This document shows positions 1-37,892 of a stretch of 37,892 nt of DNA, piece after piece; within the stretch, counting starts at the first letter, position 1, and every line of letters starts with the position of its first letter. The position numbers and the translations under genes are program-made. The stretch comes from Escherichia phage T7. The notes beneath the pieces were generated by a model that was not told where the DNA came from, did not search any database, and was given only the letters and a program-made list of their open reading frames with translations. The stretch lies in the sequence record MZ375264.1; one strand, given 5' to 3'.

Positions 1-141
1 TCTCACAGTGTACGGACCTAAAGTTCCCCCATAGGGGTACCTAAAGCCCAGCCAATCACCTAAAGTCAACCTTCGGTTGACCTTGAGGGTTCCCTAAGGG
101 TTTGTCTTTGGGTGTTACCTTGAGTGTCTCTCTGTGTCCCT
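1..141. repeat. TR-L: Left direct terminal repeat, 141 bp, identical to 37752-37892
   Basis: Exact identity of the first 141 nt with the last 141 nt of the window; begins TCTCACAGTGTACGGACCTAAAG, the T7 terminal redundancy. Confidence 0.95.
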
Positions 142-224
142 CCCTGTTACAGTCTCCTAAAGTATCCTCCTAAAGACGCCTTGTTGTTAGCCATAAAGTG
201 ATAACCTTTAATCATTGTCTTTAT
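142..224. repeat. Residual left-end array of CCTAAAG-type short direct repeats between the terminal repeat and phiOL
   Basis: Repeated CCTAAAG/CATAAAG heptamers visible at 147-178 and 191-197; in reference T7 this array is about 144 bp longer. Confidence 0.6.
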
Positions 225-247
225 TAATACAACTCACTATAGGGAGA
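225..247 (+). promoter_or_regulatory. phiOL: T7 RNA polymerase promoter phiOL (TAATACAACTCACTATAGGGAGA), +1 at 242
   Basis: 23-bp match to T7 promoter consensus with A at -11; position matches T7 phiOL (+1 at 405) after a 163-bp offset. Confidence 0.9.
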
Positions 248-298
248 GACAACTTAAAGAGACTTAAAAGATTAATTTAAAATTTATCAAAAAGAGTA

Positions 299-335
299 TT
301 GACTTAAAGTCTAACCTATAGGATACTTACAGCCA
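299..335 (+). promoter_or_regulatory. A1: E. coli RNAP early promoter A1 (-35 TTGACT 299-304, -10 GATACT 322-327)
   Basis: Sigma70-type hexamers with 17-bp spacing; matches T7 A1 context. Confidence 0.85.
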
Positions 336-425
336 TCGAGAGGGACACGGCGAATAGCCATCCCAATCGACACCGGGGTCAACCGGATAAGTAGACAGCC
401 TGATAAGTCGCACGAAAAACAGGTA

Positions 426-463
426 TTGACAACATGAAGTAACATGCAGTAAGATACAAATCG
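426..463 (+). promoter_or_regulatory. A2: E. coli RNAP early promoter A2 (-35 TTGACA 426-431, -10 TAAGAT 450-455)
   Basis: Sigma70-type hexamers; matches T7 A2 context. Confidence 0.85.
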
Positions 464-550
464 CTAGGTAACACTAGCAGCGTCAACCGGGCGCACAGTG
501 CCTTCTAGGTGACTTAAGCGCACCACGGCACATAAGGTGAAACAAAACGG

Positions 551-587
551 TTGGCAACATGAAGTAAACACGGTACGATGTACCACA
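551..587 (+). promoter_or_regulatory. A3: E. coli RNAP early promoter A3, with -35 reading TTGGCA (551-556) and -10 TACGAT (574-579)
   Basis: Same flanking sequence as A2 (GGTTG.CAACATGAAGTAA); the -35 differs from the A2 copy and from my recollection of T7 A3 (TTGACA) by one base. Confidence 0.75.
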
Positions 588-671
588 TGAAACGACAGTG
601 AGTCACCACACTGAAAGGTGATGCGGTCTAACGAAACCTGACCTAAGACGCTCTTTAACAATCTGGTAAAT

Positions 672-730
672 AGCTCTTGAGTGCATGACTAGCGGATAAC
701 TCAAGGGTATCGCAAGGTGCCCTTTATGAT
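672..730 (+). promoter_or_regulatory. R0.3: RNase III processing hairpin upstream of gene 0.3 (R0.3)
   Basis: Imperfect inverted repeat (CTTGAGT ... ACTCAAG, AAGGG ... CCCTT) at the position of T7 R0.3. Confidence 0.5.
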
Positions 731-761
731 ATTCACTAATAACTGCACGAGGTAACACAAG

Positions 762-1115
762 ATGGCTATGTCTAACATGACTTACAACAACGTTTTCGAC
801 CACGCTTACGAAATGCTGAAAGAAAACATCCGTTATGATGACATCCGTGACACTGATGACCTGCACGATGCTATTCACATGGCTGCCGATAATGCAGTTC
901 CGCACTACTACGCTGACATCTTTAGCGTAATGGCAAGTGAGGGCATTGACCTTGAGTTCGAAGACTCTGGTCTGATGCCTGACACCAAGGACGTAATCCG
1001 CATCCTGCAAGCGCGTATCTATGAGCAATTAACGATTGACCTCTGGGAAGACGCAGAAGACTTGCTCAATGAATACTTGGAGGAAGTCGAGGAGTACGAG
1101 GAGGATGAAGAGTAA
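762..1115 (+). CDS. 0.3: Gene 0.3 Ocr, DNA-mimic inhibitor of type I restriction-modification, 117 aa
   Basis: ORF 762-1115; highly acidic protein ending [11 protein letters not shown]; matches T7 Ocr. Confidence 0.95.
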
Positions 1116-1246
1116 TGTCTACTACCAACGTGCAATACGGTCTGACCGCTCAAACTGTACTTTTCTATAGCGACATGGGGCGGCGTGGCATAGACGAAAG
1201 GAAAAGGTTAAAGCCAAGAAACTCGCCGCACTTGAACAGGCACTAG
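1115..1246 (+). pseudogene. 0.4: Chimeric remnant ORF: first 21 codons of gene 0.4 fused across a deletion junction (about 1178-1180) to sequence from the end of the 0.6 region; 43 codons
   Basis: ATG overlaps the 0.3 stop (TAATG) as in T7; [21 protein letters not shown] then unrelated residues; about 563 bp shorter than T7 between 0.3 and 0.7. Confidence 0.7.
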
Positions 1247-1294
1247 CCAACACACTGAACGCTATCTCATAACGAACATAAAGGACACAATGCA

Positions 1295-2374
1295 ATGAAC
1301 ATTACCGACATCATGAACGCTATCGACGCAATCAAAGCACTGCCAATCTGTGAACTTGACAAGCGTCAAGGTATGCTTATCGACTTACTGGTCGAGATGG
1401 TCAACAGCGAGACGTGTGATGGCGAGCTAACCGAACTAAATCAGGCACTTGAGCATCAAGATTGGTGGACTACCTTGAAGTGTCTCACGGCTGACGCAGG
1501 GTTCAAGATGCTCGGTAATGGTCACTTCTCGGCTGCTTATAGTCACCCGCTGCTACCTAACAGAGTGATTAAGGTGGGCTTTAAGAAAGAGGATTCAGGC
1601 GCAGCCTATACCGCATTCTGCCGCATGTATCAGGGTCGTCCTGGTATCCCTAACGTCTACGATGTACAGCGCCACGCTGGATGCTATACGGTGGTACTTG
1701 ACGCACTTAAGGATTGCGAGCGTTTCAACAATGATGCCCATTATAAATACGCTGAGATTGCAAGCGACATCATTGATTGCAATTCGGATGAGCATGATGA
1801 GTTAACTGGATGGGATGGTGAGTTTGTTGAAACTTGTAAACTAATCCGCAAGTTCTTTGAGGGCATCGCCTCATTCGACATGCATAGCGGGAACATCATG
1901 TTCTCAAATGGAGACGTACCATACATCACCGACCCGGTATCATTCTCGCAGAAGAAAGACGGTGGCGCATTCAGCATCGACCCTGAGGAACTCATCAAGG
2001 AAGTCGAGGAAGTCGCACGACAGAAAGAAATTGACCGCGCTAAGGCCCGTAAAGAACGTCACGAGGGGCGCTTAGAGGCACGCAGATTCAAACGTCGCAA
2101 CCGCAAGGCACGTAAAGCACACAAAGCTAAGCGCGAAAGAATGCTTGCTGCGTGGCGATGGGCTGAACGTCAAGAACGGCGTAACCATGAGGTAGCTGTA
2201 GATGTACTAGGAAGAACCAATAACGCTATGCTCTGGGTCAACATGTTCTCTGGGGACTTTAAGGCGCTTGAGGAACGAATCGCGCTGCACTGGCGTAATG
2301 CTGACCGGATGGCTATCGCTAATGGTCTTACGCTCAACATTGATAAGCAACTTGACGCAATGTTAATGGGCTGA
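1295..2374 (+). CDS. 0.7: Gene 0.7 serine/threonine protein kinase and host transcription shut-off protein, 359 aa
   Basis: ORF 1295-2374, length and sequence match T7 gp0.7; basic C-terminal region. Confidence 0.95.
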
Positions 2375-2384
2375 TAGTCTTATC

Positions 2385-2432
2385 TTACAGGTCATCTGCG
2401 GGTGGCCTGAATAGGTACGATTTACTAACTGG
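2385..2432 (+). promoter_or_regulatory. R1: RNase III processing hairpin upstream of gene 1 (R1)
   Basis: Inverted repeat CAGGTCATC ... GGTGGCCTG just upstream of the gene 1 RBS. Confidence 0.45.
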
Positions 2433-2444
2433 AAGAGGCACTAA

Positions 2445-5096
2445 ATGAACACGATTAACATCGCTAAGAACGACTTCTCTGACATCGAACTGGCTGCTAT
2501 CCCGTTCAACACTCTGGCTGACCATTACGGTGAGCGTTTAGCTCGCGAACAGTTGGCCCTTGAGCATGAGTCTTACGAGATGGGTGAAGCACGCTTCCGC
2601 AAGATGTTTGAGCGTCAACTTAAAGCTGGTGAGGTTGCGGATAACGCTGCCGCCAAGCCTCTCATCACTACCCTACTCCCTAAGATGATTGCACGCATCA
2701 ACGACTGGTTTGAGGAAGTGAAAGCTAAGCGCGGCAAGCGCCCGACAGCCTTCCAGTTCCTGCAAGAAATCAAGCCGGAAGCCGTAGCGTACATCACCAT
2801 TAAGACCACTCTGGCTTGCCTAACCAGTGCTGACAATACAACCGTTCAGGCTGCAGCAAGCGCAATCGGTCGGGCCATTGAGGACGAGGCTCGCTTCGGT
2901 CGTATCCGTGACCTTGAAGCTAAGCACTTCAAGAAAAACGTTGAGGAACAACTCAACAAGCGCGTAGGGCACGTCTACAAGAAAGCATTTATGCGAGTTG
3001 TCGAGGCTGACATGCTCTCTAAGGGTCTACTCGGTGGCGAGGCGTGGTCTTCGTGGCATAAGGAAGACTCTATTCATGTAGGAGTACGCTGCATCGAGAT
3101 GCTCATTGAGTCAACCGGAATGGTTAGCTTACACCGCCAAAATGCTGGCGTAGTAGGTCAAGACTCTGAGACTATCGAACTCGCACCTGAATACGCTGAG
3201 GCTATCGCAACCCGTGCAGGTGCGCTGGCTGGCATCTCTCCGATGTTCCAACCTTGCGTAGTTCCTCCTAAGCCGTGGACTGGCATTACTGGTGGTGGCT
3301 ATTGGGCTAACGGTCGTCGTCCTCTGGCGCTGGTGCGTACTCACAGTAAGAAAGCACTGATGCGCTACGAAGACGTTTACATGCCTGAGGTGTACAAAGC
3401 GATTAACATTGCGCAAAACACCGCATGGAAAATCAACAAGAAAGTCCTAGCGGTCGCCAACGTAATCACCAAGTGGAAGCATTGTCCGGTCGAGGACATC
3501 CCTGCGATTGAGCGTGAAGAACTCCCGATGAAACCGGAAGACATCGACATGAATCCTGAGGCTCTCACCGCGTGGAAACGTGCTGCCGCTGCTGTGTACC
3601 GCAAGGACAAGGCTCGCAAGTCTCGCCGTATCAGCCTTGAGTTCATGCTTGAGCAAGCCAATAAGTTTGCTAACCATAAGGCCATCTGGTTCCCTTACAA
3701 CATGGACTGGCGCGGTCGTGTTTACGCTGTGTCAATGTTCAACCCGCAAGGTAACGATATGACCAAAGGACTGCTTACGCTGGCGAAAGGTAAACCAATC
3801 GGTAAGGAAGGTTACTACTGGCTGAAAATCCACGGTGCAAACTGTGCGGGTGTCGATAAGGTTCCGTTCCCTGAGCGCATCAAGTTCATTGAGGAAAACC
3901 ACGAGAACATCATGGCTTGCGCTAAGTCTCCACTGGAGAACACTTGGTGGGCTGAGCAAGATTCTCCGTTCTGCTTCCTTGCGTTCTGCTTTGAGTACGC
4001 TGGGGTACAGCACCACGGCCTGAGCTATAACTGCTCCCTTCCGCTGGCGTTTGACGGGTCTTGCTCTGGCATCCAGCACTTCTCCGCGATGCTCCGAGAT
4101 GAGGTAGGTGGTCGCGCGGTTAACTTGCTTCCTAGTGAAACCGTTCAGGACATCTACGGGATTGTTGCTAAGAAAGTCAACGAGATTCTACAAGCAGACG
4201 CAATCAATGGGACCGATAACGAAGTAGTTACCGTGACCGATGAGAACACTGGTGAAATCTCTGAGAAAGTCAAGCTGGGCACTAAGGCACTGGCTGGTCA
4301 ATGGCTGGCTTACGGTGTTACTCGCAGTGTGACTAAGCGTTCAGTCATGACGCTGGCTTACGGGTCCAAAGAGTTCGGCTTCCGTCAACAAGTGCTGGAA
4401 GATACCATTCAGCCAGCTATTGATTCCGGCAAGGGTCTGATGTTCACTCAGCCGAATCAGGCTGCTGGATACATGGCTAAGCTGATTTGGGAATCTGTGA
4501 GCGTGACGGTGGTAGCTGCGGTTGAAGCAATGAACTGGCTTAAGTCTGCTGCTAAGCTGCTGGCTGCTGAGGTCAAAGATAAGAAGACTGGAGAGATTCT
4601 TCGCAAGCGTTGCGCTGTGCATTGGGTAACTCCTGATGGTTTCCCTGTGTGGCAGGAATACAAGAAGCCTATTCAGACGCGCTTGAACCTGATGTTCCTC
4701 GGTCAGTTCCGCTTACAGCCTACCATTAACACCAACAAAGATAGCGAGATTGATGCACACAAACAGGAGTCTGGTATCGCTCCTAACTTTGTACACAGCC
4801 AAGACGGTAGCCACCTTCGTAAGACTGTAGTGTGGGCACACGAGAAGTACGGAATCGAATCTTTTGCACTGATTCACGACTCCTTCGGTACCATTCCGGC
4901 TGACGCTGCGAACCTGTTCAAAGCAGTGCGCGAAACTATGGTTGACACATATGAGTCTTGTGATGTACTGGCTGATTTCTACGACCAGTTCGCTGACCAG
5001 TTGCACGAGTCTCAATTGGACAAAATGCCAGCACTTCCGGCTAAAGGTAACTTGAACCTCCGTGACATCTTAGAGTCGGACTTCGCGTTCGCGTAA
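2445..5096 (+). CDS. 1: Gene 1 T7 RNA polymerase, 883 aa
   Basis: ORF 2445-5096; catalytic D537 (AFDGSCSG) and H811/D812 (IHDSFG), Y639 (LAYGSKEF), specificity loop with R746, N748, R756, Q758 all present; ends FAFA. Confidence 0.98.
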   Translation: MNTINIAKNDFSDIELAAIPFNTLADHYGERLAREQLALEHESYEMGEARFRKMFERQLKAGEVADNAAAKPLITTLLPKMIARINDWFEEVKAKRGKRPTAFQFLQEIKPEAVAYITIKTTLACLTSADNTTVQAAASAIGRAIEDEARFGRIRDLEAKHFKKNVEEQLNKRVGHVYKKAFMRVVEADMLSKGLLGGEAWSSWHKEDSIHVGVRCIEMLIESTGMVSLHRQNAGVVGQDSETIELAPEYAEAIATRAGALAGISPMFQPCVVPPKPWTGITGGGYWANGRRPLALVRTHSKKALMRYEDVYMPEVYKAINIAQNTAWKINKKVLAVANVITKWKHCPVEDIPAIEREELPMKPEDIDMNPEALTAWKRAAAAVYRKDKARKSRRISLEFMLEQANKFANHKAIWFPYNMDWRGRVYAVSMFNPQGNDMTKGLLTLAKGKPIGKEGYYWLKIHGANCAGVDKVPFPERIKFIEENHENIMACAKSPLENTWWAEQDSPFCFLAFCFEYAGVQHHGLSYNCSLPLAFDGSCSGIQHFSAMLRDEVGGRAVNLLPSETVQDIYGIVAKKVNEILQADAINGTDNEVVTVTDENTGEISEKVKLGTKALAGQWLAYGVTRSVTKRSVMTLAYGSKEFGFRQQVLEDTIQPAIDSGKGLMFTQPNQAAGYMAKLIWESVSVTVVAAVEAMNWLKSAAKLLAAEVKDKKTGEILRKRCAVHWVTPDGFPVWQEYKKPIQTRLNLMFLGQFRLQPTINTNKDSEIDAHKQESGIAPNFVHSQDGSHLRKTVVWAHEKYGIESFALIHDSFGTIPADAANLFKAVRETMVDTYESCDVLADFYDQFADQLHESQLDKMPALPAKGNLNLRDILESDFAFA

Positions 5097-5104
5097 CGCC
5101 AAAT

Positions 5105-5127
5105 CAATACGACTCACTATAGAGGGA
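5105..5127 (+). promoter_or_regulatory. phi1.1A: T7 promoter phi1.1A (CAATACGACTCACTATAGAGGGA), +1 at 5122
   Basis: Promoter-like 23-mer; position matches T7 phi1.1A. Confidence 0.9.
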
Positions 5128-5132
5128 CAAAC

Positions 5133-5178
5133 TCAAGGTCATTCGCAAGAGTGGCCTTTATGATTGACCTTCTTCCGG
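5133..5178 (+). promoter_or_regulatory. R1.1: RNase III processing hairpin R1.1
   Basis: Inverted repeat AAGGTCA ... TGACCTT between phi1.1A and phi1.1B. Confidence 0.5.
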
Positions 5179-5179
5179 T

Positions 5180-5202
5180 TAATACGACTCACTATAGGAG
5201 AA
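5180..5202 (+). promoter_or_regulatory. phi1.1B: T7 promoter phi1.1B (TAATACGACTCACTATAGGAGAA), +1 at 5197
   Basis: Promoter-like 23-mer; position matches T7 phi1.1B. Confidence 0.9.
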
Positions 5203-5280
5203 CCTTAAGGTTTAACTTTAAGACCCTTAAGTGTTAATTAGAGATTTAAATTAAAGAATTACTAAGAGAGGACTTTAAGT

Positions 5281-5409
5281 ATGCGTAACTTCGAAAAGAT
5301 GACCAAACGTTCTAACCGTAATGCTCGTGACTTCGAGGCAACCAAAGGTCGCAAGTTGAATAAGACTAAGCGTGACCGCTCTCACAAGCGTAGCTGGGAG
5401 GGTCAGTAA
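5281..5409 (+). CDS. 1.1: Gene 1.1, small basic protein, 42 aa
   Basis: ATG 5281 with an upstream GAGAGG RBS, stop TAA 5407-5409; position matches T7 gene 1.1. Confidence 0.75.
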   Translation: MRNFEKMTKRSNRNARDFEATKGRKLNKTKRDRSHKRSWEGQ

Positions 5410-5410
5410 G

Positions 5411-5668
5411 ATGGGACGTTTATATAGTGGTAATCTGGCAGCATTCAAGGCAGCAACAAACAAGCTGTTCCAGTTAGACTTAGCGGTCATTTATGATGAC
5501 TGGTATGATGCCTATACAAGAAAAGATTGCATACGGTTACGTATTGAGGACAGGAGTGGAAACCTGATTGATACTAGCACCTTCTACCACCACGACGAGG
5601 ACGTTCTGTTCAATATGTGTACTGATTGGTTGAACCATATGTATGACCAGTTGAAGGACTGGAAGTAA
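5411..5668 (+). CDS. 1.2: Gene 1.2, inhibitor of host dGTPase, 85 aa
   Basis: ATG 5411 (MGRLYSGNLAAF...) within ORF-track entry 5372-5668; matches T7 gp1.2. Confidence 0.85.
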   Translation: MGRLYSGNLAAFKAATNKLFQLDLAVIYDDWYDAYTRKDCIRLRIEDRSGNLIDTSTFYHHDEDVLFNMCTDWLNHMYDQLKDWK

Positions 5669-5688
5669 TACGACTCAGTATAGGGACA
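5666..5688 (+). promoter_or_regulatory. phi1.3: T7 promoter phi1.3 (TAATACGACTCAGTATAGGGACA), +1 at 5683
   Basis: Promoter 23-mer with G at -5 as in T7 phi1.3; overlaps the gene 1.2 stop. Confidence 0.9.
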
Positions 5689-5694
5689 ATGCTT

Positions 5695-5742
5695 AAGGTC
5701 GCTCTCTAGGAGTGGCCTTAGTCATTTAACCAATAGGAGATA
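5695..5742 (+). promoter_or_regulatory. R1.3: RNase III processing hairpin R1.3
   Basis: Inverted repeat AAGGTCGC ... GTGGCCTT upstream of the gene 1.3 RBS. Confidence 0.45.
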
Positions 5743-5748
5743 AACATT

Positions 5749-6828
5749 ATGATGAACATTAAGACTAACCCGTTTAAAGCCGTGTCTTTCGTAGAGTCTG
5801 CCATTAAGAAGGCTCTGGATAACGCTGGGTATCTTATCGCTGAAATCAAGTACGATGGTGTACGCGGGAACATCTGCGTAGACAATACTGCTAACAGTTA
5901 CTGGCTCTCTCGTGTATCTAAAACGATTCCGGCACTGGAGCACTTAAACGGGTTTGATGTTCGCTGGAAGCGTCTACTGAACGATGACCGTTGCTTCTAC
6001 AAAGATGGCTTTATGCTTGATGGGGAACTCATGGTCAAGGGCGTAGACTTTAACACAGGGTCCGGCCTACTGCGTACCAAATGGACTGACACGAAGAACC
6101 AAGAGTTCCATGAAGAGTTATTCGTTGAACCAATCCGTAAGAAAGATAAAGTTCCCTTTAAGCTGCACACTGGACACCTTCACATAAAACTGTACGCTAT
6201 CCTCCCGCTGCACATCGTGGAGTCTGGAGAAGACTGTGATGTCATGACGTTGCTCATGCAGGAACACGTTAAGAACATGCTGCCTCTGCTACAGGAATAC
6301 TTCCCTGAAATCGAATGGCAAGCGGCTGAATCTTACGAGGTCTACGATATGGTAGAACTACAGCAACTGTACGAGCAGAAGCGAGCAGAAGGCCATGAGG
6401 GTCTCATTGTGAAAGACCCGATGTGTATCTATAAGCGCGGTAAGAAATCTGGCTGGTGGAAAATGAAACCTGAGAACGAAGCTGACGGTATCATTCAGGG
6501 TCTGGTATGGGGTACAAAAGGTCTGGCTAATGAAGGTAAAGTGATTGGTTTTGAGGTGCTTCTTGAGAGTGGTCGTTTAGTTAACGCCACGAATATCTCT
6601 CGCGCCTTAATGGATGAGTTCACTGAGACAGTAAAAGAGGCCACCCTAAGTCAATGGGGATTCTTTAGCCCATACGGTATTGGCGACAACGATGCTTGTA
6701 CTATTAACCCTTACGATGGCTGGGCGTGTCAAATTAGCTACATGGAGGAAACACCTGATGGCTCTTTGCGGCACCCATCGTTCGTAATGTTCCGTGGCAC
6801 CGAGGACAACCCTCAAGAGAAAATGTAA
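5749..6828 (+). CDS. 1.3: Gene 1.3 ATP-dependent DNA ligase, 359 aa
   Basis: ORF 5749-6828; adenylation motif KYDGVR (AEIKYDGVRG) near the N-terminus. Confidence 0.97.
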   Translation: MMNIKTNPFKAVSFVESAIKKALDNAGYLIAEIKYDGVRGNICVDNTANSYWLSRVSKTIPALEHLNGFDVRWKRLLNDDRCFYKDGFMLDGELMVKGVDFNTGSGLLRTKWTDTKNQEFHEELFVEPIRKKDKVPFKLHTGHLHIKLYAILPLHIVESGEDCDVMTLLMQEHVKNMLPLLQEYFPEIEWQAAESYEVYDMVELQQLYEQKRAEGHEGLIVKDPMCIYKRGKKSGWWKMKPENEADGIIQGLVWGTKGLANEGKVIGFEVLLESGRLVNATNISRALMDEFTETVKEATLSQWGFFSPYGIGDNDACTINPYDGWACQISYMEETPDGSLRHPSFVMFRGTEDNPQEKM

Positions 6829-6835
6829 TCACACT

Positions 6836-6863
6836 GGCTCACCTTCGGGTGGGCCTTTCTGCG
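6836..6863 (+). terminator. TE: Early terminator TE for E. coli RNA polymerase (GC hairpin GGCTCACC-TTCG-GGTGGGCC followed by TTTCT)
   Basis: Stem-loop plus T-tract immediately after gene 1.3. Confidence 0.85.
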
Positions 6864-6878
6864 TTTATAAGGAGACAC

Positions 6879-6901
6879 TTTTACGACTCACTAAAGGAGG
6901 T
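6879..6901 (+). promoter_or_regulatory. phi1.5: T7 promoter phi1.5 with altered upstream edge (TTTTACGACTCACTAAAGGAGG), +1 at 6896
   Basis: Core CGACTCACTAAAGGAGG intact, but positions -16 and -15 read TT instead of the consensus AA because the sequence joins directly to the gene 1.3/TE downstream region. Confidence 0.75.
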
Positions 6902-6908
6902 ACACACC

Positions 6909-6998
6909 ATGATGTACTTAATGCCATTACTCATCGTCATTGTAGGATGCCTTGCGCTCCACTGTAGCGATGATGATATGCCAGATGGTCACGCTTAA
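6909..6998 (+). CDS. 1.5: Gene 1.5, small hydrophobic protein, 29 aa
   Basis: ATG 6909 (MMYLMPLLIVIVGCLALHCSDDDMPDGHA), stop TAA overlapping the phi1.6 promoter. Confidence 0.7.
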   Translation: MMYLMPLLIVIVGCLALHCSDDDMPDGHA

Positions 6999-7018
6999 TA
7001 CGACTCACTAAAGGAGAC
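6996..7018 (+). promoter_or_regulatory. phi1.6: T7 promoter phi1.6 (TAATACGACTCACTAAAGGAGAC), +1 at 7013
   Basis: Promoter 23-mer; position matches T7 phi1.6. Confidence 0.9.
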
Positions 7019-7023
7019 ACTAT

Positions 7024-7284
7024 ATGTTTCGACTTCATTACAACAAAAGCGTTAAGAATTTCACGGTTCGCCGTGCTGACCGTTCAATCGTATGTGCGAG
7101 CGAGCGCCGAGCTAAGATACCTCTTATTGGTAACACAGTTCCTTTGGCACCGAGCGTCCACATCATTATCACCCGTGGTGACTTTGAGAAAGCAATAGAC
7201 AAGAAACGTCCGGTTCTTAGTGTGGCAGTGACCCGCTTCCCGTTCGTCCGTCTGTTACTCAAACGAATCAAGGAGGTGTTCTGA
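7024..7284 (+). CDS. 1.6: Gene 1.6, 86 aa, function unknown
   Basis: ORF 7024-7284, matches T7 gp1.6 length. Confidence 0.85.
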
Positions 7285-7866
7285 TGGGACTGTTAGATGG
7301 TGAAGCCTGGGAAAAAGAAAACCCGCCAGTACAAGCAACTGGGTGTATAGCTTGCTTAGAGAAAGATGACCGTTATCCACACACCTGTAACAAAGGAGCT
7401 AACGATATGACCGAACGTGAACAAGAGATGATCATTAAGTTGATAGACAATAATGAAGGTCGCCCAGATGATTTGAATGGCTGCGGTATTCTCTGCTCCA
7501 ATGTCCCTTGCCACCTCTGCCCCGCAAATAACGATCAAAAGATAACCTTAGGTGAAATCCGAGCGATGGACCCACGTAAACCACATCTGAATAAACCTGA
7601 GGTAACTCCTACAGATGACCAGCCTTCCGCTGAGACAATCGAAGGTGTCACTAAGCCTTCCCACTACATGCTGTTTGACGACATTGAGGCTATCGAAGTG
7701 ATTGCTCGTTCAATGACCGTTGAGCAGTTCAAGGGATACTGCTTCGGTAACATCTTAAAGTACAGACTACGTGCTGGTAAGAAGTCAGAGTTAGCGTACT
7801 TAGAGAAAGACCTAGCGAAAGCAGACTTCTATAAAGAACTCTTTGAGAAACATAAGGATAAATGTT

Positions 7867-7874
<8 letters not shown>
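7284..7874 (+). CDS. 1.7: Gene 1.7, 196 aa (nucleotide kinase in T7)
   Basis: ORF 7284-7874, start overlapping the 1.6 stop (TGATG). Confidence 0.9.
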
Positions 7875-8207
<333 letters not shown>

Positions 8208-8210
<3 letters not shown>

Positions 8211-8230
8211 TACGACTCACTATTAGGGAA
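8208..8230 (+). promoter_or_regulatory. phi2.5: T7 promoter phi2.5 (TAATACGACTCACTATTAGGGAA), A-initiating, +1 at 8225
   Basis: Matches the known A-start class II promoter phi2.5; overlaps the gene 2 stop. Confidence 0.9.
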
Positions 8231-8275
8231 GACTCCCTCTGAGAAACCAAACGAAACCTAAAGGAGATTAACATT

Positions 8276-8974
8276 ATGGCTAAGAAGATTTTCACCTCTG
8301 CGCTGGGTACCGCTGAACCTTACGCTTACATCGCCAAGCCGGACTACGGCAACGAAGAGCGTGGCTTTGGGAACCCTCGTGGTGTCTATAAAGTTGACCT
8401 GACTATTCCCAACAAAGACCCGCGCTGCCAGCGTATGGTCGATGAAATCGTGAAGTGTCACGAAGAGGCTTATGCTGCTGCCGTTGAGGAATACGAAGCT
8501 AATCCACCTGCTGTAGCTCGTGGTAAGAAACCGCTGAAACCGTATGAGGGTGACATGCCGTTCTTCGATAACGGTGACGGTACGACTACCTTTAAGTTCA
8601 AATGCTACGCGTCTTTCCAAGACAAGAAGACCAAAGAGACCAAGCACATCAATCTGGTTGTGGTTGACTCAAAAGGTAAGAAGATGGAAGACGTTCCGAT
8701 TATCGGTGGTGGCTCTAAGCTGAAAGTTAAATATTCTCTGGTTCCATACAAGTGGAACACTGCTGTAGGTGCGAGCGTTAAGCTGCAACTGGAATCCGTG
8801 ATGCTGGTCGAACTGGCTACCTTTGGTGGCGGTGAAGACGATTGGGCTGACGAAGTTGAAGAGAACGGCTATGTTGCCTCTGGTTCTGCCAAAGCGAGCA
8901 AACCACGCGACGAAGAAAGCTGGGACGAAGACGACGAAGAGTCCGAGGAAGCAGACGAAGACGGAGACTTCTAA
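8276..8974 (+). CDS. 2.5: Gene 2.5 single-stranded DNA-binding protein, 232 aa
   Basis: ORF 8276-8974; acidic C-terminal tail ending EEADEDGDF. Confidence 0.97.
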   Translation: MAKKIFTSALGTAEPYAYIAKPDYGNEERGFGNPRGVYKVDLTIPNKDPRCQRMVDEIVKCHEEAYAAAVEEYEANPPAVARGKKPLKPYEGDMPFFDNGDGTTTFKFKCYASFQDKKTKETKHINLVVVDSKGKKMEDVPIIGGGSKLKVKYSLVPYKWNTAVGASVKLQLESVMLVELATFGGGEDDWADEVEENGYVASGSAKASKPRDEESWDEDDEESEEADEDGDF

Positions 8975-9394
8975 GTGGAACTGCGGGAGAAAATCCTTGA
9001 GCGAATCAAGGTGACTTCCTCTGGGTGTTGGGAGTGGCAGGGCGCTACGAACAATAAAGGGTACGGGCAGGTGTGGTGCAGCAATACCGGAAAGGTTGTC
9101 TACTGTCATCGCGTAATGTCTAATGCTCCGAAAGGTTCTACCGTCCTGCACTCCTGTGATAATCCATTATGTTGTAACCCTGAACACCGTTCCATAGGAA
9201 CTCCAAAAGAGAACTCCACTGACATGGTAAATAAGGGTCGCTCACACAAGGGGTATAAACTTTCAGACGAAGACGTAATGGCAATCATGGAGTCCAGCGA
9301 GTCCAATGTATCCTTAGCTCGCACCTATGGTGTCTCCCAACAGACTATTTGTGATATACGCAAAGGGAGGCGACATGGCAGGTTACGGCGCTAA
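8975..9394 (+). CDS. 2.8: Gene 2.8, HNH endonuclease-like protein, 139 aa, GTG start
   Basis: ORF 8975-9394; motif HSCDNPLCCNPEHRSIGTPKENSTDMVNKGR shared with gene 7.7. Confidence 0.85.
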   Translation: MELREKILERIKVTSSGCWEWQGATNNKGYGQVWCSNTGKVVYCHRVMSNAPKGSTVLHSCDNPLCCNPEHRSIGTPKENSTDMVNKGRSHKGYKLSDEDVMAIMESSESNVSLARTYGVSQQTICDIRKGRRHGRLRR

Positions 9395-9824
9395 AGGAAT
9401 CCGAAAGGTTGGAGCGTTTCGCTCTGGCCTAGAGGACAAGGTTTCAAAGCAGTTGGAATCAAAAGGTATTAAATTCGAGTATGAAGAGTGGAAAGTGCCT
9501 TATGTAATTCCGGCGAGCAATCACACTTACACTCCAGACTTCTTACTTCCAAACGGTATATTCGTTGAGACAAAGGGTCTGTGGGAAAGCGATGATAGAA
9601 AGAAGCACTTATTAATTAGGGAGCAGCACCCCGAGCTAGACATCCGTATTGTCTTCTCAAGCTCACGTACTAAGTTATACAAAGGTTCTCCAACGTCTTA
9701 TGGAGAGTTCTGCGAAAAGCATGGTATTAAGTTCGCTGATAAACTGATACCTGCTGAGTGGATAAAGGAACCCAAGAAGGAGGTCCCCTTTGATAGATTA
9801 AAAAGGAAAGGAGGAAAGAAATAA
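9375..9824 (+). CDS. 3: Gene 3 endonuclease I (Holliday junction resolvase), 149 aa
   Basis: ATG 9375 (MAGYGAKGIRKVGAF...) inside ORF-track entry 9327-9824, overlapping the 2.8 3' end. Confidence 0.95.
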   Translation: MAGYGAKGIRKVGAFRSGLEDKVSKQLESKGIKFEYEEWKVPYVIPASNHTYTPDFLLPNGIFVETKGLWESDDRKKHLLIREQHPELDIRIVFSSSRTKLYKGSPTSYGEFCEKHGIKFADKLIPAEWIKEPKKEVPFDRLKRKGGKK

Positions 9825-10279
9825 TGGCTCGTGTACAGTTTAAACAACGTGAATCTACTGACGCAATCTTTGTTCACTGCTCGGCTACCAAGCCAAGTCA
9901 GAATGTTGGTGTCCGTGAGATTCGCCAGTGGCACAAAGAGCAGGGTTGGCTCGATGTGGGATACCACTTTATCATCAAGCGAGACGGTACTGTGGAGGCA
10001 GGACGAGATGAGATGGCTGTAGGCTCTCACGCTAAGGGTTACAACCACAACTCTATCGGCGTCTGCCTTGTTGGTGGTATCGACGATAAAGGTAAGTTCG
10101 ACGCTAACTTTACGCCAGCCCAAATGCAATCCCTTCGCTCACTGCTTGTCACACTGCTGGCTAAGTACGAAGGCGCTGTGCTTCGCGCCCATCATGAGGT
10201 GGCGCCGAAGGCTTGCCCTTCGTTCGACCTTAAGCGTTGGTGGGAGAAGAACGAACTGGTCACTTCTGACCGTGGATAA
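9824..10279 (+). CDS. 3.5: Gene 3.5 T7 lysozyme (N-acetylmuramoyl-L-alanine amidase, inhibitor of T7 RNAP), 151 aa
   Basis: ORF 9824-10279, MARVQFKQRESTDAIFVHCSATKPSQN..., start overlaps the gene 3 stop (TAATG). Confidence 0.98.
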   Translation: MARVQFKQRESTDAIFVHCSATKPSQNVGVREIRQWHKEQGWLDVGYHFIIKRDGTVEAGRDEMAVGSHAKGYNHNSIGVCLVGGIDDKGKFDANFTPAQMQSLRSLLVTLLAKYEGAVLRAHHEVAPKACPSFDLKRWWEKNELVTSDRG

Positions 10280-10280
10280 T

Positions 10281-10303
10281 TAATTGAACTCACTAAAGGG
10301 AGA
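10281..10303 (+). promoter_or_regulatory. phi3.8: T7 promoter phi3.8 (TAATTGAACTCACTAAAGGGAGA), +1 at 10298
   Basis: Promoter-like 23-mer; position matches T7 phi3.8. Confidence 0.9.
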
Positions 10304-10342
10304 CCACAGCGGTTTCCCTTTGTTCGCATTGGAGGTCAAATA

Positions 10343-12441
<2,099 letters not shown>

Positions 12442-12444
<3 letters not shown>

Positions 12445-12464
12445 TACGACTCACTAAAGGAGAC
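12442..12464 (+). promoter_or_regulatory. phi4.3: T7 promoter phi4.3 (TAATACGACTCACTAAAGGAGAC), +1 at 12459
   Basis: Promoter 23-mer; in T7 the gene 4.3 ATG follows directly, here it is missing. Confidence 0.9.
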
Positions 12465-12503
12465 ACACCAAATTCTTTGAGTAATCAAACAGGAGAAACC
12501 ATT

Positions 12504-12773
12504 ATGTCTAACGTAGCTGAAACTATCCGTCTATCCGATACAGCTGACCAGTGGAACCGTCGAGTCCACATCAACGTTCGCAACGGTAAGGCGACTATGG
12601 TTTACCGCTGGAAGGACTCTAAGTCCTCTAAGAATCACACTCAGCGTATGACGTTGACAGATGAGCAAGCACTGCGTCTGGTCAATGCGCTTACCAAAGC
12701 TGCCGTGACAGCAATTCATGAAGCTGGTCGCGTCAATGAAGCTATGGCTATCCTCGACAAGATTGATAACTAA
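12504..12773 (+). CDS. 4.5: Gene 4.5, 89 aa
   Basis: ATG 12504 (MSNVAETIRLSDTADQWNRRVHINV...) with RBS AGGAG; inside ORF-track entry 12477-12773. Confidence 0.85.
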   Translation: MSNVAETIRLSDTADQWNRRVHINVRNGKATMVYRWKDSKSSKNHTQRMTLTDEQALRLVNALTKAAVTAIHEAGRVNEAMAILDKIDN

Positions 12774-12784
12774 GAGTGGTATCC

Positions 12785-12815
12785 TCAAGGTCGCCAAAGT
12801 GGTGGCCTTCATGAA
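12785..12815 (+). promoter_or_regulatory. R4.7: RNase III processing hairpin R4.7
   Basis: Inverted repeat AAGGTCGCC ... GGTGGCCTT, similar to R1.3. Confidence 0.45.
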
Positions 12816-12817
12816 TA

Positions 12818-12840
12818 CTATTCGACTCACTATAGGAGAT
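12818..12840 (+). promoter_or_regulatory. phi4.7: T7 promoter phi4.7 (CTATTCGACTCACTATAGGAGAT), +1 at 12835
   Basis: Promoter-like 23-mer; here it is followed directly by the gene 5 RBS instead of gene 4.7. Confidence 0.85.
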
Positions 12841-12864
12841 ATTACCTCAATAGGAGAAATCAAT

Positions 12865-14979
12865 ATGATCGTTTCTGACATCGAAGCTAACGCCCTCTTA
12901 GAGAGCGTCACTAAGTTCCACTGCGGGGTTATCTACGACTACTCCACCGCTGAGTACGTAAGCTACCGTCCGAGTGACTTCGGTGCGTATCTGGATGCGC
13001 TGGAAGCCGAGGTTGCACGAGGCGGTCTTATTGTGTTCCACAACGGTCACAAGTATGACGTTCCTGCATTGACCAAACTGGCAAAGTTGCAATTGAACCG
13101 AGAGTTCCACCTTCCTCGTGAGAACTGTATTGACACCCTTGTGTTGTCACGTTTGATTCATTTCAACCTCAAGGACACCGATATGGGTCTTCTGCGTTCC
13201 GGCAAGTTGCCCGGAAAACGCTTTGGGTCTCACGCTTTGGAGGCGTGGGGTTATCGCTTAGGCGAGATGAAGGGTGAATACAAAGACGACTTTAAGCGTA
13301 TGCTTGAAGAGCAGGGTGAAGAATACGTTGACGGAATGGAGTGGTGGAACTTCAACGAAGAGATGATGGACTATAACGTTCAGGACGTTGTGGTAACTAA
13401 AGCTCTCCTTGAGAAGCTACTCTCTGACAAACATTACTTCCCTCCTGAGATTGACTTTACGGACGTAGGATACACTACGTTCTGGTCAGAATCCCTTGAG
13501 GCCGTTGACATTGAACATCGTGCTGCATGGCTGCTCGCTAAACAAGAGCGCAACGGGTTCCCGTTTGACACAAAAGCAATCGAAGAGTTGTACGTAGAGT
13601 TAGCTGCTCGCCGCTCTGAGTTGCTCCGTAAATTGACCGAAACGTTCGGCTCGTGGTATCAGCCTAAAGGTGGCACTGAGATGTTCTGCCATCCGCGAAC
13701 AGGTAAGCCACTACCTAAATACCCTCGCATTAAGACACCTAAAGTTGGTGGTATCTTTAAGAAGCCTAAGAACAAGGCACAGCGAGAAGGCCGTGAGCCT
13801 TGCGAACTTGATACCCGCGAGTACGTTGCTGGTGCTCCTTACACCCCAGTTGAACATGTTGTGTTTAACCCTTCGTCTCGTGACCACATTCAGAAGAAAC
13901 TCCAAGAGGCTGGGTGGGTCCCGACCAAGTACACCGATAAGGGTGCTCCTGTGGTGGACGATGAGGTACTCGAAGGAGTACGTGTAGATGACCCTGAGAA
14001 GCAAGCCGCTATCGACCTCATTAAAGAGTACTTGATGATTCAGAAGCGAATCGGACAGTCTGCTGAGGGAGACAAAGCATGGCTTCGTTATGTTGCTGAG
14101 GATGGTAAGATTCATGGTTCTGTTAACCCTAATGGAGCAGTTACGGGTCGTGCGACCCATGCGTTCCCAAACCTTGCGCAAATTCCGGGTGTACGTTCTC
14201 CTTATGGAGAGCAGTGTCGCGCTGCTTTTGGCGCTGAGCACCATTTGGATGGGATAACTGGTAAGCCTTGGGTTCAGGCTGGCATCGACGCATCCGGTCT
14301 TGAGCTACGCTGCTTGGCTCACTTCATGGCTCGCTTTGATAACGGCGAGTACGCTCACGAGATTCTTAACGGCGACATCCACACTAAGAACCAGATAGCT
14401 GCTGAACTACCTACCCGAGATAACGCTAAGACGTTCATCTATGGGTTCCTCTATGGTGCTGGTGATGAGAAGATTGGACAGATTGTTGGTGCTGGTAAAG
14501 AGCGCGGTAAGGAACTCAAGAAGAAATTCCTTGAGAACACCCCCGCGATTGCAGCACTCCGCGAGTCTATCCAACAGACACTTGTCGAGTCCTCTCAATG
14601 GGTAGCTGGTGAGCAACAAGTCAAGTGGAAACGCCGCTGGATTAAAGGTCTGGATGGTCGTAAGGTACACGTTCGTAGTCCTCACGCTGCCTTGAATACC
14701 CTACTGCAATCTGCTGGTGCTCTCATCTGCAAACTGTGGATTATCAAGACCGAAGAGATGCTCGTAGAGAAAGGCTTGAAGCATGGCTGGGATGGGGACT
14801 TTGCGTACATGGCATGGGTACATGATGAAATCCAAGTAGGCTGCCGTACCGAAGAGATTGCTCAGGTGGTCATTGAGACCGCACAAGAAGCGATGCGCTG
14901 GGTTGGAGACCACTGGAACTTCCGGTGTCTTCTGGATACCGAAGGTAAGATGGGTCCTAATTGGGCGATTTGCCACTGA
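12865..14979 (+). CDS. 5: Gene 5 DNA polymerase, 704 aa
   Basis: ATG 12865 ([15 protein letters not shown]..., exonuclease D5/E7) inside ORF-track entry 12718-14979; family A polymerase. Confidence 0.98.
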
Positions 14980-15024
14980 TACAGGAGGCTACTCCAAAGG
15001 CATAAAACTATAGGAGAAATTATT

Positions 15025-15324
15025 ATGGCTATGACAAAGAAATTTAAAGTGTCCTTCGACGTTACCGCAAAGATGTCGTCTGACGTTCAGGCAATCTTAG
15101 AGAAAGATATGCTGCATCTATGTAAGCAGGTCGGCTCAGGTGCGATTGTCCCCAATGGTAAACAGAAGGAAATGATTGTCCAGTTCCTGACACACGGTAT
15201 GGAAGGATTGATGACATTCGTAGTACGTACATCATTTCGTGAGGCCATTAAGGACATGCACGAAGAGTATGCAGATAAGGACTCTTTCAAACAATCTCCT
15301 GCAACAGTACGGGAGGTGTTCTGA
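15025..15324 (+). CDS. 5.5: Gene 5.5, H-NS binding protein, 99 aa
   Basis: ORF 15025-15324. Confidence 0.9.
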   Translation: MAMTKKFKVSFDVTAKMSSDVQAILEKDMLHLCKQVGSGAIVPNGKQKEMIVQFLTHGMEGLMTFVVRTSFREAIKDMHEEYADKDSFKQSPATVREVF

Positions 15325-15533
15325 TGTCTGACTACCTGAAAGTGCTGCAAGCAATCAAAAGTTGCCCTAAGACTTTCCAGTCCAACTATGTACGGAACAA
15401 TGCGAGCCTCGTAGCGGAGGCCGCTTCCCGTGGTCACATCTCGTGCCTGACTACTAGTGGACGTAACGGTGGCGCTTGGGAAATCACTGCTTCCGGTACT
15501 CGCTTTCTGAAACGAATGGGAGGATGTGTCTAA
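15324..15533 (+). CDS. 5.7: Gene 5.7, 69 aa
   Basis: ORF 15324-15533, start overlapping the 5.5 stop (TGATG). Confidence 0.85.
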   Translation: MSDYLKVLQAIKSCPKTFQSNYVRNNASLVAEAASRGHISCLTTSGRNGGAWEITASGTRFLKRMGGCV

Positions 15534-15691
15534 TGTCTCGTGACCTTGTGACTATTCCACGCGATGTGTGGAACGATATACAGGGCTACATCGACTCTCT
15601 GGAACGTGAGAACGATAGCCTTAAGAATCAACTAATGGAAGCTGACGAATACGTAGCGGAACTAGAGGAGAAACTTAATGGCACTTCTTGA
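15533..15691 (+). CDS. 5.9: Gene 5.9, RecBCD inhibitor, 52 aa
   Basis: ATG 15533 (MSRDLVTIPRDVWNDIQ...) inside ORF-track entry 15476-15691. Confidence 0.8.
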   Translation: MSRDLVTIPRDVWNDIQGYIDSLERENDSLKNQLMEADEYVAELEEKLNGTS

Positions 15692-16580
15692 CCTTAAACA
15701 ATTCTATGAGTTACGTGAAGGCTGCGACGACAAGGGTATCCTTGTGATGGACGGCGACTGGCTGGTCTTCCAAGCTATGAGTGCTGCTGAGTTTGATGCC
15801 TCTTGGGAGGAAGAGATTTGGCACCGATGCTGTGACCACGCTAAGGCCCGTCAGATTCTTGAGGATTCCATTAAGTCCTACGAGACCCGTAAGAAGGCTT
15901 GGGCAGGTGCTCCAATTGTCCTTGCGTTCACCGATAGTGTTAACTGGCGTAAAGAACTGGTTGACCCGAACTATAAGGCTAACCGTAAGGCCGTGAAGAA
16001 ACCTGTAGGGTACTTTGAGTTCCTTGATGCTCTCTTTGAGCGCGAAGAGTTCTATTGCATCCGTGAGCCTATGCTTGAGGGTGATGACGTTATGGGAGTT
16101 ATTGCTTCCAATCCGTCTGCCTTCGGTGCTCGTAAGGCTGTAATCATCTCTTGCGATAAGGACTTTAAGACCATCCCTAACTGTGACTTCCTGTGGTGTA
16201 CCACTGGTAACATCCTGACTCAGACCGAAGAGTCCGCTGACTGGTGGCACCTCTTCCAGACCATCAAGGGTGACATCACTGATGGTTACTCAGGGATTGC
16301 TGGATGGGGTGATACCGCCGAGGACTTCTTGAATAACCCGTTCATAACCGAGCCTAAAACGTCTGTGCTTAAGTCCGGTAAGAACAAAGGCCAAGAGGTT
16401 ACTAAATGGGTTAAACGCGACCCTGAGCCTCATGAGACGCTTTGGGACTGCATTAAGTCCATTGGCGCGAAGGCTGGTATGACCGAAGAGGATATTATCA
16501 AGCAGGGCCAAATGGCTCGAATCCTACGGTTCAACGAGTACAACTTTATTGACAAGGAGATTTACCTGTGGAGACCGTAG
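15678..16580 (+). CDS. 6: Gene 6 5'-3' exonuclease, 300 aa
   Basis: ORF 15678-16580. Confidence 0.97.
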   Translation: MALLDLKQFYELREGCDDKGILVMDGDWLVFQAMSAAEFDASWEEEIWHRCCDHAKARQILEDSIKSYETRKKAWAGAPIVLAFTDSVNWRKELVDPNYKANRKAVKKPVGYFEFLDALFEREEFYCIREPMLEGDDVMGVIASNPSAFGARKAVIISCDKDFKTIPNCDFLWCTTGNILTQTEESADWWHLFQTIKGDITDGYSGIAGWGDTAEDFLNNPFITEPKTSVLKSGKNKGQEVTKWVKRDPEPHETLWDCIKSIGAKAGMTEEDIIKQGQMARILRFNEYNFIDKEIYLWRP

Positions 16581-16681
16581 CGTATATTGGTCTGGGTCTT
16601 TGTGTTCTCGGAGTGTGCCTCATTTCGTGGGGCCTTTGGGACTTAGCCAGAATAATCAAGTCGTTACACGACACTAAGTGA
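16568..16681 (+). CDS. 6.3: Gene 6.3, 37 aa, GTG start
   Basis: GTG 16568 to TGA 16681, hydrophobic peptide; position matches T7 gene 6.3. Confidence 0.5.
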   Translation: METVAYIGLGLCVLGVCLISWGLWDLARIIKSLHDTK

Positions 16682-16701
16682 TAAACTCAAGGTCCCTAAA
16701 T

Positions 16702-16724
16702 TAATACGACTCACTATAGGGAGA
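16702..16724 (+). promoter_or_regulatory. phi6.5: T7 class III promoter phi6.5, exact consensus TAATACGACTCACTATAGGGAGA, +1 at 16719
   Basis: Exact 23-bp consensus. Confidence 0.97.
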
Positions 16725-16778
16725 TAGGGGCCTTTACGATTATTACTTTAAGATTTAACTCTAAGAGGAATCTTTATT

Positions 16779-17033
16779 ATGTTAACACCTATTAACCAAT
16801 TACTTAAGAACCCTAACGATATTCCAGATGTACCTCGTGCAACCGCTGAGTATCTACAGGTTCGATTCAACTATGCGTACCTCGAAGCGTCTGGTCATAT
16901 AGGACTTATGCGTGCTAATGGTTGTAGTGAGGCCCACATCTTGGGTTTCATTCAGGGCCTACAGTATGCCTCTAACGTCATTGACGAGATTGAGTTACGC
17001 AAGGAACAACTAAGAGATGATGGGGAGGATTGA
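16779..17033 (+). CDS. 6.5: Gene 6.5, 84 aa
   Basis: ORF 16779-17033. Confidence 0.9.
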
Positions 17034-17037
17034 CACT

Positions 17038-17304
17038 ATGTGTTTCTCACCGAAAATTAAAACTCCGAAGATGGATACCAATCAGATTCGAGCCGTTGAG
17101 CCAGCGCCTCTGACCCAAGAAGTGTCAAGCGTGGAGTTCGGTGGGTCTTCTGATGAGACGGATACCGAGGGCACCGAAGTGTCTGGACGCAAAGGCCTCA
17201 AGGTCGAACGTGATGATTCCGTAGCGAAGTCTAAAGCCAGCGGCAATGGCTCCGCTCGTATGAAATCTTCCATCCGTAAGTCCGCATTTGGAGGTAAGAA
17301 GTGA
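17038..17304 (+). CDS. 6.7: Gene 6.7, virion protein, 88 aa
   Basis: ATG 17038 (MCFSPKIKTPKMDTNQ...) inside ORF-track entry 17017-17304. Confidence 0.85.
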   Translation: MCFSPKIKTPKMDTNQIRAVEPAPLTQEVSSVEFGGSSDETDTEGTEVSGRKGLKVERDDSVAKSKASGNGSARMKSSIRKSAFGGKK

Positions 17305-17705
17305 TGTCTGAGTTCACATGTGTGGAGGCTAAGAGTCGCTTCCGTGCAATCCGGTGGACTGTGGAACACCTTGGGTTGCCTAAAGGATTCGAAGGACACT
17401 TTGTGGGCTACAGCCTCTACGTAGACGAAGTGATGGACATGTCTGGTTGCCGTGAAGAGTACATTCTGGACTCTACCGGAAAACATGTAGCGTACTTCGC
17501 GTGGTGCGTAAGCTGTGACATTCACCACAAAGGAGACATTCTGGATGTAACGTCCGTTGTCATTAATCCTGAGGCAGACTCTAAGGGCTTACAGCGATTC
17601 CTAGCGAAACGCTTTAAGTACCTTGCGGAACTCCACGATTGCGATTGGGTGTCTCGTTGTAAGCATGAAGGCGAGACAATGCGTGTATACTTTAAGGAGG
17701 TATAA
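17304..17705 (+). CDS. 7: Gene 7, 133 aa
   Basis: ATG 17304 (MSEFTCVEAKSRF...) overlapping the 6.7 stop. Confidence 0.85.
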   Translation: MSEFTCVEAKSRFRAIRWTVEHLGLPKGFEGHFVGYSLYVDEVMDMSGCREEYILDSTGKHVAYFAWCVSCDIHHKGDILDVTSVVINPEADSKGLQRFLAKRFKYLAELHDCDWVSRCKHEGETMRVYFKEV

Positions 17706-17708
17706 GTT

Positions 17709-18008
17709 ATGGGTAAGAAAGTTAAGAAGGCCGTGAAGAAAGTCCCCAAGTCCGTTAAGAAAGTCGTTAAGGAAGGGGCTAGTCCGGTTAAACAGGTTGC
17801 TGGCGGTCTAGCTGGTCTGGCTGGTGGTACTGGTGAAGCACAGATGGTGGAAGTACCACAAGCTGCCGCACAGATTGTTGACGTACCTGAGAAAGAGGTT
17901 TCCACTGAGGACGAAGCACAGACAGAAAGCGGACGCAAGAAAGCTCGTGCTGGCGGTAAGAAATCCTTGAGTGTAGCCCGTAGCTCCGGTGGCGGTATCA
18001 ACATTTAA
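17709..18008 (+). CDS. 7.3: Gene 7.3, virion/tail-associated protein, 99 aa
   Basis: ORF 17709-18008, lysine-rich N-terminus. Confidence 0.9.
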   Translation: MGKKVKKAVKKVPKSVKKVVKEGASPVKQVAGGLAGLAGGTGEAQMVEVPQAAAQIVDVPEKEVSTEDEAQTESGRKKARAGGKKSLSVARSSGGGINI

Positions 18009-18021
18009 TCAGGAGGTTATC

Positions 18022-18414
18022 GTGGAAGACTGCATTGAATGGACCGGAGGTGTCAACTCTAAGGGTTATGGTCGTAAGTGGGTTAATGGTAAACTTGTGA
18101 CTCCACATAGGCACATCTATGAGGAGACATATGGTCCAGTTCCAACAGGAATTGTGGTGATGCATATCTGCGATAACCCTAGGTGCTATAACATAAAGCA
18201 CCTTACGCTTGGAACTCCAAAGGATAATTCCGAGGACATGGTTACCAAAGGTAGACAGGCTAAAGGAGAGGAACTAAGCAAGAAACTTACAGAGTCAGAC
18301 GTTCTCGCTATACGCTCTTCAACCTTAAGCCACCGCTCCTTAGGAGAACTGTATGGAGTCAGTCAATCAACCATAACGCGAATACTACAGCGTAAGACAT
18401 GGAGACACATTTAA
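18022..18414 (+). CDS. 7.7: Gene 7.7, HNH endonuclease-like protein, 130 aa, GTG start
   Basis: GTG 18022 after AGGAGG; motif HICDNPRCYNIKHLTLGTPKDNSEDMVTKGR paralogous to gene 2.8. Confidence 0.8.
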   Translation: MEDCIEWTGGVNSKGYGRKWVNGKLVTPHRHIYEETYGPVPTGIVVMHICDNPRCYNIKHLTLGTPKDNSEDMVTKGRQAKGEELSKKLTESDVLAIRSSTLSHRSLGELYGVSQSTITRILQRKTWRHI

Positions 18415-20024
18415 TGGCTGAGAAACGAACAGGACTTGCGGAGGATGGCGCAAAGTCTGTCTATGAGCGTTTAAAGAACGACCGTGCTCCCTATGAGACA
18501 CGCGCTCAGAATTGCGCTCAATATACCATCCCATCATTGTTCCCTAAGGACTCCGATAACGCCTCTACAGATTATCAAACTCCGTGGCAAGCCGTGGGCG
18601 CTCGTGGTCTGAACAATCTAGCCTCTAAGCTCATGCTGGCTCTATTCCCTATGCAGACTTGGATGCGACTTACTATATCTGAATATGAAGCAAAGCAGTT
18701 ACTGAGCGACCCCGATGGACTCGCTAAGGTCGATGAGGGCCTCTCGATGGTAGAGCGTATCATCATGAACTACATTGAGTCTAACAGTTACCGCGTGACT
18801 CTCTTTGAGGCTCTCAAACAGTTAGTCGTAGCTGGTAACGTCCTGCTGTACCTACCGGAACCGGAAGGGTCAAACTATAATCCCATGAAGCTGTACCGAT
18901 TGTCTTCTTATGTGGTCCAACGAGACGCATTCGGCAACGTTCTGCAAATGGTGACTCGTGACCAGATAGCTTTTGGTGCTCTCCCTGAGGACATCCGTAA
19001 GGCTGTAGAAGGTCAAGGTGGTGAGAAGAAAGCTGATGAGACAATCGACGTGTACACTCACATCTATCTGGATGAGGACTCAGGTGAATACCTCCGATAC
19101 GAAGAGGTCGAGGGTATGGAAGTCCAAGGCTCCGATGGGACTTATCCTAAAGAGGCTTGCCCATACATCCCGATTCGGATGGTCAGACTAGATGGTGAAT
19201 CCTACGGTCGTTCGTACATTGAGGAATACTTAGGTGACTTACGGTCCCTTGAAAATCTCCAAGAGGCTATCGTCAAGATGTCCATGATTAGCTCTAAGGT
19301 TATCGGCTTAGTGAATCCTGCTGGTATCACCCAGCCACGCCGACTGACCAAAGCTCAGACTGGTGACTTCGTTACTGGTCGTCCAGAAGACATCTCGTTC
19401 CTCCAACTGGAGAAGCAAGCAGACTTTACTGTAGCTAAAGCCGTAAGTGACGCTATCGAGGCTCGCCTTTCGTTTGCCTTTATGTTGAACTCTGCGGTTC
19501 AGCGTACAGGTGAACGTGTGACCGCCGAAGAGATTCGGTATGTAGCTTCTGAACTTGAAGATACTTTAGGTGGTGTCTACTCTATCCTTTCTCAAGAATT
19601 ACAATTGCCTCTGGTACGAGTGCTCTTGAAGCAACTACAAGCCACGCAACAGATTCCTGAGTTACCTAAGGAAGCCGTAGAGCCAACCATTAGTACAGGT
19701 CTGGAAGCAATTGGTCGAGGACAAGACCTTGATAAGCTGGAGCGGTGTGTCACTGCGTGGGCTGCACTGGCACCTATGCGGGACGACCCTGATATTAACC
19801 TTGCGATGATTAAGTTACGTATTGCCAACGCTATCGGTATTGACACTTCTGGTATTCTACTCACCGAAGAACAGAAGCAACAGAAGATGGCCCAACAGTC
19901 TATGCAAATGGGTATGGATAATGGTGCTGCTGCGCTGGCTCAAGGTATGGCTGCACAAGCTACAGCTTCACCTGAGGCTATGGCTGCTGCCGCTGATTCC
20001 GTAGGTTTACAGCCGGGAATTTAA
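18414..20024 (+). CDS. 8: Gene 8 head-tail connector (portal) protein, 536 aa
   Basis: ATG 18414 overlapping the 7.7 stop (TAATG); ORF-track entry 18399-20024. Confidence 0.97.
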   Translation: MAEKRTGLAEDGAKSVYERLKNDRAPYETRAQNCAQYTIPSLFPKDSDNASTDYQTPWQAVGARGLNNLASKLMLALFPMQTWMRLTISEYEAKQLLSDPDGLAKVDEGLSMVERIIMNYIESNSYRVTLFEALKQLVVAGNVLLYLPEPEGSNYNPMKLYRLSSYVVQRDAFGNVLQMVTRDQIAFGALPEDIRKAVEGQGGEKKADETIDVYTHIYLDEDSGEYLRYEEVEGMEVQGSDGTYPKEACPYIPIRMVRLDGESYGRSYIEEYLGDLRSLENLQEAIVKMSMISSKVIGLVNPAGITQPRRLTKAQTGDFVTGRPEDISFLQLEKQADFTVAKAVSDAIEARLSFAFMLNSAVQRTGERVTAEEIRYVASELEDTLGGVYSILSQELQLPLVRVLLKQLQATQQIPELPKEAVEPTISTGLEAIGRGQDLDKLERCVTAWAALAPMRDDPDINLAMIKLRIANAIGIDTSGILLTEEQKQQKMAQQSMQMGMDNGAAALAQGMAAQATASPEAMAAAADSVGLQPGI

Positions 20025-20044
20025 TACGACTCACTATAGGGAGA
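20022..20044 (+). promoter_or_regulatory. phi9: T7 class III promoter phi9, exact consensus, +1 at 20039
   Basis: Exact 23-bp consensus overlapping the gene 8 stop. Confidence 0.97.
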
Positions 20045-20123
20045 CCTCATCTTTGAAATGAGCGATGACAAGAGGTTGGAGTCCTCGGTCTTCCTGTAGT
20101 TCAACTTTAAGGAGACAATAATA

Positions 20124-21047
20124 ATGGCTGAATCTAATGCAGACGTATATGCATCTTTTGGCGTGAACTCCGCTGTGATGTCTGGTGGTTCCGTTGAGGA
20201 ACATGAGCAGAACATGCTGGCTCTTGATGTTGCTGCCCGTGATGGCGATGATGCAATCGAGTTAGCGTCAGACGAAGTGGAAACAGAACGTGACCTGTAT
20301 GACAACTCTGACCCGTTCGGTCAAGAGGATGACGAAGGCCGCATTCAGGTTCGTATCGGTGATGGCTCTGAGCCGACCGATGTGGACACTGGAGAAGAAG
20401 GCGTTGAGGGCACCGAAGGTTCCGAAGAGTTTACCCCACTGGGCGAGACTCCAGAAGAACTGGTAGCTGCCTCTGAGCAACTTGGTGAGCACGAAGAGGG
20501 CTTCCAAGAGATGATTAACATTGCTGCTGAGCGTGGCATGAGTGTCGAGACCATTGAGGCTATCCAGCGTGAGTACGAGGAGAACGAAGAGTTGTCTGCC
20601 GAGTCCTACGCTAAGCTGGCTGAAATTGGCTACACGAAGGCTTTCATTGACTCGTATATCCGTGGTCAAGAAGCTCTGGTGGAGCAGTACGTAAACAGTG
20701 TCATTGAGTACGCTGGTGGTCGTGAACGTTTTGATGCACTGTATAACCACCTTGAGACGCACAACCCTGAGGCTGCACAGTCGCTGGATAATGCGTTGAC
20801 CAATCGTGACTTAGCGACCGTTAAGGCTATCATCAACTTGGCTGGTGAGTCTCGCGCTAAGGCGTTCGGTCGTAAGCCAACTCGTAGTGTGACTAATCGT
20901 GCTATTCCGGCTAAACCTCAGGCTACCAAGCGTGAAGGCTTTGCGGACCGTAGCGAGATGATTAAAGCTATGAGTGACCCTCGGTATCGCACAGATGCCA
21001 ACTATCGTCGTCAAGTCGAACAGAAAGTAATCGATTCGAACTTCTGA
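20124..21047 (+). CDS. 9: Gene 9 capsid assembly (scaffolding) protein, 307 aa
   Basis: ORF 20124-21047, acidic protein. Confidence 0.97.
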   Translation: MAESNADVYASFGVNSAVMSGGSVEEHEQNMLALDVAARDGDDAIELASDEVETERDLYDNSDPFGQEDDEGRIQVRIGDGSEPTDVDTGEEGVEGTEGSEEFTPLGETPEELVAASEQLGEHEEGFQEMINIAAERGMSVETIEAIQREYEENEELSAESYAKLAEIGYTKAFIDSYIRGQEALVEQYVNSVIEYAGGRERFDALYNHLETHNPEAAQSLDNALTNRDLATVKAIINLAGESRAKAFGRKPTRSVTNRAIPAKPQATKREGFADRSEMIKAMSDPRYRTDANYRRQVEQKVIDSNF

Positions 21048-21060
21048 TAGACTTCGAAAT

Positions 21061-21083
21061 TAATACGACTCACTATATGGAGA
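21061..21083 (+). promoter_or_regulatory. phi10: T7 class III promoter phi10 with T instead of G at +1 (TAATACGACTCACTATATGGAGA)
   Basis: Positions -17 to -1 match the consensus; +1 (21078) is T; downstream leader CCACAACGGTTTCCCTCTAGAAATAATTTTGTTTAACTTTAAGAAGGAGATATACAT is the canonical gene 10 leader. Confidence 0.9.
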
Positions 21084-21140
21084 CCACAACGGTTTCCCTC
21101 TAGAAATAATTTTGTTTAACTTTAAGAAGGAGATATACAT

Positions 21141-22178
21141 ATGGCTAGCATGACTGGTGGACAGCAAATGGGTACTAACCAAGGTAAAGGTGTAGTTGCT
21201 GCTGGAGATAAACTGGCGTTGTTCTTGAAGGTATTTGGCGGTGAAGTCCTGACTGCGTTCGCTCGTACCTCCGTGACCACTTCTCGCCACATGGTACGTT
21301 CCATCTCCAGCGGTAAATCCGCTCAGTTCCCTGTTCTGGGTCGCACTCAGGCAGCGTATCTGGCTCCGGGCGAGAACCTCGACGATAAACGTAAGGACAT
21401 CAAACACACCGAGAAGGTAATCACCATTGACGGTCTCCTGACGGCTGACGTTCTGATTTATGATATTGAGGACGCGATGAACCACTACGACGTTCGCTCT
21501 GAGTATACCTCTCAGTTGGGTGAATCTCTGGCGATGGCTGCGGATGGTGCGGTTCTGGCTGAGATTGCCGGTCTGTGTAACGTGGAAAGCAAATATAATG
21601 AGAACATCGAGGGCTTAGGTACTGCTACCGTAATTGAGACCACTCAGAACAAGGCCGCACTTACCGACCAAGTTGCGCTGGGTAAGGAGATTATTGCGGC
21701 TCTGACTAAGGCTCGTGCGGCTCTGACCAAGAACTATGTTCCGGCTGCTGACCGTGTGTTCTACTGTGACCCAGATAGCTACTCTGCGATTCTGGCAGCA
21801 CTGATGCCGAACGCAGCAAACTACGCTGCTCTGATTGACCCTGAGAAGGGTTCTATCCGCAACGTTATGGGCTTTGAGGTTGTAGAAGTTCCGCACCTCA
21901 CCGCTGGTGGTGCTGGTACCGCTCGTGAGGGCACTACTGGTCAGAAGCACGTCTTCCCTGCCAATAAAGGTGAGGGTAATGTCAAGGTTGCTAAGGACAA
22001 CGTTATCGGCCTGTTCATGCACCGCTCTGCGGTAGGTACTGTTAAGCTGCGTGACTTGGCTCTGGAGCGCGCTCGCCGTGCTAACTTACAAGCGGACCAG
22101 ATTATCGCTAAGTACGCAATGGGCCACGGTGGTCTTCGCCCAGAAGCTGCTGGTGCAGTGGTTTTCAAAGTGGAGTAA
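21141..22178 (+). CDS. 10A: Gene 10A major capsid protein, 345 aa
   Basis: ORF 21141-22178, MASMTGGQQMG... N-terminus. Confidence 0.99.
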   Translation: MASMTGGQQMGTNQGKGVVAAGDKLALFLKVFGGEVLTAFARTSVTTSRHMVRSISSGKSAQFPVLGRTQAAYLAPGENLDDKRKDIKHTEKVITIDGLLTADVLIYDIEDAMNHYDVRSEYTSQLGESLAMAADGAVLAEIAGLCNVESKYNENIEGLGTATVIETTQNKAALTDQVALGKEIIAALTKARAALTKNYVPAADRVFYCDPDSYSAILAALMPNAANYAALIDPEKGSIRNVMGFEVVEVPHLTAGGAGTAREGTTGQKHVFPANKGEGNVKVAKDNVIGLFMHRSAVGTVKLRDLALERARRANLQADQIIAKYAMGHGGLRPEAAGAVVFKVE

Positions 22179-22336
22179 TGCTGGGGGTGGCCTCAACGGT
22201 CGCTGCTAGTCCCGAAGAGGCGAGTGTTACTTCAACAGAAGAAACCTTAACGCCAGCACAGGAGGCCGCACGCACCCGCGCTGCTAACAAAGCCCGAAAG
22301 GAAGCTGAGTTGGCTGCTGCCACCGCTGAGCAATAA
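21141..22336 (+). CDS. 10B: Gene 10B minor capsid protein produced by -1 ribosomal frameshift near 22163, extending to TAA 22334-22336
   Basis: Open -1 frame continues past the 10A stop to 22336, just before Tphi, as in T7. Confidence 0.8.
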
Positions 22337-22383
22337 CTAGCATAACCCCTTGGGGCCTCTAAACGGGTCTTGAGGGGTTTTTT
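22337..22383 (+). terminator. Tphi: Tphi late terminator for T7 RNA polymerase
   Basis: CTAGCATAACCCCTTGGGGCCTCTAAACGGGTCTTGAGGGGTTTTTTG hairpin plus U-tract. Confidence 0.98.
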
Positions 22384-22401
22384 GCTGAAAGGAGGAACTA
22401 T

Positions 22402-22992
22402 ATGCGCTCATACGATATGAACGTTGAGACTGCCGCTGAGTTATCAGCTGTGAACGACATTCTGGCGTCTATCGGTGAACCTCCGGTATCAACGCTGGAA
22501 GGTGACGCTAACGCAGATGCAGCGAACGCTCGGCGTATTCTCAACAAGATTAACCGACAGATTCAATCTCGTGGATGGACGTTCAACATTGAGGAAGGCA
22601 TAACGCTACTACCTGATGTTTACTCCAACCTGATTGTATACAGTGACGACTATTTATCCCTAATGTCTACTTCCGGTCAATCCATCTACGTTAACCGAGG
22701 TGGCTATGTGTATGACCGAACGAGTCAATCAGACCGCTTTGACTCTGGTATTACTGTGAACATTATTCGTCTCCGCGACTACGATGAGATGCCTGAGTGC
22801 TTCCGTTACTGGATTGTCACCAAGGCTTCCCGTCAGTTCAACAACCGATTCTTTGGGGAACCGGAAGTAGAGGGTGTACTCCAAGAAGAGGAAGATGAGG
22901 CTAGACGTCTCTGCATGGAGTATGAGATGGACTACGGTGGGTACAATATGCTGGATGGAGATGCGTTCACTTCTGGTCTACTGACTCGCTAA
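22402..22992 (+). CDS. 11: Gene 11 tail tubular protein A, 196 aa
   Basis: ORF 22402-22992. Confidence 0.97.
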
Positions 22993-23015
22993 CATTAATA
23001 AATAAGGAGGCTCTA

Positions 23016-25400
23016 ATGGCACTCATTAGCCAATCAATCAAGAACTTGAAGGGTGGTATCAGCCAACAGCCTGACATCCTTCGTTATCCAGACCAAGGGT
23101 CACGCCAAGTTAACGGTTGGTCTTCGGAGACCGAGGGCCTCCAAAAGCGTCCACCTCTTGTTTTCTTAAATACACTTGGAGACAACGGTGCGTTAGGTCA
23201 AGCTCCGTACATCCACCTGATTAACCGAGATGAGCACGAACAGTATTACGCTGTGTTCACTGGTAGCGGAATCCGAGTGTTCGACCTTTCTGGTAACGAG
23301 AAGCAAGTTAGGTATCCTAACGGTTCCAACTACATCAAGACCGCTAATCCACGTAACGACCTGCGAATGGTTACTGTAGCAGACTATACGTTCATCGTTA
23401 ACCGTAACGTTGTTGCACAGAAGAACACAAAGTCTGTCAACTTACCGAATTACAACCCTAATCAAGACGGATTGATTAACGTTCGTGGTGGTCAGTATGG
23501 TAGGGAACTAATTGTACACATTAACGGTAAAGACGTTGCGAAGTATAAGATACCAGATGGTAGTCAACCTGAACACGTAAACAATACGGATGCCCAATGG
23601 TTAGCTGAAGAGTTAGCCAAGCAGATGCGCACTAACTTGTCTGATTGGACTGTAAATGTAGGGCAAGGGTTCATCCATGTGACCGCACCTAGTGGTCAAC
23701 AGATTGACTCCTTCACGACTAAAGATGGCTACGCAGACCAGTTGATTAACCCTGTGACCCACTACGCTCAGTCGTTCTCTAAGCTGCCACCTAATGCTCC
23801 TAACGGCTACATGGTGAAAATCGTAGGGGACGCCTCTAAGTCTGCCGACCAGTATTACGTTCGGTATGACGCTGAGCGGAAAGTTTGGACTGAGACTTTA
23901 GGTTGGAACACTGAGGACCAAGTTCTATGGGAAACCATGCCACACGCTCTTGTGCGAGCCGCTGACGGTAATTTCGACTTCAAGTGGCTTGAGTGGTCTC
24001 CTAAGTCTTGTGGTGACGTTGACACCAACCCTTGGCCTTCTTTTGTTGGTTCAAGTATTAACGATGTGTTCTTCTTCCGTAACCGCTTAGGATTCCTTAG
24101 TGGGGAGAACATCATATTGAGTCGTACAGCCAAATACTTCAACTTCTACCCTGCGTCCATTGCGAACCTTAGTGATGACGACCCTATAGACGTAGCTGTG
24201 AGTACCAACCGAATAGCAATCCTTAAGTACGCCGTTCCGTTCTCAGAAGAGTTACTCATCTGGTCCGATGAAGCACAATTCGTCCTGACTGCCTCGGGTA
24301 CTCTCACATCTAAGTCGGTTGAGTTGAACCTAACGACCCAGTTTGACGTACAGGACCGAGCGAGACCTTTTGGGATTGGGCGTAATGTCTACTTTGCTAG
24401 TCCGAGGTCCAGCTTCGCGTCCATCCACAGGTACTACGCTGTGCAGGATGTCAGTTCCGTTAAGAATGCTGAGGACATTACATCACACGTTCCTAACTAC
24501 ATCCCTAATGGTGTGTTCAGTATTTGCGGAAGTGGTACGGAAAACTTCTGTTCGGTACTATCTCACGGGGACCCTAGTAAAATCTTCATGTACAAATTCC
24601 TGTACCTGAACGAAGAGTTAAGGCAACAGTCGTGGTCTCATTGGGACTTTGGGGAAAACGTACAGGTTCTAGCTTGTCAGAGTATCAGCTCAGATATGTA
24701 TGTGATTCTTCGCAATGAGTTCAATACGTTCCTAGCTAGAATCTCTTTCACTAAGAACGCCATTGACTTACAGGGAGAACCCTATCGTGCCTTTATGGAC
24801 ATGAAGATTCGATACACGATTCCTAGTGGAACATACAACGATGACACATTCACTACCTCTATTCATATTCCAACAATTTATGGTGCAAACTTCGGGAGGG
24901 GCAAAATCACTGTATTGGAGCCTGATGGTAAGATAACCGTGTTTGAGCAACCTACGGCTGGGTGGAATAGCGACCCTTGGCTGAGACTCAGCGGTAACTT
25001 GGAGGGACGCATGGTGTACATTGGGTTCAACATTAACTTCGTATATGAGTTCTCTAAGTTCCTCATCAAGCAGACTGCCGACGACGGGTCTACCTCCACG
25101 GAAGACATTGGGCGCTTACAGTTACGCCGAGCGTGGGTTAACTACGAGAACTCTGGTACGTTTGACATTTATGTTGAGAACCAATCGTCTAACTGGAAGT
25201 ACACAATGGCTGGTGCCCGATTAGGCTCTAACACTCTGAGGGCTGGGAGACTGAACTTAGGGACCGGACAATATCGATTCCCTGTGGTTGGTAACGCCAA
25301 GTTCAACACTGTATACATCTTGTCAGATGAGACTACCCCTCTGAACATCATTGGGTGTGGCTGGGAAGGTAACTACTTACGGAGAAGTTCCGGTATTTAA
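23016..25400 (+). CDS. 12: Gene 12 tail tubular protein B, 794 aa
   Basis: ORF 23016-25400. Confidence 0.97.
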   Translation: MALISQSIKNLKGGISQQPDILRYPDQGSRQVNGWSSETEGLQKRPPLVFLNTLGDNGALGQAPYIHLINRDEHEQYYAVFTGSGIRVFDLSGNEKQVRYPNGSNYIKTANPRNDLRMVTVADYTFIVNRNVVAQKNTKSVNLPNYNPNQDGLINVRGGQYGRELIVHINGKDVAKYKIPDGSQPEHVNNTDAQWLAEELAKQMRTNLSDWTVNVGQGFIHVTAPSGQQIDSFTTKDGYADQLINPVTHYAQSFSKLPPNAPNGYMVKIVGDASKSADQYYVRYDAERKVWTETLGWNTEDQVLWETMPHALVRAADGNFDFKWLEWSPKSCGDVDTNPWPSFVGSSINDVFFFRNRLGFLSGENIILSRTAKYFNFYPASIANLSDDDPIDVAVSTNRIAILKYAVPFSEELLIWSDEAQFVLTASGTLTSKSVELNLTTQFDVQDRARPFGIGRNVYFASPRSSFASIHRYYAVQDVSSVKNAEDITSHVPNYIPNGVFSICGSGTENFCSVLSHGDPSKIFMYKFLYLNEELRQQSWSHWDFGENVQVLACQSISSDMYVILRNEFNTFLARISFTKNAIDLQGEPYRAFMDMKIRYTIPSGTYNDDTFTTSIHIPTIYGANFGRGKITVLEPDGKITVFEQPTAGWNSDPWLRLSGNLEGRMVYIGFNINFVYEFSKFLIKQTADDGSTSTEDIGRLQLRRAWVNYENSGTFDIYVENQSSNWKYTMAGARLGSNTLRAGRLNLGTGQYRFPVVGNAKFNTVYILSDETTPLNIIGCGWEGNYLRRSSGI

Positions 25401-25430
25401 TTAAATATTCTCCCTGTGGTGGCTCGAAAT

Positions 25431-25453
25431 TAATACGACTCACTATAGGGAGA
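25431..25453 (+). promoter_or_regulatory. phi13: T7 class III promoter phi13, exact consensus, +1 at 25448
   Basis: Exact 23-bp consensus. Confidence 0.97.
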
Positions 25454-25480
25454 ACAATACGACTACGGGAGGGTTTTCTT

Positions 25481-25897
25481 ATGATGACTATAAGACCTAC
25501 TAAAAGTACAGACTTTGAGGTATTCACTCCGGCTCACCATGACATTCTTGAAGCTAAGGCTGCTGGTATTGAGCCGAGTTTCCCTGATGCTTCCGAGTGT
25601 GTCACGTTGAGCCTCTATGGGTTCCCTCTAGCTATCGGTGGTAACTGCGGGGACCAGTGCTGGTTCGTTACGAGCGACCAAGTGTGGCGACTTAGTGGAA
25701 AGGCTAAGCGAAAGTTCCGTAAGTTAATCATGGAGTATCGCGATAAGATGCTTGAGAAGTATGATACTCTTTGGAATTACGTATGGGTAGGCAATACGTC
25801 CCACATTCGTTTCCTCAAGACTATCGGTGCGGTATTCCATGAAGAGTACACACGAGATGGTCAATTTCAGTTATTTACAATCACGAAAGGAGGATAA
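25481..25897 (+). CDS. 13: Gene 13 internal virion protein, 138 aa
   Basis: ORF 25481-25897. Confidence 0.95.
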   Translation: MMTIRPTKSTDFEVFTPAHHDILEAKAAGIEPSFPDASECVTLSLYGFPLAIGGNCGDQCWFVTSDQVWRLSGKAKRKFRKLIMEYRDKMLEKYDTLWNYVWVGNTSHIRFLKTIGAVFHEEYTRDGQFQLFTITKGG

Positions 25898-25901
25898 CCA
25901 T

Positions 25902-26492
25902 ATGTGTTGGGCAGCCGCAATACCTATCGCTATATCTGGCGCTCAGGCTATCAGTGGTCAGAACGCTCAGGCCAAAATGATTGCCGCTCAGACCGCTGCT
26001 GGTCGTCGTCAAGCTATGGAAATCATGAGGCAGACGAACATCCAGAATGCTGACCTATCGTTGCAAGCTCGAAGTAAACTTGAGGAAGCGTCCGCCGAGT
26101 TGACCTCACAGAACATGCAGAAGGTCCAAGCTATTGGGTCTATCCGAGCGGCTATCGGAGAGAGTATGCTTGAAGGTTCCTCAATGGACCGCATTAAGCG
26201 AGTCACAGAAGGACAGTTCATTCGGGAAGCCAATATGGTAACTGAGAACTATCGCCGTGACTACCAAGCAATCTTCGCACAGCAACTTGGTGGTACTCAA
26301 AGTGCTGCAAGTCAGATTGACGAAATCTATAAGAGCGAACAGAAACAGAAGAGTAAGCTACAGATGGTTCTGGACCCACTGGCTATCATGGGGTCTTCCG
26401 CTGCGAGTGCTTACGCATCCGGTGCGTTCGACTCTAAGTCCACAACTAAGGCACCTATTGTTGCCGCTAAAGGAACCAAGACGGGGAGGTAA
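25902..26492 (+). CDS. 14: Gene 14 internal core protein, 196 aa
   Basis: ATG 25902 (MCWAAAIPIAISGAQ...) inside ORF-track entry 25827-26492. Confidence 0.93.
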   Translation: MCWAAAIPIAISGAQAISGQNAQAKMIAAQTAAGRRQAMEIMRQTNIQNADLSLQARSKLEEASAELTSQNMQKVQAIGSIRAAIGESMLEGSSMDRIKRVTEGQFIREANMVTENYRRDYQAIFAQQLGGTQSAASQIDEIYKSEQKQKSKLQMVLDPLAIMGSSAASAYASGAFDSKSTTKAPIVAAKGTKTGR

Positions 26493-26498
26493 TGAGCT

Positions 26499-28742
26499 AT
26501 GAGTAAAATTGAATCTGCCCTTCAAGCGGCACAACCGGGACTCTCTCGGTTACGTGGTGGTGCTGGAGGTATGGGCTATCGTGCAGCAACCACTCAGGCC
26601 GAACAGCCAAGGTCAAGCCTATTGGACACCATTGGTCGGTTCGCTAAGGCTGGTGCCGATATGTATACCGCTAAGGAACAACGAGCACGAGACCTAGCTG
26701 ATGAACGCTCTAACGAGATTATCCGTAAGCTGACCCCTGAGCAACGTCGAGAAGCTCTCAACAACGGGACCCTTCTGTATCAGGATGACCCATACGCTAT
26801 GGAAGCACTCCGAGTCAAGACTGGTCGTAACGCTGCGTATCTTGTGGACGATGACGTTATGCAGAAGATAAAAGAGGGTGTCTTCCGTACTCGCGAAGAG
26901 ATGGAAGAGTATCGCCATAGTCGCCTTCAAGAGGGCGCTAAGGTATACGCTGAGCAGTTCGGCATCGACCCTGAGGACGTTGATTATCAGCGTGGTTTCA
27001 ACGGGGACATTACCGAGCGTAACATCTCGCTGTATGGTGCGCATGATAACTTCTTGAGCCAGCAAGCTCAGAAGGGCGCTATCATGAACAGCCGAGTGGA
27101 ACTCAACGGTGTCCTTCAAGACCCTGATATGCTGCGTCGTCCAGACTCTGCTGACTTCTTTGAGAAGTATATCGACAACGGTCTGGTTACTGGCGCAATC
27201 CCATCTGATGCTCAAGCCACACAGCTTATAAGCCAAGCGTTCAGTGACGCTTCTAGCCGTGCTGGTGGTGCTGACTTCCTGATGCGAGTCGGTGACAAGA
27301 AGGTAACACTTAACGGAGCCACTACGACTTACCGAGAGTTGATTGGTGAGGAACAGTGGAACGCTCTCATGGTCACAGCACAACGTTCTCAGTTTGAGAC
27401 TGACGCGAAGCTGAACGAGCAGTATCGCTTGAAGATTAACTCTGCGCTGAACCAAGAGGACCCAAGGACAGCTTGGGAGATGCTTCAAGGTATCAAGGCT
27501 GAACTAGATAAGGTCCAACCTGATGAGCAGATGACACCACAACGTGAGTGGCTAATCTCCGCACAGGAACAAGTTCAGAATCAGATGAACGCATGGACGA
27601 AAGCTCAGGCCAAGGCTCTGGACGATTCCATGAAGTCAATGAACAAACTTGACGTAATCGACAAGCAATTCCAGAAGCGAATCAACGGTGAGTGGGTCTC
27701 AACGGATTTTAAGGATATGCCAGTCAACGAGAACACTGGTGAGTTCAAGCATAGCGATATGGTTAACTACGCCAATAAGAAGCTCGCTGAGATTGACAGT
27801 ATGGACATTCCAGACGGTGCCAAGGATGCTATGAAGTTGAAGTACCTTCAAGCGGACTCTAAGGACGGAGCATTCCGTACAGCCATCGGAACCATGGTCA
27901 CTGACGCTGGTCAAGAGTGGTCTGCCGCTGTGATTAACGGTAAGTTACCAGAACGAACCCCAGCTATGGATGCTCTGCGCAGAATCCGCAATGCTGACCC
28001 TCAGTTGATTGCTGCGCTATACCCAGACCAAGCTGAGCTATTCCTGACGATGGACATGATGGACAAGCAGGGTATTGACCCTCAGGTTATTCTTGATGCC
28101 GACCGACTGACTGTTAAGCGGTCCAAAGAGCAACGCTTTGAGGATGATAAAGCATTCGAGTCTGCACTGAATGCATCTAAGGCTCCTGAGATTGCCCGTA
28201 TGCCAGCGTCACTGCGCGAATCTGCACGTAAGATTTATGACTCCGTTAAGTATCGCTCGGGGAACGAAAGCATGGCTATGGAGCAGATGACCAAGTTCCT
28301 TAAGGAATCTACCTACACGTTCACTGGTGATGATGTTGACGGTGATACCGTTGGTGTGATTCCTAAGAATATGATGCAGGTTAACTCTGACCCGAAATCA
28401 TGGGAGCAAGGTCGGGATATTCTGGAGGAAGCACGTAAGGGAATCATTGCGAGCAACCCTTGGATAACCAATAAGCAACTGACCATGTATTCTCAAGGTG
28501 ACTCCATTTACCTTATGGACACCACAGGTCAAGTCAGAGTCCGATACGACAAAGAGTTACTCTCGAAGGTCTGGAGTGAGAACCAGAAGAAACTCGAAGA
28601 GAAAGCTCGTGAGAAGGCTCTGGCTGATGTGAACAAGCGAGCACCTATAGTTGCCGCTACGAAGGCCCGTGAAGCTGCTGCTAAACGAGTCCGAGAGAAA
28701 CGTAAACAGACTCCTAAGTTCATCTACGGACGTAAGGAGTAA
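26499..28742 (+). CDS. 15: Gene 15 internal core protein, 747 aa
   Basis: ORF 26499-28742. Confidence 0.97.
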   Translation: MSKIESALQAAQPGLSRLRGGAGGMGYRAATTQAEQPRSSLLDTIGRFAKAGADMYTAKEQRARDLADERSNEIIRKLTPEQRREALNNGTLLYQDDPYAMEALRVKTGRNAAYLVDDDVMQKIKEGVFRTREEMEEYRHSRLQEGAKVYAEQFGIDPEDVDYQRGFNGDITERNISLYGAHDNFLSQQAQKGAIMNSRVELNGVLQDPDMLRRPDSADFFEKYIDNGLVTGAIPSDAQATQLISQAFSDASSRAGGADFLMRVGDKKVTLNGATTTYRELIGEEQWNALMVTAQRSQFETDAKLNEQYRLKINSALNQEDPRTAWEMLQGIKAELDKVQPDEQMTPQREWLISAQEQVQNQMNAWTKAQAKALDDSMKSMNKLDVIDKQFQKRINGEWVSTDFKDMPVNENTGEFKHSDMVNYANKKLAEIDSMDIPDGAKDAMKLKYLQADSKDGAFRTAIGTMVTDAGQEWSAAVINGKLPERTPAMDALRRIRNADPQLIAALYPDQAELFLTMDMMDKQGIDPQVILDADRLTVKRSKEQRFEDDKAFESALNASKAPEIARMPASLRESARKIYDSVKYRSGNESMAMEQMTKFLKESTYTFTGDDVDGDTVGVIPKNMMQVNSDPKSWEQGRDILEEARKGIIASNPWITNKQLTMYSQGDSIYLMDTTGQVRVRYDKELLSKVWSENQKKLEEKAREKALADVNKRAPIVAATKAREAAAKRVREKRKQTPKFIYGRKE

Positions 28743-28768
28743 CTAAAGGCTACATAAGGAGGCCCTAA

Positions 28769-31700
28769 ATGGATAAGTACGATAAGAACGTACCAAGTGA
28801 TTATGATGGTCTGTTCCAAAAGGCTGCTGATGCCAACGGGGTCTCTTATGACCTTTTACGTAAAGTCGCTTGGACAGAATCACGATTTGTGCCTACAGCA
28901 AAATCTAAGACTGGACCATTAGGCATGATGCAATTTACCAAGGCAACCGCTAAGGCCCTCGGTCTGCGAGTTACCGATGGTCCAGACGACGACCGACTGA
29001 ACCCTGAGTTAGCTATTAATGCTGCCGCTAAGCAACTTGCAGGTCTGGTAGGGAAGTTTGATGGCGATGAACTCAAAGCTGCCCTTGCGTACAACCAAGG
29101 CGAGGGACGCTTGGGTAATCCACAACTTGAGGCGTACTCTAAGGGAGACTTCGCATCAATCTCTGAGGAGGGACGTAACTACATGCGTAACCTTCTGGAT
29201 GTTGCTAAGTCACCTATGGCTGGACAGTTGGAAACTTTTGGTGGCATAACCCCAAAGGGTAAAGGCATTCCGGCTGAGGTAGGATTGGCTGGAATTGGTC
29301 ACAAGCAGAAAGTAACACAGGAACTTCCTGAGTCCACAAGTTTTGACGTTAAGGGTATCGAACAGGAGGCTACGGCGAAACCATTCGCCAAGGACTTTTG
29401 GGAGACCCACGGAGAAACACTTGACGAGTACAACAGTCGTTCAACCTTCTTCGGATTCAAAAATGCTGCCGAAGCTGAACTCTCCAACTCAGTCGCTGGG
29501 ATGGCTTTCCGTGCTGGTCGTCTCGATAATGGTTTTGATGTGTTTAAAGACACCATTACGCCGACTCGCTGGAACTCTCACATCTGGACTCCAGAGGAGT
29601 TAGAGAAGATTCGAACAGAGGTTAAGAACCCTGCGTACATCAACGTTGTAACTGGTGGTTCCCCTGAGAACCTCGATGACCTCATTAAATTGGCTAACGA
29701 GAACTTTGAGAATGACTCCCGCGCTGCCGAGGCTGGCCTAGGTGCCAAACTGAGTGCTGGTATTATTGGTGCTGGTGTGGACCCGCTTAGCTATGTTCCT
29801 ATGGTCGGTGTCACTGGTAAGGGCTTTAAGTTAATCAATAAGGCTCTTGTAGTTGGTGCCGAAAGTGCTGCTCTGAACGTTGCATCCGAAGGTCTCCGTA
29901 CCTCCGTAGCTGGTGGTGACGCAGACTATGCGGGTGCTGCCTTAGGTGGCTTTGTGTTTGGCGCAGGCATGTCTGCAATCAGTGACGCTGTAGCTGCTGG
30001 ACTGAAACGCAGTAAACCAGAAGCTGAGTTCGACAATGAGTTCATCGGTCCTATGATGCGATTGGAAGCCCGTGAGACAGCACGAAACGCCAACTCTGCG
30101 GACCTCTCTCGGATGAACACTGAGAACATGAAGTTTGAAGGTGAACATAATGGTGTCCCTTATGAGGACTTACCAACAGAGAGAGGTGCCGTGGTGTTAC
30201 ATGATGGCTCCGTTCTAAGTGCAAGCAACCCAATCAACCCTAAGACTCTAAAAGAGTTCTCCGAGGTTGACCCTGAGAAGGCTGCGCGAGGAATCAAACT
30301 GGCTGGGTTCACCGAGATTGGCTTGAAGACCTTGGGGTCTGACGATGCTGACATCCGTAGAGTGGCTATCGACCTCGTTCGCTCTCCTACTGGTATGCAG
30401 TCTGGTGCCTCAGGTAAGTTCGGTGCAACAGCTTCTGACATCCATGAGAGACTTCATGGTACTGACCAGCGTACTTATAATGACTTGTACAAAGCAATGT
30501 CTGACGCTATGAAAGACCCTGAGTTCTCTACTGGCGGCGCTAAGATGTCCCGTGAAGAAACTCGATACACTATCTACCGTAGAGCGGCACTAGCTATTGA
30601 GCGTCCAGAACTACAGAAGGCACTCACTCCGTCTGAGAGAATCGTTATGGACATCATTAAGCGTCACTTTGACACCAAGCGTGAACTTATGGAAAACCCA
30701 GCAATATTCGGTAACACAAAGGCTGTGAGTATCTTCCCTGAGAGTCGCCACAAAGGTACTTACGTTCCTCACGTATATGACCGTCATGCCAAGGCGCTGA
30801 TGATTCAACGCTACGGTGCCGAAGGTTTGCAGGAAGGGATTGCCCGCTCATGGATGAACAGCTACGTCTCCAGACCTGAGGTCAAGGCCAGAGTCGATGA
30901 GATGCTTAAGGAATTACACGGGGTGAAGGAAGTAACACCAGAGATGGTAGAGAAGTACGCTATGGATAAGGCTTATGGTATCTCCCACTCAGACCAGTTC
31001 ACCAACAGTTCCATAATAGAAGAGAACATTGAGGGCTTAGTAGGTATCGAGAATAACTCATTCCTTGAGGCACGTAACTTGTTTGATTCGGACCTATCCA
31101 TCACTATGCCAGACGGACAGCAATTCTCAGTGAATGACCTAAGGGACTTCGATATGTTCCGCATCATGCCAGCGTATGACCGCTGTGTCAATGGTGACAT
31201 CGCCATCATGGGGTCTACTGGTAAAACCACTAAGGAACTTAAGGATGAGATTTTGGCTCTCAAAGCGAAAGCTGAGGGAGACGGTAAGAAGACTGGCGAG
31301 GTACATGCTTTAATGGATACCGTTAAGATTCTTACTGGTCGTGCTAGACGCAATCAGGACACTGTGTGGGAAACCTCACTGCGTGCCATCAATGACCTAG
31401 GGTTCTTCGCTAAGAACGCCTACATGGGTGCTCAGAACATTACGGAGATTGCTGGGATGATTGTCACTGGTAACGTTCGTGCTCTAGGGCATGGTATCCC
31501 AATTCTGCGTGATACACTCTACAAGTCTAAACCAGTTTCAGCTAAGGAACTCAAGGAACTCCATGCGTCTCTGTTCGGGAAGGAGGTGGACCAGTTGATT
31601 CGGCCTAAACGTGCTGACATTGTGCAGCGCCTAAGGGAAGCAACTGATACCGGACCTGCCGTGGCGAACATCGTAGGGACCTTGAAGTATTCAACACAGG

Positions 31701-32725
31701 AACTGGCTGCTCGCTCTCCGTGGACTAAGCTACTGAACGGAACCACTAACTACCTTCTGGATGCTGCGCGTCAAGGTATGCTTGGGGATGTTATTAGTGC
31801 CACCCTAACAGGTAAGACTACCCGCTGGGAGAAAGAAGGCTTCCTTCGTGGTGCCTCCGTAACTCCTGAGCAGATGGCTGGCATCAAGTCTCTCATCAAG
31901 GAACATATGGTACGCGGTGAGGACGGGAAGTTTACCGTTAAGGACAAGCAAGCGTTCTCTATGGACCCACGGGCTATGGACTTATGGAGACTGGCTGACA
32001 AGGTAGCTGATGAGGCAATGCTGCGTCCACATAAGGTGTCCTTACAGGATTCCCATGCGTTCGGAGCACTAGGTAAGATGGTTATGCAGTTTAAGTCTTT
32101 CACTATCAAGTCCCTTAACTCTAAGTTCCTGCGAACCTTCTATGATGGATACAAGAACAACCGAGCGATTGACGCTGCGCTGAGCATCATCACCTCTATG
32201 GGTCTCGCTGGTGGTTTCTATGCTATGGCTGCACACGTCAGAGCATACGCTCTGCCTAAGGAGAAACGTAAGGAGTACTTGGAGCGTGCACTGGACCCAA
32301 CCATGATTGCCCACGCTGCGTTATCTCGTAGTTCTCAATTGGGTGTTCCTTTGGCTATGGTTGACCTAGTTGGTGGTGTTTTAGGGTTCGAGTCCTCCAA
32401 GATGGCTCGCTCTACGATTCTACCTAAGGACACCGTGAAGGAACGTGACCCAAACAAACCGTACACCTCTAGAGAGGTAATGGGCGCTATGGGTTCAAAC
32501 CTTCTGGAACAGATGCCTTCGGCTGGCTTTGTGGCTAACGTAGGGGCTACCTTAATGAATGCTGCTGGCGTGGTCAACTCACCTAATAAAGCAACCGAGC
32601 AGGACTTCATGACTGGTCTTATGAACTCCACAAAAGAGTTAGTACCGAACGACCCATTGACTCAACAGCTTGTGTTGAAGATTTATGAGGCGAACGGTGT
32701 TAACTTGAGGGAGCGTAGGAAATAA
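28769..32725 (+). CDS. 16: Gene 16 internal core protein with N-terminal lytic transglycosylase domain, 1318 aa
   Basis: ORF 28769-32725; N-terminal SLT-like motif (WTESRF ... GPLGMMQF). Confidence 0.97.
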   Translation: MDKYDKNVPSDYDGLFQKAADANGVSYDLLRKVAWTESRFVPTAKSKTGPLGMMQFTKATAKALGLRVTDGPDDDRLNPELAINAAAKQLAGLVGKFDGDELKAALAYNQGEGRLGNPQLEAYSKGDFASISEEGRNYMRNLLDVAKSPMAGQLETFGGITPKGKGIPAEVGLAGIGHKQKVTQELPESTSFDVKGIEQEATAKPFAKDFWETHGETLDEYNSRSTFFGFKNAAEAELSNSVAGMAFRAGRLDNGFDVFKDTITPTRWNSHIWTPEELEKIRTEVKNPAYINVVTGGSPENLDDLIKLANENFENDSRAAEAGLGAKLSAGIIGAGVDPLSYVPMVGVTGKGFKLINKALVVGAESAALNVASEGLRTSVAGGDADYAGAALGGFVFGAGMSAISDAVAAGLKRSKPEAEFDNEFIGPMMRLEARETARNANSADLSRMNTENMKFEGEHNGVPYEDLPTERGAVVLHDGSVLSASNPINPKTLKEFSEVDPEKAARGIKLAGFTEIGLKTLGSDDADIRRVAIDLVRSPTGMQSGASGKFGATASDIHERLHGTDQRTYNDLYKAMSDAMKDPEFSTGGAKMSREETRYTIYRRAALAIERPELQKALTPSERIVMDIIKRHFDTKRELMENPAIFGNTKAVSIFPESRHKGTYVPHVYDRHAKALMIQRYGAEGLQEGIARSWMNSYVSRPEVKARVDEMLKELHGVKEVTPEMVEKYAMDKAYGISHSDQFTNSSIIEENIEGLVGIENNSFLEARNLFDSDLSITMPDGQQFSVNDLRDFDMFRIMPAYDRCVNGDIAIMGSTGKTTKELKDEILALKAKAEGDGKKTGEVHALMDTVKILTGRARRNQDTVWETSLRAINDLGFFAKNAYMGAQNITEIAGMIVTGNVRALGHGIPILRDTLYKSKPVSAKELKELHASLFGKEVDQLIRPKRADIVQRLREATDTGPAVANIVGTLKYSTQELAARSPWTKLLNGTTNYLLDAARQGMLGDVISATLTGKTTRWEKEGFLRGASVTPEQMAGIKSLIKEHMVRGEDGKFTVKDKQAFSMDPRAMDLWRLADKVADEAMLRPHKVSLQDSHAFGALGKMVMQFKSFTIKSLNSKFLRTFYDGYKNNRAIDAALSIITSMGLAGGFYAMAAHVRAYALPKEKRKEYLERALDPTMIAHAALSRSSQLGVPLAMVDLVGGVLGFESSKMARSTILPKDTVKERDPNKPYTSREVMGAMGSNLLEQMPSAGFVANVGATLMNAAGVVNSPNKATEQDFMTGLMNSTKELVPNDPLTQQLVLKIYEANGVNLRERRK

Positions 32726-32745
32726 TACAACTCACTATAGGGAGA
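32723..32745 (+). promoter_or_regulatory. phi17: T7 class III promoter phi17 with A instead of G at -11 (TAATACAACTCACTATAGGGAGA), +1 at 32740
   Basis: 23-mer matches the consensus except position 32729; overlaps the gene 16 stop. Confidence 0.85.
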
Positions 32746-32797
32746 GGCGAAATAATCTTCTCCCTGTAGTCTCTTAGATTTACTTTAAGGAGGTCAA

Positions 32798-34459
32798 ATG
32801 GCTAACGTAATTAAAACCGTTTTGACTTACCAGTTAGATGGCTCCAATCGTGATTTTAATATCCCGTTTGAGTATCTAGCCCGTAAGTTCGTAGTGGTAA
32901 CTCTTATTGGTGTAGACCGAAAGGTCCTTACGATTAATACAGACTATCGCTTTGCTACACGTACTACTATCTCTCTGACAAAGGCTTGGGGTCCAGCCGA
33001 TGGCTACACGACCATCGAGTTACGTCGAGTAACCTCCACTACCGACCGATTGGTTGACTTTACGGATGGTTCAATCCTCCGCGCGTATGACCTTAACGTC
33101 GCTCAGATTCAAACGATGCACGTAGCGGAAGAGGCCCGTGACCTCACTACGGATACTATCGGTGTCAATAACGATGGTCACTTGGATGCTCGTGGTCGTC
33201 GAATTGTGAACCTAGCGAACGCCGTGGATGACCGCGATGCTGTTCCGTTTGGTCAACTAAAGACCATGAACCAGAACTCATGGCAAGCACGTAATGAAGC
33301 CTTACAGTTCCGTAATGAGGCTGAGACTTTCAGAAACCAAGCGGAGGGCTTTAAGAACGAGTCCAGTACCAACGCTACGAACACAAAGCAGTGGCGCGAT
33401 GAGACCAAGGGTTTCCGAGACGAAGCCAAGCGGTTCGAGAATACGGCTGGTCAATACGCTACATCTGCTGGGAACTCTGCTTCCGCTGCGCATCAATCTG
33501 AGGTAAACGCTGAGAACTCTGCCACAGCATCCGCTAACTCTGCTCATTTGGCAGAACAGCAAGCAGACCGTGCGGAACGTGAGGCAGACAAGCTGGAAAA
33601 TTACAATGGATTGGCTGGTGCAATTGATAAGGTAGATGGAACCAATGTGTACTGGAAAGGAAATATTCACGCTAACGGGCGCCTTTACATGACCACAAAC
33701 GGTTTTGACTGTGGCCAGTATCAACAGTTCTTTGGTGGTGTCACTAATCGTTACTCTGTCATGGAGTGGGGAGATGAGAACGGATGGCTGATGTATGTTC
33801 AACGTAGAGAGTGGACAACAGCGATAGGCGGTAACATCCAGTTAGTAGTAAACGGACAGATCATCACCCAAGGTGGAGCCATGACCGGTCAGCTAAAATT
33901 GCAGAATGGGCATGTTCTTCAATTAGAGTCCGCATCCGACAAGGCGCACTATATTCTATCTAAAGATGGTAACAGGAATAACTGGTACATTGGTAGAGGG
34001 TCAGATAACAACAATGACTGTACCTTCCACTCCTATGTACATGGTACGACCTTAACACTCAAGCAGGACTATGCAGTAGTTAACAAACACTTCCACGTAG
34101 GTCAGGCCGTTGTGGCCACTGATGGTAATATTCAAGGTACTAAGTGGGGAGGTAAATGGCTGGATGCTTACCTACGTGACAGCTTCGTTGCGAAGTCCAA
34201 GGCGTGGACTCAGGTGTGGTCTGGTAGTGCTGGCGGTGGGGTAAGTGTGACTGTTTCACAGGATCTCCGCTTCCGCAATATCTGGATTAAGTGTGCCAAC
34301 AACTCTTGGAACTTCTTCCGTACTGGCCCCGATGGAATCTACTTCATAGCCTCTGATGGTGGATGGTTACGATTCCAAATACACTCCAACGGTCTCGGAT
34401 TCAAGAATATTGCAGACAGTCGTTCAGTACCTAATGCAATCATGGTGGAGAACGAGTAA
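32798..34459 (+). CDS. 17: Gene 17 tail fibre protein, 553 aa
   Basis: ORF 32798-34459. Confidence 0.97.
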   Translation: MANVIKTVLTYQLDGSNRDFNIPFEYLARKFVVVTLIGVDRKVLTINTDYRFATRTTISLTKAWGPADGYTTIELRRVTSTTDRLVDFTDGSILRAYDLNVAQIQTMHVAEEARDLTTDTIGVNNDGHLDARGRRIVNLANAVDDRDAVPFGQLKTMNQNSWQARNEALQFRNEAETFRNQAEGFKNESSTNATNTKQWRDETKGFRDEAKRFENTAGQYATSAGNSASAAHQSEVNAENSATASANSAHLAEQQADRAEREADKLENYNGLAGAIDKVDGTNVYWKGNIHANGRLYMTTNGFDCGQYQQFFGGVTNRYSVMEWGDENGWLMYVQRREWTTAIGGNIQLVVNGQIITQGGAMTGQLKLQNGHVLQLESASDKAHYILSKDGNRNNWYIGRGSDNNNDCTFHSYVHGTTLTLKQDYAVVNKHFHVGQAVVATDGNIQGTKWGGKWLDAYLRDSFVAKSKAWTQVWSGSAGGGVSVTVSQDLRFRNIWIKCANNSWNFFRTGPDGIYFIASDGGWLRFQIHSNGLGFKNIADSRSVPNAIMVENE

Positions 34460-34517
34460 TTGGTAAATCACAAGGAAAGACGTGTAGTCCACGGATGGAC
34501 TCTCAAGGAGGTACAAG

Positions 34518-34721
34518 GTGCTATCATTAGACTTTAACAACGAATTGATTAAGGCTGCTCCAATTGTTGGGACGGGTGTAGCAGATGTTAGTGCTCGACT
34601 GTTCTTTGGGTTAAGCCTTAACGAATGGTTCTACGTTGCTGCTATCGCCTACACAGTGGTTCAGATTGGTGCCAAGGTAGTCGATAAGATGATTGACTGG
34701 AAGAAAGCCAATAAGGAGTGA
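34518..34721 (+). CDS. 17.5: Gene 17.5 holin, 67 aa, GTG start
   Basis: ORF 34518-34721, one hydrophobic segment and a charged C-terminus. Confidence 0.85.
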   Translation: MLSLDFNNELIKAAPIVGTGVADVSARLFFGLSLNEWFYVAAIAYTVVQIGAKVVDKMIDWKKANKE

Positions 34722-34726
34722 TATGT

Positions 34727-34996
34727 ATGGAAAAGGATAAGAGCCTTATTACATTCTTAGAGATGTTGGACACTGCGATGGCTCAGCGTATGCTTGCGGA
34801 CCTTTCGGACCATGAGCGTCGCTCTCCGCAACTCTATAATGCTATTAACAAACTGTTAGACCGCCACAAGTTCCAGATTGGTAAGTTGCAGCCGGATGTT
34901 CACATCTTAGGTGGCCTTGCTGGTGCTCTTGAAGAGTACAAAGAGAAAGTCGGTGATAACGGTCTTACGGATGATGATATTTACACATTACAGTGA
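34727..34996 (+). CDS. 18: Gene 18 terminase small subunit, 89 aa
   Basis: ATG 34727 (MEKDKSLITFLEML...) inside ORF-track entry 34718-34996. Confidence 0.9.
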   Translation: MEKDKSLITFLEMLDTAMAQRMLADLSDHERRSPQLYNAINKLLDRHKFQIGKLQPDVHILGGLAGALEEYKEKVGDNGLTDDDIYTLQ

Positions 34997-34999
34997 TAT

Positions 35000-35060
35000 A
35001 CTCAAGGCCACTACAGATAGTGGTCTTTATGGATGTCATTGTCTATACGAGATGCTCCTA
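35000..35060 (+). promoter_or_regulatory. R18.5: RNase III processing hairpin R18.5
   Basis: Inverted repeat CCACTACAGATAGTGG between genes 18 and 18.5. Confidence 0.45.
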
Positions 35061-35090
35061 CGTGAAATCTGAAAGTTAACGGGAGGCATT

Positions 35091-35522
35091 ATGCTAGAAT
35101 TTTTACGTAAGCTAATCCCTTGGGTTCTCGCTGGGATGCTATTCGGGTTAGGATGGCATCTAGGGTCAGACTCAATGGACGCTAAATGGAAACAGGAGGT
35201 ACACAATGAGTACGTTAAGAGAGTTGAGGCTGCGAAGAGCACTCAAAGAGCAATCGATGCGGTATCTGCTAAGTATCAAGAAGACCTTGCCGCGCTGGAA
35301 GGGAGCACTGATAGGATTATTTCTGATTTGCGTAGCGACAATAAGCGGTTGCGCGTCAGAGTCAAAACTACCGGAACCTCCGATGGTCAGTGTGGATTCG
35401 AGCCTGATGATCGAGCCGAACTTGACGACCGAGATGCTAAACGTATTCTCGCAGTGACCCAGAAGGGTGACGCATGGATTCGTGCGTTACAGGATACTAT
35501 TCGTGAACTGCAACGTAAGTAG
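35091..35522 (+). CDS. 18.5: Gene 18.5 Rz-like spanin (inner membrane subunit), 143 aa
   Basis: ORF 35091-35522, N-terminal transmembrane segment then coiled-coil-like region. Confidence 0.93.
   Translation: MLEFLRKLIPWVLAGMLFGLGWHLGSDSMDAKWKQEVHNEYVKRVEAAKSTQRAIDAVSAKYQEDLAALEGSTDRIISDLRSDNKRLRVRVKTTGTSDGQCGFEPDDRAELDDRDAKRILAVTQKGDAWIRALQDTIRELQRK
35206..35457 (+). CDS. 18.7: Gene 18.7 Rz1-like outer-membrane lipoprotein spanin embedded in gene 18.5 in another frame, 83 aa
   Basis: ORF 35206-35457 nested in 18.5; lipobox-like LICVATISGC. Confidence 0.8.
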   Translation: MSTLRELRLRRALKEQSMRYLLSIKKTLPRWKGALIGLFLICVATISGCASESKLPEPPMVSVDSSLMIEPNLTTEMLNVFSQ

Positions 35523-35543
35523 GAAATCAAGTAAGGAGGCAAT

Positions 35544-37304
35544 GTGTCTACTCAATCCAATCGTAATGCGCTCGTAGTGGCGCAACTGAAAGGAGACTTC
35601 GTGGCGTTCCTATTCGTCTTATGGAAGGCGCTAAACCTACCGGTGCCCACTAAGTGTCAGATTGACATGGCTAAGGTGCTGGCGAATGGAGACAACAAGA
35701 AGTTCATCTTACAGGCTTTCCGTGGTATCGGTAAGTCGTTCATCACATGTGCGTTCGTTGTGTGGTCCTTATGGAGAGACCCTCAGTTGAAGATACTTAT
35801 CGTATCAGCCTCTAAGGAGCGTGCAGACGCTAACTCCATCTTTATTAAGAACATCATTGACCTGCTGCCATTCCTATCTGAGTTAAAGCCAAGACCCGGA
35901 CAGCGTGACTCGGTAATCAGCTTTGATGTAGGCCCAGCCAATCCTGACCACTCTCCTAGTGTGAAATCAGTAGGTATCACTGGTCAGTTAACTGGTAGCC
36001 GTGCTGACATTATCATTGCGGATGACGTTGAGATTCCGTCTAACAGCGCAACTATGGGTGCCCGTGAGAAGCTATGGACTCTGGTTCAGGAGTTCGCTGC
36101 GTTACTTAAACCGCTGCCTTCCTCTCGCGTTATCTACCTTGGTACACCTCAGACAGAGATGACTCTCTATAAGGAACTTGAGGATAACCGTGGGTACACA
36201 ACCATTATCTGGCCTGCTCTGTACCCAAGGACACGTGAAGAGAACCTCTATTACTCACAGCGTCTTGCTCCTATGTTACGCGCTGAGTACGATGAGAACC
36301 CTGAGGCACTTGCTGGGACTCCAACAGACCCAGTGCGCTTTGACCGTGATGACCTGCGCGAGCGTGAGTTGGAATACGGTAAGGCTGGCTTTACGCTACA
36401 GTTCATGCTTAACCCTAACCTTAGTGATGCCGAGAAGTACCCGCTGAGGCTTCGTGACGCTATCGTAGCGGCCTTAGACTTAGAGAAGGCCCCAATGCAT
36501 TACCAGTGGCTTCCGAACCGTCAGAACATCATTGAGGACCTTCCTAACGTTGGCCTTAAGGGTGATGACCTGCATACGTACCACGATTGTTCCAACAACT
36601 CAGGTCAGTACCAACAGAAGATTCTGGTCATTGACCCTAGTGGTCGCGGTAAGGACGAAACAGGTTACGCTGTGCTGTACACACTGAACGGTTACATCTA
36701 CCTTATGGAAGCTGGAGGTTTCCGTGATGGCTACTCCGATAAGACCCTTGAGTTACTCGCTAAGAAGGCAAAGCAATGGGGAGTCCAGACGGTTGTCTAC
36801 GAGAGTAACTTCGGTGACGGTATGTTCGGTAAGGTATTCAGTCCTATCCTTCTTAAACACCACAACTGTGCGATGGAAGAGATTCGTGCCCGTGGTATGA
36901 AAGAGATGCGTATTTGCGATACCCTTGAGCCAGTCATGCAGACTCACCGCCTTGTAATTCGTGATGAGGTCATTAGGGCCGACTACCAGTCCGCTCGTGA
37001 CGTAGACGGTAAGCATGACGTTAAGTACTCGTTGTTCTACCAGATGACCCGTATCACTCGTGAGAAAGGCGCTCTGGCTCATGATGACCGATTGGATGCC
37101 CTTGCGTTAGGCATTGAGTATCTCCGTGAGTCCATGCAGTTGGATTCCGTTAAGGTCGAGGGTGAAGTACTTGCTGACTTCCTTGAGGAACACATGATGC
37201 GTCCTACGGTTGCTGCTACGCATATCATTGAGATGTCTGTGGGAGGAGTTGATGTGTACTCTGAGGACGATGAGGGTTACGGTACGTCTTTCATTGAGTG
37301 GTGA
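35544..37304 (+). CDS. 19: Gene 19 terminase large subunit (DNA maturase B), 586 aa, GTG start
   Basis: ORF 35544-37304; Walker A-like FRGIGKS. Confidence 0.97.
36190..36447 (+). CDS. 19.2: Gene 19.2, ORF embedded in gene 19 in another frame, about 85 aa
   Basis: Part of ORF-track entry 36178-36447; position matches annotated T7 gene 19.2; expression uncertain. Confidence 0.35.
36727..36900 (+). CDS. 19.3: Gene 19.3, ORF embedded in gene 19 in another frame, 57 aa
   Basis: ATG 36727 to TGA 36900; position matches annotated T7 gene 19.3; expression uncertain. Confidence 0.35.
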
Positions 37305-37385
37305 TTTATGCATTAGGACTGCATAGGGATGCACTATAGACCACGGATGGTCAGTTCTTTAAGTTACTGAAAAGACACGATAAAT

Positions 37386-37408
37386 TAATACGACTCACTA
37401 TAGGGAGA
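37386..37408 (+). promoter_or_regulatory. phiOR: T7 promoter phiOR, exact consensus, +1 at 37403
   Basis: Exact 23-bp consensus near the right end. Confidence 0.97.
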
Positions 37409-37562
37409 GGAGGGACGAAAGGTTACTATATAGATACTGAATGAATACTTATAGAGTGCATAAAGTATGCATAATGGTGTACCTAGAGTGACCTCTAAGA
37501 ATGGTGATTATATTGTATTAATATCACCTTAACTTAAGGACCAACATAAAGGGAGGAGACTC

Positions 37563-37610
37563 ATGTTCCGCTTATTGTTGAACCTACTGCGGCATAGAGT
37601 CAAGTCCTAA
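37563..37610 (+). pseudogene. 19.5: Gene 19.5 remnant: first 13 codons (MFRLLLNLLRHRV) then junction and stop; 15 codons instead of 49
   Basis: ATG 37563 with RBS GGGAGGAG; sequence after CATAGAGTCA joins directly to AGTCCTAAGG of the right-end region; about 200 bp shorter than T7 here. Confidence 0.7.
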
Positions 37611-37751
37611 GGTATACCCATAAAGAGCCTCTAAGGTCTATACCTAAAGATAGGCCATCCTATCAGTGTCACCTAAAGAGGGTCTTAGAGAGGGCCTATG
37701 GAGTTCCTATAGGGTCCTTTAAAATATACCCCATAAAAATCTGAGTGACTA

Positions 37752-37892
37752 TCTCACAGTGTACGGACCTAAAGTTCCCCCATAGGGGTACCTAAAGCCC
37801 AGCCAATCACCTAAAGTCAACCTTCGGTTGACCTTGAGGGTTCCCTAAGGGTTTGTCTTTGGGTGTTACCTTGAGTGTCTCTCTGTGTCCCT
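37752..37892. repeat. TR-R: Right direct terminal repeat, 141 bp, identical to 1-141
   Basis: Exact identity with positions 1-141. Confidence 0.95.

Follow-up and report, generated by a model that had tools for sequence, protein, structure and literature searches.

Besides the concatemer junction (CJ) sequence, T7 RNA polymerase is not known to have any natural class II signal. Seven bases, ATCTGTT, are described as strictly conserved among the CJ, PTH and VSV signals, and the base before them is said to have to be A, C or T (He et al. 1998, as cited). The stop occurs 6–8 nt downstream of this core, and termination is described as strictly sequence-specific, with any base change abolishing it (Lyakhov et al. 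1997/1998; He et al. 1998, as cited). The class II response is reported to be lost when polymerase residues 172–173 are deleted, when R173 is replaced by cysteine (R173C) or when the enzyme is nicked at 178/179, and the mechanism proposed for such signals invokes an RNA:DNA hybrid that is weaker than the competing DNA duplex. A polymerase–lysozyme complex paused at CJ is thought to engage the gp18/gp19 terminase and thereby to start DNA maturation and packaging. Selection for the loss of this pause would thus be unexpected, because the accepted model assigns to the CJ pause a role in helping packaging to start.

The window analysed here is the whole 37,892-nt stretch of record MZ375264.1. The deletions and substitutions that it shares with the genomes of a published series identify it as a laboratory-evolved T7 and not wild T7. 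The left end of the window is 99.5% identical to records named 'Mutant Escherichia phage T7 clone T7_<transfer><L/S>', such as T7_80L and T7_200S. The series stems from CRISPR/Cas9 genome-reduction serial transfer (CiPGr; Yuan et al., NAR 2022, PMC9825161; records MZ375233–294), in which T7 was taken through 300 transfers, at a multiplicity of ~1, on E. coli MG1655 equipped with Cas9 and lambda-Red and with a library of plasmids whose guides and repair templates were aimed at 36 non-essential genes, with one large-plaque (L) and one small-plaque (S) clone sequenced per 10 transfers (PMC9825161). The accessions run from MZ375233 (10L) to MZ375292 (300S), an order confirmed on eight records, and in this order MZ375264 corresponds to T7_160S; the window is almost certainly this small-plaque clone from transfer 160. 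Series deletions in 0.4–0.6, 1.4, 4.3, 4.7, 5.3 and the 19.5 region are all present, and a whole-genome comparison revealed marker substitutions in common with 40S, 160L and 250S. Point substitutions number ~27 in 37.9 kb, and two adjacent ones fall in the CJ heptamer. The CJ element itself is well known, but the main text of Yuan et al. 2022 is silent on its repeated destruction in this public series and gives point mutations only in aggregate (PMC9825161).

The direct terminal repeat of the window, shortened from 160 to 141 bp, has its left copy at 1–141 and its right copy at 37752–37892 (both + strand), the latter ending in ...GTGTCCCT. The two copies are identical over exactly 141 bp and diverge at base 142, as is typical of a T7-like direct terminal repeat. 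Relative to T7, a deletion between GGGTT direct repeats has removed 18 bp from each copy, and a G5 run is shorter by one G, the changes being located at about 34–37 and 98/99 of the window. In other clones of the series a further ~10 bp of the repeat is gone, and an independent line (1t) has a different, 8-bp deletion.

The initial annotation had read CCCTGTT immediately after a 141-bp repeat, and window positions 138–152 indeed consist of CCCT CCCTGTTACAG, within a stretch (121–160) that reads ...tgagtgtctctctgtgtccct|ccctgttacagtctcc. The T7 junction that it gave for comparison agrees with reference V01146, in which the repeat ends in ...GTGTCCCT at position 160 and is followed by ATCTGTTACAG at 161–171. 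The alternative that CCCTGTT is simply the sequence of reference T7 was checked and dismissed, V01146 having ATCTGTT. Alignment to T7 bears out the suggested loss of the ATCTGTT core by an AT-to-CC change and resolves it into A161C and T162C (window 142 and 143). The identity assigned to the element also holds: the mutated heptamer (142–148, + strand) occupies the locus of the CJ class II pause and termination signal, T7 161–167, with its core altered from ATCTGTT to CCCTGTT. The same allele is found in MZ375282 (T7_250S), a separately sequenced clone with another genome background; the change is therefore not a one-off read error.

In most respects the surroundings of the heptamer conform to a class II signal. 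It is positioned just past the repeat and oriented toward the rightward-moving T7 RNA polymerase, as at T7 161–167 and T3 232–238, and the base that precedes it (T at 141, + strand) is one of the three allowed (He et al. 1998, as cited). The stretch in which the wild-type polymerase would pause or terminate, 6–8 nt past the signal (149–156, + strand), is unchanged from T7 168–175. The non-template strand at 142–148, however, reads CCCTGTT in place of the invariant ATCTGTT, and CCCTGTT is expected from the published rules to be inactive for pausing and termination. Since the exchange of A/T for C/G at two bases would strengthen the RNA:DNA hybrid, weaker termination is predicted from the proposed mechanism as well. 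A scan of the whole 37,892-nt window returned no ATCTGTT on the + strand. In the T7 reference (L009) the transcribed-sense + strand contains a single copy, CJ at 161, whereas four copies are present on the − strand of both the reference and the window; such a bias would be expected if the signal were avoided on the strand sense in which T7 is transcribed.

To follow the heptamer through the evolution series, alleles were taken from directly read sequences and from BLAST queries with an exact 76-mer for each allele, several assignments being made by BLAST identity and list order and not from read sequences. The wild-type 76-mer shows ATCTGTT to be kept only in clones 10L, 10S and 20L. Every resolved later clone carries a changed heptamer (250L, 260S and 280L lie outside the base-level count), and six alleles were distinguished: ACCTGTT, CTCTGTT, CCCTGTT, ACCTGTA, ATCGGTT and ATCTGTA, with changes at positions 161, 162, 164 and 167. 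ACCTGTT occurs in 14 clones from 20S to 170L, most of them L, and in four OL9647 clones. CTCTGTT is carried by 25 clones from 40S on and prevails between transfers 180 and 300. Until transfer 170, ACCTGTT belonged mostly to large-plaque and CTCTGTT mostly to small-plaque clones. The allele of the window, CCCTGTT, which unites the changes of these two dominant single-base alleles, was never common, being found in the window (by inference T7_160S) and in 250S, both small-plaque clones. ACCTGTA was found in 80S, 120S and 220S, ATCGGTT in 50S and ATCTGTA in 100S, while another six clones differ from the wild type as judged by identity and list order. The rarer alleles, beyond the two common single changes ACCTGTT and CTCTGTT, are present in 7/28 S clones as compared with 0/26 L clones (Fisher p = 0.010; p = 0.002 with two probable cases added). 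The heavier alleles may be costly, or the rare alleles may simply sit in weak lineages. A second line, represented by T7_1t1 and T7_1t3, has a different terminal-repeat deletion and ACCTGTT in both clones, to which 1t3 adds G171A; these two clones appear to derive from a separate cassette-100 line.

Outside this experiment, the wild-type 76-mer is intact in ~40 other T7 records, including those of other genome-reduced and host-adapted strains, and a mutagenised T7 isolate (K) with 414 substitutions also retains the heptamer. A substitution table built from eight whole genomes of the series shows changes at four positions of the heptamer, whereas no other 7-bp stretch in these genomes is changed at more than two, alignment noise at deletion edges aside. 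The Poisson chance of four changed positions falling in any 7-bp window of the genome is P ~8e-5. The heptamer has thus been under strong and repeated selection for alteration, and this selection is specific to the CiPGr experiment. That the repeat boundary is simply a mutational hot spot, with no selection involved, was considered and rejected, as a hot spot alone would not lead to fixation in all clones of two lines, and the unchanged heptamer of isolate K counts further against it. Deletions occur on both sides of the heptamer, but none in the series clones removes it. Together with the restriction of the heavier alleles to small-plaque clones, this suggests that the element still matters for growth.

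The heptamer changes are accompanied by changes in the polymerase and in other terminal sequences. Gene 1 (2445–5096, + strand), which encodes T7 RNA polymerase, differs from T7 by V137A (base 2854) and Q184R (base 2995). Q184R is absent from 20S and present in every whole genome examined from 40S on, having swept between transfers 20 and 40, and V137A appeared later. The substituted residue 184 is only a few residues from the 172–179 region needed for class II recognition; a literature search for a Q184R polymerase returned only an unrelated T7 study, in which the substitution was in gp12. No change is present in lysozyme, gp18 or gp19 of the window. By comparison with T7, promoter phiOL (225–247, + strand) has a +1 A>G change at 242 (TATAAGGAGA to TATAGGGAGA) which brings it nearer to the consensus; like Q184R, this change is absent from 20S, and all the whole genomes examined carry it from transfer 40 onward. 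The junction of a 144-bp deletion lies at 169–175 (+ strand), between copies of the left-end CCTAAAG-type repeats (T7 about 195–331), and the deletion is common to the window, 200S (CTCTGTT) and 250S (CCCTGTT). Within the same left-end array, 220S has a different deletion and 240S a repeat-to-repeat conversion (183–184 AT>CA). The right-end repeat array of the window, which lies upstream of the right terminal repeat (changes at 37631 and 37729–37730), differs from that of T7 by a 13-bp deletion and a CC insertion.

Further changes were noted elsewhere in the window. The −35 element of host promoter A3 (554) is altered from TTGACA to TTGGCA, as it is in 160L and not in 250S. At the strong late promoter phi10 the +1 G is replaced by T (21078), a change common to 160L, 240S and 250S, and at phi17 the −11 G is replaced by A (32729) in this clone only, making the upstream half of the promoter equal to that of phiOL. 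Gene 2.8 has a TA>GT double substitution (9189–9190) beside a CCT/AGG PAM, and gene 3.8 a nonsense change, S56* (10509). Both genes were targeted, and both changes look like real products of Cas9 escape or of disruption; unlike the changes at CJ, they are late and single-allele. Three substitutions at 1179–1184 (T7 1342, 1346 and 1347) adjoin the 0.4–0.6 deletion and are common to 40S, 100S and 240S; they may reflect the way in which this unplanned deletion was formed.

The explanation favoured here, to which we would give about an even chance of being correct as a whole, is that the CJ pause signal was mutated and inactivated through selection acting on the pause element itself. The altered heptamer would no longer make T7 RNA polymerase pause or terminate, and polymerases crossing the repeat in concatemers would continue into the left end of the genome that follows. 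The selected trait would then be the loss or weakening of a cis-acting pause element, which is the weakest step of the account. Passage at high multiplicity, in which genomes compete within cells, could have favoured CJ changes, and these may have been made tolerable or been reinforced by Q184R, the later V137A and the strengthening of phiOL. In the window, the double mutant would represent a second change on one of the two common single alleles, and this second change may be neutral or carry a mild cost instead of being adaptive. In favour of selection on the pause element, the changes are confined to 161–167, they are accompanied by the nearby polymerase change and the stronger phiOL, and other terminal cis sequences have been remodelled as well (18+1 bp in the repeat, 144 bp at the left end and 13 bp/+2 bp at the right). 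On the other hand, the mutated positions 161, 162, 164 and 167 equally fall within what would be the PAM-proximal seed if Cas9 had a target here, and the commonest change at 161 is a transversion, A>C, and not the transition A>G.

Such a target, a potential SpCas9 site on the − strand at 139–161, would consist of the PAM AGG at 139–141 (CCT on the + strand) and a protospacer at 142–161 (PAM 158–160 and protospacer 161–180 in T7 numbering), with TTTAGGAGACTGTAACAGAT or TTAGGAGACTGTAACAGATA as the matching spacer, and the two substitutions of the window occupy its PAM-proximal positions 1 and 2. If a guide against it was at work, the heptamer changes would be CRISPR escape, with loss of the pause as collateral damage and Q184R-type changes as compensation. 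Such an origin is unlikely in our judgement, though by no means negligible. The phage was passaged for 300 transfers on cells with Cas9 and an sgRNA library, all changes of the series fall at seed positions 1, 2, 4 and 7 beside an NGG, and among ~100 T7 records changes in the heptamer are confined to this Cas9 experiment. Cas9 tolerates rU:dG wobble pairs. The preference at 161 for A>C over the wobble-tolerated A>G fits this tolerance better than it fits a rule by which any change suffices. The emergence of double mutants would be expected if single seed mismatches gave partial escape, and the absence of deletions of the element, together with the small plaques of the heavier alleles, fits a useful element that was forced to change. 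In addition, only 42% of the cloned cassettes were as designed (PMC9825161). Against escape, the spacers were designed against 36 genes only and, according to the authors, regulatory elements were avoided (PMC9825161). The nearest NGG-adjacent 20-mer anywhere in T7 has 7–8 mismatches to the candidate site, and none of ~59 clones has a PAM mutation. With a best match of this kind, off-target cleavage guided by a T7 genic spacer is implausible. Designed targets in the retained genes 0.3, 1.6, 1.8, 6.3 and 6.5 (~six spacers each) are unmutated in the window, at transfer 160, and nearly so at transfers 240–250, which implies that selection per spacer was weak, yet the heptamer had changed by transfers 20–30 and in several alleles. 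A guide present in every cell is ruled out, because clones at transfers 10–20 are still wild type. A native E. coli type I-E target was also considered and rejected: the minus-strand AGG would place its protospacer leftward in the repeat and not over 161–167.

Another possible object of selection is a host RNA polymerase signal that overlaps CJ, in the part of the genome that enters first, in which case the changes would have served to weaken it; we regard this as very improbable. An extended −10-like motif, TGnTACAGT, is present at 145–153 (+ strand) and could act as a context-dependent sigma-70 promoter. The promoter activity of CJ was found to depend on TGn and −12T and to be strong in some contexts (Bao and Forster, bioRxiv 2026), and CJ is also able to terminate E. 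coli RNA polymerase. The rare changes T164G and T167A remove the T of TG and −12T, respectively, and the weakened −35 of A3 in the window implies that host-promoter tuning did occur in the lineage. However, the two commonest alleles and both window changes affect −18 and −17, where promoter effects are modest, while −11A, −7T and −14G are unchanged in all clones and G171A in 1t3 even improves the −10 hexamer. In the window the TG at 145–146 and TACAGT at 148–153 are intact and match the sigma-70 extended −10 motif, which argues against promoter loss as the purpose of its changes. Transcripts from the CJ region are reported to be scarce, and a two-hexamer scan, which is blind to promoters of the extended −10 type, identified no promoter in the CJ of the wild type or in that of the window. 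A terminator scan at CJ likewise found nothing in either sequence. As to the double mutant, its second substitution might have no function of its own, being neutral or slightly harmful or a product of gene conversion or, in the extreme version, an assembly artefact at the repeat boundary. According to the literature in its cited form, a single change is enough to abolish termination; moreover, CCCTGTT is restricted to two small-plaque clones, CTCTGTT dominates up to transfer 300, and the rare alleles are found in S clones only. The background of CCCTGTT is of the CTCTGTT type, with the 0.4–0.6, 4.3 and 19.5 deletions in common with 40S, and it includes the 144-bp deletion of 200S and 250S, so that a second T>C change, or conversion from the co-circulating ACCTGTT, is its simplest origin. 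Against an artefact, CCCTGTT recurs 90 transfers later with the linked 144-bp deletion kept and a different set of deletions, and the existence of two distinct double mutants, CCCTGTT and ACCTGTA, hints at continued pressure. Such a second hit would in any case account for the second change only and not for the altered heptamer in every lineage, and as an explanation of what is seen here it is distinctly doubtful.

Selection on the pause element, if it is indeed the cause, has a wider implication that we put forward tentatively and consider less likely than not: the CJ pause may be dispensable, and even counter-selected, in long passage at high multiplicity, being lost in cis while the polymerase is retuned in trans by Q184R and V137A. 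Were this so, the link between pausing and the initiation of packaging would be conditional or wrong. If the pause itself was selected against, the alleles would provide tools with which to address the need for CJ pausing in packaging and the effect of Q184R. If, instead, a stray Cas9 guide was responsible, the series would caution that phage editing with guide libraries can damage regulatory elements at which it was not aimed. In either case, ~60 time-stamped public genomes document that the signal was altered within 20–30 transfers, that at least six different alleles resulted and that two independent lines were affected, with the phage remaining viable; the isolates that were fittest on the plain host include some carriers of a mutant heptamer. 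The altered heptamer is no natural polymorphism of T7 and should not be taken as variation of the wild phage.

Among the described systems, the escape mutations of Cas9-challenged phages resemble the CJ changes in that they, too, are clustered in the seed beside an NGG and arise during Cas9 passage. The CJ changes differ from them in having no documented guide and no PAM changes, and in timing and number of alleles they far exceed the designed targets in the same genomes. Other class II sites with the ATCTGTT core have this core and the weak-hybrid mechanism in common with wild-type CJ; they are followed by a U-run and terminate efficiently, whereas CJ is mainly a pause site, and at the CJ of the window the core is gone. 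In T3, GTGTCCCT|ATCTGTTA directly follows the 231-bp repeat, an arrangement shared with T7, although the flanks differ. Pattern scans of IMG/VR around the heptamer returned T7 itself and chance matches only, while a scan anchored on the conserved repeat end recovered GTGTCCCT|ATCTGTT in seven T7/T3-like contigs; GTGTCCCT|ATCTGTTA is present in five T3-like contigs. A natural 40.7-kb T7-like contig (L055:12465–12487) has ATCTGTA after GTGTCCCT, which equals the allele of T7_100S, and another contig (L053:2665–2687) has GTGTCAC in place of the heptamer, the canonical motif thus not being universal in natural relatives. The closest counterpart of the altered junction in the window remains the CJ of T7 itself, with which it shares the position, the orientation, the preceding base and the downstream TACAGTCTCC...; by descent the two are one locus. 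They differ at two of the seven invariant bases, and in the window the motif that defines the signal is no longer matched.

What the first reader, a model, noticed from the sequence alone, without database searches (positions are those of the whole stretch)
6866..6905. Gene 1.4 is cleanly absent and the excision removes the TAA that forms -17 to -15 of promoter phi1.5
Between terminator TE and gene 1.5 the window is 156 bp shorter than T7, which is exactly the length of the gene 1.4 ORF. The RBS-like AAGGAGACACTTT now runs straight into TACGACTCACTAAAGGAGG. The phi1.5 promoter therefore has TT at -16/-15 instead of AA, which should weaken recognition of its AT-rich upstream element and reduce expression of genes 1.5 and 1.6.
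Basis: partly seen in the sequence, partly recalled or inferred. Interest (0 to 1): 0.45.

Follow-up and report, generated by a model that had tools for sequence, protein, structure and literature searches.

The report
Engineered gene 1.4 deletion in T7
The window is a laboratory-made, genome-reduced phage T7 in which the small non-essential gene 1.4 was cut out exactly from start codon to stop codon, and because that stop codon is also the first three bases of the next promoter, the promoter lost two conserved bases; this is a published construct, and the promoter change is probably mild.

Summary
Against reference T7 (NC_001604), the window lacks exactly T7 7608-7763, the 156-bp gene 1.4 ORF from ATG through TAA. 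The junction is at window 6881|6882 and has no microhomology. The gene is nowhere else in the window. The gene 1.4 stop codon is positions -17 to -15 of promoter phi1.5, so the promoter now reads TTTTACGACTCACTAAAGGAGGT: -17 T is kept by coincidence, and -16 and -15 change from A to T.

The window is a complete T7 genome from the CRISPR/Cas9 iterative genome-reduction experiment (CiPGr) of Yuan et al., NAR 2022. The same junction is in dozens of GenBank "Mutant Escherichia phage T7 clone T7_30L ... T7_260L" records. It first appears at transfer 30. The window also carries a second ORF-exact deletion (gene 4.7) and two deletions that start at an ATG (genes 4.3 and 5.3).

The predicted weakening of phi1.5 is plausible but modest. 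The element stays entirely A/T. Published single A-to-T changes at -16 or -15 keep about 68% activity in vitro. The site still scores far above background. Genes 1.5 and 1.6 are also served by read-through from phi1.1A, phi1.1B and phi1.3, and gene 1.6 by its own intact phi1.6.

Verdict: real, engineered, already known, low interest.

The parts
5749..6828 (+). Gene 1.3 (DNA ligase), intact, upstream of the finding
   Evidence: ORF list. 100% identical to T7 6475-7554.
6836..6868 (+). E. coli RNA polymerase terminator TE, intact: hairpin GGCUCACC-UUCG-GGUGGGCC at 6836-6855, followed by UUUCUGCGUUUAU
   Evidence: RNA fold. Annotated in NC_001604 at 7588, which equals window 6862. Identical to T7.
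6869..6881 (+). Orphaned ribosome-binding site and spacer of the deleted gene 1.4 (AAGGAGACACTTT). No start codon follows it. Its last three bases (TTT, 6879-6881) now occupy promoter positions -17..-15.
   Evidence: Sequence and alignment.
6881..6882 (+). Deletion junction. T7 7607 is joined to T7 7764; 156 bp (gene 1.4, ATG through TAA) are missing; zero microhomology.
   Evidence: The same junction is in GenBank MZ375237 onward and OL9647xx.
6879..6901 (+). Clipped T7 RNA polymerase promoter phi1.5 (-17..+6, +1 = G6896): TTTTACGACTCACTAAAGGAGGT. -16 and -15 are A>T; the other 21 positions are unchanged.
   Evidence: PWM score is 25.05 bits, against 33.33 for wild-type phi1.5, 25.9 for natural phi4.7 and 7.6 for the best non-promoter site in the window.
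6909..6998 (+). Gene 1.5 (29 aa), intact. Its TAA stop (6996-6998) is -17..-15 of phi1.6.
6996..7018 (+). Promoter phi1.6, intact (TAATACGACTCACTAAAGGAGAC, +1 = 7013)
7024..7284 (+). Gene 1.6, intact
12846..12847 (+). Second ORF-exact designed deletion in the same genome: gene 4.7 (T7 13927-14334, 408 bp, ATG through TAA, zero microhomology). Context that shows the design pattern.
14994..14995 (+). Deletion of gene 5.3 starting at its ATG (T7 16483-16820, 338 bp, zero microhomology; ends 19 nt before the stop). Context.
12468..12470 (+). Deletion of gene 4.3 (198 bp; 3-bp placement ambiguity that includes a start at the ATG, T7 13352). Context.

Best explanation
The window is a complete genome of a laboratory genome-reduced phage T7. 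It comes from the CiPGr experiment, which combined Cas9 cleavage of a target gene, lambda-Red repair from a plasmid-borne 2 x 50-bp homology template, and serial transfer. The 'cassette-gene' template for gene 1.4 was designed to remove the entire ORF, so repair joined T7 7607 directly to T7 7764.

In T7 the TAA stop of gene 1.4 doubles as bases -17..-15 of the class II promoter phi1.5. The scarless ORF deletion therefore clipped the promoter as a side effect. The last three bases of the gene 1.4 leader (TTT) now fill -17..-15, giving TTTTA in place of TAATA.

What is shown: the deletion, its exact ends, its lack of microhomology, its presence in the deposited CiPGr clones from transfer 30 onward, and the sequence change in the promoter.

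What is inferred:
- The clipped promoter still works but is weaker, on the order of 2-fold. The AT-rich element, read through the minor groove by the polymerase's AT-rich recognition loop, stays all-A/T, and the specificity-determining -12..-5 and initiation regions are untouched.
- The effect on gp1.5 and gp1.6 levels and on phage growth is small. Read-through from phi1.1A, phi1.1B and phi1.3 and the intact phi1.6 still serve these genes.
For: 1. Exact ORF excision with 0 bp microhomology. Gene 4.7 is removed in the same ATG-to-TAA manner, and genes 5.3 and 4.3 are removed from their ATGs.
2. The deletions in this genome that do not follow ORF boundaries all sit at direct repeats: 12 bp for 0.4-0.6, 9 bp for 19.5, and the CCTAAAG repeats at the left end. 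This is the expected signature of spontaneous deletions and contrasts with the gene 1.4 junction.
3. The identical junction occurs in 29 listed records named 'Mutant Escherichia phage T7 clone T7_<transfer><L/S>' or 'T7_5t1' in an every-other-rank sample. Three further listed records carry variants of it: two T7-B derivatives with one extra base change and T7_260L.
4. Yuan et al. [quoted passage not shown] They describe picking large (L) and small (S) plaques every 10 transfers, sequencing 60 T7 mutants, and clones named T7_300L and T7_100_t2.
5. gp1.4 is still encoded in the transfer-10 and transfer-20 clones MZ375233, 235 and 236 and is gone in T7_30L and T7_30S and later clones.
6. The window shares most of its variants with T7_190S.
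7. Promoter evidence: PWM 25.05 bits against a background maximum of 7.6. Komura 2018 single-mutant activities are about 68%.
8. The lineage stays viable through at least transfer 260. In T7_260L the clipped promoter, fused to the phi1.6 initiation region, is the only proximal promoter in front of gene 1.6.
Against: - The homology-template sequences (supplementary tables of the paper) and the accession list (Table S10) are not held by the tools. The link between the GenBank records and the paper rests on clone naming and experimental design, not on a printed accession (one search found none).
- No listed record has the window's length of 37,892 bp, so the exact clone was not identified.
- Deletions 5.3 and 4.3 stop 19 and about 15 nt short of their stop codons. 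I cannot explain this without the design table.
- The size of the promoter effect is extrapolated from single substitutions in a consensus class III promoter measured in vitro with one barcode each. The -16T/-15T double mutant in the phi1.5 context was not measured.
- -15 A is invariant in all 17 T7 promoters, which could mean a larger in-vivo penalty than the in-vitro data suggest.
Confidence: 0.92

Rival explanations
1. Spontaneous deletion in a T7 stock, by replication slippage or illegitimate recombination, that happens to remove gene 1.4.
For: T7 readily loses non-essential DNA. This same genome carries several spontaneous deletions. Gene 1.4 is dispensable and poorly conserved: gp1.4 homologues are found in only 46 phage records, nearly all T7 itself.
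Against: Spontaneous T7 deletions form between short direct repeats, as the 0.4-0.6, 19.5 and left-end deletions here do with 9-12 bp or heptamer repeats. The gene 1.4 junction has 0 bp of homology, and both ends fall on the first and last base of the ORF. A second deletion (gene 4.7) has the same geometry. All listed records with the junction are labelled engineered mutants.
Confidence: 0.04
2. A natural T7 relative that never had gene 1.4, with the TE-phi1.5 arrangement being ancestral.
For: Many Teseptimavirus genomes match the ligase-to-1.7 region (233 records), but only 46 encode a detectable gp1.4.
Against: The flanks are 100% identical to T7 itself over 1.2 kb, and the whole genome is about 99.9% identical. 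Natural relatives match only one half of the 60-bp junction query (H133-H140). The record names say 'Mutant ... clone'.
Confidence: 0.02
3. Assembly or sequencing artefact: gene 1.4 is present in the phage but was dropped from the assembly.
For: None specific.
Against: No repeat flanks the junction that could collapse. The junction recurs in dozens of separately sequenced clones across 270 transfers and in later derivatives. The paper reports PCR verification of designed deletions, using gp4.7 and gp5.3 as examples.
Confidence: 0.01

Closest known systems
CiPGr genome-reduced T7 clones (GenBank MZ375237-MZ375293, OL964739 and following; Yuan, Shi, Jiang & Ma, Nucleic Acids Res 2022, PMC9825161)
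   Same: Base-for-base the same gene 1.4 junction. The window shares the 4.3, 4.7, 5.3, 0.4-0.6 and 19.5 junctions and many point mutations with T7_190S.
   Different: The window has private changes not seen in T7_80S or T7_190S: a 144-bp left-end deletion, phi17 -11 G>A, gene 3.8 S56*, and an A3 -35 mutation. Its length of 37,892 bp matches no listed record.
Wild-type T7 class II promoter phi1.5 (+1 at T7 7778)
   Same: 21 of 23 positions are identical, including -14..+6. Same start site, same downstream gene 1.5 and same RBS.
   Different: -16 and -15 are T instead of A. The sequence upstream of -17 is now the gene 1.4 leader and TE instead of the 3' end of gene 1.4. The PWM score is 8.3 bits lower.
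Natural T7 promoter phi4.7 (CTATTCGACTCACTATAGGAGAT)
   Same: A functional T7 promoter that also departs from TAATA in the AT-rich element, including T at -16. Its PWM score is similar (25.9 against 25.05).
   Different: phi4.7 keeps A at -15. Its departures are at -17, -16 and -13.
Classical spontaneous T7 deletion mutants (repeat-mediated; Studier and colleagues, from my own knowledge)
   Same: Loss of non-essential early or class II DNA with retained viability. Examples of this type are present elsewhere in the window.
   Different: Those deletions end in short direct repeats and ignore ORF boundaries. The gene 1.4 deletion has no repeat and follows the ORF exactly.
Refactored T7.1 (Chan, Kosuri & Endy 2005; DQ100054)
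   Same: An engineered T7 in which the overlap between gene ends and regulatory elements is the central design issue.
   Different: T7.1 keeps gene 1.4 (H224). By design (my knowledge of the paper, not tested here), it separates overlapping elements rather than deleting through them.

Membership tests
CiPGr 'cassette-gene' engineered deletion (Cas9 + 2x50-bp HR template) | Deletion boundaries coincide with the boundaries of the targeted gene | tested here: met
   The deleted interval is T7 7608-7763, exactly the annotated gene 1.4 CDS.
CiPGr 'cassette-gene' engineered deletion (Cas9 + 2x50-bp HR template) | Scarless junction with no microhomology (templated repair rather than slippage) | tested here: met
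   0 bp overlap at the junction. The non-designed deletions in the same genome have 9-12 bp.
CiPGr 'cassette-gene' engineered deletion (Cas9 + 2x50-bp HR template) | Same junction present in the deposited clones of that experiment, with an appearance consistent with serial transfer | tested here: met
   One-piece 100% matches in MZ375237 (T7_30L) onward and OL964739 (T7_5t1). Gene 1.4 is still present in the transfer-10 and transfer-20 clones MZ375233, 235 and 236.
CiPGr 'cassette-gene' engineered deletion (Cas9 + 2x50-bp HR template) | Junction equals the synthesized HR template for gp1.4 | not testable with these tools
   The supplementary tables of PMC9825161 are not held.
T7 RNA polymerase promoter (23-bp, -17..+6) | Match to the conserved core (-12..-5 specificity region, -4..-1 melting region, +1 G) | tested here: met
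   -14..+6 are identical to wild-type phi1.5. The PWM score is 25.05 bits, against a best non-promoter site of 7.6 bits.
T7 RNA polymerase promoter (23-bp, -17..+6) | AT-rich upstream element TAATA at -17..-13 | tested here: inconclusive
   The element reads TTTTA. It is still 5/5 A/T, but -16 and -15 depart from bases conserved in 16/17 and 17/17 T7 promoters. Published single A>T variants keep about 68% activity.
T7 RNA polymerase promoter (23-bp, -17..+6) | Initiates transcription at +1 with T7 RNA polymerase | not testable with these tools
   Needs run-off transcription or 5'-end mapping.
Spontaneous repeat-mediated T7 deletion | Short direct repeat at both endpoints, one copy retained | tested here: not met
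   No shared base at either side of the junction.

The most novel reading that the evidence does not exclude
Seven of the 17 T7 promoters (phi1.3, 1.5, 1.6, 2.5, 4.3, 9, 17) use the upstream gene's TAA stop as their -17..-15. 'Delete the whole ORF' genome minimisation therefore clips promoters systematically. Here the clipped phi1.5 could be measurably weaker in vivo and could contribute to the fitness changes reported for the reduced phages. Later events at this site, namely the -14 T>A in T7-B and the phi1.5/phi1.6 fusion in T7_260L, would then reflect relaxed or altered selection on class II transcription.
Probability: 0.15. Interest if true: 0.25.

Novelty: already known. Interest (0 to 1): 0.1.

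Why it matters
It matters little for biology. The feature is a designed deletion in a published, GenBank-deposited, genome-reduced T7 lineage.

Its practical value is as a caution for phage genome engineering. T7 packs stop codons into promoter upstream elements at 7 of its 17 promoters. An ORF-exact deletion there is not regulatorily neutral, even when the designers intended to avoid regulatory elements.

For a genome scan, the main point is that this window is an engineered construct. Its oddities should not be read as natural variation.

Tried and rejected
- A full-text search for accession MZ375233 found no paper. The first paper search failed on a term shorter than 3 characters.
- The supplementary tables of Yuan et al. 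2022 are not held. I could check neither the HR template for gp1.4 nor the accession list.
- I looked for the exact -16T/-15T double mutant (TTTTACGACTCAC...) in the Komura 2018 supplementary data. It is absent from the stored, truncated files. Only the single mutants and a -17A/-16T double were available.
- A 2026 preprint reports all 1- and 2-bp T7 promoter mutants, but its supplements are not held.
- A sigma-70 promoter and intrinsic-terminator consensus scan of 6700-7100 found nothing. The junction therefore creates no E. coli-type promoter. TE is missed by the simple rule because its U-tract is interrupted. The fold shows the hairpin is intact.
- I looked for the window's own record by length and by left-end, first-half and second-half searches. 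No listed record is 37,892 bp or carries the 144-bp left-end deletion.
- I tried to find one rule that explains why the 5.3 and 4.3 deletions stop 19 and about 15 nt before the stop codon while 1.4 and 4.7 include it. Keeping a fixed distance upstream of the next gene does not fit, since 27, 18, 30 and about 34 bp are retained. This is unresolved.
- I considered the mechanical ORF 6849-6998 (GTG start inside the TE stem, in frame with gene 1.5 now that the gene 1.4 stop is gone) as a possible N-terminally extended gp1.5. I rejected it as a real gene because it has no RBS and its start lies inside a stable hairpin.

Full report
**What is in the sequence.** Window 6826-7024 reads as follows: the stop of the ligase gene, the TE hairpin, TTTCTGCGTTTAT, AAGGAGACACTTT, TACGACTCACTAAAGGAGGTACACACC, then ATG of gene 1.5. 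A three-way alignment with reference T7 (NC_001604) shows a single 156-column gap. It starts at the A of the gene 1.4 ATG (T7 7608) and ends at the last A of its TAA (T7 7763). Everything else in the aligned stretch is identical. A whole-genome block comparison gives the same result: window 1178-6881 equals T7 1904-7607, and window 6882-12470 equals T7 7764-13352. The junction (window 6881|6882) cannot be slid in either direction, so it has no microhomology. blastn and tblastn of gene 1.4 against the window return only chance matches of 12 nt or less, so the gene has not been relocated.

**Promoter numbering.** NC_001604 places phi1.5 +1 at 7778. Position -17 is therefore 7761, and the gene 1.4 stop codon (7761-7763) is exactly -17..-15.

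**What the window is.** It starts and ends with the T7 terminal repeat and is 2,045 bp shorter than T7. All of that difference is accounted for:
- Gene 1.4: 156 bp.
- Gene 4.7: 408 bp, again exactly ATG through TAA, with no microhomology.
- Gene 5.3: 338 bp, starting at the ATG, with no microhomology.
- Gene 4.3: 198 bp, with a 3-bp placement ambiguity that includes the ATG.
- Genes 0.4-0.6: 563 bp, across a 12-bp imperfect repeat.
- Gene 19.5: 189 bp, across a 9-bp repeat.
- Left end: 144 bp in the CCTAAAG repeat array.
- Both terminal-repeat copies: 18 bp and 1 bp each.
- Right end: 13 bp lost and 2 bp inserted.

There are therefore two classes of deletion. One is ORF-anchored and lacks any repeat. 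The other ignores ORF boundaries and sits on repeats.

**Origin.** Searching the GenBank phage collection with the region finds wild-type T7 records in two pieces. A long run of records matches in one piece: MZ375237 onward, plus OL9647xx. These are described as 'Mutant Escherichia phage T7 clone T7_30S', 'T7_30L', 'T7_80S', 'T7_190S', 'T7_260L' and 'T7_5t1'.

A 60-bp junction probe matches 29 listed records at 100% in one piece, in an every-other-rank sample of the ranking. Three more listed records carry variants of the junction: PV223880 and PV223882 with one mismatch, and MZ375283 with a match covering 80% of the probe.

The naming and design match Yuan et al. 2022 (PMC9825161):
- They used Cas9 plus a plasmid-borne template with 2 x 50-bp arms.
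- They picked large (L) and small (S) plaques every 10 transfers for 300 transfers and sequenced 60 T7 mutants.
- They name clones such as T7_300L and T7_100_t2.
- They report non-designed large deletions at gp0.3-0.6, gp4.3-4.7 and gp19.5.

gp1.4 is still encoded in the transfer-10 and transfer-20 clones MZ375233, 235 and 236. It is gone from transfer 30 onward. Of 30 variants in the window, most are shared with T7_190S, so the window is a sibling in that lineage with a few private changes.

The link to the paper is therefore a strong inference rather than a look-up.

**Why the promoter was clipped.** The authors state that they did not target likely regulatory elements. However, T7 overlaps coding and regulatory signals. 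For 7 of its 17 promoters (phi1.3, 1.5, 1.6, 2.5, 4.3, 9, 17), the TAA stop of the upstream gene is -17..-15 of the promoter. Any start-to-stop ORF deletion of genes 1.2, 1.4, 1.5, 2, 4.2, 8 or 16 removes those three bases. In this window only phi1.5 is affected. The other 16 promoters keep their upstream element.

**Likely consequence (inference).** Among the 17 T7 promoters, -16 is A in 16 and -15 is A in 17, so the change touches conserved bases. A PWM built from the 17 promoters drops from 33.3 to 25.05 bits. That is level with the natural promoter phi4.7 (25.9 bits, which itself has T at -16) and far above the best non-promoter site in the window (7.6 bits).

From my own knowledge of the T7 RNAP-promoter structure (Cheetham, Jeruzalmi & Steitz 1999) and of Imburgio et al. 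2000, -17..-13 is read through the minor groove by the AT-rich recognition loop. There, A:T and T:A are hard to tell apart.

The Komura et al. 2018 in-vitro data agree:

| Variant (consensus promoter) | Activity | Relative to wild type |
|---|---|---|
| Wild type | 169 +/- 19 | 100% |
| -15 A>T | 115.7 | about 68% |
| -16 A>T | 114.5 | about 68% |
| -17A/-16T | 83.7 | about 50% |
| AGG at -17..-15 | 1.5 | about 1% |
| -2 T>A (the natural phi1.5 and phi1.6 variant) | 161 and 138 | about 82-95% |

 If the two single effects multiply, the junction promoter would keep roughly 45% of phi1.5 activity. The exact double mutant was not in the stored file, so this is an estimate.

Gene 1.6 keeps its own promoter 117 bp downstream. 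By established T7 biology (my knowledge), class II transcripts from phi1.1A, phi1.1B and phi1.3 pass TE and cover genes 1.5 and 1.6.

The lineage carries the junction from transfer 30 through at least transfer 260 without repair. Two later derivatives show further change at the site:
- The T7-B clones (PV223880, PV223882) have -14 T>A, a position invariant in all 17 natural promoters.
- T7_260L has recombined the identical cores of phi1.5 and phi1.6. This deleted gene 1.5 and left one hybrid promoter, with the clipped upstream part, in front of gene 1.6.

Both events suggest weak selection on phi1.5.

**Other local effects.**
- TE is intact: hairpin at 6836-6855 and its U-tract.
- The junction creates no sigma-70-like promoter.
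- The gene 1.4 RBS (6869-6874) is now followed by no start codon.
- Removing the gene 1.4 stop leaves the upstream frame open into gene 1.5, which gives the mechanical ORF 6849-6998. Its only start is a GTG inside the TE stem with no RBS, so I do not regard it as real.

**Rivals.**
- A spontaneous deletion is unlikely. The junction has no repeat and ORF-exact ends, and a second deletion has the same geometry.
- A natural gene-1.4-less relative is excluded by the identity to T7: 100% in the flanks and about 99.9% genome-wide. Natural relatives match only half of the junction probe.
- An assembly artefact is excluded by recurrence in dozens of separately sequenced clones.

**Verdict.** The origin is engineered and already published. 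Interest is low.

Noticed in passing
window 21078 (T7 22904): The +1 base of the strong class III capsid promoter phi10 is mutated G>T (TAATACGACTCACTATA-T-GGAGA). The change is shared with clone T7_190S but not with T7_80S. It would be expected to shift or weaken initiation at the main capsid promoter.
   Followed up: partly
window 32729 (T7 34555): Promoter phi17 carries G>A at -11, a specificity-determining position. It reads TAATACAACTCACTATAGGGAGA, the same core as natural phiOL. The change is private to this window among the clones compared.
   Followed up: partly
window 242 (T7 405): phiOL +1 is A>G, which brings its initiation region to the consensus GGGAGA. Shared with T7_80S and T7_190S.
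   Followed up: partly
window 554 (T7 717): A>G inside the -35 hexamer of E. coli early promoter A3 (TTGACA>TTGGCA). Absent from T7_80S and T7_190S.
   Followed up: no
window 2854 and 2995 (gene 1): T7 RNA polymerase carries V137A and Q184R in its N-terminal domain. Q184R is shared with T7_80S and T7_190S; V137A is shared with T7_190S only. Whether either relates to the promoter mutations was not examined.
   Followed up: no
window 10509 (T7 11391): Nonsense mutation S56* in gene 3.8 (HNH endonuclease). The gene is inactivated by a point mutation rather than a deletion. Private to this window among the clones compared.
   Followed up: no
window 1178-1189; 37594-37602; 168|169; 97|98 and its copy in the right terminal repeat; right end near 37620: Non-designed deletions at direct repeats. 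They are: 563 bp across genes 0.4-0.6 (12-bp imperfect repeat, with three junction 'SNPs' that are really the other repeat copy); 189 bp across gene 19.5 (9-bp ATAGAGTCA); 144 bp within the left-end CCTAAAG repeat array; an 18-bp loss present in both terminal-repeat copies; and a 13-bp loss plus a 2-bp CC insertion near the right end.
   Followed up: partly
reference T7 (L003): phi1.3, 1.5, 1.6, 2.5, 4.3, 9, 17: For 7 of the 17 T7 promoters, the TAA stop codon of the upstream gene is exactly promoter positions -17..-15. ORF-exact deletion of genes 1.2, 1.4, 1.5, 2, 4.2, 8 or 16 would clip a promoter in the same way.
   Followed up: yes
L010 (MZ375283, clone T7_260L) 375-475; L004/L011 (PV223882/PV223880, T7-B clones): In T7_260L, a 117-bp recombination between the identical cores of phi1.5 and phi1.6 removed gene 1.5. 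It left one hybrid promoter, with the clipped TTTT upstream part, before gene 1.6. In the T7-B derivatives the clipped promoter has a further -14 T>A change.
   Followed up: partly
window 12468-12470 and 14994|14995: The deletions of genes 4.3 and 5.3 begin at the start codon but end about 15 and 19 nt before the stop codon. The gene 1.4 and 4.7 deletions, by contrast, include the stop. No single spacing rule explains this.
   Followed up: partly
window 6849-6998: With the gene 1.4 stop codon gone, the reading frame upstream of gene 1.5 is open back to a GTG inside the TE hairpin, giving a mechanical 49-aa ORF. There is no RBS, so it is probably not expressed.
   Followed up: partly

Follow-up and report, generated by a model that had tools for sequence, protein, structure and literature searches.

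A G-to-T change at the transcription start of the capsid promoter phi10 in a laboratory-evolved, genome-reduced bacteriophage T7

Background

The capsid promoter phi10 is the textbook strong promoter of bacteriophage T7, the one used in pET vectors, and the G at its +1 position is regarded as obligatory. In the genome analysed here (hereafter the window, that is, the whole stretch of DNA, 37,892 bp), this position is occupied by T. The locus raises the question of whether the T is a real mutation, what it does to the transcription of the major capsid gene and how it came to be there.

Results and discussion

Origin of the genome

The window is a complete T7 genome with deletions and 22 point changes relative to the reference sequence V01146. 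In reference coordinates, the deletions are 99-116 (in both terminal repeats), 195-331, 1353-1903 (genes 0.4-0.6), 7608-7763 (gene 1.4), 13353-13547 (gene 4.3), 13927-14334 (gene 4.7), 16483-16820 (gene 5.3) and 39429-39608 (gene 19.5). The nearest relatives are the records MZ375233-MZ375294, ‘Mutant Escherichia phage T7 clone T7_nL/S’. The window is a laboratory-evolved, genome-reduced T7 of the CiPGr serial-transfer series (PMC9825161) and is probably clone T7_160S; clone names are read from the accession order, taken as the transfer number, a correspondence that was checked at 13 records. In CiPGr (CRISPR/Cas9-based iterative genome reduction), the phage went through 300 passages on E. coli MG1655 with Cas9, lambda-Red and guide libraries, and one large-plaque and one small-plaque clone were sequenced per ten transfers (PMC9825161). 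The same study notes ‘unexpected’ point mutations, with Ka/Ks above 1, and no mention of promoter mutations was found in its text (PMC9825161). In the panel comparison of 13 genomes, the SNP counts are 25 for the window, 24 for T7_140L and 26 for T7_170L, in keeping with the T7_160S assignment.

The 18-bp deletion (reference 99-116) is the same in both terminal repeats, with junctions at window 98/99 and 37849/37850, and the deletion of 195-331 (window about 175), which is common to T7_200S, takes out the leftward A0 promoter region. The phi1.5 promoter (window 6875-6905) loses its first three bases to the gene 1.4 deletion, and the junction rebuilds TTTTACGACTCACTAAAGGAGGT, effectively A>T changes at -16 and -15, which reportedly have little effect. 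Gene 3.8 carries a nonsense change, S56* (window 10509; reference 11391 C>A), that is common to 130L and 140L, the region being deleted instead in other clones. An adjacent double change in gene 2.8 (window 9189-9190; L72R plus a third-position change) is common to many clones and may be Cas9-related. The capsid substitution F316L (Table 1) is private to this clone.

The phi10 site

The phi10 site (Table 1) reads TAATACGACTCACTATATGGAGA. Alignment to V01146 places its +1 T against a G of wild-type T7, at a position annotated ‘T7 promoter phi10’ in that record, and over 120 nt (reference 22857-22976, comprising the promoter, the leader, the ribosome-binding site and the ATG) this is the sole difference. 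Thus, both the presence of T instead of G and the integrity of positions -17 to -1, the leader and the ribosome-binding site, as described in an earlier note that was made from the sequence alone, are confirmed. Considered element by element against the class III promoters, the binding element (-17 to -5) is an exact match to TAATACGACTCAC (window 21061-21073), and the unwinding element (-4 to -1) is TATA (window 21074-21077), but the initially transcribed sequence (+1 to +6) departs from the class, being TGGAGA rather than GGGAGA.

A mismatch-tolerant scan of the window identifies ten T7-type promoter sites, six of which are of the class III consensus type. The +1 change is found at phi10 only; TATAGGGAGA is kept at the other class III-type sites, all five of which retain GGGAGA. 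The description of the G as invariant in the earlier note is slightly overstated given that, among the 17 wild-type T7 promoters, phiOL and phi2.5 begin with A, but T at +1 is absent from all of them.

It is virtually certain that the T is a real heritable mutation. The probability that it results from a sequencing or assembly error appears negligible: 34 sibling genomes, each assembled independently, also have the T, and its appearance over the transfers is coherent, whereas five other promoters that are identical from -17 to +6 show no such change.

Table 1. Coordinates of the phi10 region and of other relevant features in the window
Feature	Window coordinates	Strand	Remarks
phiOL promoter with +1 A>G	225..247	+	change at window 242; becomes consensus GGGAGA; since about transfer 30
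Gene 1 (T7 RNA polymerase)	2445..5096	+	V137A at window 2854, Q184R at window 2995
phi6.5 promoter	16702..16724	+	consensus; second upstream read-through source for gene 10 (PMC6068830)
phi9 promoter	20022..20044	+	consensus in this clone; read-through source for gene 10 (by the logic of PMC6068830)
phi10, class III promoter, -17 to +6	21061..21083	+	consensus from -17 to -1, TGGAGA from +1
G>T transversion, phi10 +1	21078	+	reference 22904; in 34 sibling clones and EFA-2
Predicted 5'-terminal hairpin of gene 10 mRNA from the +2 G	21079..21097	+	7 bp, -9.7 kcal/mol
Gene 10 leader	21079..21140	+	same as wild type; ribosome-binding site AAGGAG at 21127-21132
Gene 10A (major capsid protein), coding sequence	21141..22178	+	F316L at window 22088
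phi17 promoter with -11 G>A	32723..32745	+	change at window 32729; private to this clone

Rise of the T allele

The distribution of the allele was analysed with an allele-specific megablast search in which the 53-nt query is centred on the SNP, such that every 28-mer seed spans the variant base. The search yields T-allele matches in 34 records of the CiPGr series and in one unrelated phage. When the clones are arranged by transfer, T is found in 0/22 clones from transfers 10-110, in 8/11 from transfers 120-170 (9/12 if the window is T7_160S) and in 25/26 from transfers 180-300, a rise followed by maintenance in a non-random sample, for at each time point two clones had been picked for sequencing on the basis of their plaque size and killing phenotype, and the counts are not unbiased allele frequencies. 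The T originated between transfers 110 and 120, spread over several deletion backgrounds to about 96% of the sequenced clones from transfers 180-300 and supplanted a competing lineage whose marker is phi9 -6 A>G.

When first detected, the T allele is already present on two different deletion backgrounds, those of 120L and 120S. In the 13-genome panel, no other SNP shows perfect linkage with phi10 +1T, and 29 of the 50 shared SNPs form all four gametes with it, which indicates that the population is recombining. The allele spread independently of the genetic background, and given the recombination and the several deletion backgrounds, simple clonal hitchhiking explains its rise poorly.

Alternative changes in the scaffold and capsid signals

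Four clones from transfers 120-300 (140L, 150L, 170L and 220S) lack the T, and each of these carries another change in the scaffold/capsid expression signals. One such change, A>G at position -6 of phi9 (reference 21859), is present in 140L, 150L and 170L as well as in T7_100L.2 (transfer 100 by name) and OL964739/40, and is never seen together with phi10 +1T. The probability of finding all three clones with phi9 -6G within the set of four non-T clones is 4/7770 (about 5e-4), a value that is indicative only, the clones being non-independent. The other change is T>C just 5' of the gene 10 ATG (reference 22966, position -1), which is found in 170L, 220S, 230S, 250L and OL964740/41; 250L carries both this change and phi10 +1T. 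Taken together, phi9 -6 A>G, the T>C at 22966 and phi10 +1T form a pattern that looks like competing solutions acting on scaffold/capsid expression.

The promoters, 17 sites of 23 bp each, make up about 1% of the genome, and point changes are enriched in them, both in the window (3/22 SNPs, P = 0.0013, ~14-fold) and in the 13-genome panel (7/111 distinct sites, P = 1.2e-4, ~6-fold). The seven promoter sites in the panel are phiOL +1 and -11, phi9 -6, phi10 +1 and -11, phi13 -11 and phi17 -11. The +1 A>G change in phiOL dates back to about transfer 30 and is shared by 55 records. Candidates for parallel changes are the T in EFA-2 (see below), the phi9 and gene 10 leader changes in the siblings and the phi10 changes in AY264778, an independently evolved T7 isolate (P82); CiPGr itself is one replicate population. 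In AY264778 (21967-22139), phi10 carries C>T changes at -9 and -5, two positions that are reported to be critical, and this phi10 is probably inactive.

The -11 G>A change seen at phi17 of the window recurs at phi13 in 130L, 200S and 220S and at phi10 in 250L, and the reverse change, -11 A>G, occurs at phiOL in 130L and 170L. These recurrent swaps could be due to a mutational hotspot, to selection or to gene conversion between phiOL and the class III promoters. Gene conversion is a possible source of the -11 changes, phiOL naturally having A at -11 and A at +1. As a source of phi10 +1T, conversion from another T7 promoter was rejected, there being no T7 promoter with T at +1.

Occurrence in natural phages

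The one match outside the CiPGr series is ‘Enterococcus phage EFA-2’ (MT350293), a T7-like genome with about 92% identity to T7 and a full T7-type promoter set; the recorded Enterococcus host is doubtful for such a genome. The phi10 of EFA-2 is TATATGGAGACC, with T at +1, so that the homologous promoters of EFA-2 and of the window contain the identical TATATGGAGACCACAACGG, and the EFA-2 equivalents of phi6.5, phi9, phi13, phi17 and phiOR are exact consensus. Unlike the window, EFA-2 is a separate phage of independent origin and has extra differences in the leader. The base at phi10 +1 is G at 11/11 IMG/VR loci and in about 135 phage records with the same flanks, and no non-G base was found at this position in metagenome contigs. 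A common natural polymorphism was rejected on these counts, EFA-2 being the sole exception. Thus, T at phi10 +1 is rare in nature, where G is clearly preferred, but it is not unique to CiPGr.

Predicted effect on transcription

Because the mutation leaves both the binding element (-17 to -5) and the TATA unwinding element as they are, the mutant phi10 would be expected to be still bound and opened by T7 RNA polymerase. The polymerase starts mostly with GTP (PMC11617373), and given its strong preference for GTP in de novo initiation, the +2 G, which lies one base further downstream, would most likely become the start. When the consensus promoter was subjected to saturation mutagenesis, variants with C or T at +1 kept high activity in vitro (PMC7948468), and the authors, who follow Imburgio et al. 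2000 on this point, suggest that such variants start at +2 instead of +1. The expectation, expressed in the earlier note, that the change would lower or shift initiation is in keeping with these data, and we regard a shift to +2 in the mutant phi10 as rather likely. In the same mutagenesis, -11 G>A is without effect and position -6 prefers a purine (PMC7948468).

With such a shift, the mutant mRNA would be pppGGAGACC..., one nucleotide shorter than that of the wild type and without the GGG run that promotes slippage and the formation of oligo(G) abortive products. Substitution of the +1 G has been found to cause 5' heterogeneity, and the heterogeneity of GGG starts is about 45% and that of GGA starts <1.5% (PMC3683919), and the abortive oligo(G) RNAs from phi10 antiterminate T-phi (PMC2952870). 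The 5' hairpin predicted for the wild-type gene 10 mRNA consists of 8 bp (-13.4 kcal/mol); the loss of this stabilising structure was discounted as an effect of the mutation because 7 of the 8 base pairs are predicted to remain with the +2 start. The G>T change also makes an ATG at 21077-21079 that opens an 8-codon reading frame, METTTVSL* (window 21077-21103), in read-through transcripts only. A relevant effect of this new upstream frame was judged unlikely, there being no upstream Shine-Dalgarno sequence.

The net output of phi10 would probably be modestly changed, a reduction being likeliest when promoters compete for the polymerase. Templates with fewer 5' Gs are under-represented in pooled, competitive transcription (PMC11974757), and the mutant phi10 would be somewhat less competitive for the polymerase, not silenced; on balance, we lean slightly toward a lowered output. 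Complete ablation of phi10 has only a moderate fitness cost, with read-through from the upstream promoters (PMC6068830), and in the evolved phage gene 10 transcripts would still be supplied by the shifted phi10 and, through read-through, by the phi6.5 and phi9 promoters.

Comparison with known promoters

Compared with the wild-type phi10, i.e., the pET promoter, the window phi10 is the same locus with the same -17 to -1 region, leader, ribosome-binding site and gene 10, and differs in having T instead of G at +1 and, accordingly, TGGAGA instead of GGGAGA. Synthetic +1 variants (Imburgio et al. 2000 via PMC7948468 and PMC3683919; Kartje et al. 2021) contain the same change in the same consensus. 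They are reported to keep their activity and to show 5' heterogeneity, and a shift to +2 has been offered as the explanation. However, the synthetic variants were assayed in vitro on reporter templates, whereas the T of the window arose spontaneously in its natural setting and became widespread as the phage population evolved.

The phi10 (and phi9) knockouts of Paff et al. 2018 (PMC6068830) perturb the same promoter, and these phages are viable at a moderate cost, with gene 10 expressed by read-through. In the knockouts, 18-23 bp were replaced, the promoter was abolished and fitness was lower; the window, in contrast, has a single-base change that probably leaves the promoter active, and the allele became more frequent. 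The natural, weaker class II promoters phi1.6 and phi4.3 (TAATACGACTCACTAAAGGAGAC) have a transcript start, GGAGAC, like that of the mutant phi10 if the latter starts at +2, but in these promoters the G lies at the canonical distance from the binding element, whereas in the mutant phi10 it is one base farther away.

Selection and alternative explanations

The observations are best compatible, with fair though incomplete confidence, with phi10 +1T acting in cis to tune scaffold/capsid expression and having been favoured under the CiPGr conditions, or at any rate not selected against, and we give similar credence to the +1 base having been selected directly. The earlier note proposed attenuation or adaptive tuning. 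The rise of the allele in a recombining population, from 0/22 to 25/26 clones, along with its occurrence in EFA-2, does not favour attenuation and points to a tolerated or selected tuning change. In the wild-type background, lowered transcription of gene 10 reduced fitness (PMC6068830), so that the benefit of a down-mutation is not obvious, and since +1T causes no loss of activity in vitro (PMC7948468), the change could be nearly neutral. Alternatively, the T might be a passenger, either neutral or slightly harmful, whose start shift to +2 matters little and which rose by drift, through bottlenecks or by nearby linkage. We assign a rather low probability to this explanation, which is the main rival to tuning; +1T has little effect in vitro, and the sampling of clones is biased, just two phenotype-selected clones having been sequenced per time point. 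The Cas9 selection in serial transfer brings strong bottlenecks and sweeps (PMC9825161), and linkage to a selected site inside the same recombination block is possible. A passenger is, however, less easily reconciled with the absence of any perfectly linked SNP and the four-gamete pattern at more than half of the shared SNPs, with the several deletion backgrounds from first detection on, with the mutual exclusion between T and phi9 -6 A>G and the alternative changes in the same expression signals, with the enrichment of promoter sites among the SNPs, and with the independent presence of the same base at the same site in EFA-2.

A further possible explanation lies in the polymerase. As stated in the earlier note, the specificity-loop residues R746, N748, R756 and Q758 as well as K172 and R173 are wild type in gene 1; no obvious compensating change was seen there, but the polymerase is not wild type throughout, as it carries V137A and Q184R. 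The latter substitution dates, like phiOL +1 A>G, from about transfer 30, precedes phi10 +1T and has been fixed since; if it changed initiation or promoter escape, the promoters might have been re-optimised, and phi10 +1T would be a compensatory change. V137A followed at about transfer 130; all panel clones with -11 G>A in phi10, phi13 or phi17 have it, as do the independently evolved T7 lines AY264777 and AY264778. Further gene 1 substitutions, R96C, E245G, S767R and P862S, are found in later sibling clones. Nevertheless, such compensation seems improbable: we know of no contact between residues 137 or 184 and the initiating nucleotide, the +1 change affects only phi10 of the six consensus promoters, and EFA-2 has the T without any link to the CiPGr lineage. 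Even less credible, to the point of being very unlikely, is escape from CRISPR-Cas9, whereby the mutation would abolish an AGG PAM (protospacer 21057-21076) or create a mismatch 12 nt from a CGG PAM (protospacer 21070-21089). The required PAM/protospacer geometry is present, with TCACTATAGGGAGACCACAA or AAATTAATACGACTCACTAT as candidate spacer sequences, and about 23.5% of the T7 point mutations are located in spacer or PAM regions (PMC9825161). However, the guides were designed within genes chosen for deletion (PMC9825161), whereas phi10 lies in the intergenic stretch that separates genes 9 and 10; the protospacer with the AGG PAM is common to all consensus promoters, the others of which are unchanged; and the same base is found in EFA-2, which is unconnected to the Cas9 experiment.

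Conclusions

The finding itself concerns one base of a laboratory strain, and the change has biochemical precedent. That a +1T variant can be made and assayed in vitro was already known; what appears to be new, no mention having been found in PMC9825161, is that this variant emerged spontaneously and came close to fixation in evolving T7, that it competed with a phi9 variant and that a natural relative has it too. A non-G start site arose spontaneously and outcompeted the wild-type allele over 300 transfers, which implies that the start site of the capsid promoter is evolvable and tunable in vivo. More speculatively, phi10 +1T could be one visible piece of a continuing co-evolution, in genome-reduced phage, of T7 RNA polymerase with the promoters that it uses, a reading that we put forward only tentatively and under which the start-site and -11 positions may be repeatedly retuned by selection, rebalancing late transcription. 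If so, +1T would be a truly beneficial allele of the capsid promoter that was also reached by nature in EFA-2. Given the enrichment of changes in promoters, the deposited CiPGr genomes may represent an unexploited record of polymerase-promoter co-evolution, one that bears on phage genome design, on attenuation strategies based on promoter ablation and on the engineering of T7 expression.

Follow-up and report, generated by a model that had tools for sequence, protein, structure and literature searches.

Recurrent changes at position -11 of T7 promoters in a genome-reduction experiment, as seen from a variant tail-fibre promoter phi17

The closest described counterpart of the promoter reported here is the class III promoter phi17 of wild-type T7 (V01146 34566; Dunn and Studier 1983), which has the same locus, the same flanks and 22/23 of the same bases, but differs in carrying G instead of A at -11. 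A native A at -11 is found in phiOL and phi3.8. PhiOL, which has been described as weakly used (PMC6171733), sits at the left end of the genome and has A at +1 in the wild type, whereas phi17 precedes a late structural gene. Parallel promoter changes in evolving T7 have been reported by the Bull laboratory, in phages with a T3-RNAP replacement and with the G78-KIRV RNAP (PMC6171733), where the changes were concentrated in the -11 to -9 triplet of a small number of promoters, phiOL and phiOR among them. In those phages the specificity of the polymerase had been altered and the promoter changes restored recognition, whereas the phage described here has a wild-type specificity loop and a promoter that has moved away from consensus. 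Moreover, the changes described there were point substitutions and duplicated promoters; the transfer of alleles between promoters was not reported. Ectopic gene conversion, or templated mutagenesis, resembles the present case insofar that the allele pre-exists in a paralogue, that changes occur in both directions and that they are confined to the copies most similar in sequence to the donor. However, the homology usually involved is far longer than the 6-7 nt plus 16-17 nt available here, and the window holds no demonstrable tract.

The stretch of DNA analyzed, hereafter the window (37,892 nucleotides, record MZ375264.1), is a genome-reduced T7 of the CiPGr clone family and not a wild-type phage. 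When it was scanned against the 23-bp T7 consensus, TAATACGACTCACTATAGGGAGA (-17 to +6), with up to 3 mismatches allowed, 10 matches were obtained, and 0 in 100 shuffles. At phi17 the plus strand reads TAATACAACTCACTATAGGGAGA, a 22/23 match in which comparison with the consensus places the sole mismatch at the 7th base, -11. The original prediction had called attention to this A, and had given G as the base of wild-type phi17 and of the other class III promoters. Both statements are borne out: in the SNP table and on alignment, reference T7 (V01146) has G at 34555, the counterpart of window position 32729, and its phi17 is exact consensus. Phi6.5, phi9, phi13 and phiOR of the window are exact consensus as well, in agreement with the prediction. 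That phi17 stands out among them holds as far as its one mismatch is concerned, but phi10, also a late promoter, has likewise left the consensus through a change at +1. Coordinates are collected in Table 1.

Table 1. Promoters, genes and single positions discussed in the text (window coordinates).
Feature	Position	Strand	Remarks
phiOL	225..247	+	native -11A (231) and derived +1 A>G (242); 23-mer now equal to that of mutant phi17
gene 1 (T7 RNA polymerase)	2445..5096	+	V137A and Q184R are the only differences from T7
phi3.8	10281..10303	+	TAATTGAACTCACTAAAGGGAGA, unchanged; besides phiOL, the only T7 promoter with native -11A
phi6.5	16702..16724	+	exact consensus; alone among the consensus promoters in having no sibling with -11A
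phi9	20022..20044	+	exact consensus here; in siblings -11 G>A (T7_300L.2) and -6 A>G (T7_5t1, T7_5t2)
phi10	21061..21083	+	+1 G>T (21078), common to many siblings; T7_250L additionally -11 G>A
phi13	25431..25453	+	matches the consensus fully in the window; seven siblings carry -11 G>A
gene 16 (internal virion protein D)	28769..32725	+	offset 1826 from T7 30595-34551
phi17, T7 RNA polymerase class III promoter, tail-fibre gene	32723..32745	+	orthologous to T7 34549-34571
variant base, -11 G>A	32729	+	T7 34555; non-coding, 4 nt past the gene 16 stop codon
phi17 +1 G, inferred transcription start	32740	+	unchanged; by homology to T7 34566, V01146 label 'T7 promoter phi17'
gene 17 (tail fibre), first gene downstream of phi17	32798..34459	+	ATG at 32798, MANV...; K214E vs V01146
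phiOR	37386..37408	+	matches the consensus fully in the window; siblings T7_130S and T7_5t1 carry -11 G>A

The first three bases of phi17 are the stop codon of gene 16 (TAA, 32723-32725), and a coding effect of the substitution was ruled out since the base lies past that codon. The promoter lies between gene 16 and gene 17, whose ATG follows at a distance of 57 nt, and its flanks are identical to those of T7. No change affects the specificity-critical CTC (-9 to -7), the TATA (-4 to -1) or the GGGAGA of the start region, and neither a host sigma-70 promoter nor a terminator created by the change was found. Exact consensus is the mark that sets the T7 class III promoters and phiOR apart from those of class II, and with A at -11 phi17 no longer bears it. 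Judged by its sequence, phi17 is now a near-consensus variant like phiOL, its recognition region departing from the consensus only in the A at -11; its location, between genes 16 and 17 and not at the left end upstream of the early region, is not that of phiOL.

Wild-type phiOL, TAATACAACTCACTATAAGGAGA, already has A at -11. As originally pointed out, the phiOL and phi17 23-mers of the window are the same, and this is because phiOL has also gained +1 A>G. Their identity reflects two separate changes (phiOL +1 A>G and phi17 -11 G>A) and not shared ancestry of the 23-mers. The 23-mer of the mutant phi17 occurs 3 times in IMG/VR, in each case as the phiOL of a T7-like contig, and the exact consensus 23-mer is present there in ∼100 copies. 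No exact match to phi17 with -11A was found elsewhere in 50,697 phage records. A natural polymorphism was ruled out by this result together with the confinement of the IMG/VR occurrences to phiOL, and the phi17 allele, rather than a natural feature of T7, is a mutation private to one genome-reduced clone evolved in the laboratory.

Other transcription signals have changed in the same phages. The concatemer-junction (CJ) pause signal of the polymerase carries mutations in the window, as it does in all siblings examined from transfer 30 onwards, and among the clones it has been altered in four different ways, CCCTGTT being one of the variants. Further changes affect the -35 box of A3, position 235 next to the annotated start of A0, and the RNAP itself (Q184R and V137A). 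Promoters make up 1% of the genome and contain 3/25 of the SNPs in the window (P = 0.002).

The base at -11 is of interest with respect to the polymerase, as N748 of the specificity loop contacts the -11 (and -10) base pair according to literature cited in PMC5937735. The prediction that N748 is unchanged was correct: its codon (AAC, 4686-4688) and specificity loop residues 739-770 are the same as in T7. The accompanying implication, that N748 would read the mutant base poorly, is weak, as published data show good activity with A at -11. When T7 RNAP was used for in vitro enrichment from a pool randomised from -12 to -7, CAACTC (-11A) accounted for 11/43 clones versus 3/43 for wild-type CGACTC (PMC6395800 Table S3), and a TAACT promoter was highly active with wild-type RNAP in vivo (PMC11880802). 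Among high-activity promoter variants, G was kept at -11 in 93% (PMC5937735 S1 Table). The published assays show that T7 RNAP tolerates A at -11 well, and any consequence for the expression of the tail fibre is therefore probably mild. Mutant phi17 should still drive gene 17 and the genes that lie to the right of it, and should have lost little of its strength, if any, given that -11A is native to phiOL and phi3.8, that the unchanged N748 loop tolerates A, and that gene 17 receives read-through from upstream promoters. Taken alone, the phi17 change is an ordinary and probably mild allele of a very well-known promoter in a published strain.

The informative part is that the same -11 G>A change is found at phi9, phi10, phi13 and phiOR in sister clones. 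The CiPGr experiment applied iterative genome reduction with Cas9 and lambda-Red (NAR 2022), and the clones derived from it carry -11 G>A at phi13 (n = 7), phiOR (n = 2), phi9 (n = 1, T7_300L.2) and phi10 (n = 1, T7_250L). The reverse change, -11 A>G at phiOL, is present in 10 clones. Approximately 12 of the ∼64 clones carry -11A at a consensus promoter. Among ∼116 T7 records all -11 changes are confined to CiPGr clones, and -11 changes of these promoters were found neither in the ∼50 other T7 records nor in natural T7-like contigs. Within one experiment, six of the seven near-identical promoters have thus toggled at this base. The consensus promoters account for at least five independent -11 G>A events and phiOL for the reverse one, all in one experimental population, and this is not a random hit: of ∼130 distinct SNPs in 13 genomes, 6 fall on the 17 "-11" sites, where ∼0.06 would be expected (Poisson P ∼4e-11). 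All five G>A events lie in the 6 consensus promoters of the 15 with -11G (P = 0.002), and -11 G>A was not found at any of the nine class II promoters with -11G. Every -11 change also yields a context of 17-19 nt that is already present at another promoter, as opposed to 1/600 for random SNPs. The alleles differ in their course. From 30L on, all clones with a transfer number have phiOL +1G, and phi10 +1T was inferred in ∼34 records. The -11A alleles did not sweep: that of phi13 occurs in T7_130L, 150S and 220S but is missing in T7_250L, 270L and 300L.2. To this extent phi17 -11A is a recurrent by-product of the CiPGr experiment and not a new kind of promoter, and the pattern of recurrence behind it is unreported.

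Three simpler regularities were considered for these changes and rejected. T7_5t1 and T7_130L had hinted at a reciprocal -11 swap between phiOL and a second promoter, but 8/10 clones with phiOL -11G are without -11A elsewhere, and the overlap of 2 compares with ∼1.9 expected. The rule of exactly one -11A per genome was an artefact of the deliberate choice of carriers; only ∼12/∼64 clones carry one. A restriction of the hits to promoters downstream of the Tphi terminator was ruled out by the phi9 and phi10 carriers.

We tentatively favor the explanation that phi17 acquired -11A when promoter copies exchanged a short patch by templating, the evolved phiOL acting as donor, although we put its probability at somewhat less than even. 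After phiOL had turned into TAATACAACTCACTATAGGGAGA by +1 A>G (seen from transfer 30), its only difference from the six consensus promoters was at -11. Copy-to-copy annealing or template switching could subsequently move the -11 base in either direction, an exchange that T7's own recombination, Cas9 breaks and host lambda-Red would all favor. Being nearly neutral, -11A alleles would persist at low to intermediate frequency and be caught in single-plaque isolates. Several observations point to such exchange. The allele pre-exists at a paralogous copy, and the identity of phiOL(+1G) to the consensus spans -17 to -12 and -10 to +7; A at -11 is the only base that this donor could transfer, and 5/7 of the changes in consensus promoters are exactly that one. 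Furthermore, the -11 changes recur in excess, go in both directions and are limited to the copies most like the donor. The flanks of phi17 at -18 and +8 are unconverted, and the shared 23-24 nt contain no second difference that could serve as a co-converted marker. Other evidence speaks against exchange. To the left of -11 the copies agree over no more than 6-7 nt, which is very short for recombination, and ectopic T7 promoter recombination is exceedingly rare without flanking homology according to the Bull laboratory (PMC6068830). More numerous class II donor alleles (e.g. -2A) were never copied into consensus promoters, and phiOL -11G shows no reciprocal linkage with -11A elsewhere. Among 12 one-mismatch repeat pairs outside promoters, a comparison of low power, only T7 235 toggled, and this position took an untemplated change as well. 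Finally, phi9 -6 A>G and phi10 +1 G>T in the same clones have no template anywhere, so that point mutation with selection or hitch-hiking must also act on promoters.

Parallel positive selection of ordinary point mutations is the principal competitor to templated exchange, and we regard it as a substantial but lesser possibility. A class III promoter that is slightly weaker, or more like phiOL, might be mildly beneficial in a reduced genome in which the CJ pause site is lost, the RNAP carries Q184R and often V137A, phiOL is strengthened and phi10 is weakened. The -11 G>A transition would be an accessible path, as it lowers affinity without killing the promoter, and a soft sweep with clonal interference would stop fixation. 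Large phage populations always supply every single-base change, and this ordinary supply is enough, without any exchange, if the allele is even weakly beneficial. The strong enrichment of promoters for mutations agrees with selection, both in the window (the 3/25 SNPs given above) and in the untemplated changes phi10 +1 G>T (∼34 records) and phi9 -6 A>G (2 clones), as do the repeated changes at CJ, the A3 -35 box, position 235 and RNAP Q184R/V137A. The CiPGr paper itself reports Ka/Ks above 1 and inferred selection on most point mutations. The predominance of -11G in high-activity variants (PMC5937735) and the absence of the -11A 23-mer from natural late promoters indicate that the base is not strictly neutral. 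However, no -11A allele nears fixation over more than 150 transfers, and the in vitro data show little or no loss of activity for -11A. Mild down-tuning should also yield other substitutions (-17 to -12, +4 to +6), whereas the changes are mostly to the base that phiOL can donate. The five promoters serve different gene sets, which makes a common benefit hard to specify, and the reverse change at phiOL needs a selective account of its own. Escape from the CiPGr spacer library, with G>A evading a Cas9 guide, is very improbable. According to the CiPGr paper, spacer or PAM regions account for 23.5% of the point mutations in T7, and three NGG protospacers cover 32729, at PAM-proximal positions 10, 11 and 16, but these protospacers are the core common to five other consensus promoters, four of which are still exact while phi10 is changed only at +1, so that a guide would still cut several sites. 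Moreover, the spacers were designed inside genes and the site is intergenic, the genes on either side of it (16 and 17) being kept in every clone examined, and phiOL +1 A>G makes a PAM and destroys none. We consider it similarly improbable that the base is a neutral mutation that arose by chance, or an error of sequencing or assembly in a single record. The phi17 allele is a singleton of the window, but the six hits on -11 sites far exceed the random expectation, and phi13 -11A was inherited across seven clones from successive transfers, unlike an artefact. Mis-assignment of phiOL reads is implausible on the reasoning that -18 and -11 are 7 nt apart, and any k-mer or read of at least 8 nt ties the allele to its own locus.

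In conclusion, the presented data suggest that late promoters in a viable phage tolerate A at -11, a rule of use for T7 promoter engineering. It is conceivable, though we hold it with some reservation, that the 23-bp promoters of T7 grown on a Cas9/lambda-Red host resemble a small multigene family whose members swap single bases, the phiOL base, from the moment when phiOL is one base away from the consensus, hopping to phi9, phi10, phi13, phi17 or phiOR and back. The toggling at -11, together with the repeated loss of the CJ pause signal, raises the question of whether it is exchange among the copies or selection acting via the polymerase that keeps phage promoters alike or makes them diverge. 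If templated exchange is the cause, these changes would be direct evidence of concerted evolution of phage promoters by micro-conversion with as little as 6 + 16 nt of identity, possibly joined by a selective rewiring of late transcription once the CJ pause signal had been lost.

The tail-fibre gene promoter phi17 departs from the 23-bp T7 consensus at a single base, the seventh of the 23-mer or -11 (window 32729), where A stands for G. This agrees with the original prediction, as do the other results of the consensus scan, which returned 10 promoter-like sites with three or fewer mismatches in the window against none in 100 shuffles, placed the expected exact consensus copies at 16702, 20022, 25431 and 37386, and located the anticipated identical 23-mer at the left-end promoter phiOL (window 225-247). 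The premise that phi17 of T7 is itself exact consensus also proved right: the reference genome V01146 has the ancestral G at 34555, and the A is derived. Gene 1 (window 2445-5096) differs from T7 only by V137A and Q184R (window 2854 and 2995), both in the N-terminal domain, and the specificity loop is intact, N748 and residues 739-770 being as in T7, as had been claimed for N748. Among 50,697 phage genomes no perfect match to window 32500-33000 was found, and the best T7 records among the matches listed each had exactly one mismatch. Gene 16 ends in a TAA that doubles as bases 1-3 of the promoter, and the -11 base, 4 nt beyond this stop codon, is therefore non-coding; no sigma-70-like promoter or terminator created by it was found. 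The element is phi17 by position, and by sequence in all respects but -11; on a strict sequence definition it is a phiOL-like near-consensus variant and no longer an exact class III promoter.

The window is 99.8-99.9% identical to T7 and 2 kb shorter, with ∼25 substitutions relative to V01146 in addition to the deletions (Table). Its nearest records are entries named "Mutant Escherichia phage T7 clone", such as T7_5t1, T7_30L and T7_130L, and clone names of like style (T7_300L, T7_100_t2) appear in the report of the CiPGr genome-reduction experiment (PMC9825161), in which T7 was passaged for ∼300 transfers on E. coli MG1655 with Cas9, lambda-Red and a guide library bearing 50-bp homology arms. 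The deletion architecture fits this experiment. "Unexpected" point mutations were noted in that report, the main text of which does not discuss promoters (PMC9825161). The window also carries a gene 3.8 nonsense mutation, S56* (window 10509; T7 11391), shared with T7_5t1 and T7_130L, and an adjacent double substitution in codon 72 of gene 2.8 (window 9189-9190).

Table. Deletions in the window and promoter alleles in the window and its sister clones.
Feature	Change	T7 position	Window position	Carriers
Gene 1.4	clean, exact deletion	7608-7763	6881/6882	
Gene 4.7	clean, exact deletion	13927-14334	12846/12847	
Genes 0.4-0.6	most deleted	1353-1903	~1189	
Gene 4.3	most deleted	13353-13547	~12468	
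Gene 5.3	most deleted	16483-16820	14994/14995	
Gene 19.5 and downstream	most deleted	39429-39608	~37600	
Left end	small deletion	99-116	~98	
Left-end repeat array	small deletion	about 195-331	~169-175	
phi17, TAATACAACTCACTATAGGGAGA (+ strand; -17 to +6)	-11 G>A		32723-32745	window only
phi13	-11 G>A			T7_130L, 150S, 220S and another four clones (seven in all)
phiOR	-11 G>A			T7_130S, T7_5t1
phi9	-11 G>A			T7_300L.2
phi10	-11 G>A			T7_250L, on +1T background
phiOL	-11 A>G			ten clones
phiOL	+1 A>G			all numbered-transfer clones from T7_30L onward, T7_5t1, window; absent from T7_10S, T7_5t2
phi10	+1 G>T			~34 records, inferred from one-mismatch matches
phi9	-6 A>G			T7_5t1, T7_5t2
phi1.1A	-17 C>T			T7_300L.2 (locus L013, MZ375294)

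All 17 promoters were tabulated across 13 genomes, and the mutant alleles were also queried against the whole phage collection. Changes at -11 recur in this material, yet none occurred in ∼50 T7 records from other sources, other evolved lines included, and the collection-wide search never returned -11 G>A at phi6.5. In the window itself 3/25 SNPs fall within the T7 promoters (391 nt; P = 0.002). The 17 "-11" sites were struck by 6 of ∼130 distinct SNPs (P about 4e-11), a value that is indicative only since the fully fetched genomes are enriched for carriers, a bias from which the collection-wide searches are free. Moreover, all five G>A events at -11 fell in the six consensus promoters, among 15 promoters with G at this position (P = 0.002). 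Further promoter changes were observed. The capsid-gene promoter phi10 (window 21061-21083), which the original prediction left out, has T for G at +1 (base 21078) and reads TAATACGACTCACTATATGGAGA; T at +1 was found at no other T7 promoter, and probably lowers or shifts initiation at this strongest late promoter. The exact gene 1.4 deletion removes -17 to -15 of phi1.5, which now starts TTTTACGACTC (window 6879-6904), a state shared by every sibling examined apart from T7_10S. The phi1.1A change in T7_300L.2 moves toward consensus and fits either promoter exchange or selection.

Wild-type phiOL, TAATACAACTCACTATAAGGAGA, natively has A at -11, and the phi17 and phiOL 23-mers of the window are now identical because phiOL additionally gained +1 A>G (window 242). 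The phi17-variant 23-mer occurs three times in IMG/VR, always at the phiOL position of T7 relatives and never at a late promoter, whereas the exact consensus 23-mer has roughly 100 copies among the matches listed. A at -11 is therefore a conserved trait of phiOL, and G at +1 a natural phiOL allele.

Other regulatory positions were hit as well. The ATCTGTT motif immediately right of the terminal repeat (T7 161-167), which we take to be the concatemer-junction (CJ) class II pause signal, reads CCCTGTT in the window (141-147). Of the sibling clones examined, T7_10S alone keeps it unaltered, and four variant forms occur (ACCTGTT, ACCTGTA, CTCTGTT, CCCTGTT), which makes this motif a target of repeated mutation and a more striking one than the promoter. 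T7_10S is also the only one of these siblings to lack Q184R, while V137A is frequent among the later clones; these polymerase changes may be linked to the lost CJ signal. T7 235, which is deleted in the window, lies 11 nt away from where the leftward host promoter A0 is annotated to start (T7 224) and is another position hit repeatedly: T7_80S has T>C, and seven clones have T>A, by which one repeat unit comes to match the adjacent one (sibling loci listed: L002, L005, L008-L010, L012). In a comparison of 12 non-promoter repeat pairs with one mismatch, a set of low power, this was the only position to toggle. Private to the window among the genomes compared is A>G at 554 (T7 717), which converts TTGACA to TTGGCA; this hexamer precedes the annotated A3 host promoter start (T7 750) by ∼33 nt and is presumably the -35 box of A3.

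Chance is excluded as the cause of the -11 recurrence. An assembly artefact is implausible, as the -18 flank base is 7 nt from the variant and any read or k-mer would thus link the allele to the correct locus; seven clones, moreover, have inherited the phi13 allele. Escape from CRISPR is also unlikely, since the three NGG protospacers over phi17 -11 consist of promoter core common to consensus promoters that are still intact. The existence of phi9 and phi10 carriers rules out a restriction to promoters downstream of Tphi. A reciprocal swap with phiOL was rejected (overlap 2 against ∼1.9 expected), and the apparent rule of one -11A per genome reflects ascertainment bias.

Two explanations are left, of which we tentatively favor templated exchange between promoter copies. 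Once phiOL had acquired +1G it differed from consensus at -11 only, so that -11A is the sole base it can donate; 5/7 changes in consensus promoters are exactly -11A, the reverse change is seen at phiOL, and no class II promoter, these being less similar to phiOL, has a -11 change. Every -11 change restores a 17-19 nt context present elsewhere, as against 1/600 random SNPs, and the toggling is limited to a single experiment that added Cas9 breaks and lambda-Red. The alleles also remain at low to intermediate frequency, as expected of near-neutral variants. Against exchange stand the very short stretch of homology on the left side of -11 and the published view that T7 promoters seldom recombine ectopically (PMC6068830). 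Parallel selection of point mutations at -11 is the other possible explanation, somewhat less likely than exchange. Promoters and transcription signals were clearly selected in these lines (phi10 +1T, phiOL +1G, the CJ signal, Q184R), two promoter changes lack any template, mutation supply was not limiting, and the conservation of G in nature implies that -11A is not strictly neutral. Against selection, the -11A alleles never sweep, they alter activity only slightly, and mild substitutions of other kinds are missing. Templated exchange and selection can act together.

N748 is known to contact -10 and -11 (cited in PMC5937735), yet A at -11 is well tolerated by T7 RNA polymerase. By our own count of the clones published for a T7 RNA polymerase enrichment, in which positions -12 to -7 of the starting pool were randomised, CAACTC made up 11 of 43 clones and wild-type CGACTC 3, with NAACTC totalling 18 and NGACTC 9 (PMC6395800 Table S3). 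In vivo the wild-type polymerase-TAACT pair belongs to a highly active class, whereas the CGACT pair was uncloneable owing to toxicity (PMC11880802), a hint of somewhat lower strength in the -12T/-11A variant; 93% of high-activity promoter variants keep G at -11 (PMC5937735 S1 Table). T7 has one terminator for its own polymerase, and since this is leaky, upstream promoters also transcribe T7 genes and promoter knock-outs are not lethal (PMC6068830). We infer that the phi17 variant is functional and at most modestly weakened, and that its effect on expression of the tail fibre is buffered.

In conclusion, the phi17 allele is real, derived and probably mild, an ordinary object in a published laboratory-evolved phage. 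In previous evolution studies of T7, promoters changed at -11 to -9 only where the specificity of the polymerase had first been altered (PMC6171733), whereas here the specificity loop is wild type. The recurrent toggling of -11 across a promoter family, absent from the main text of the CiPGr paper, is testable and of modest interest.
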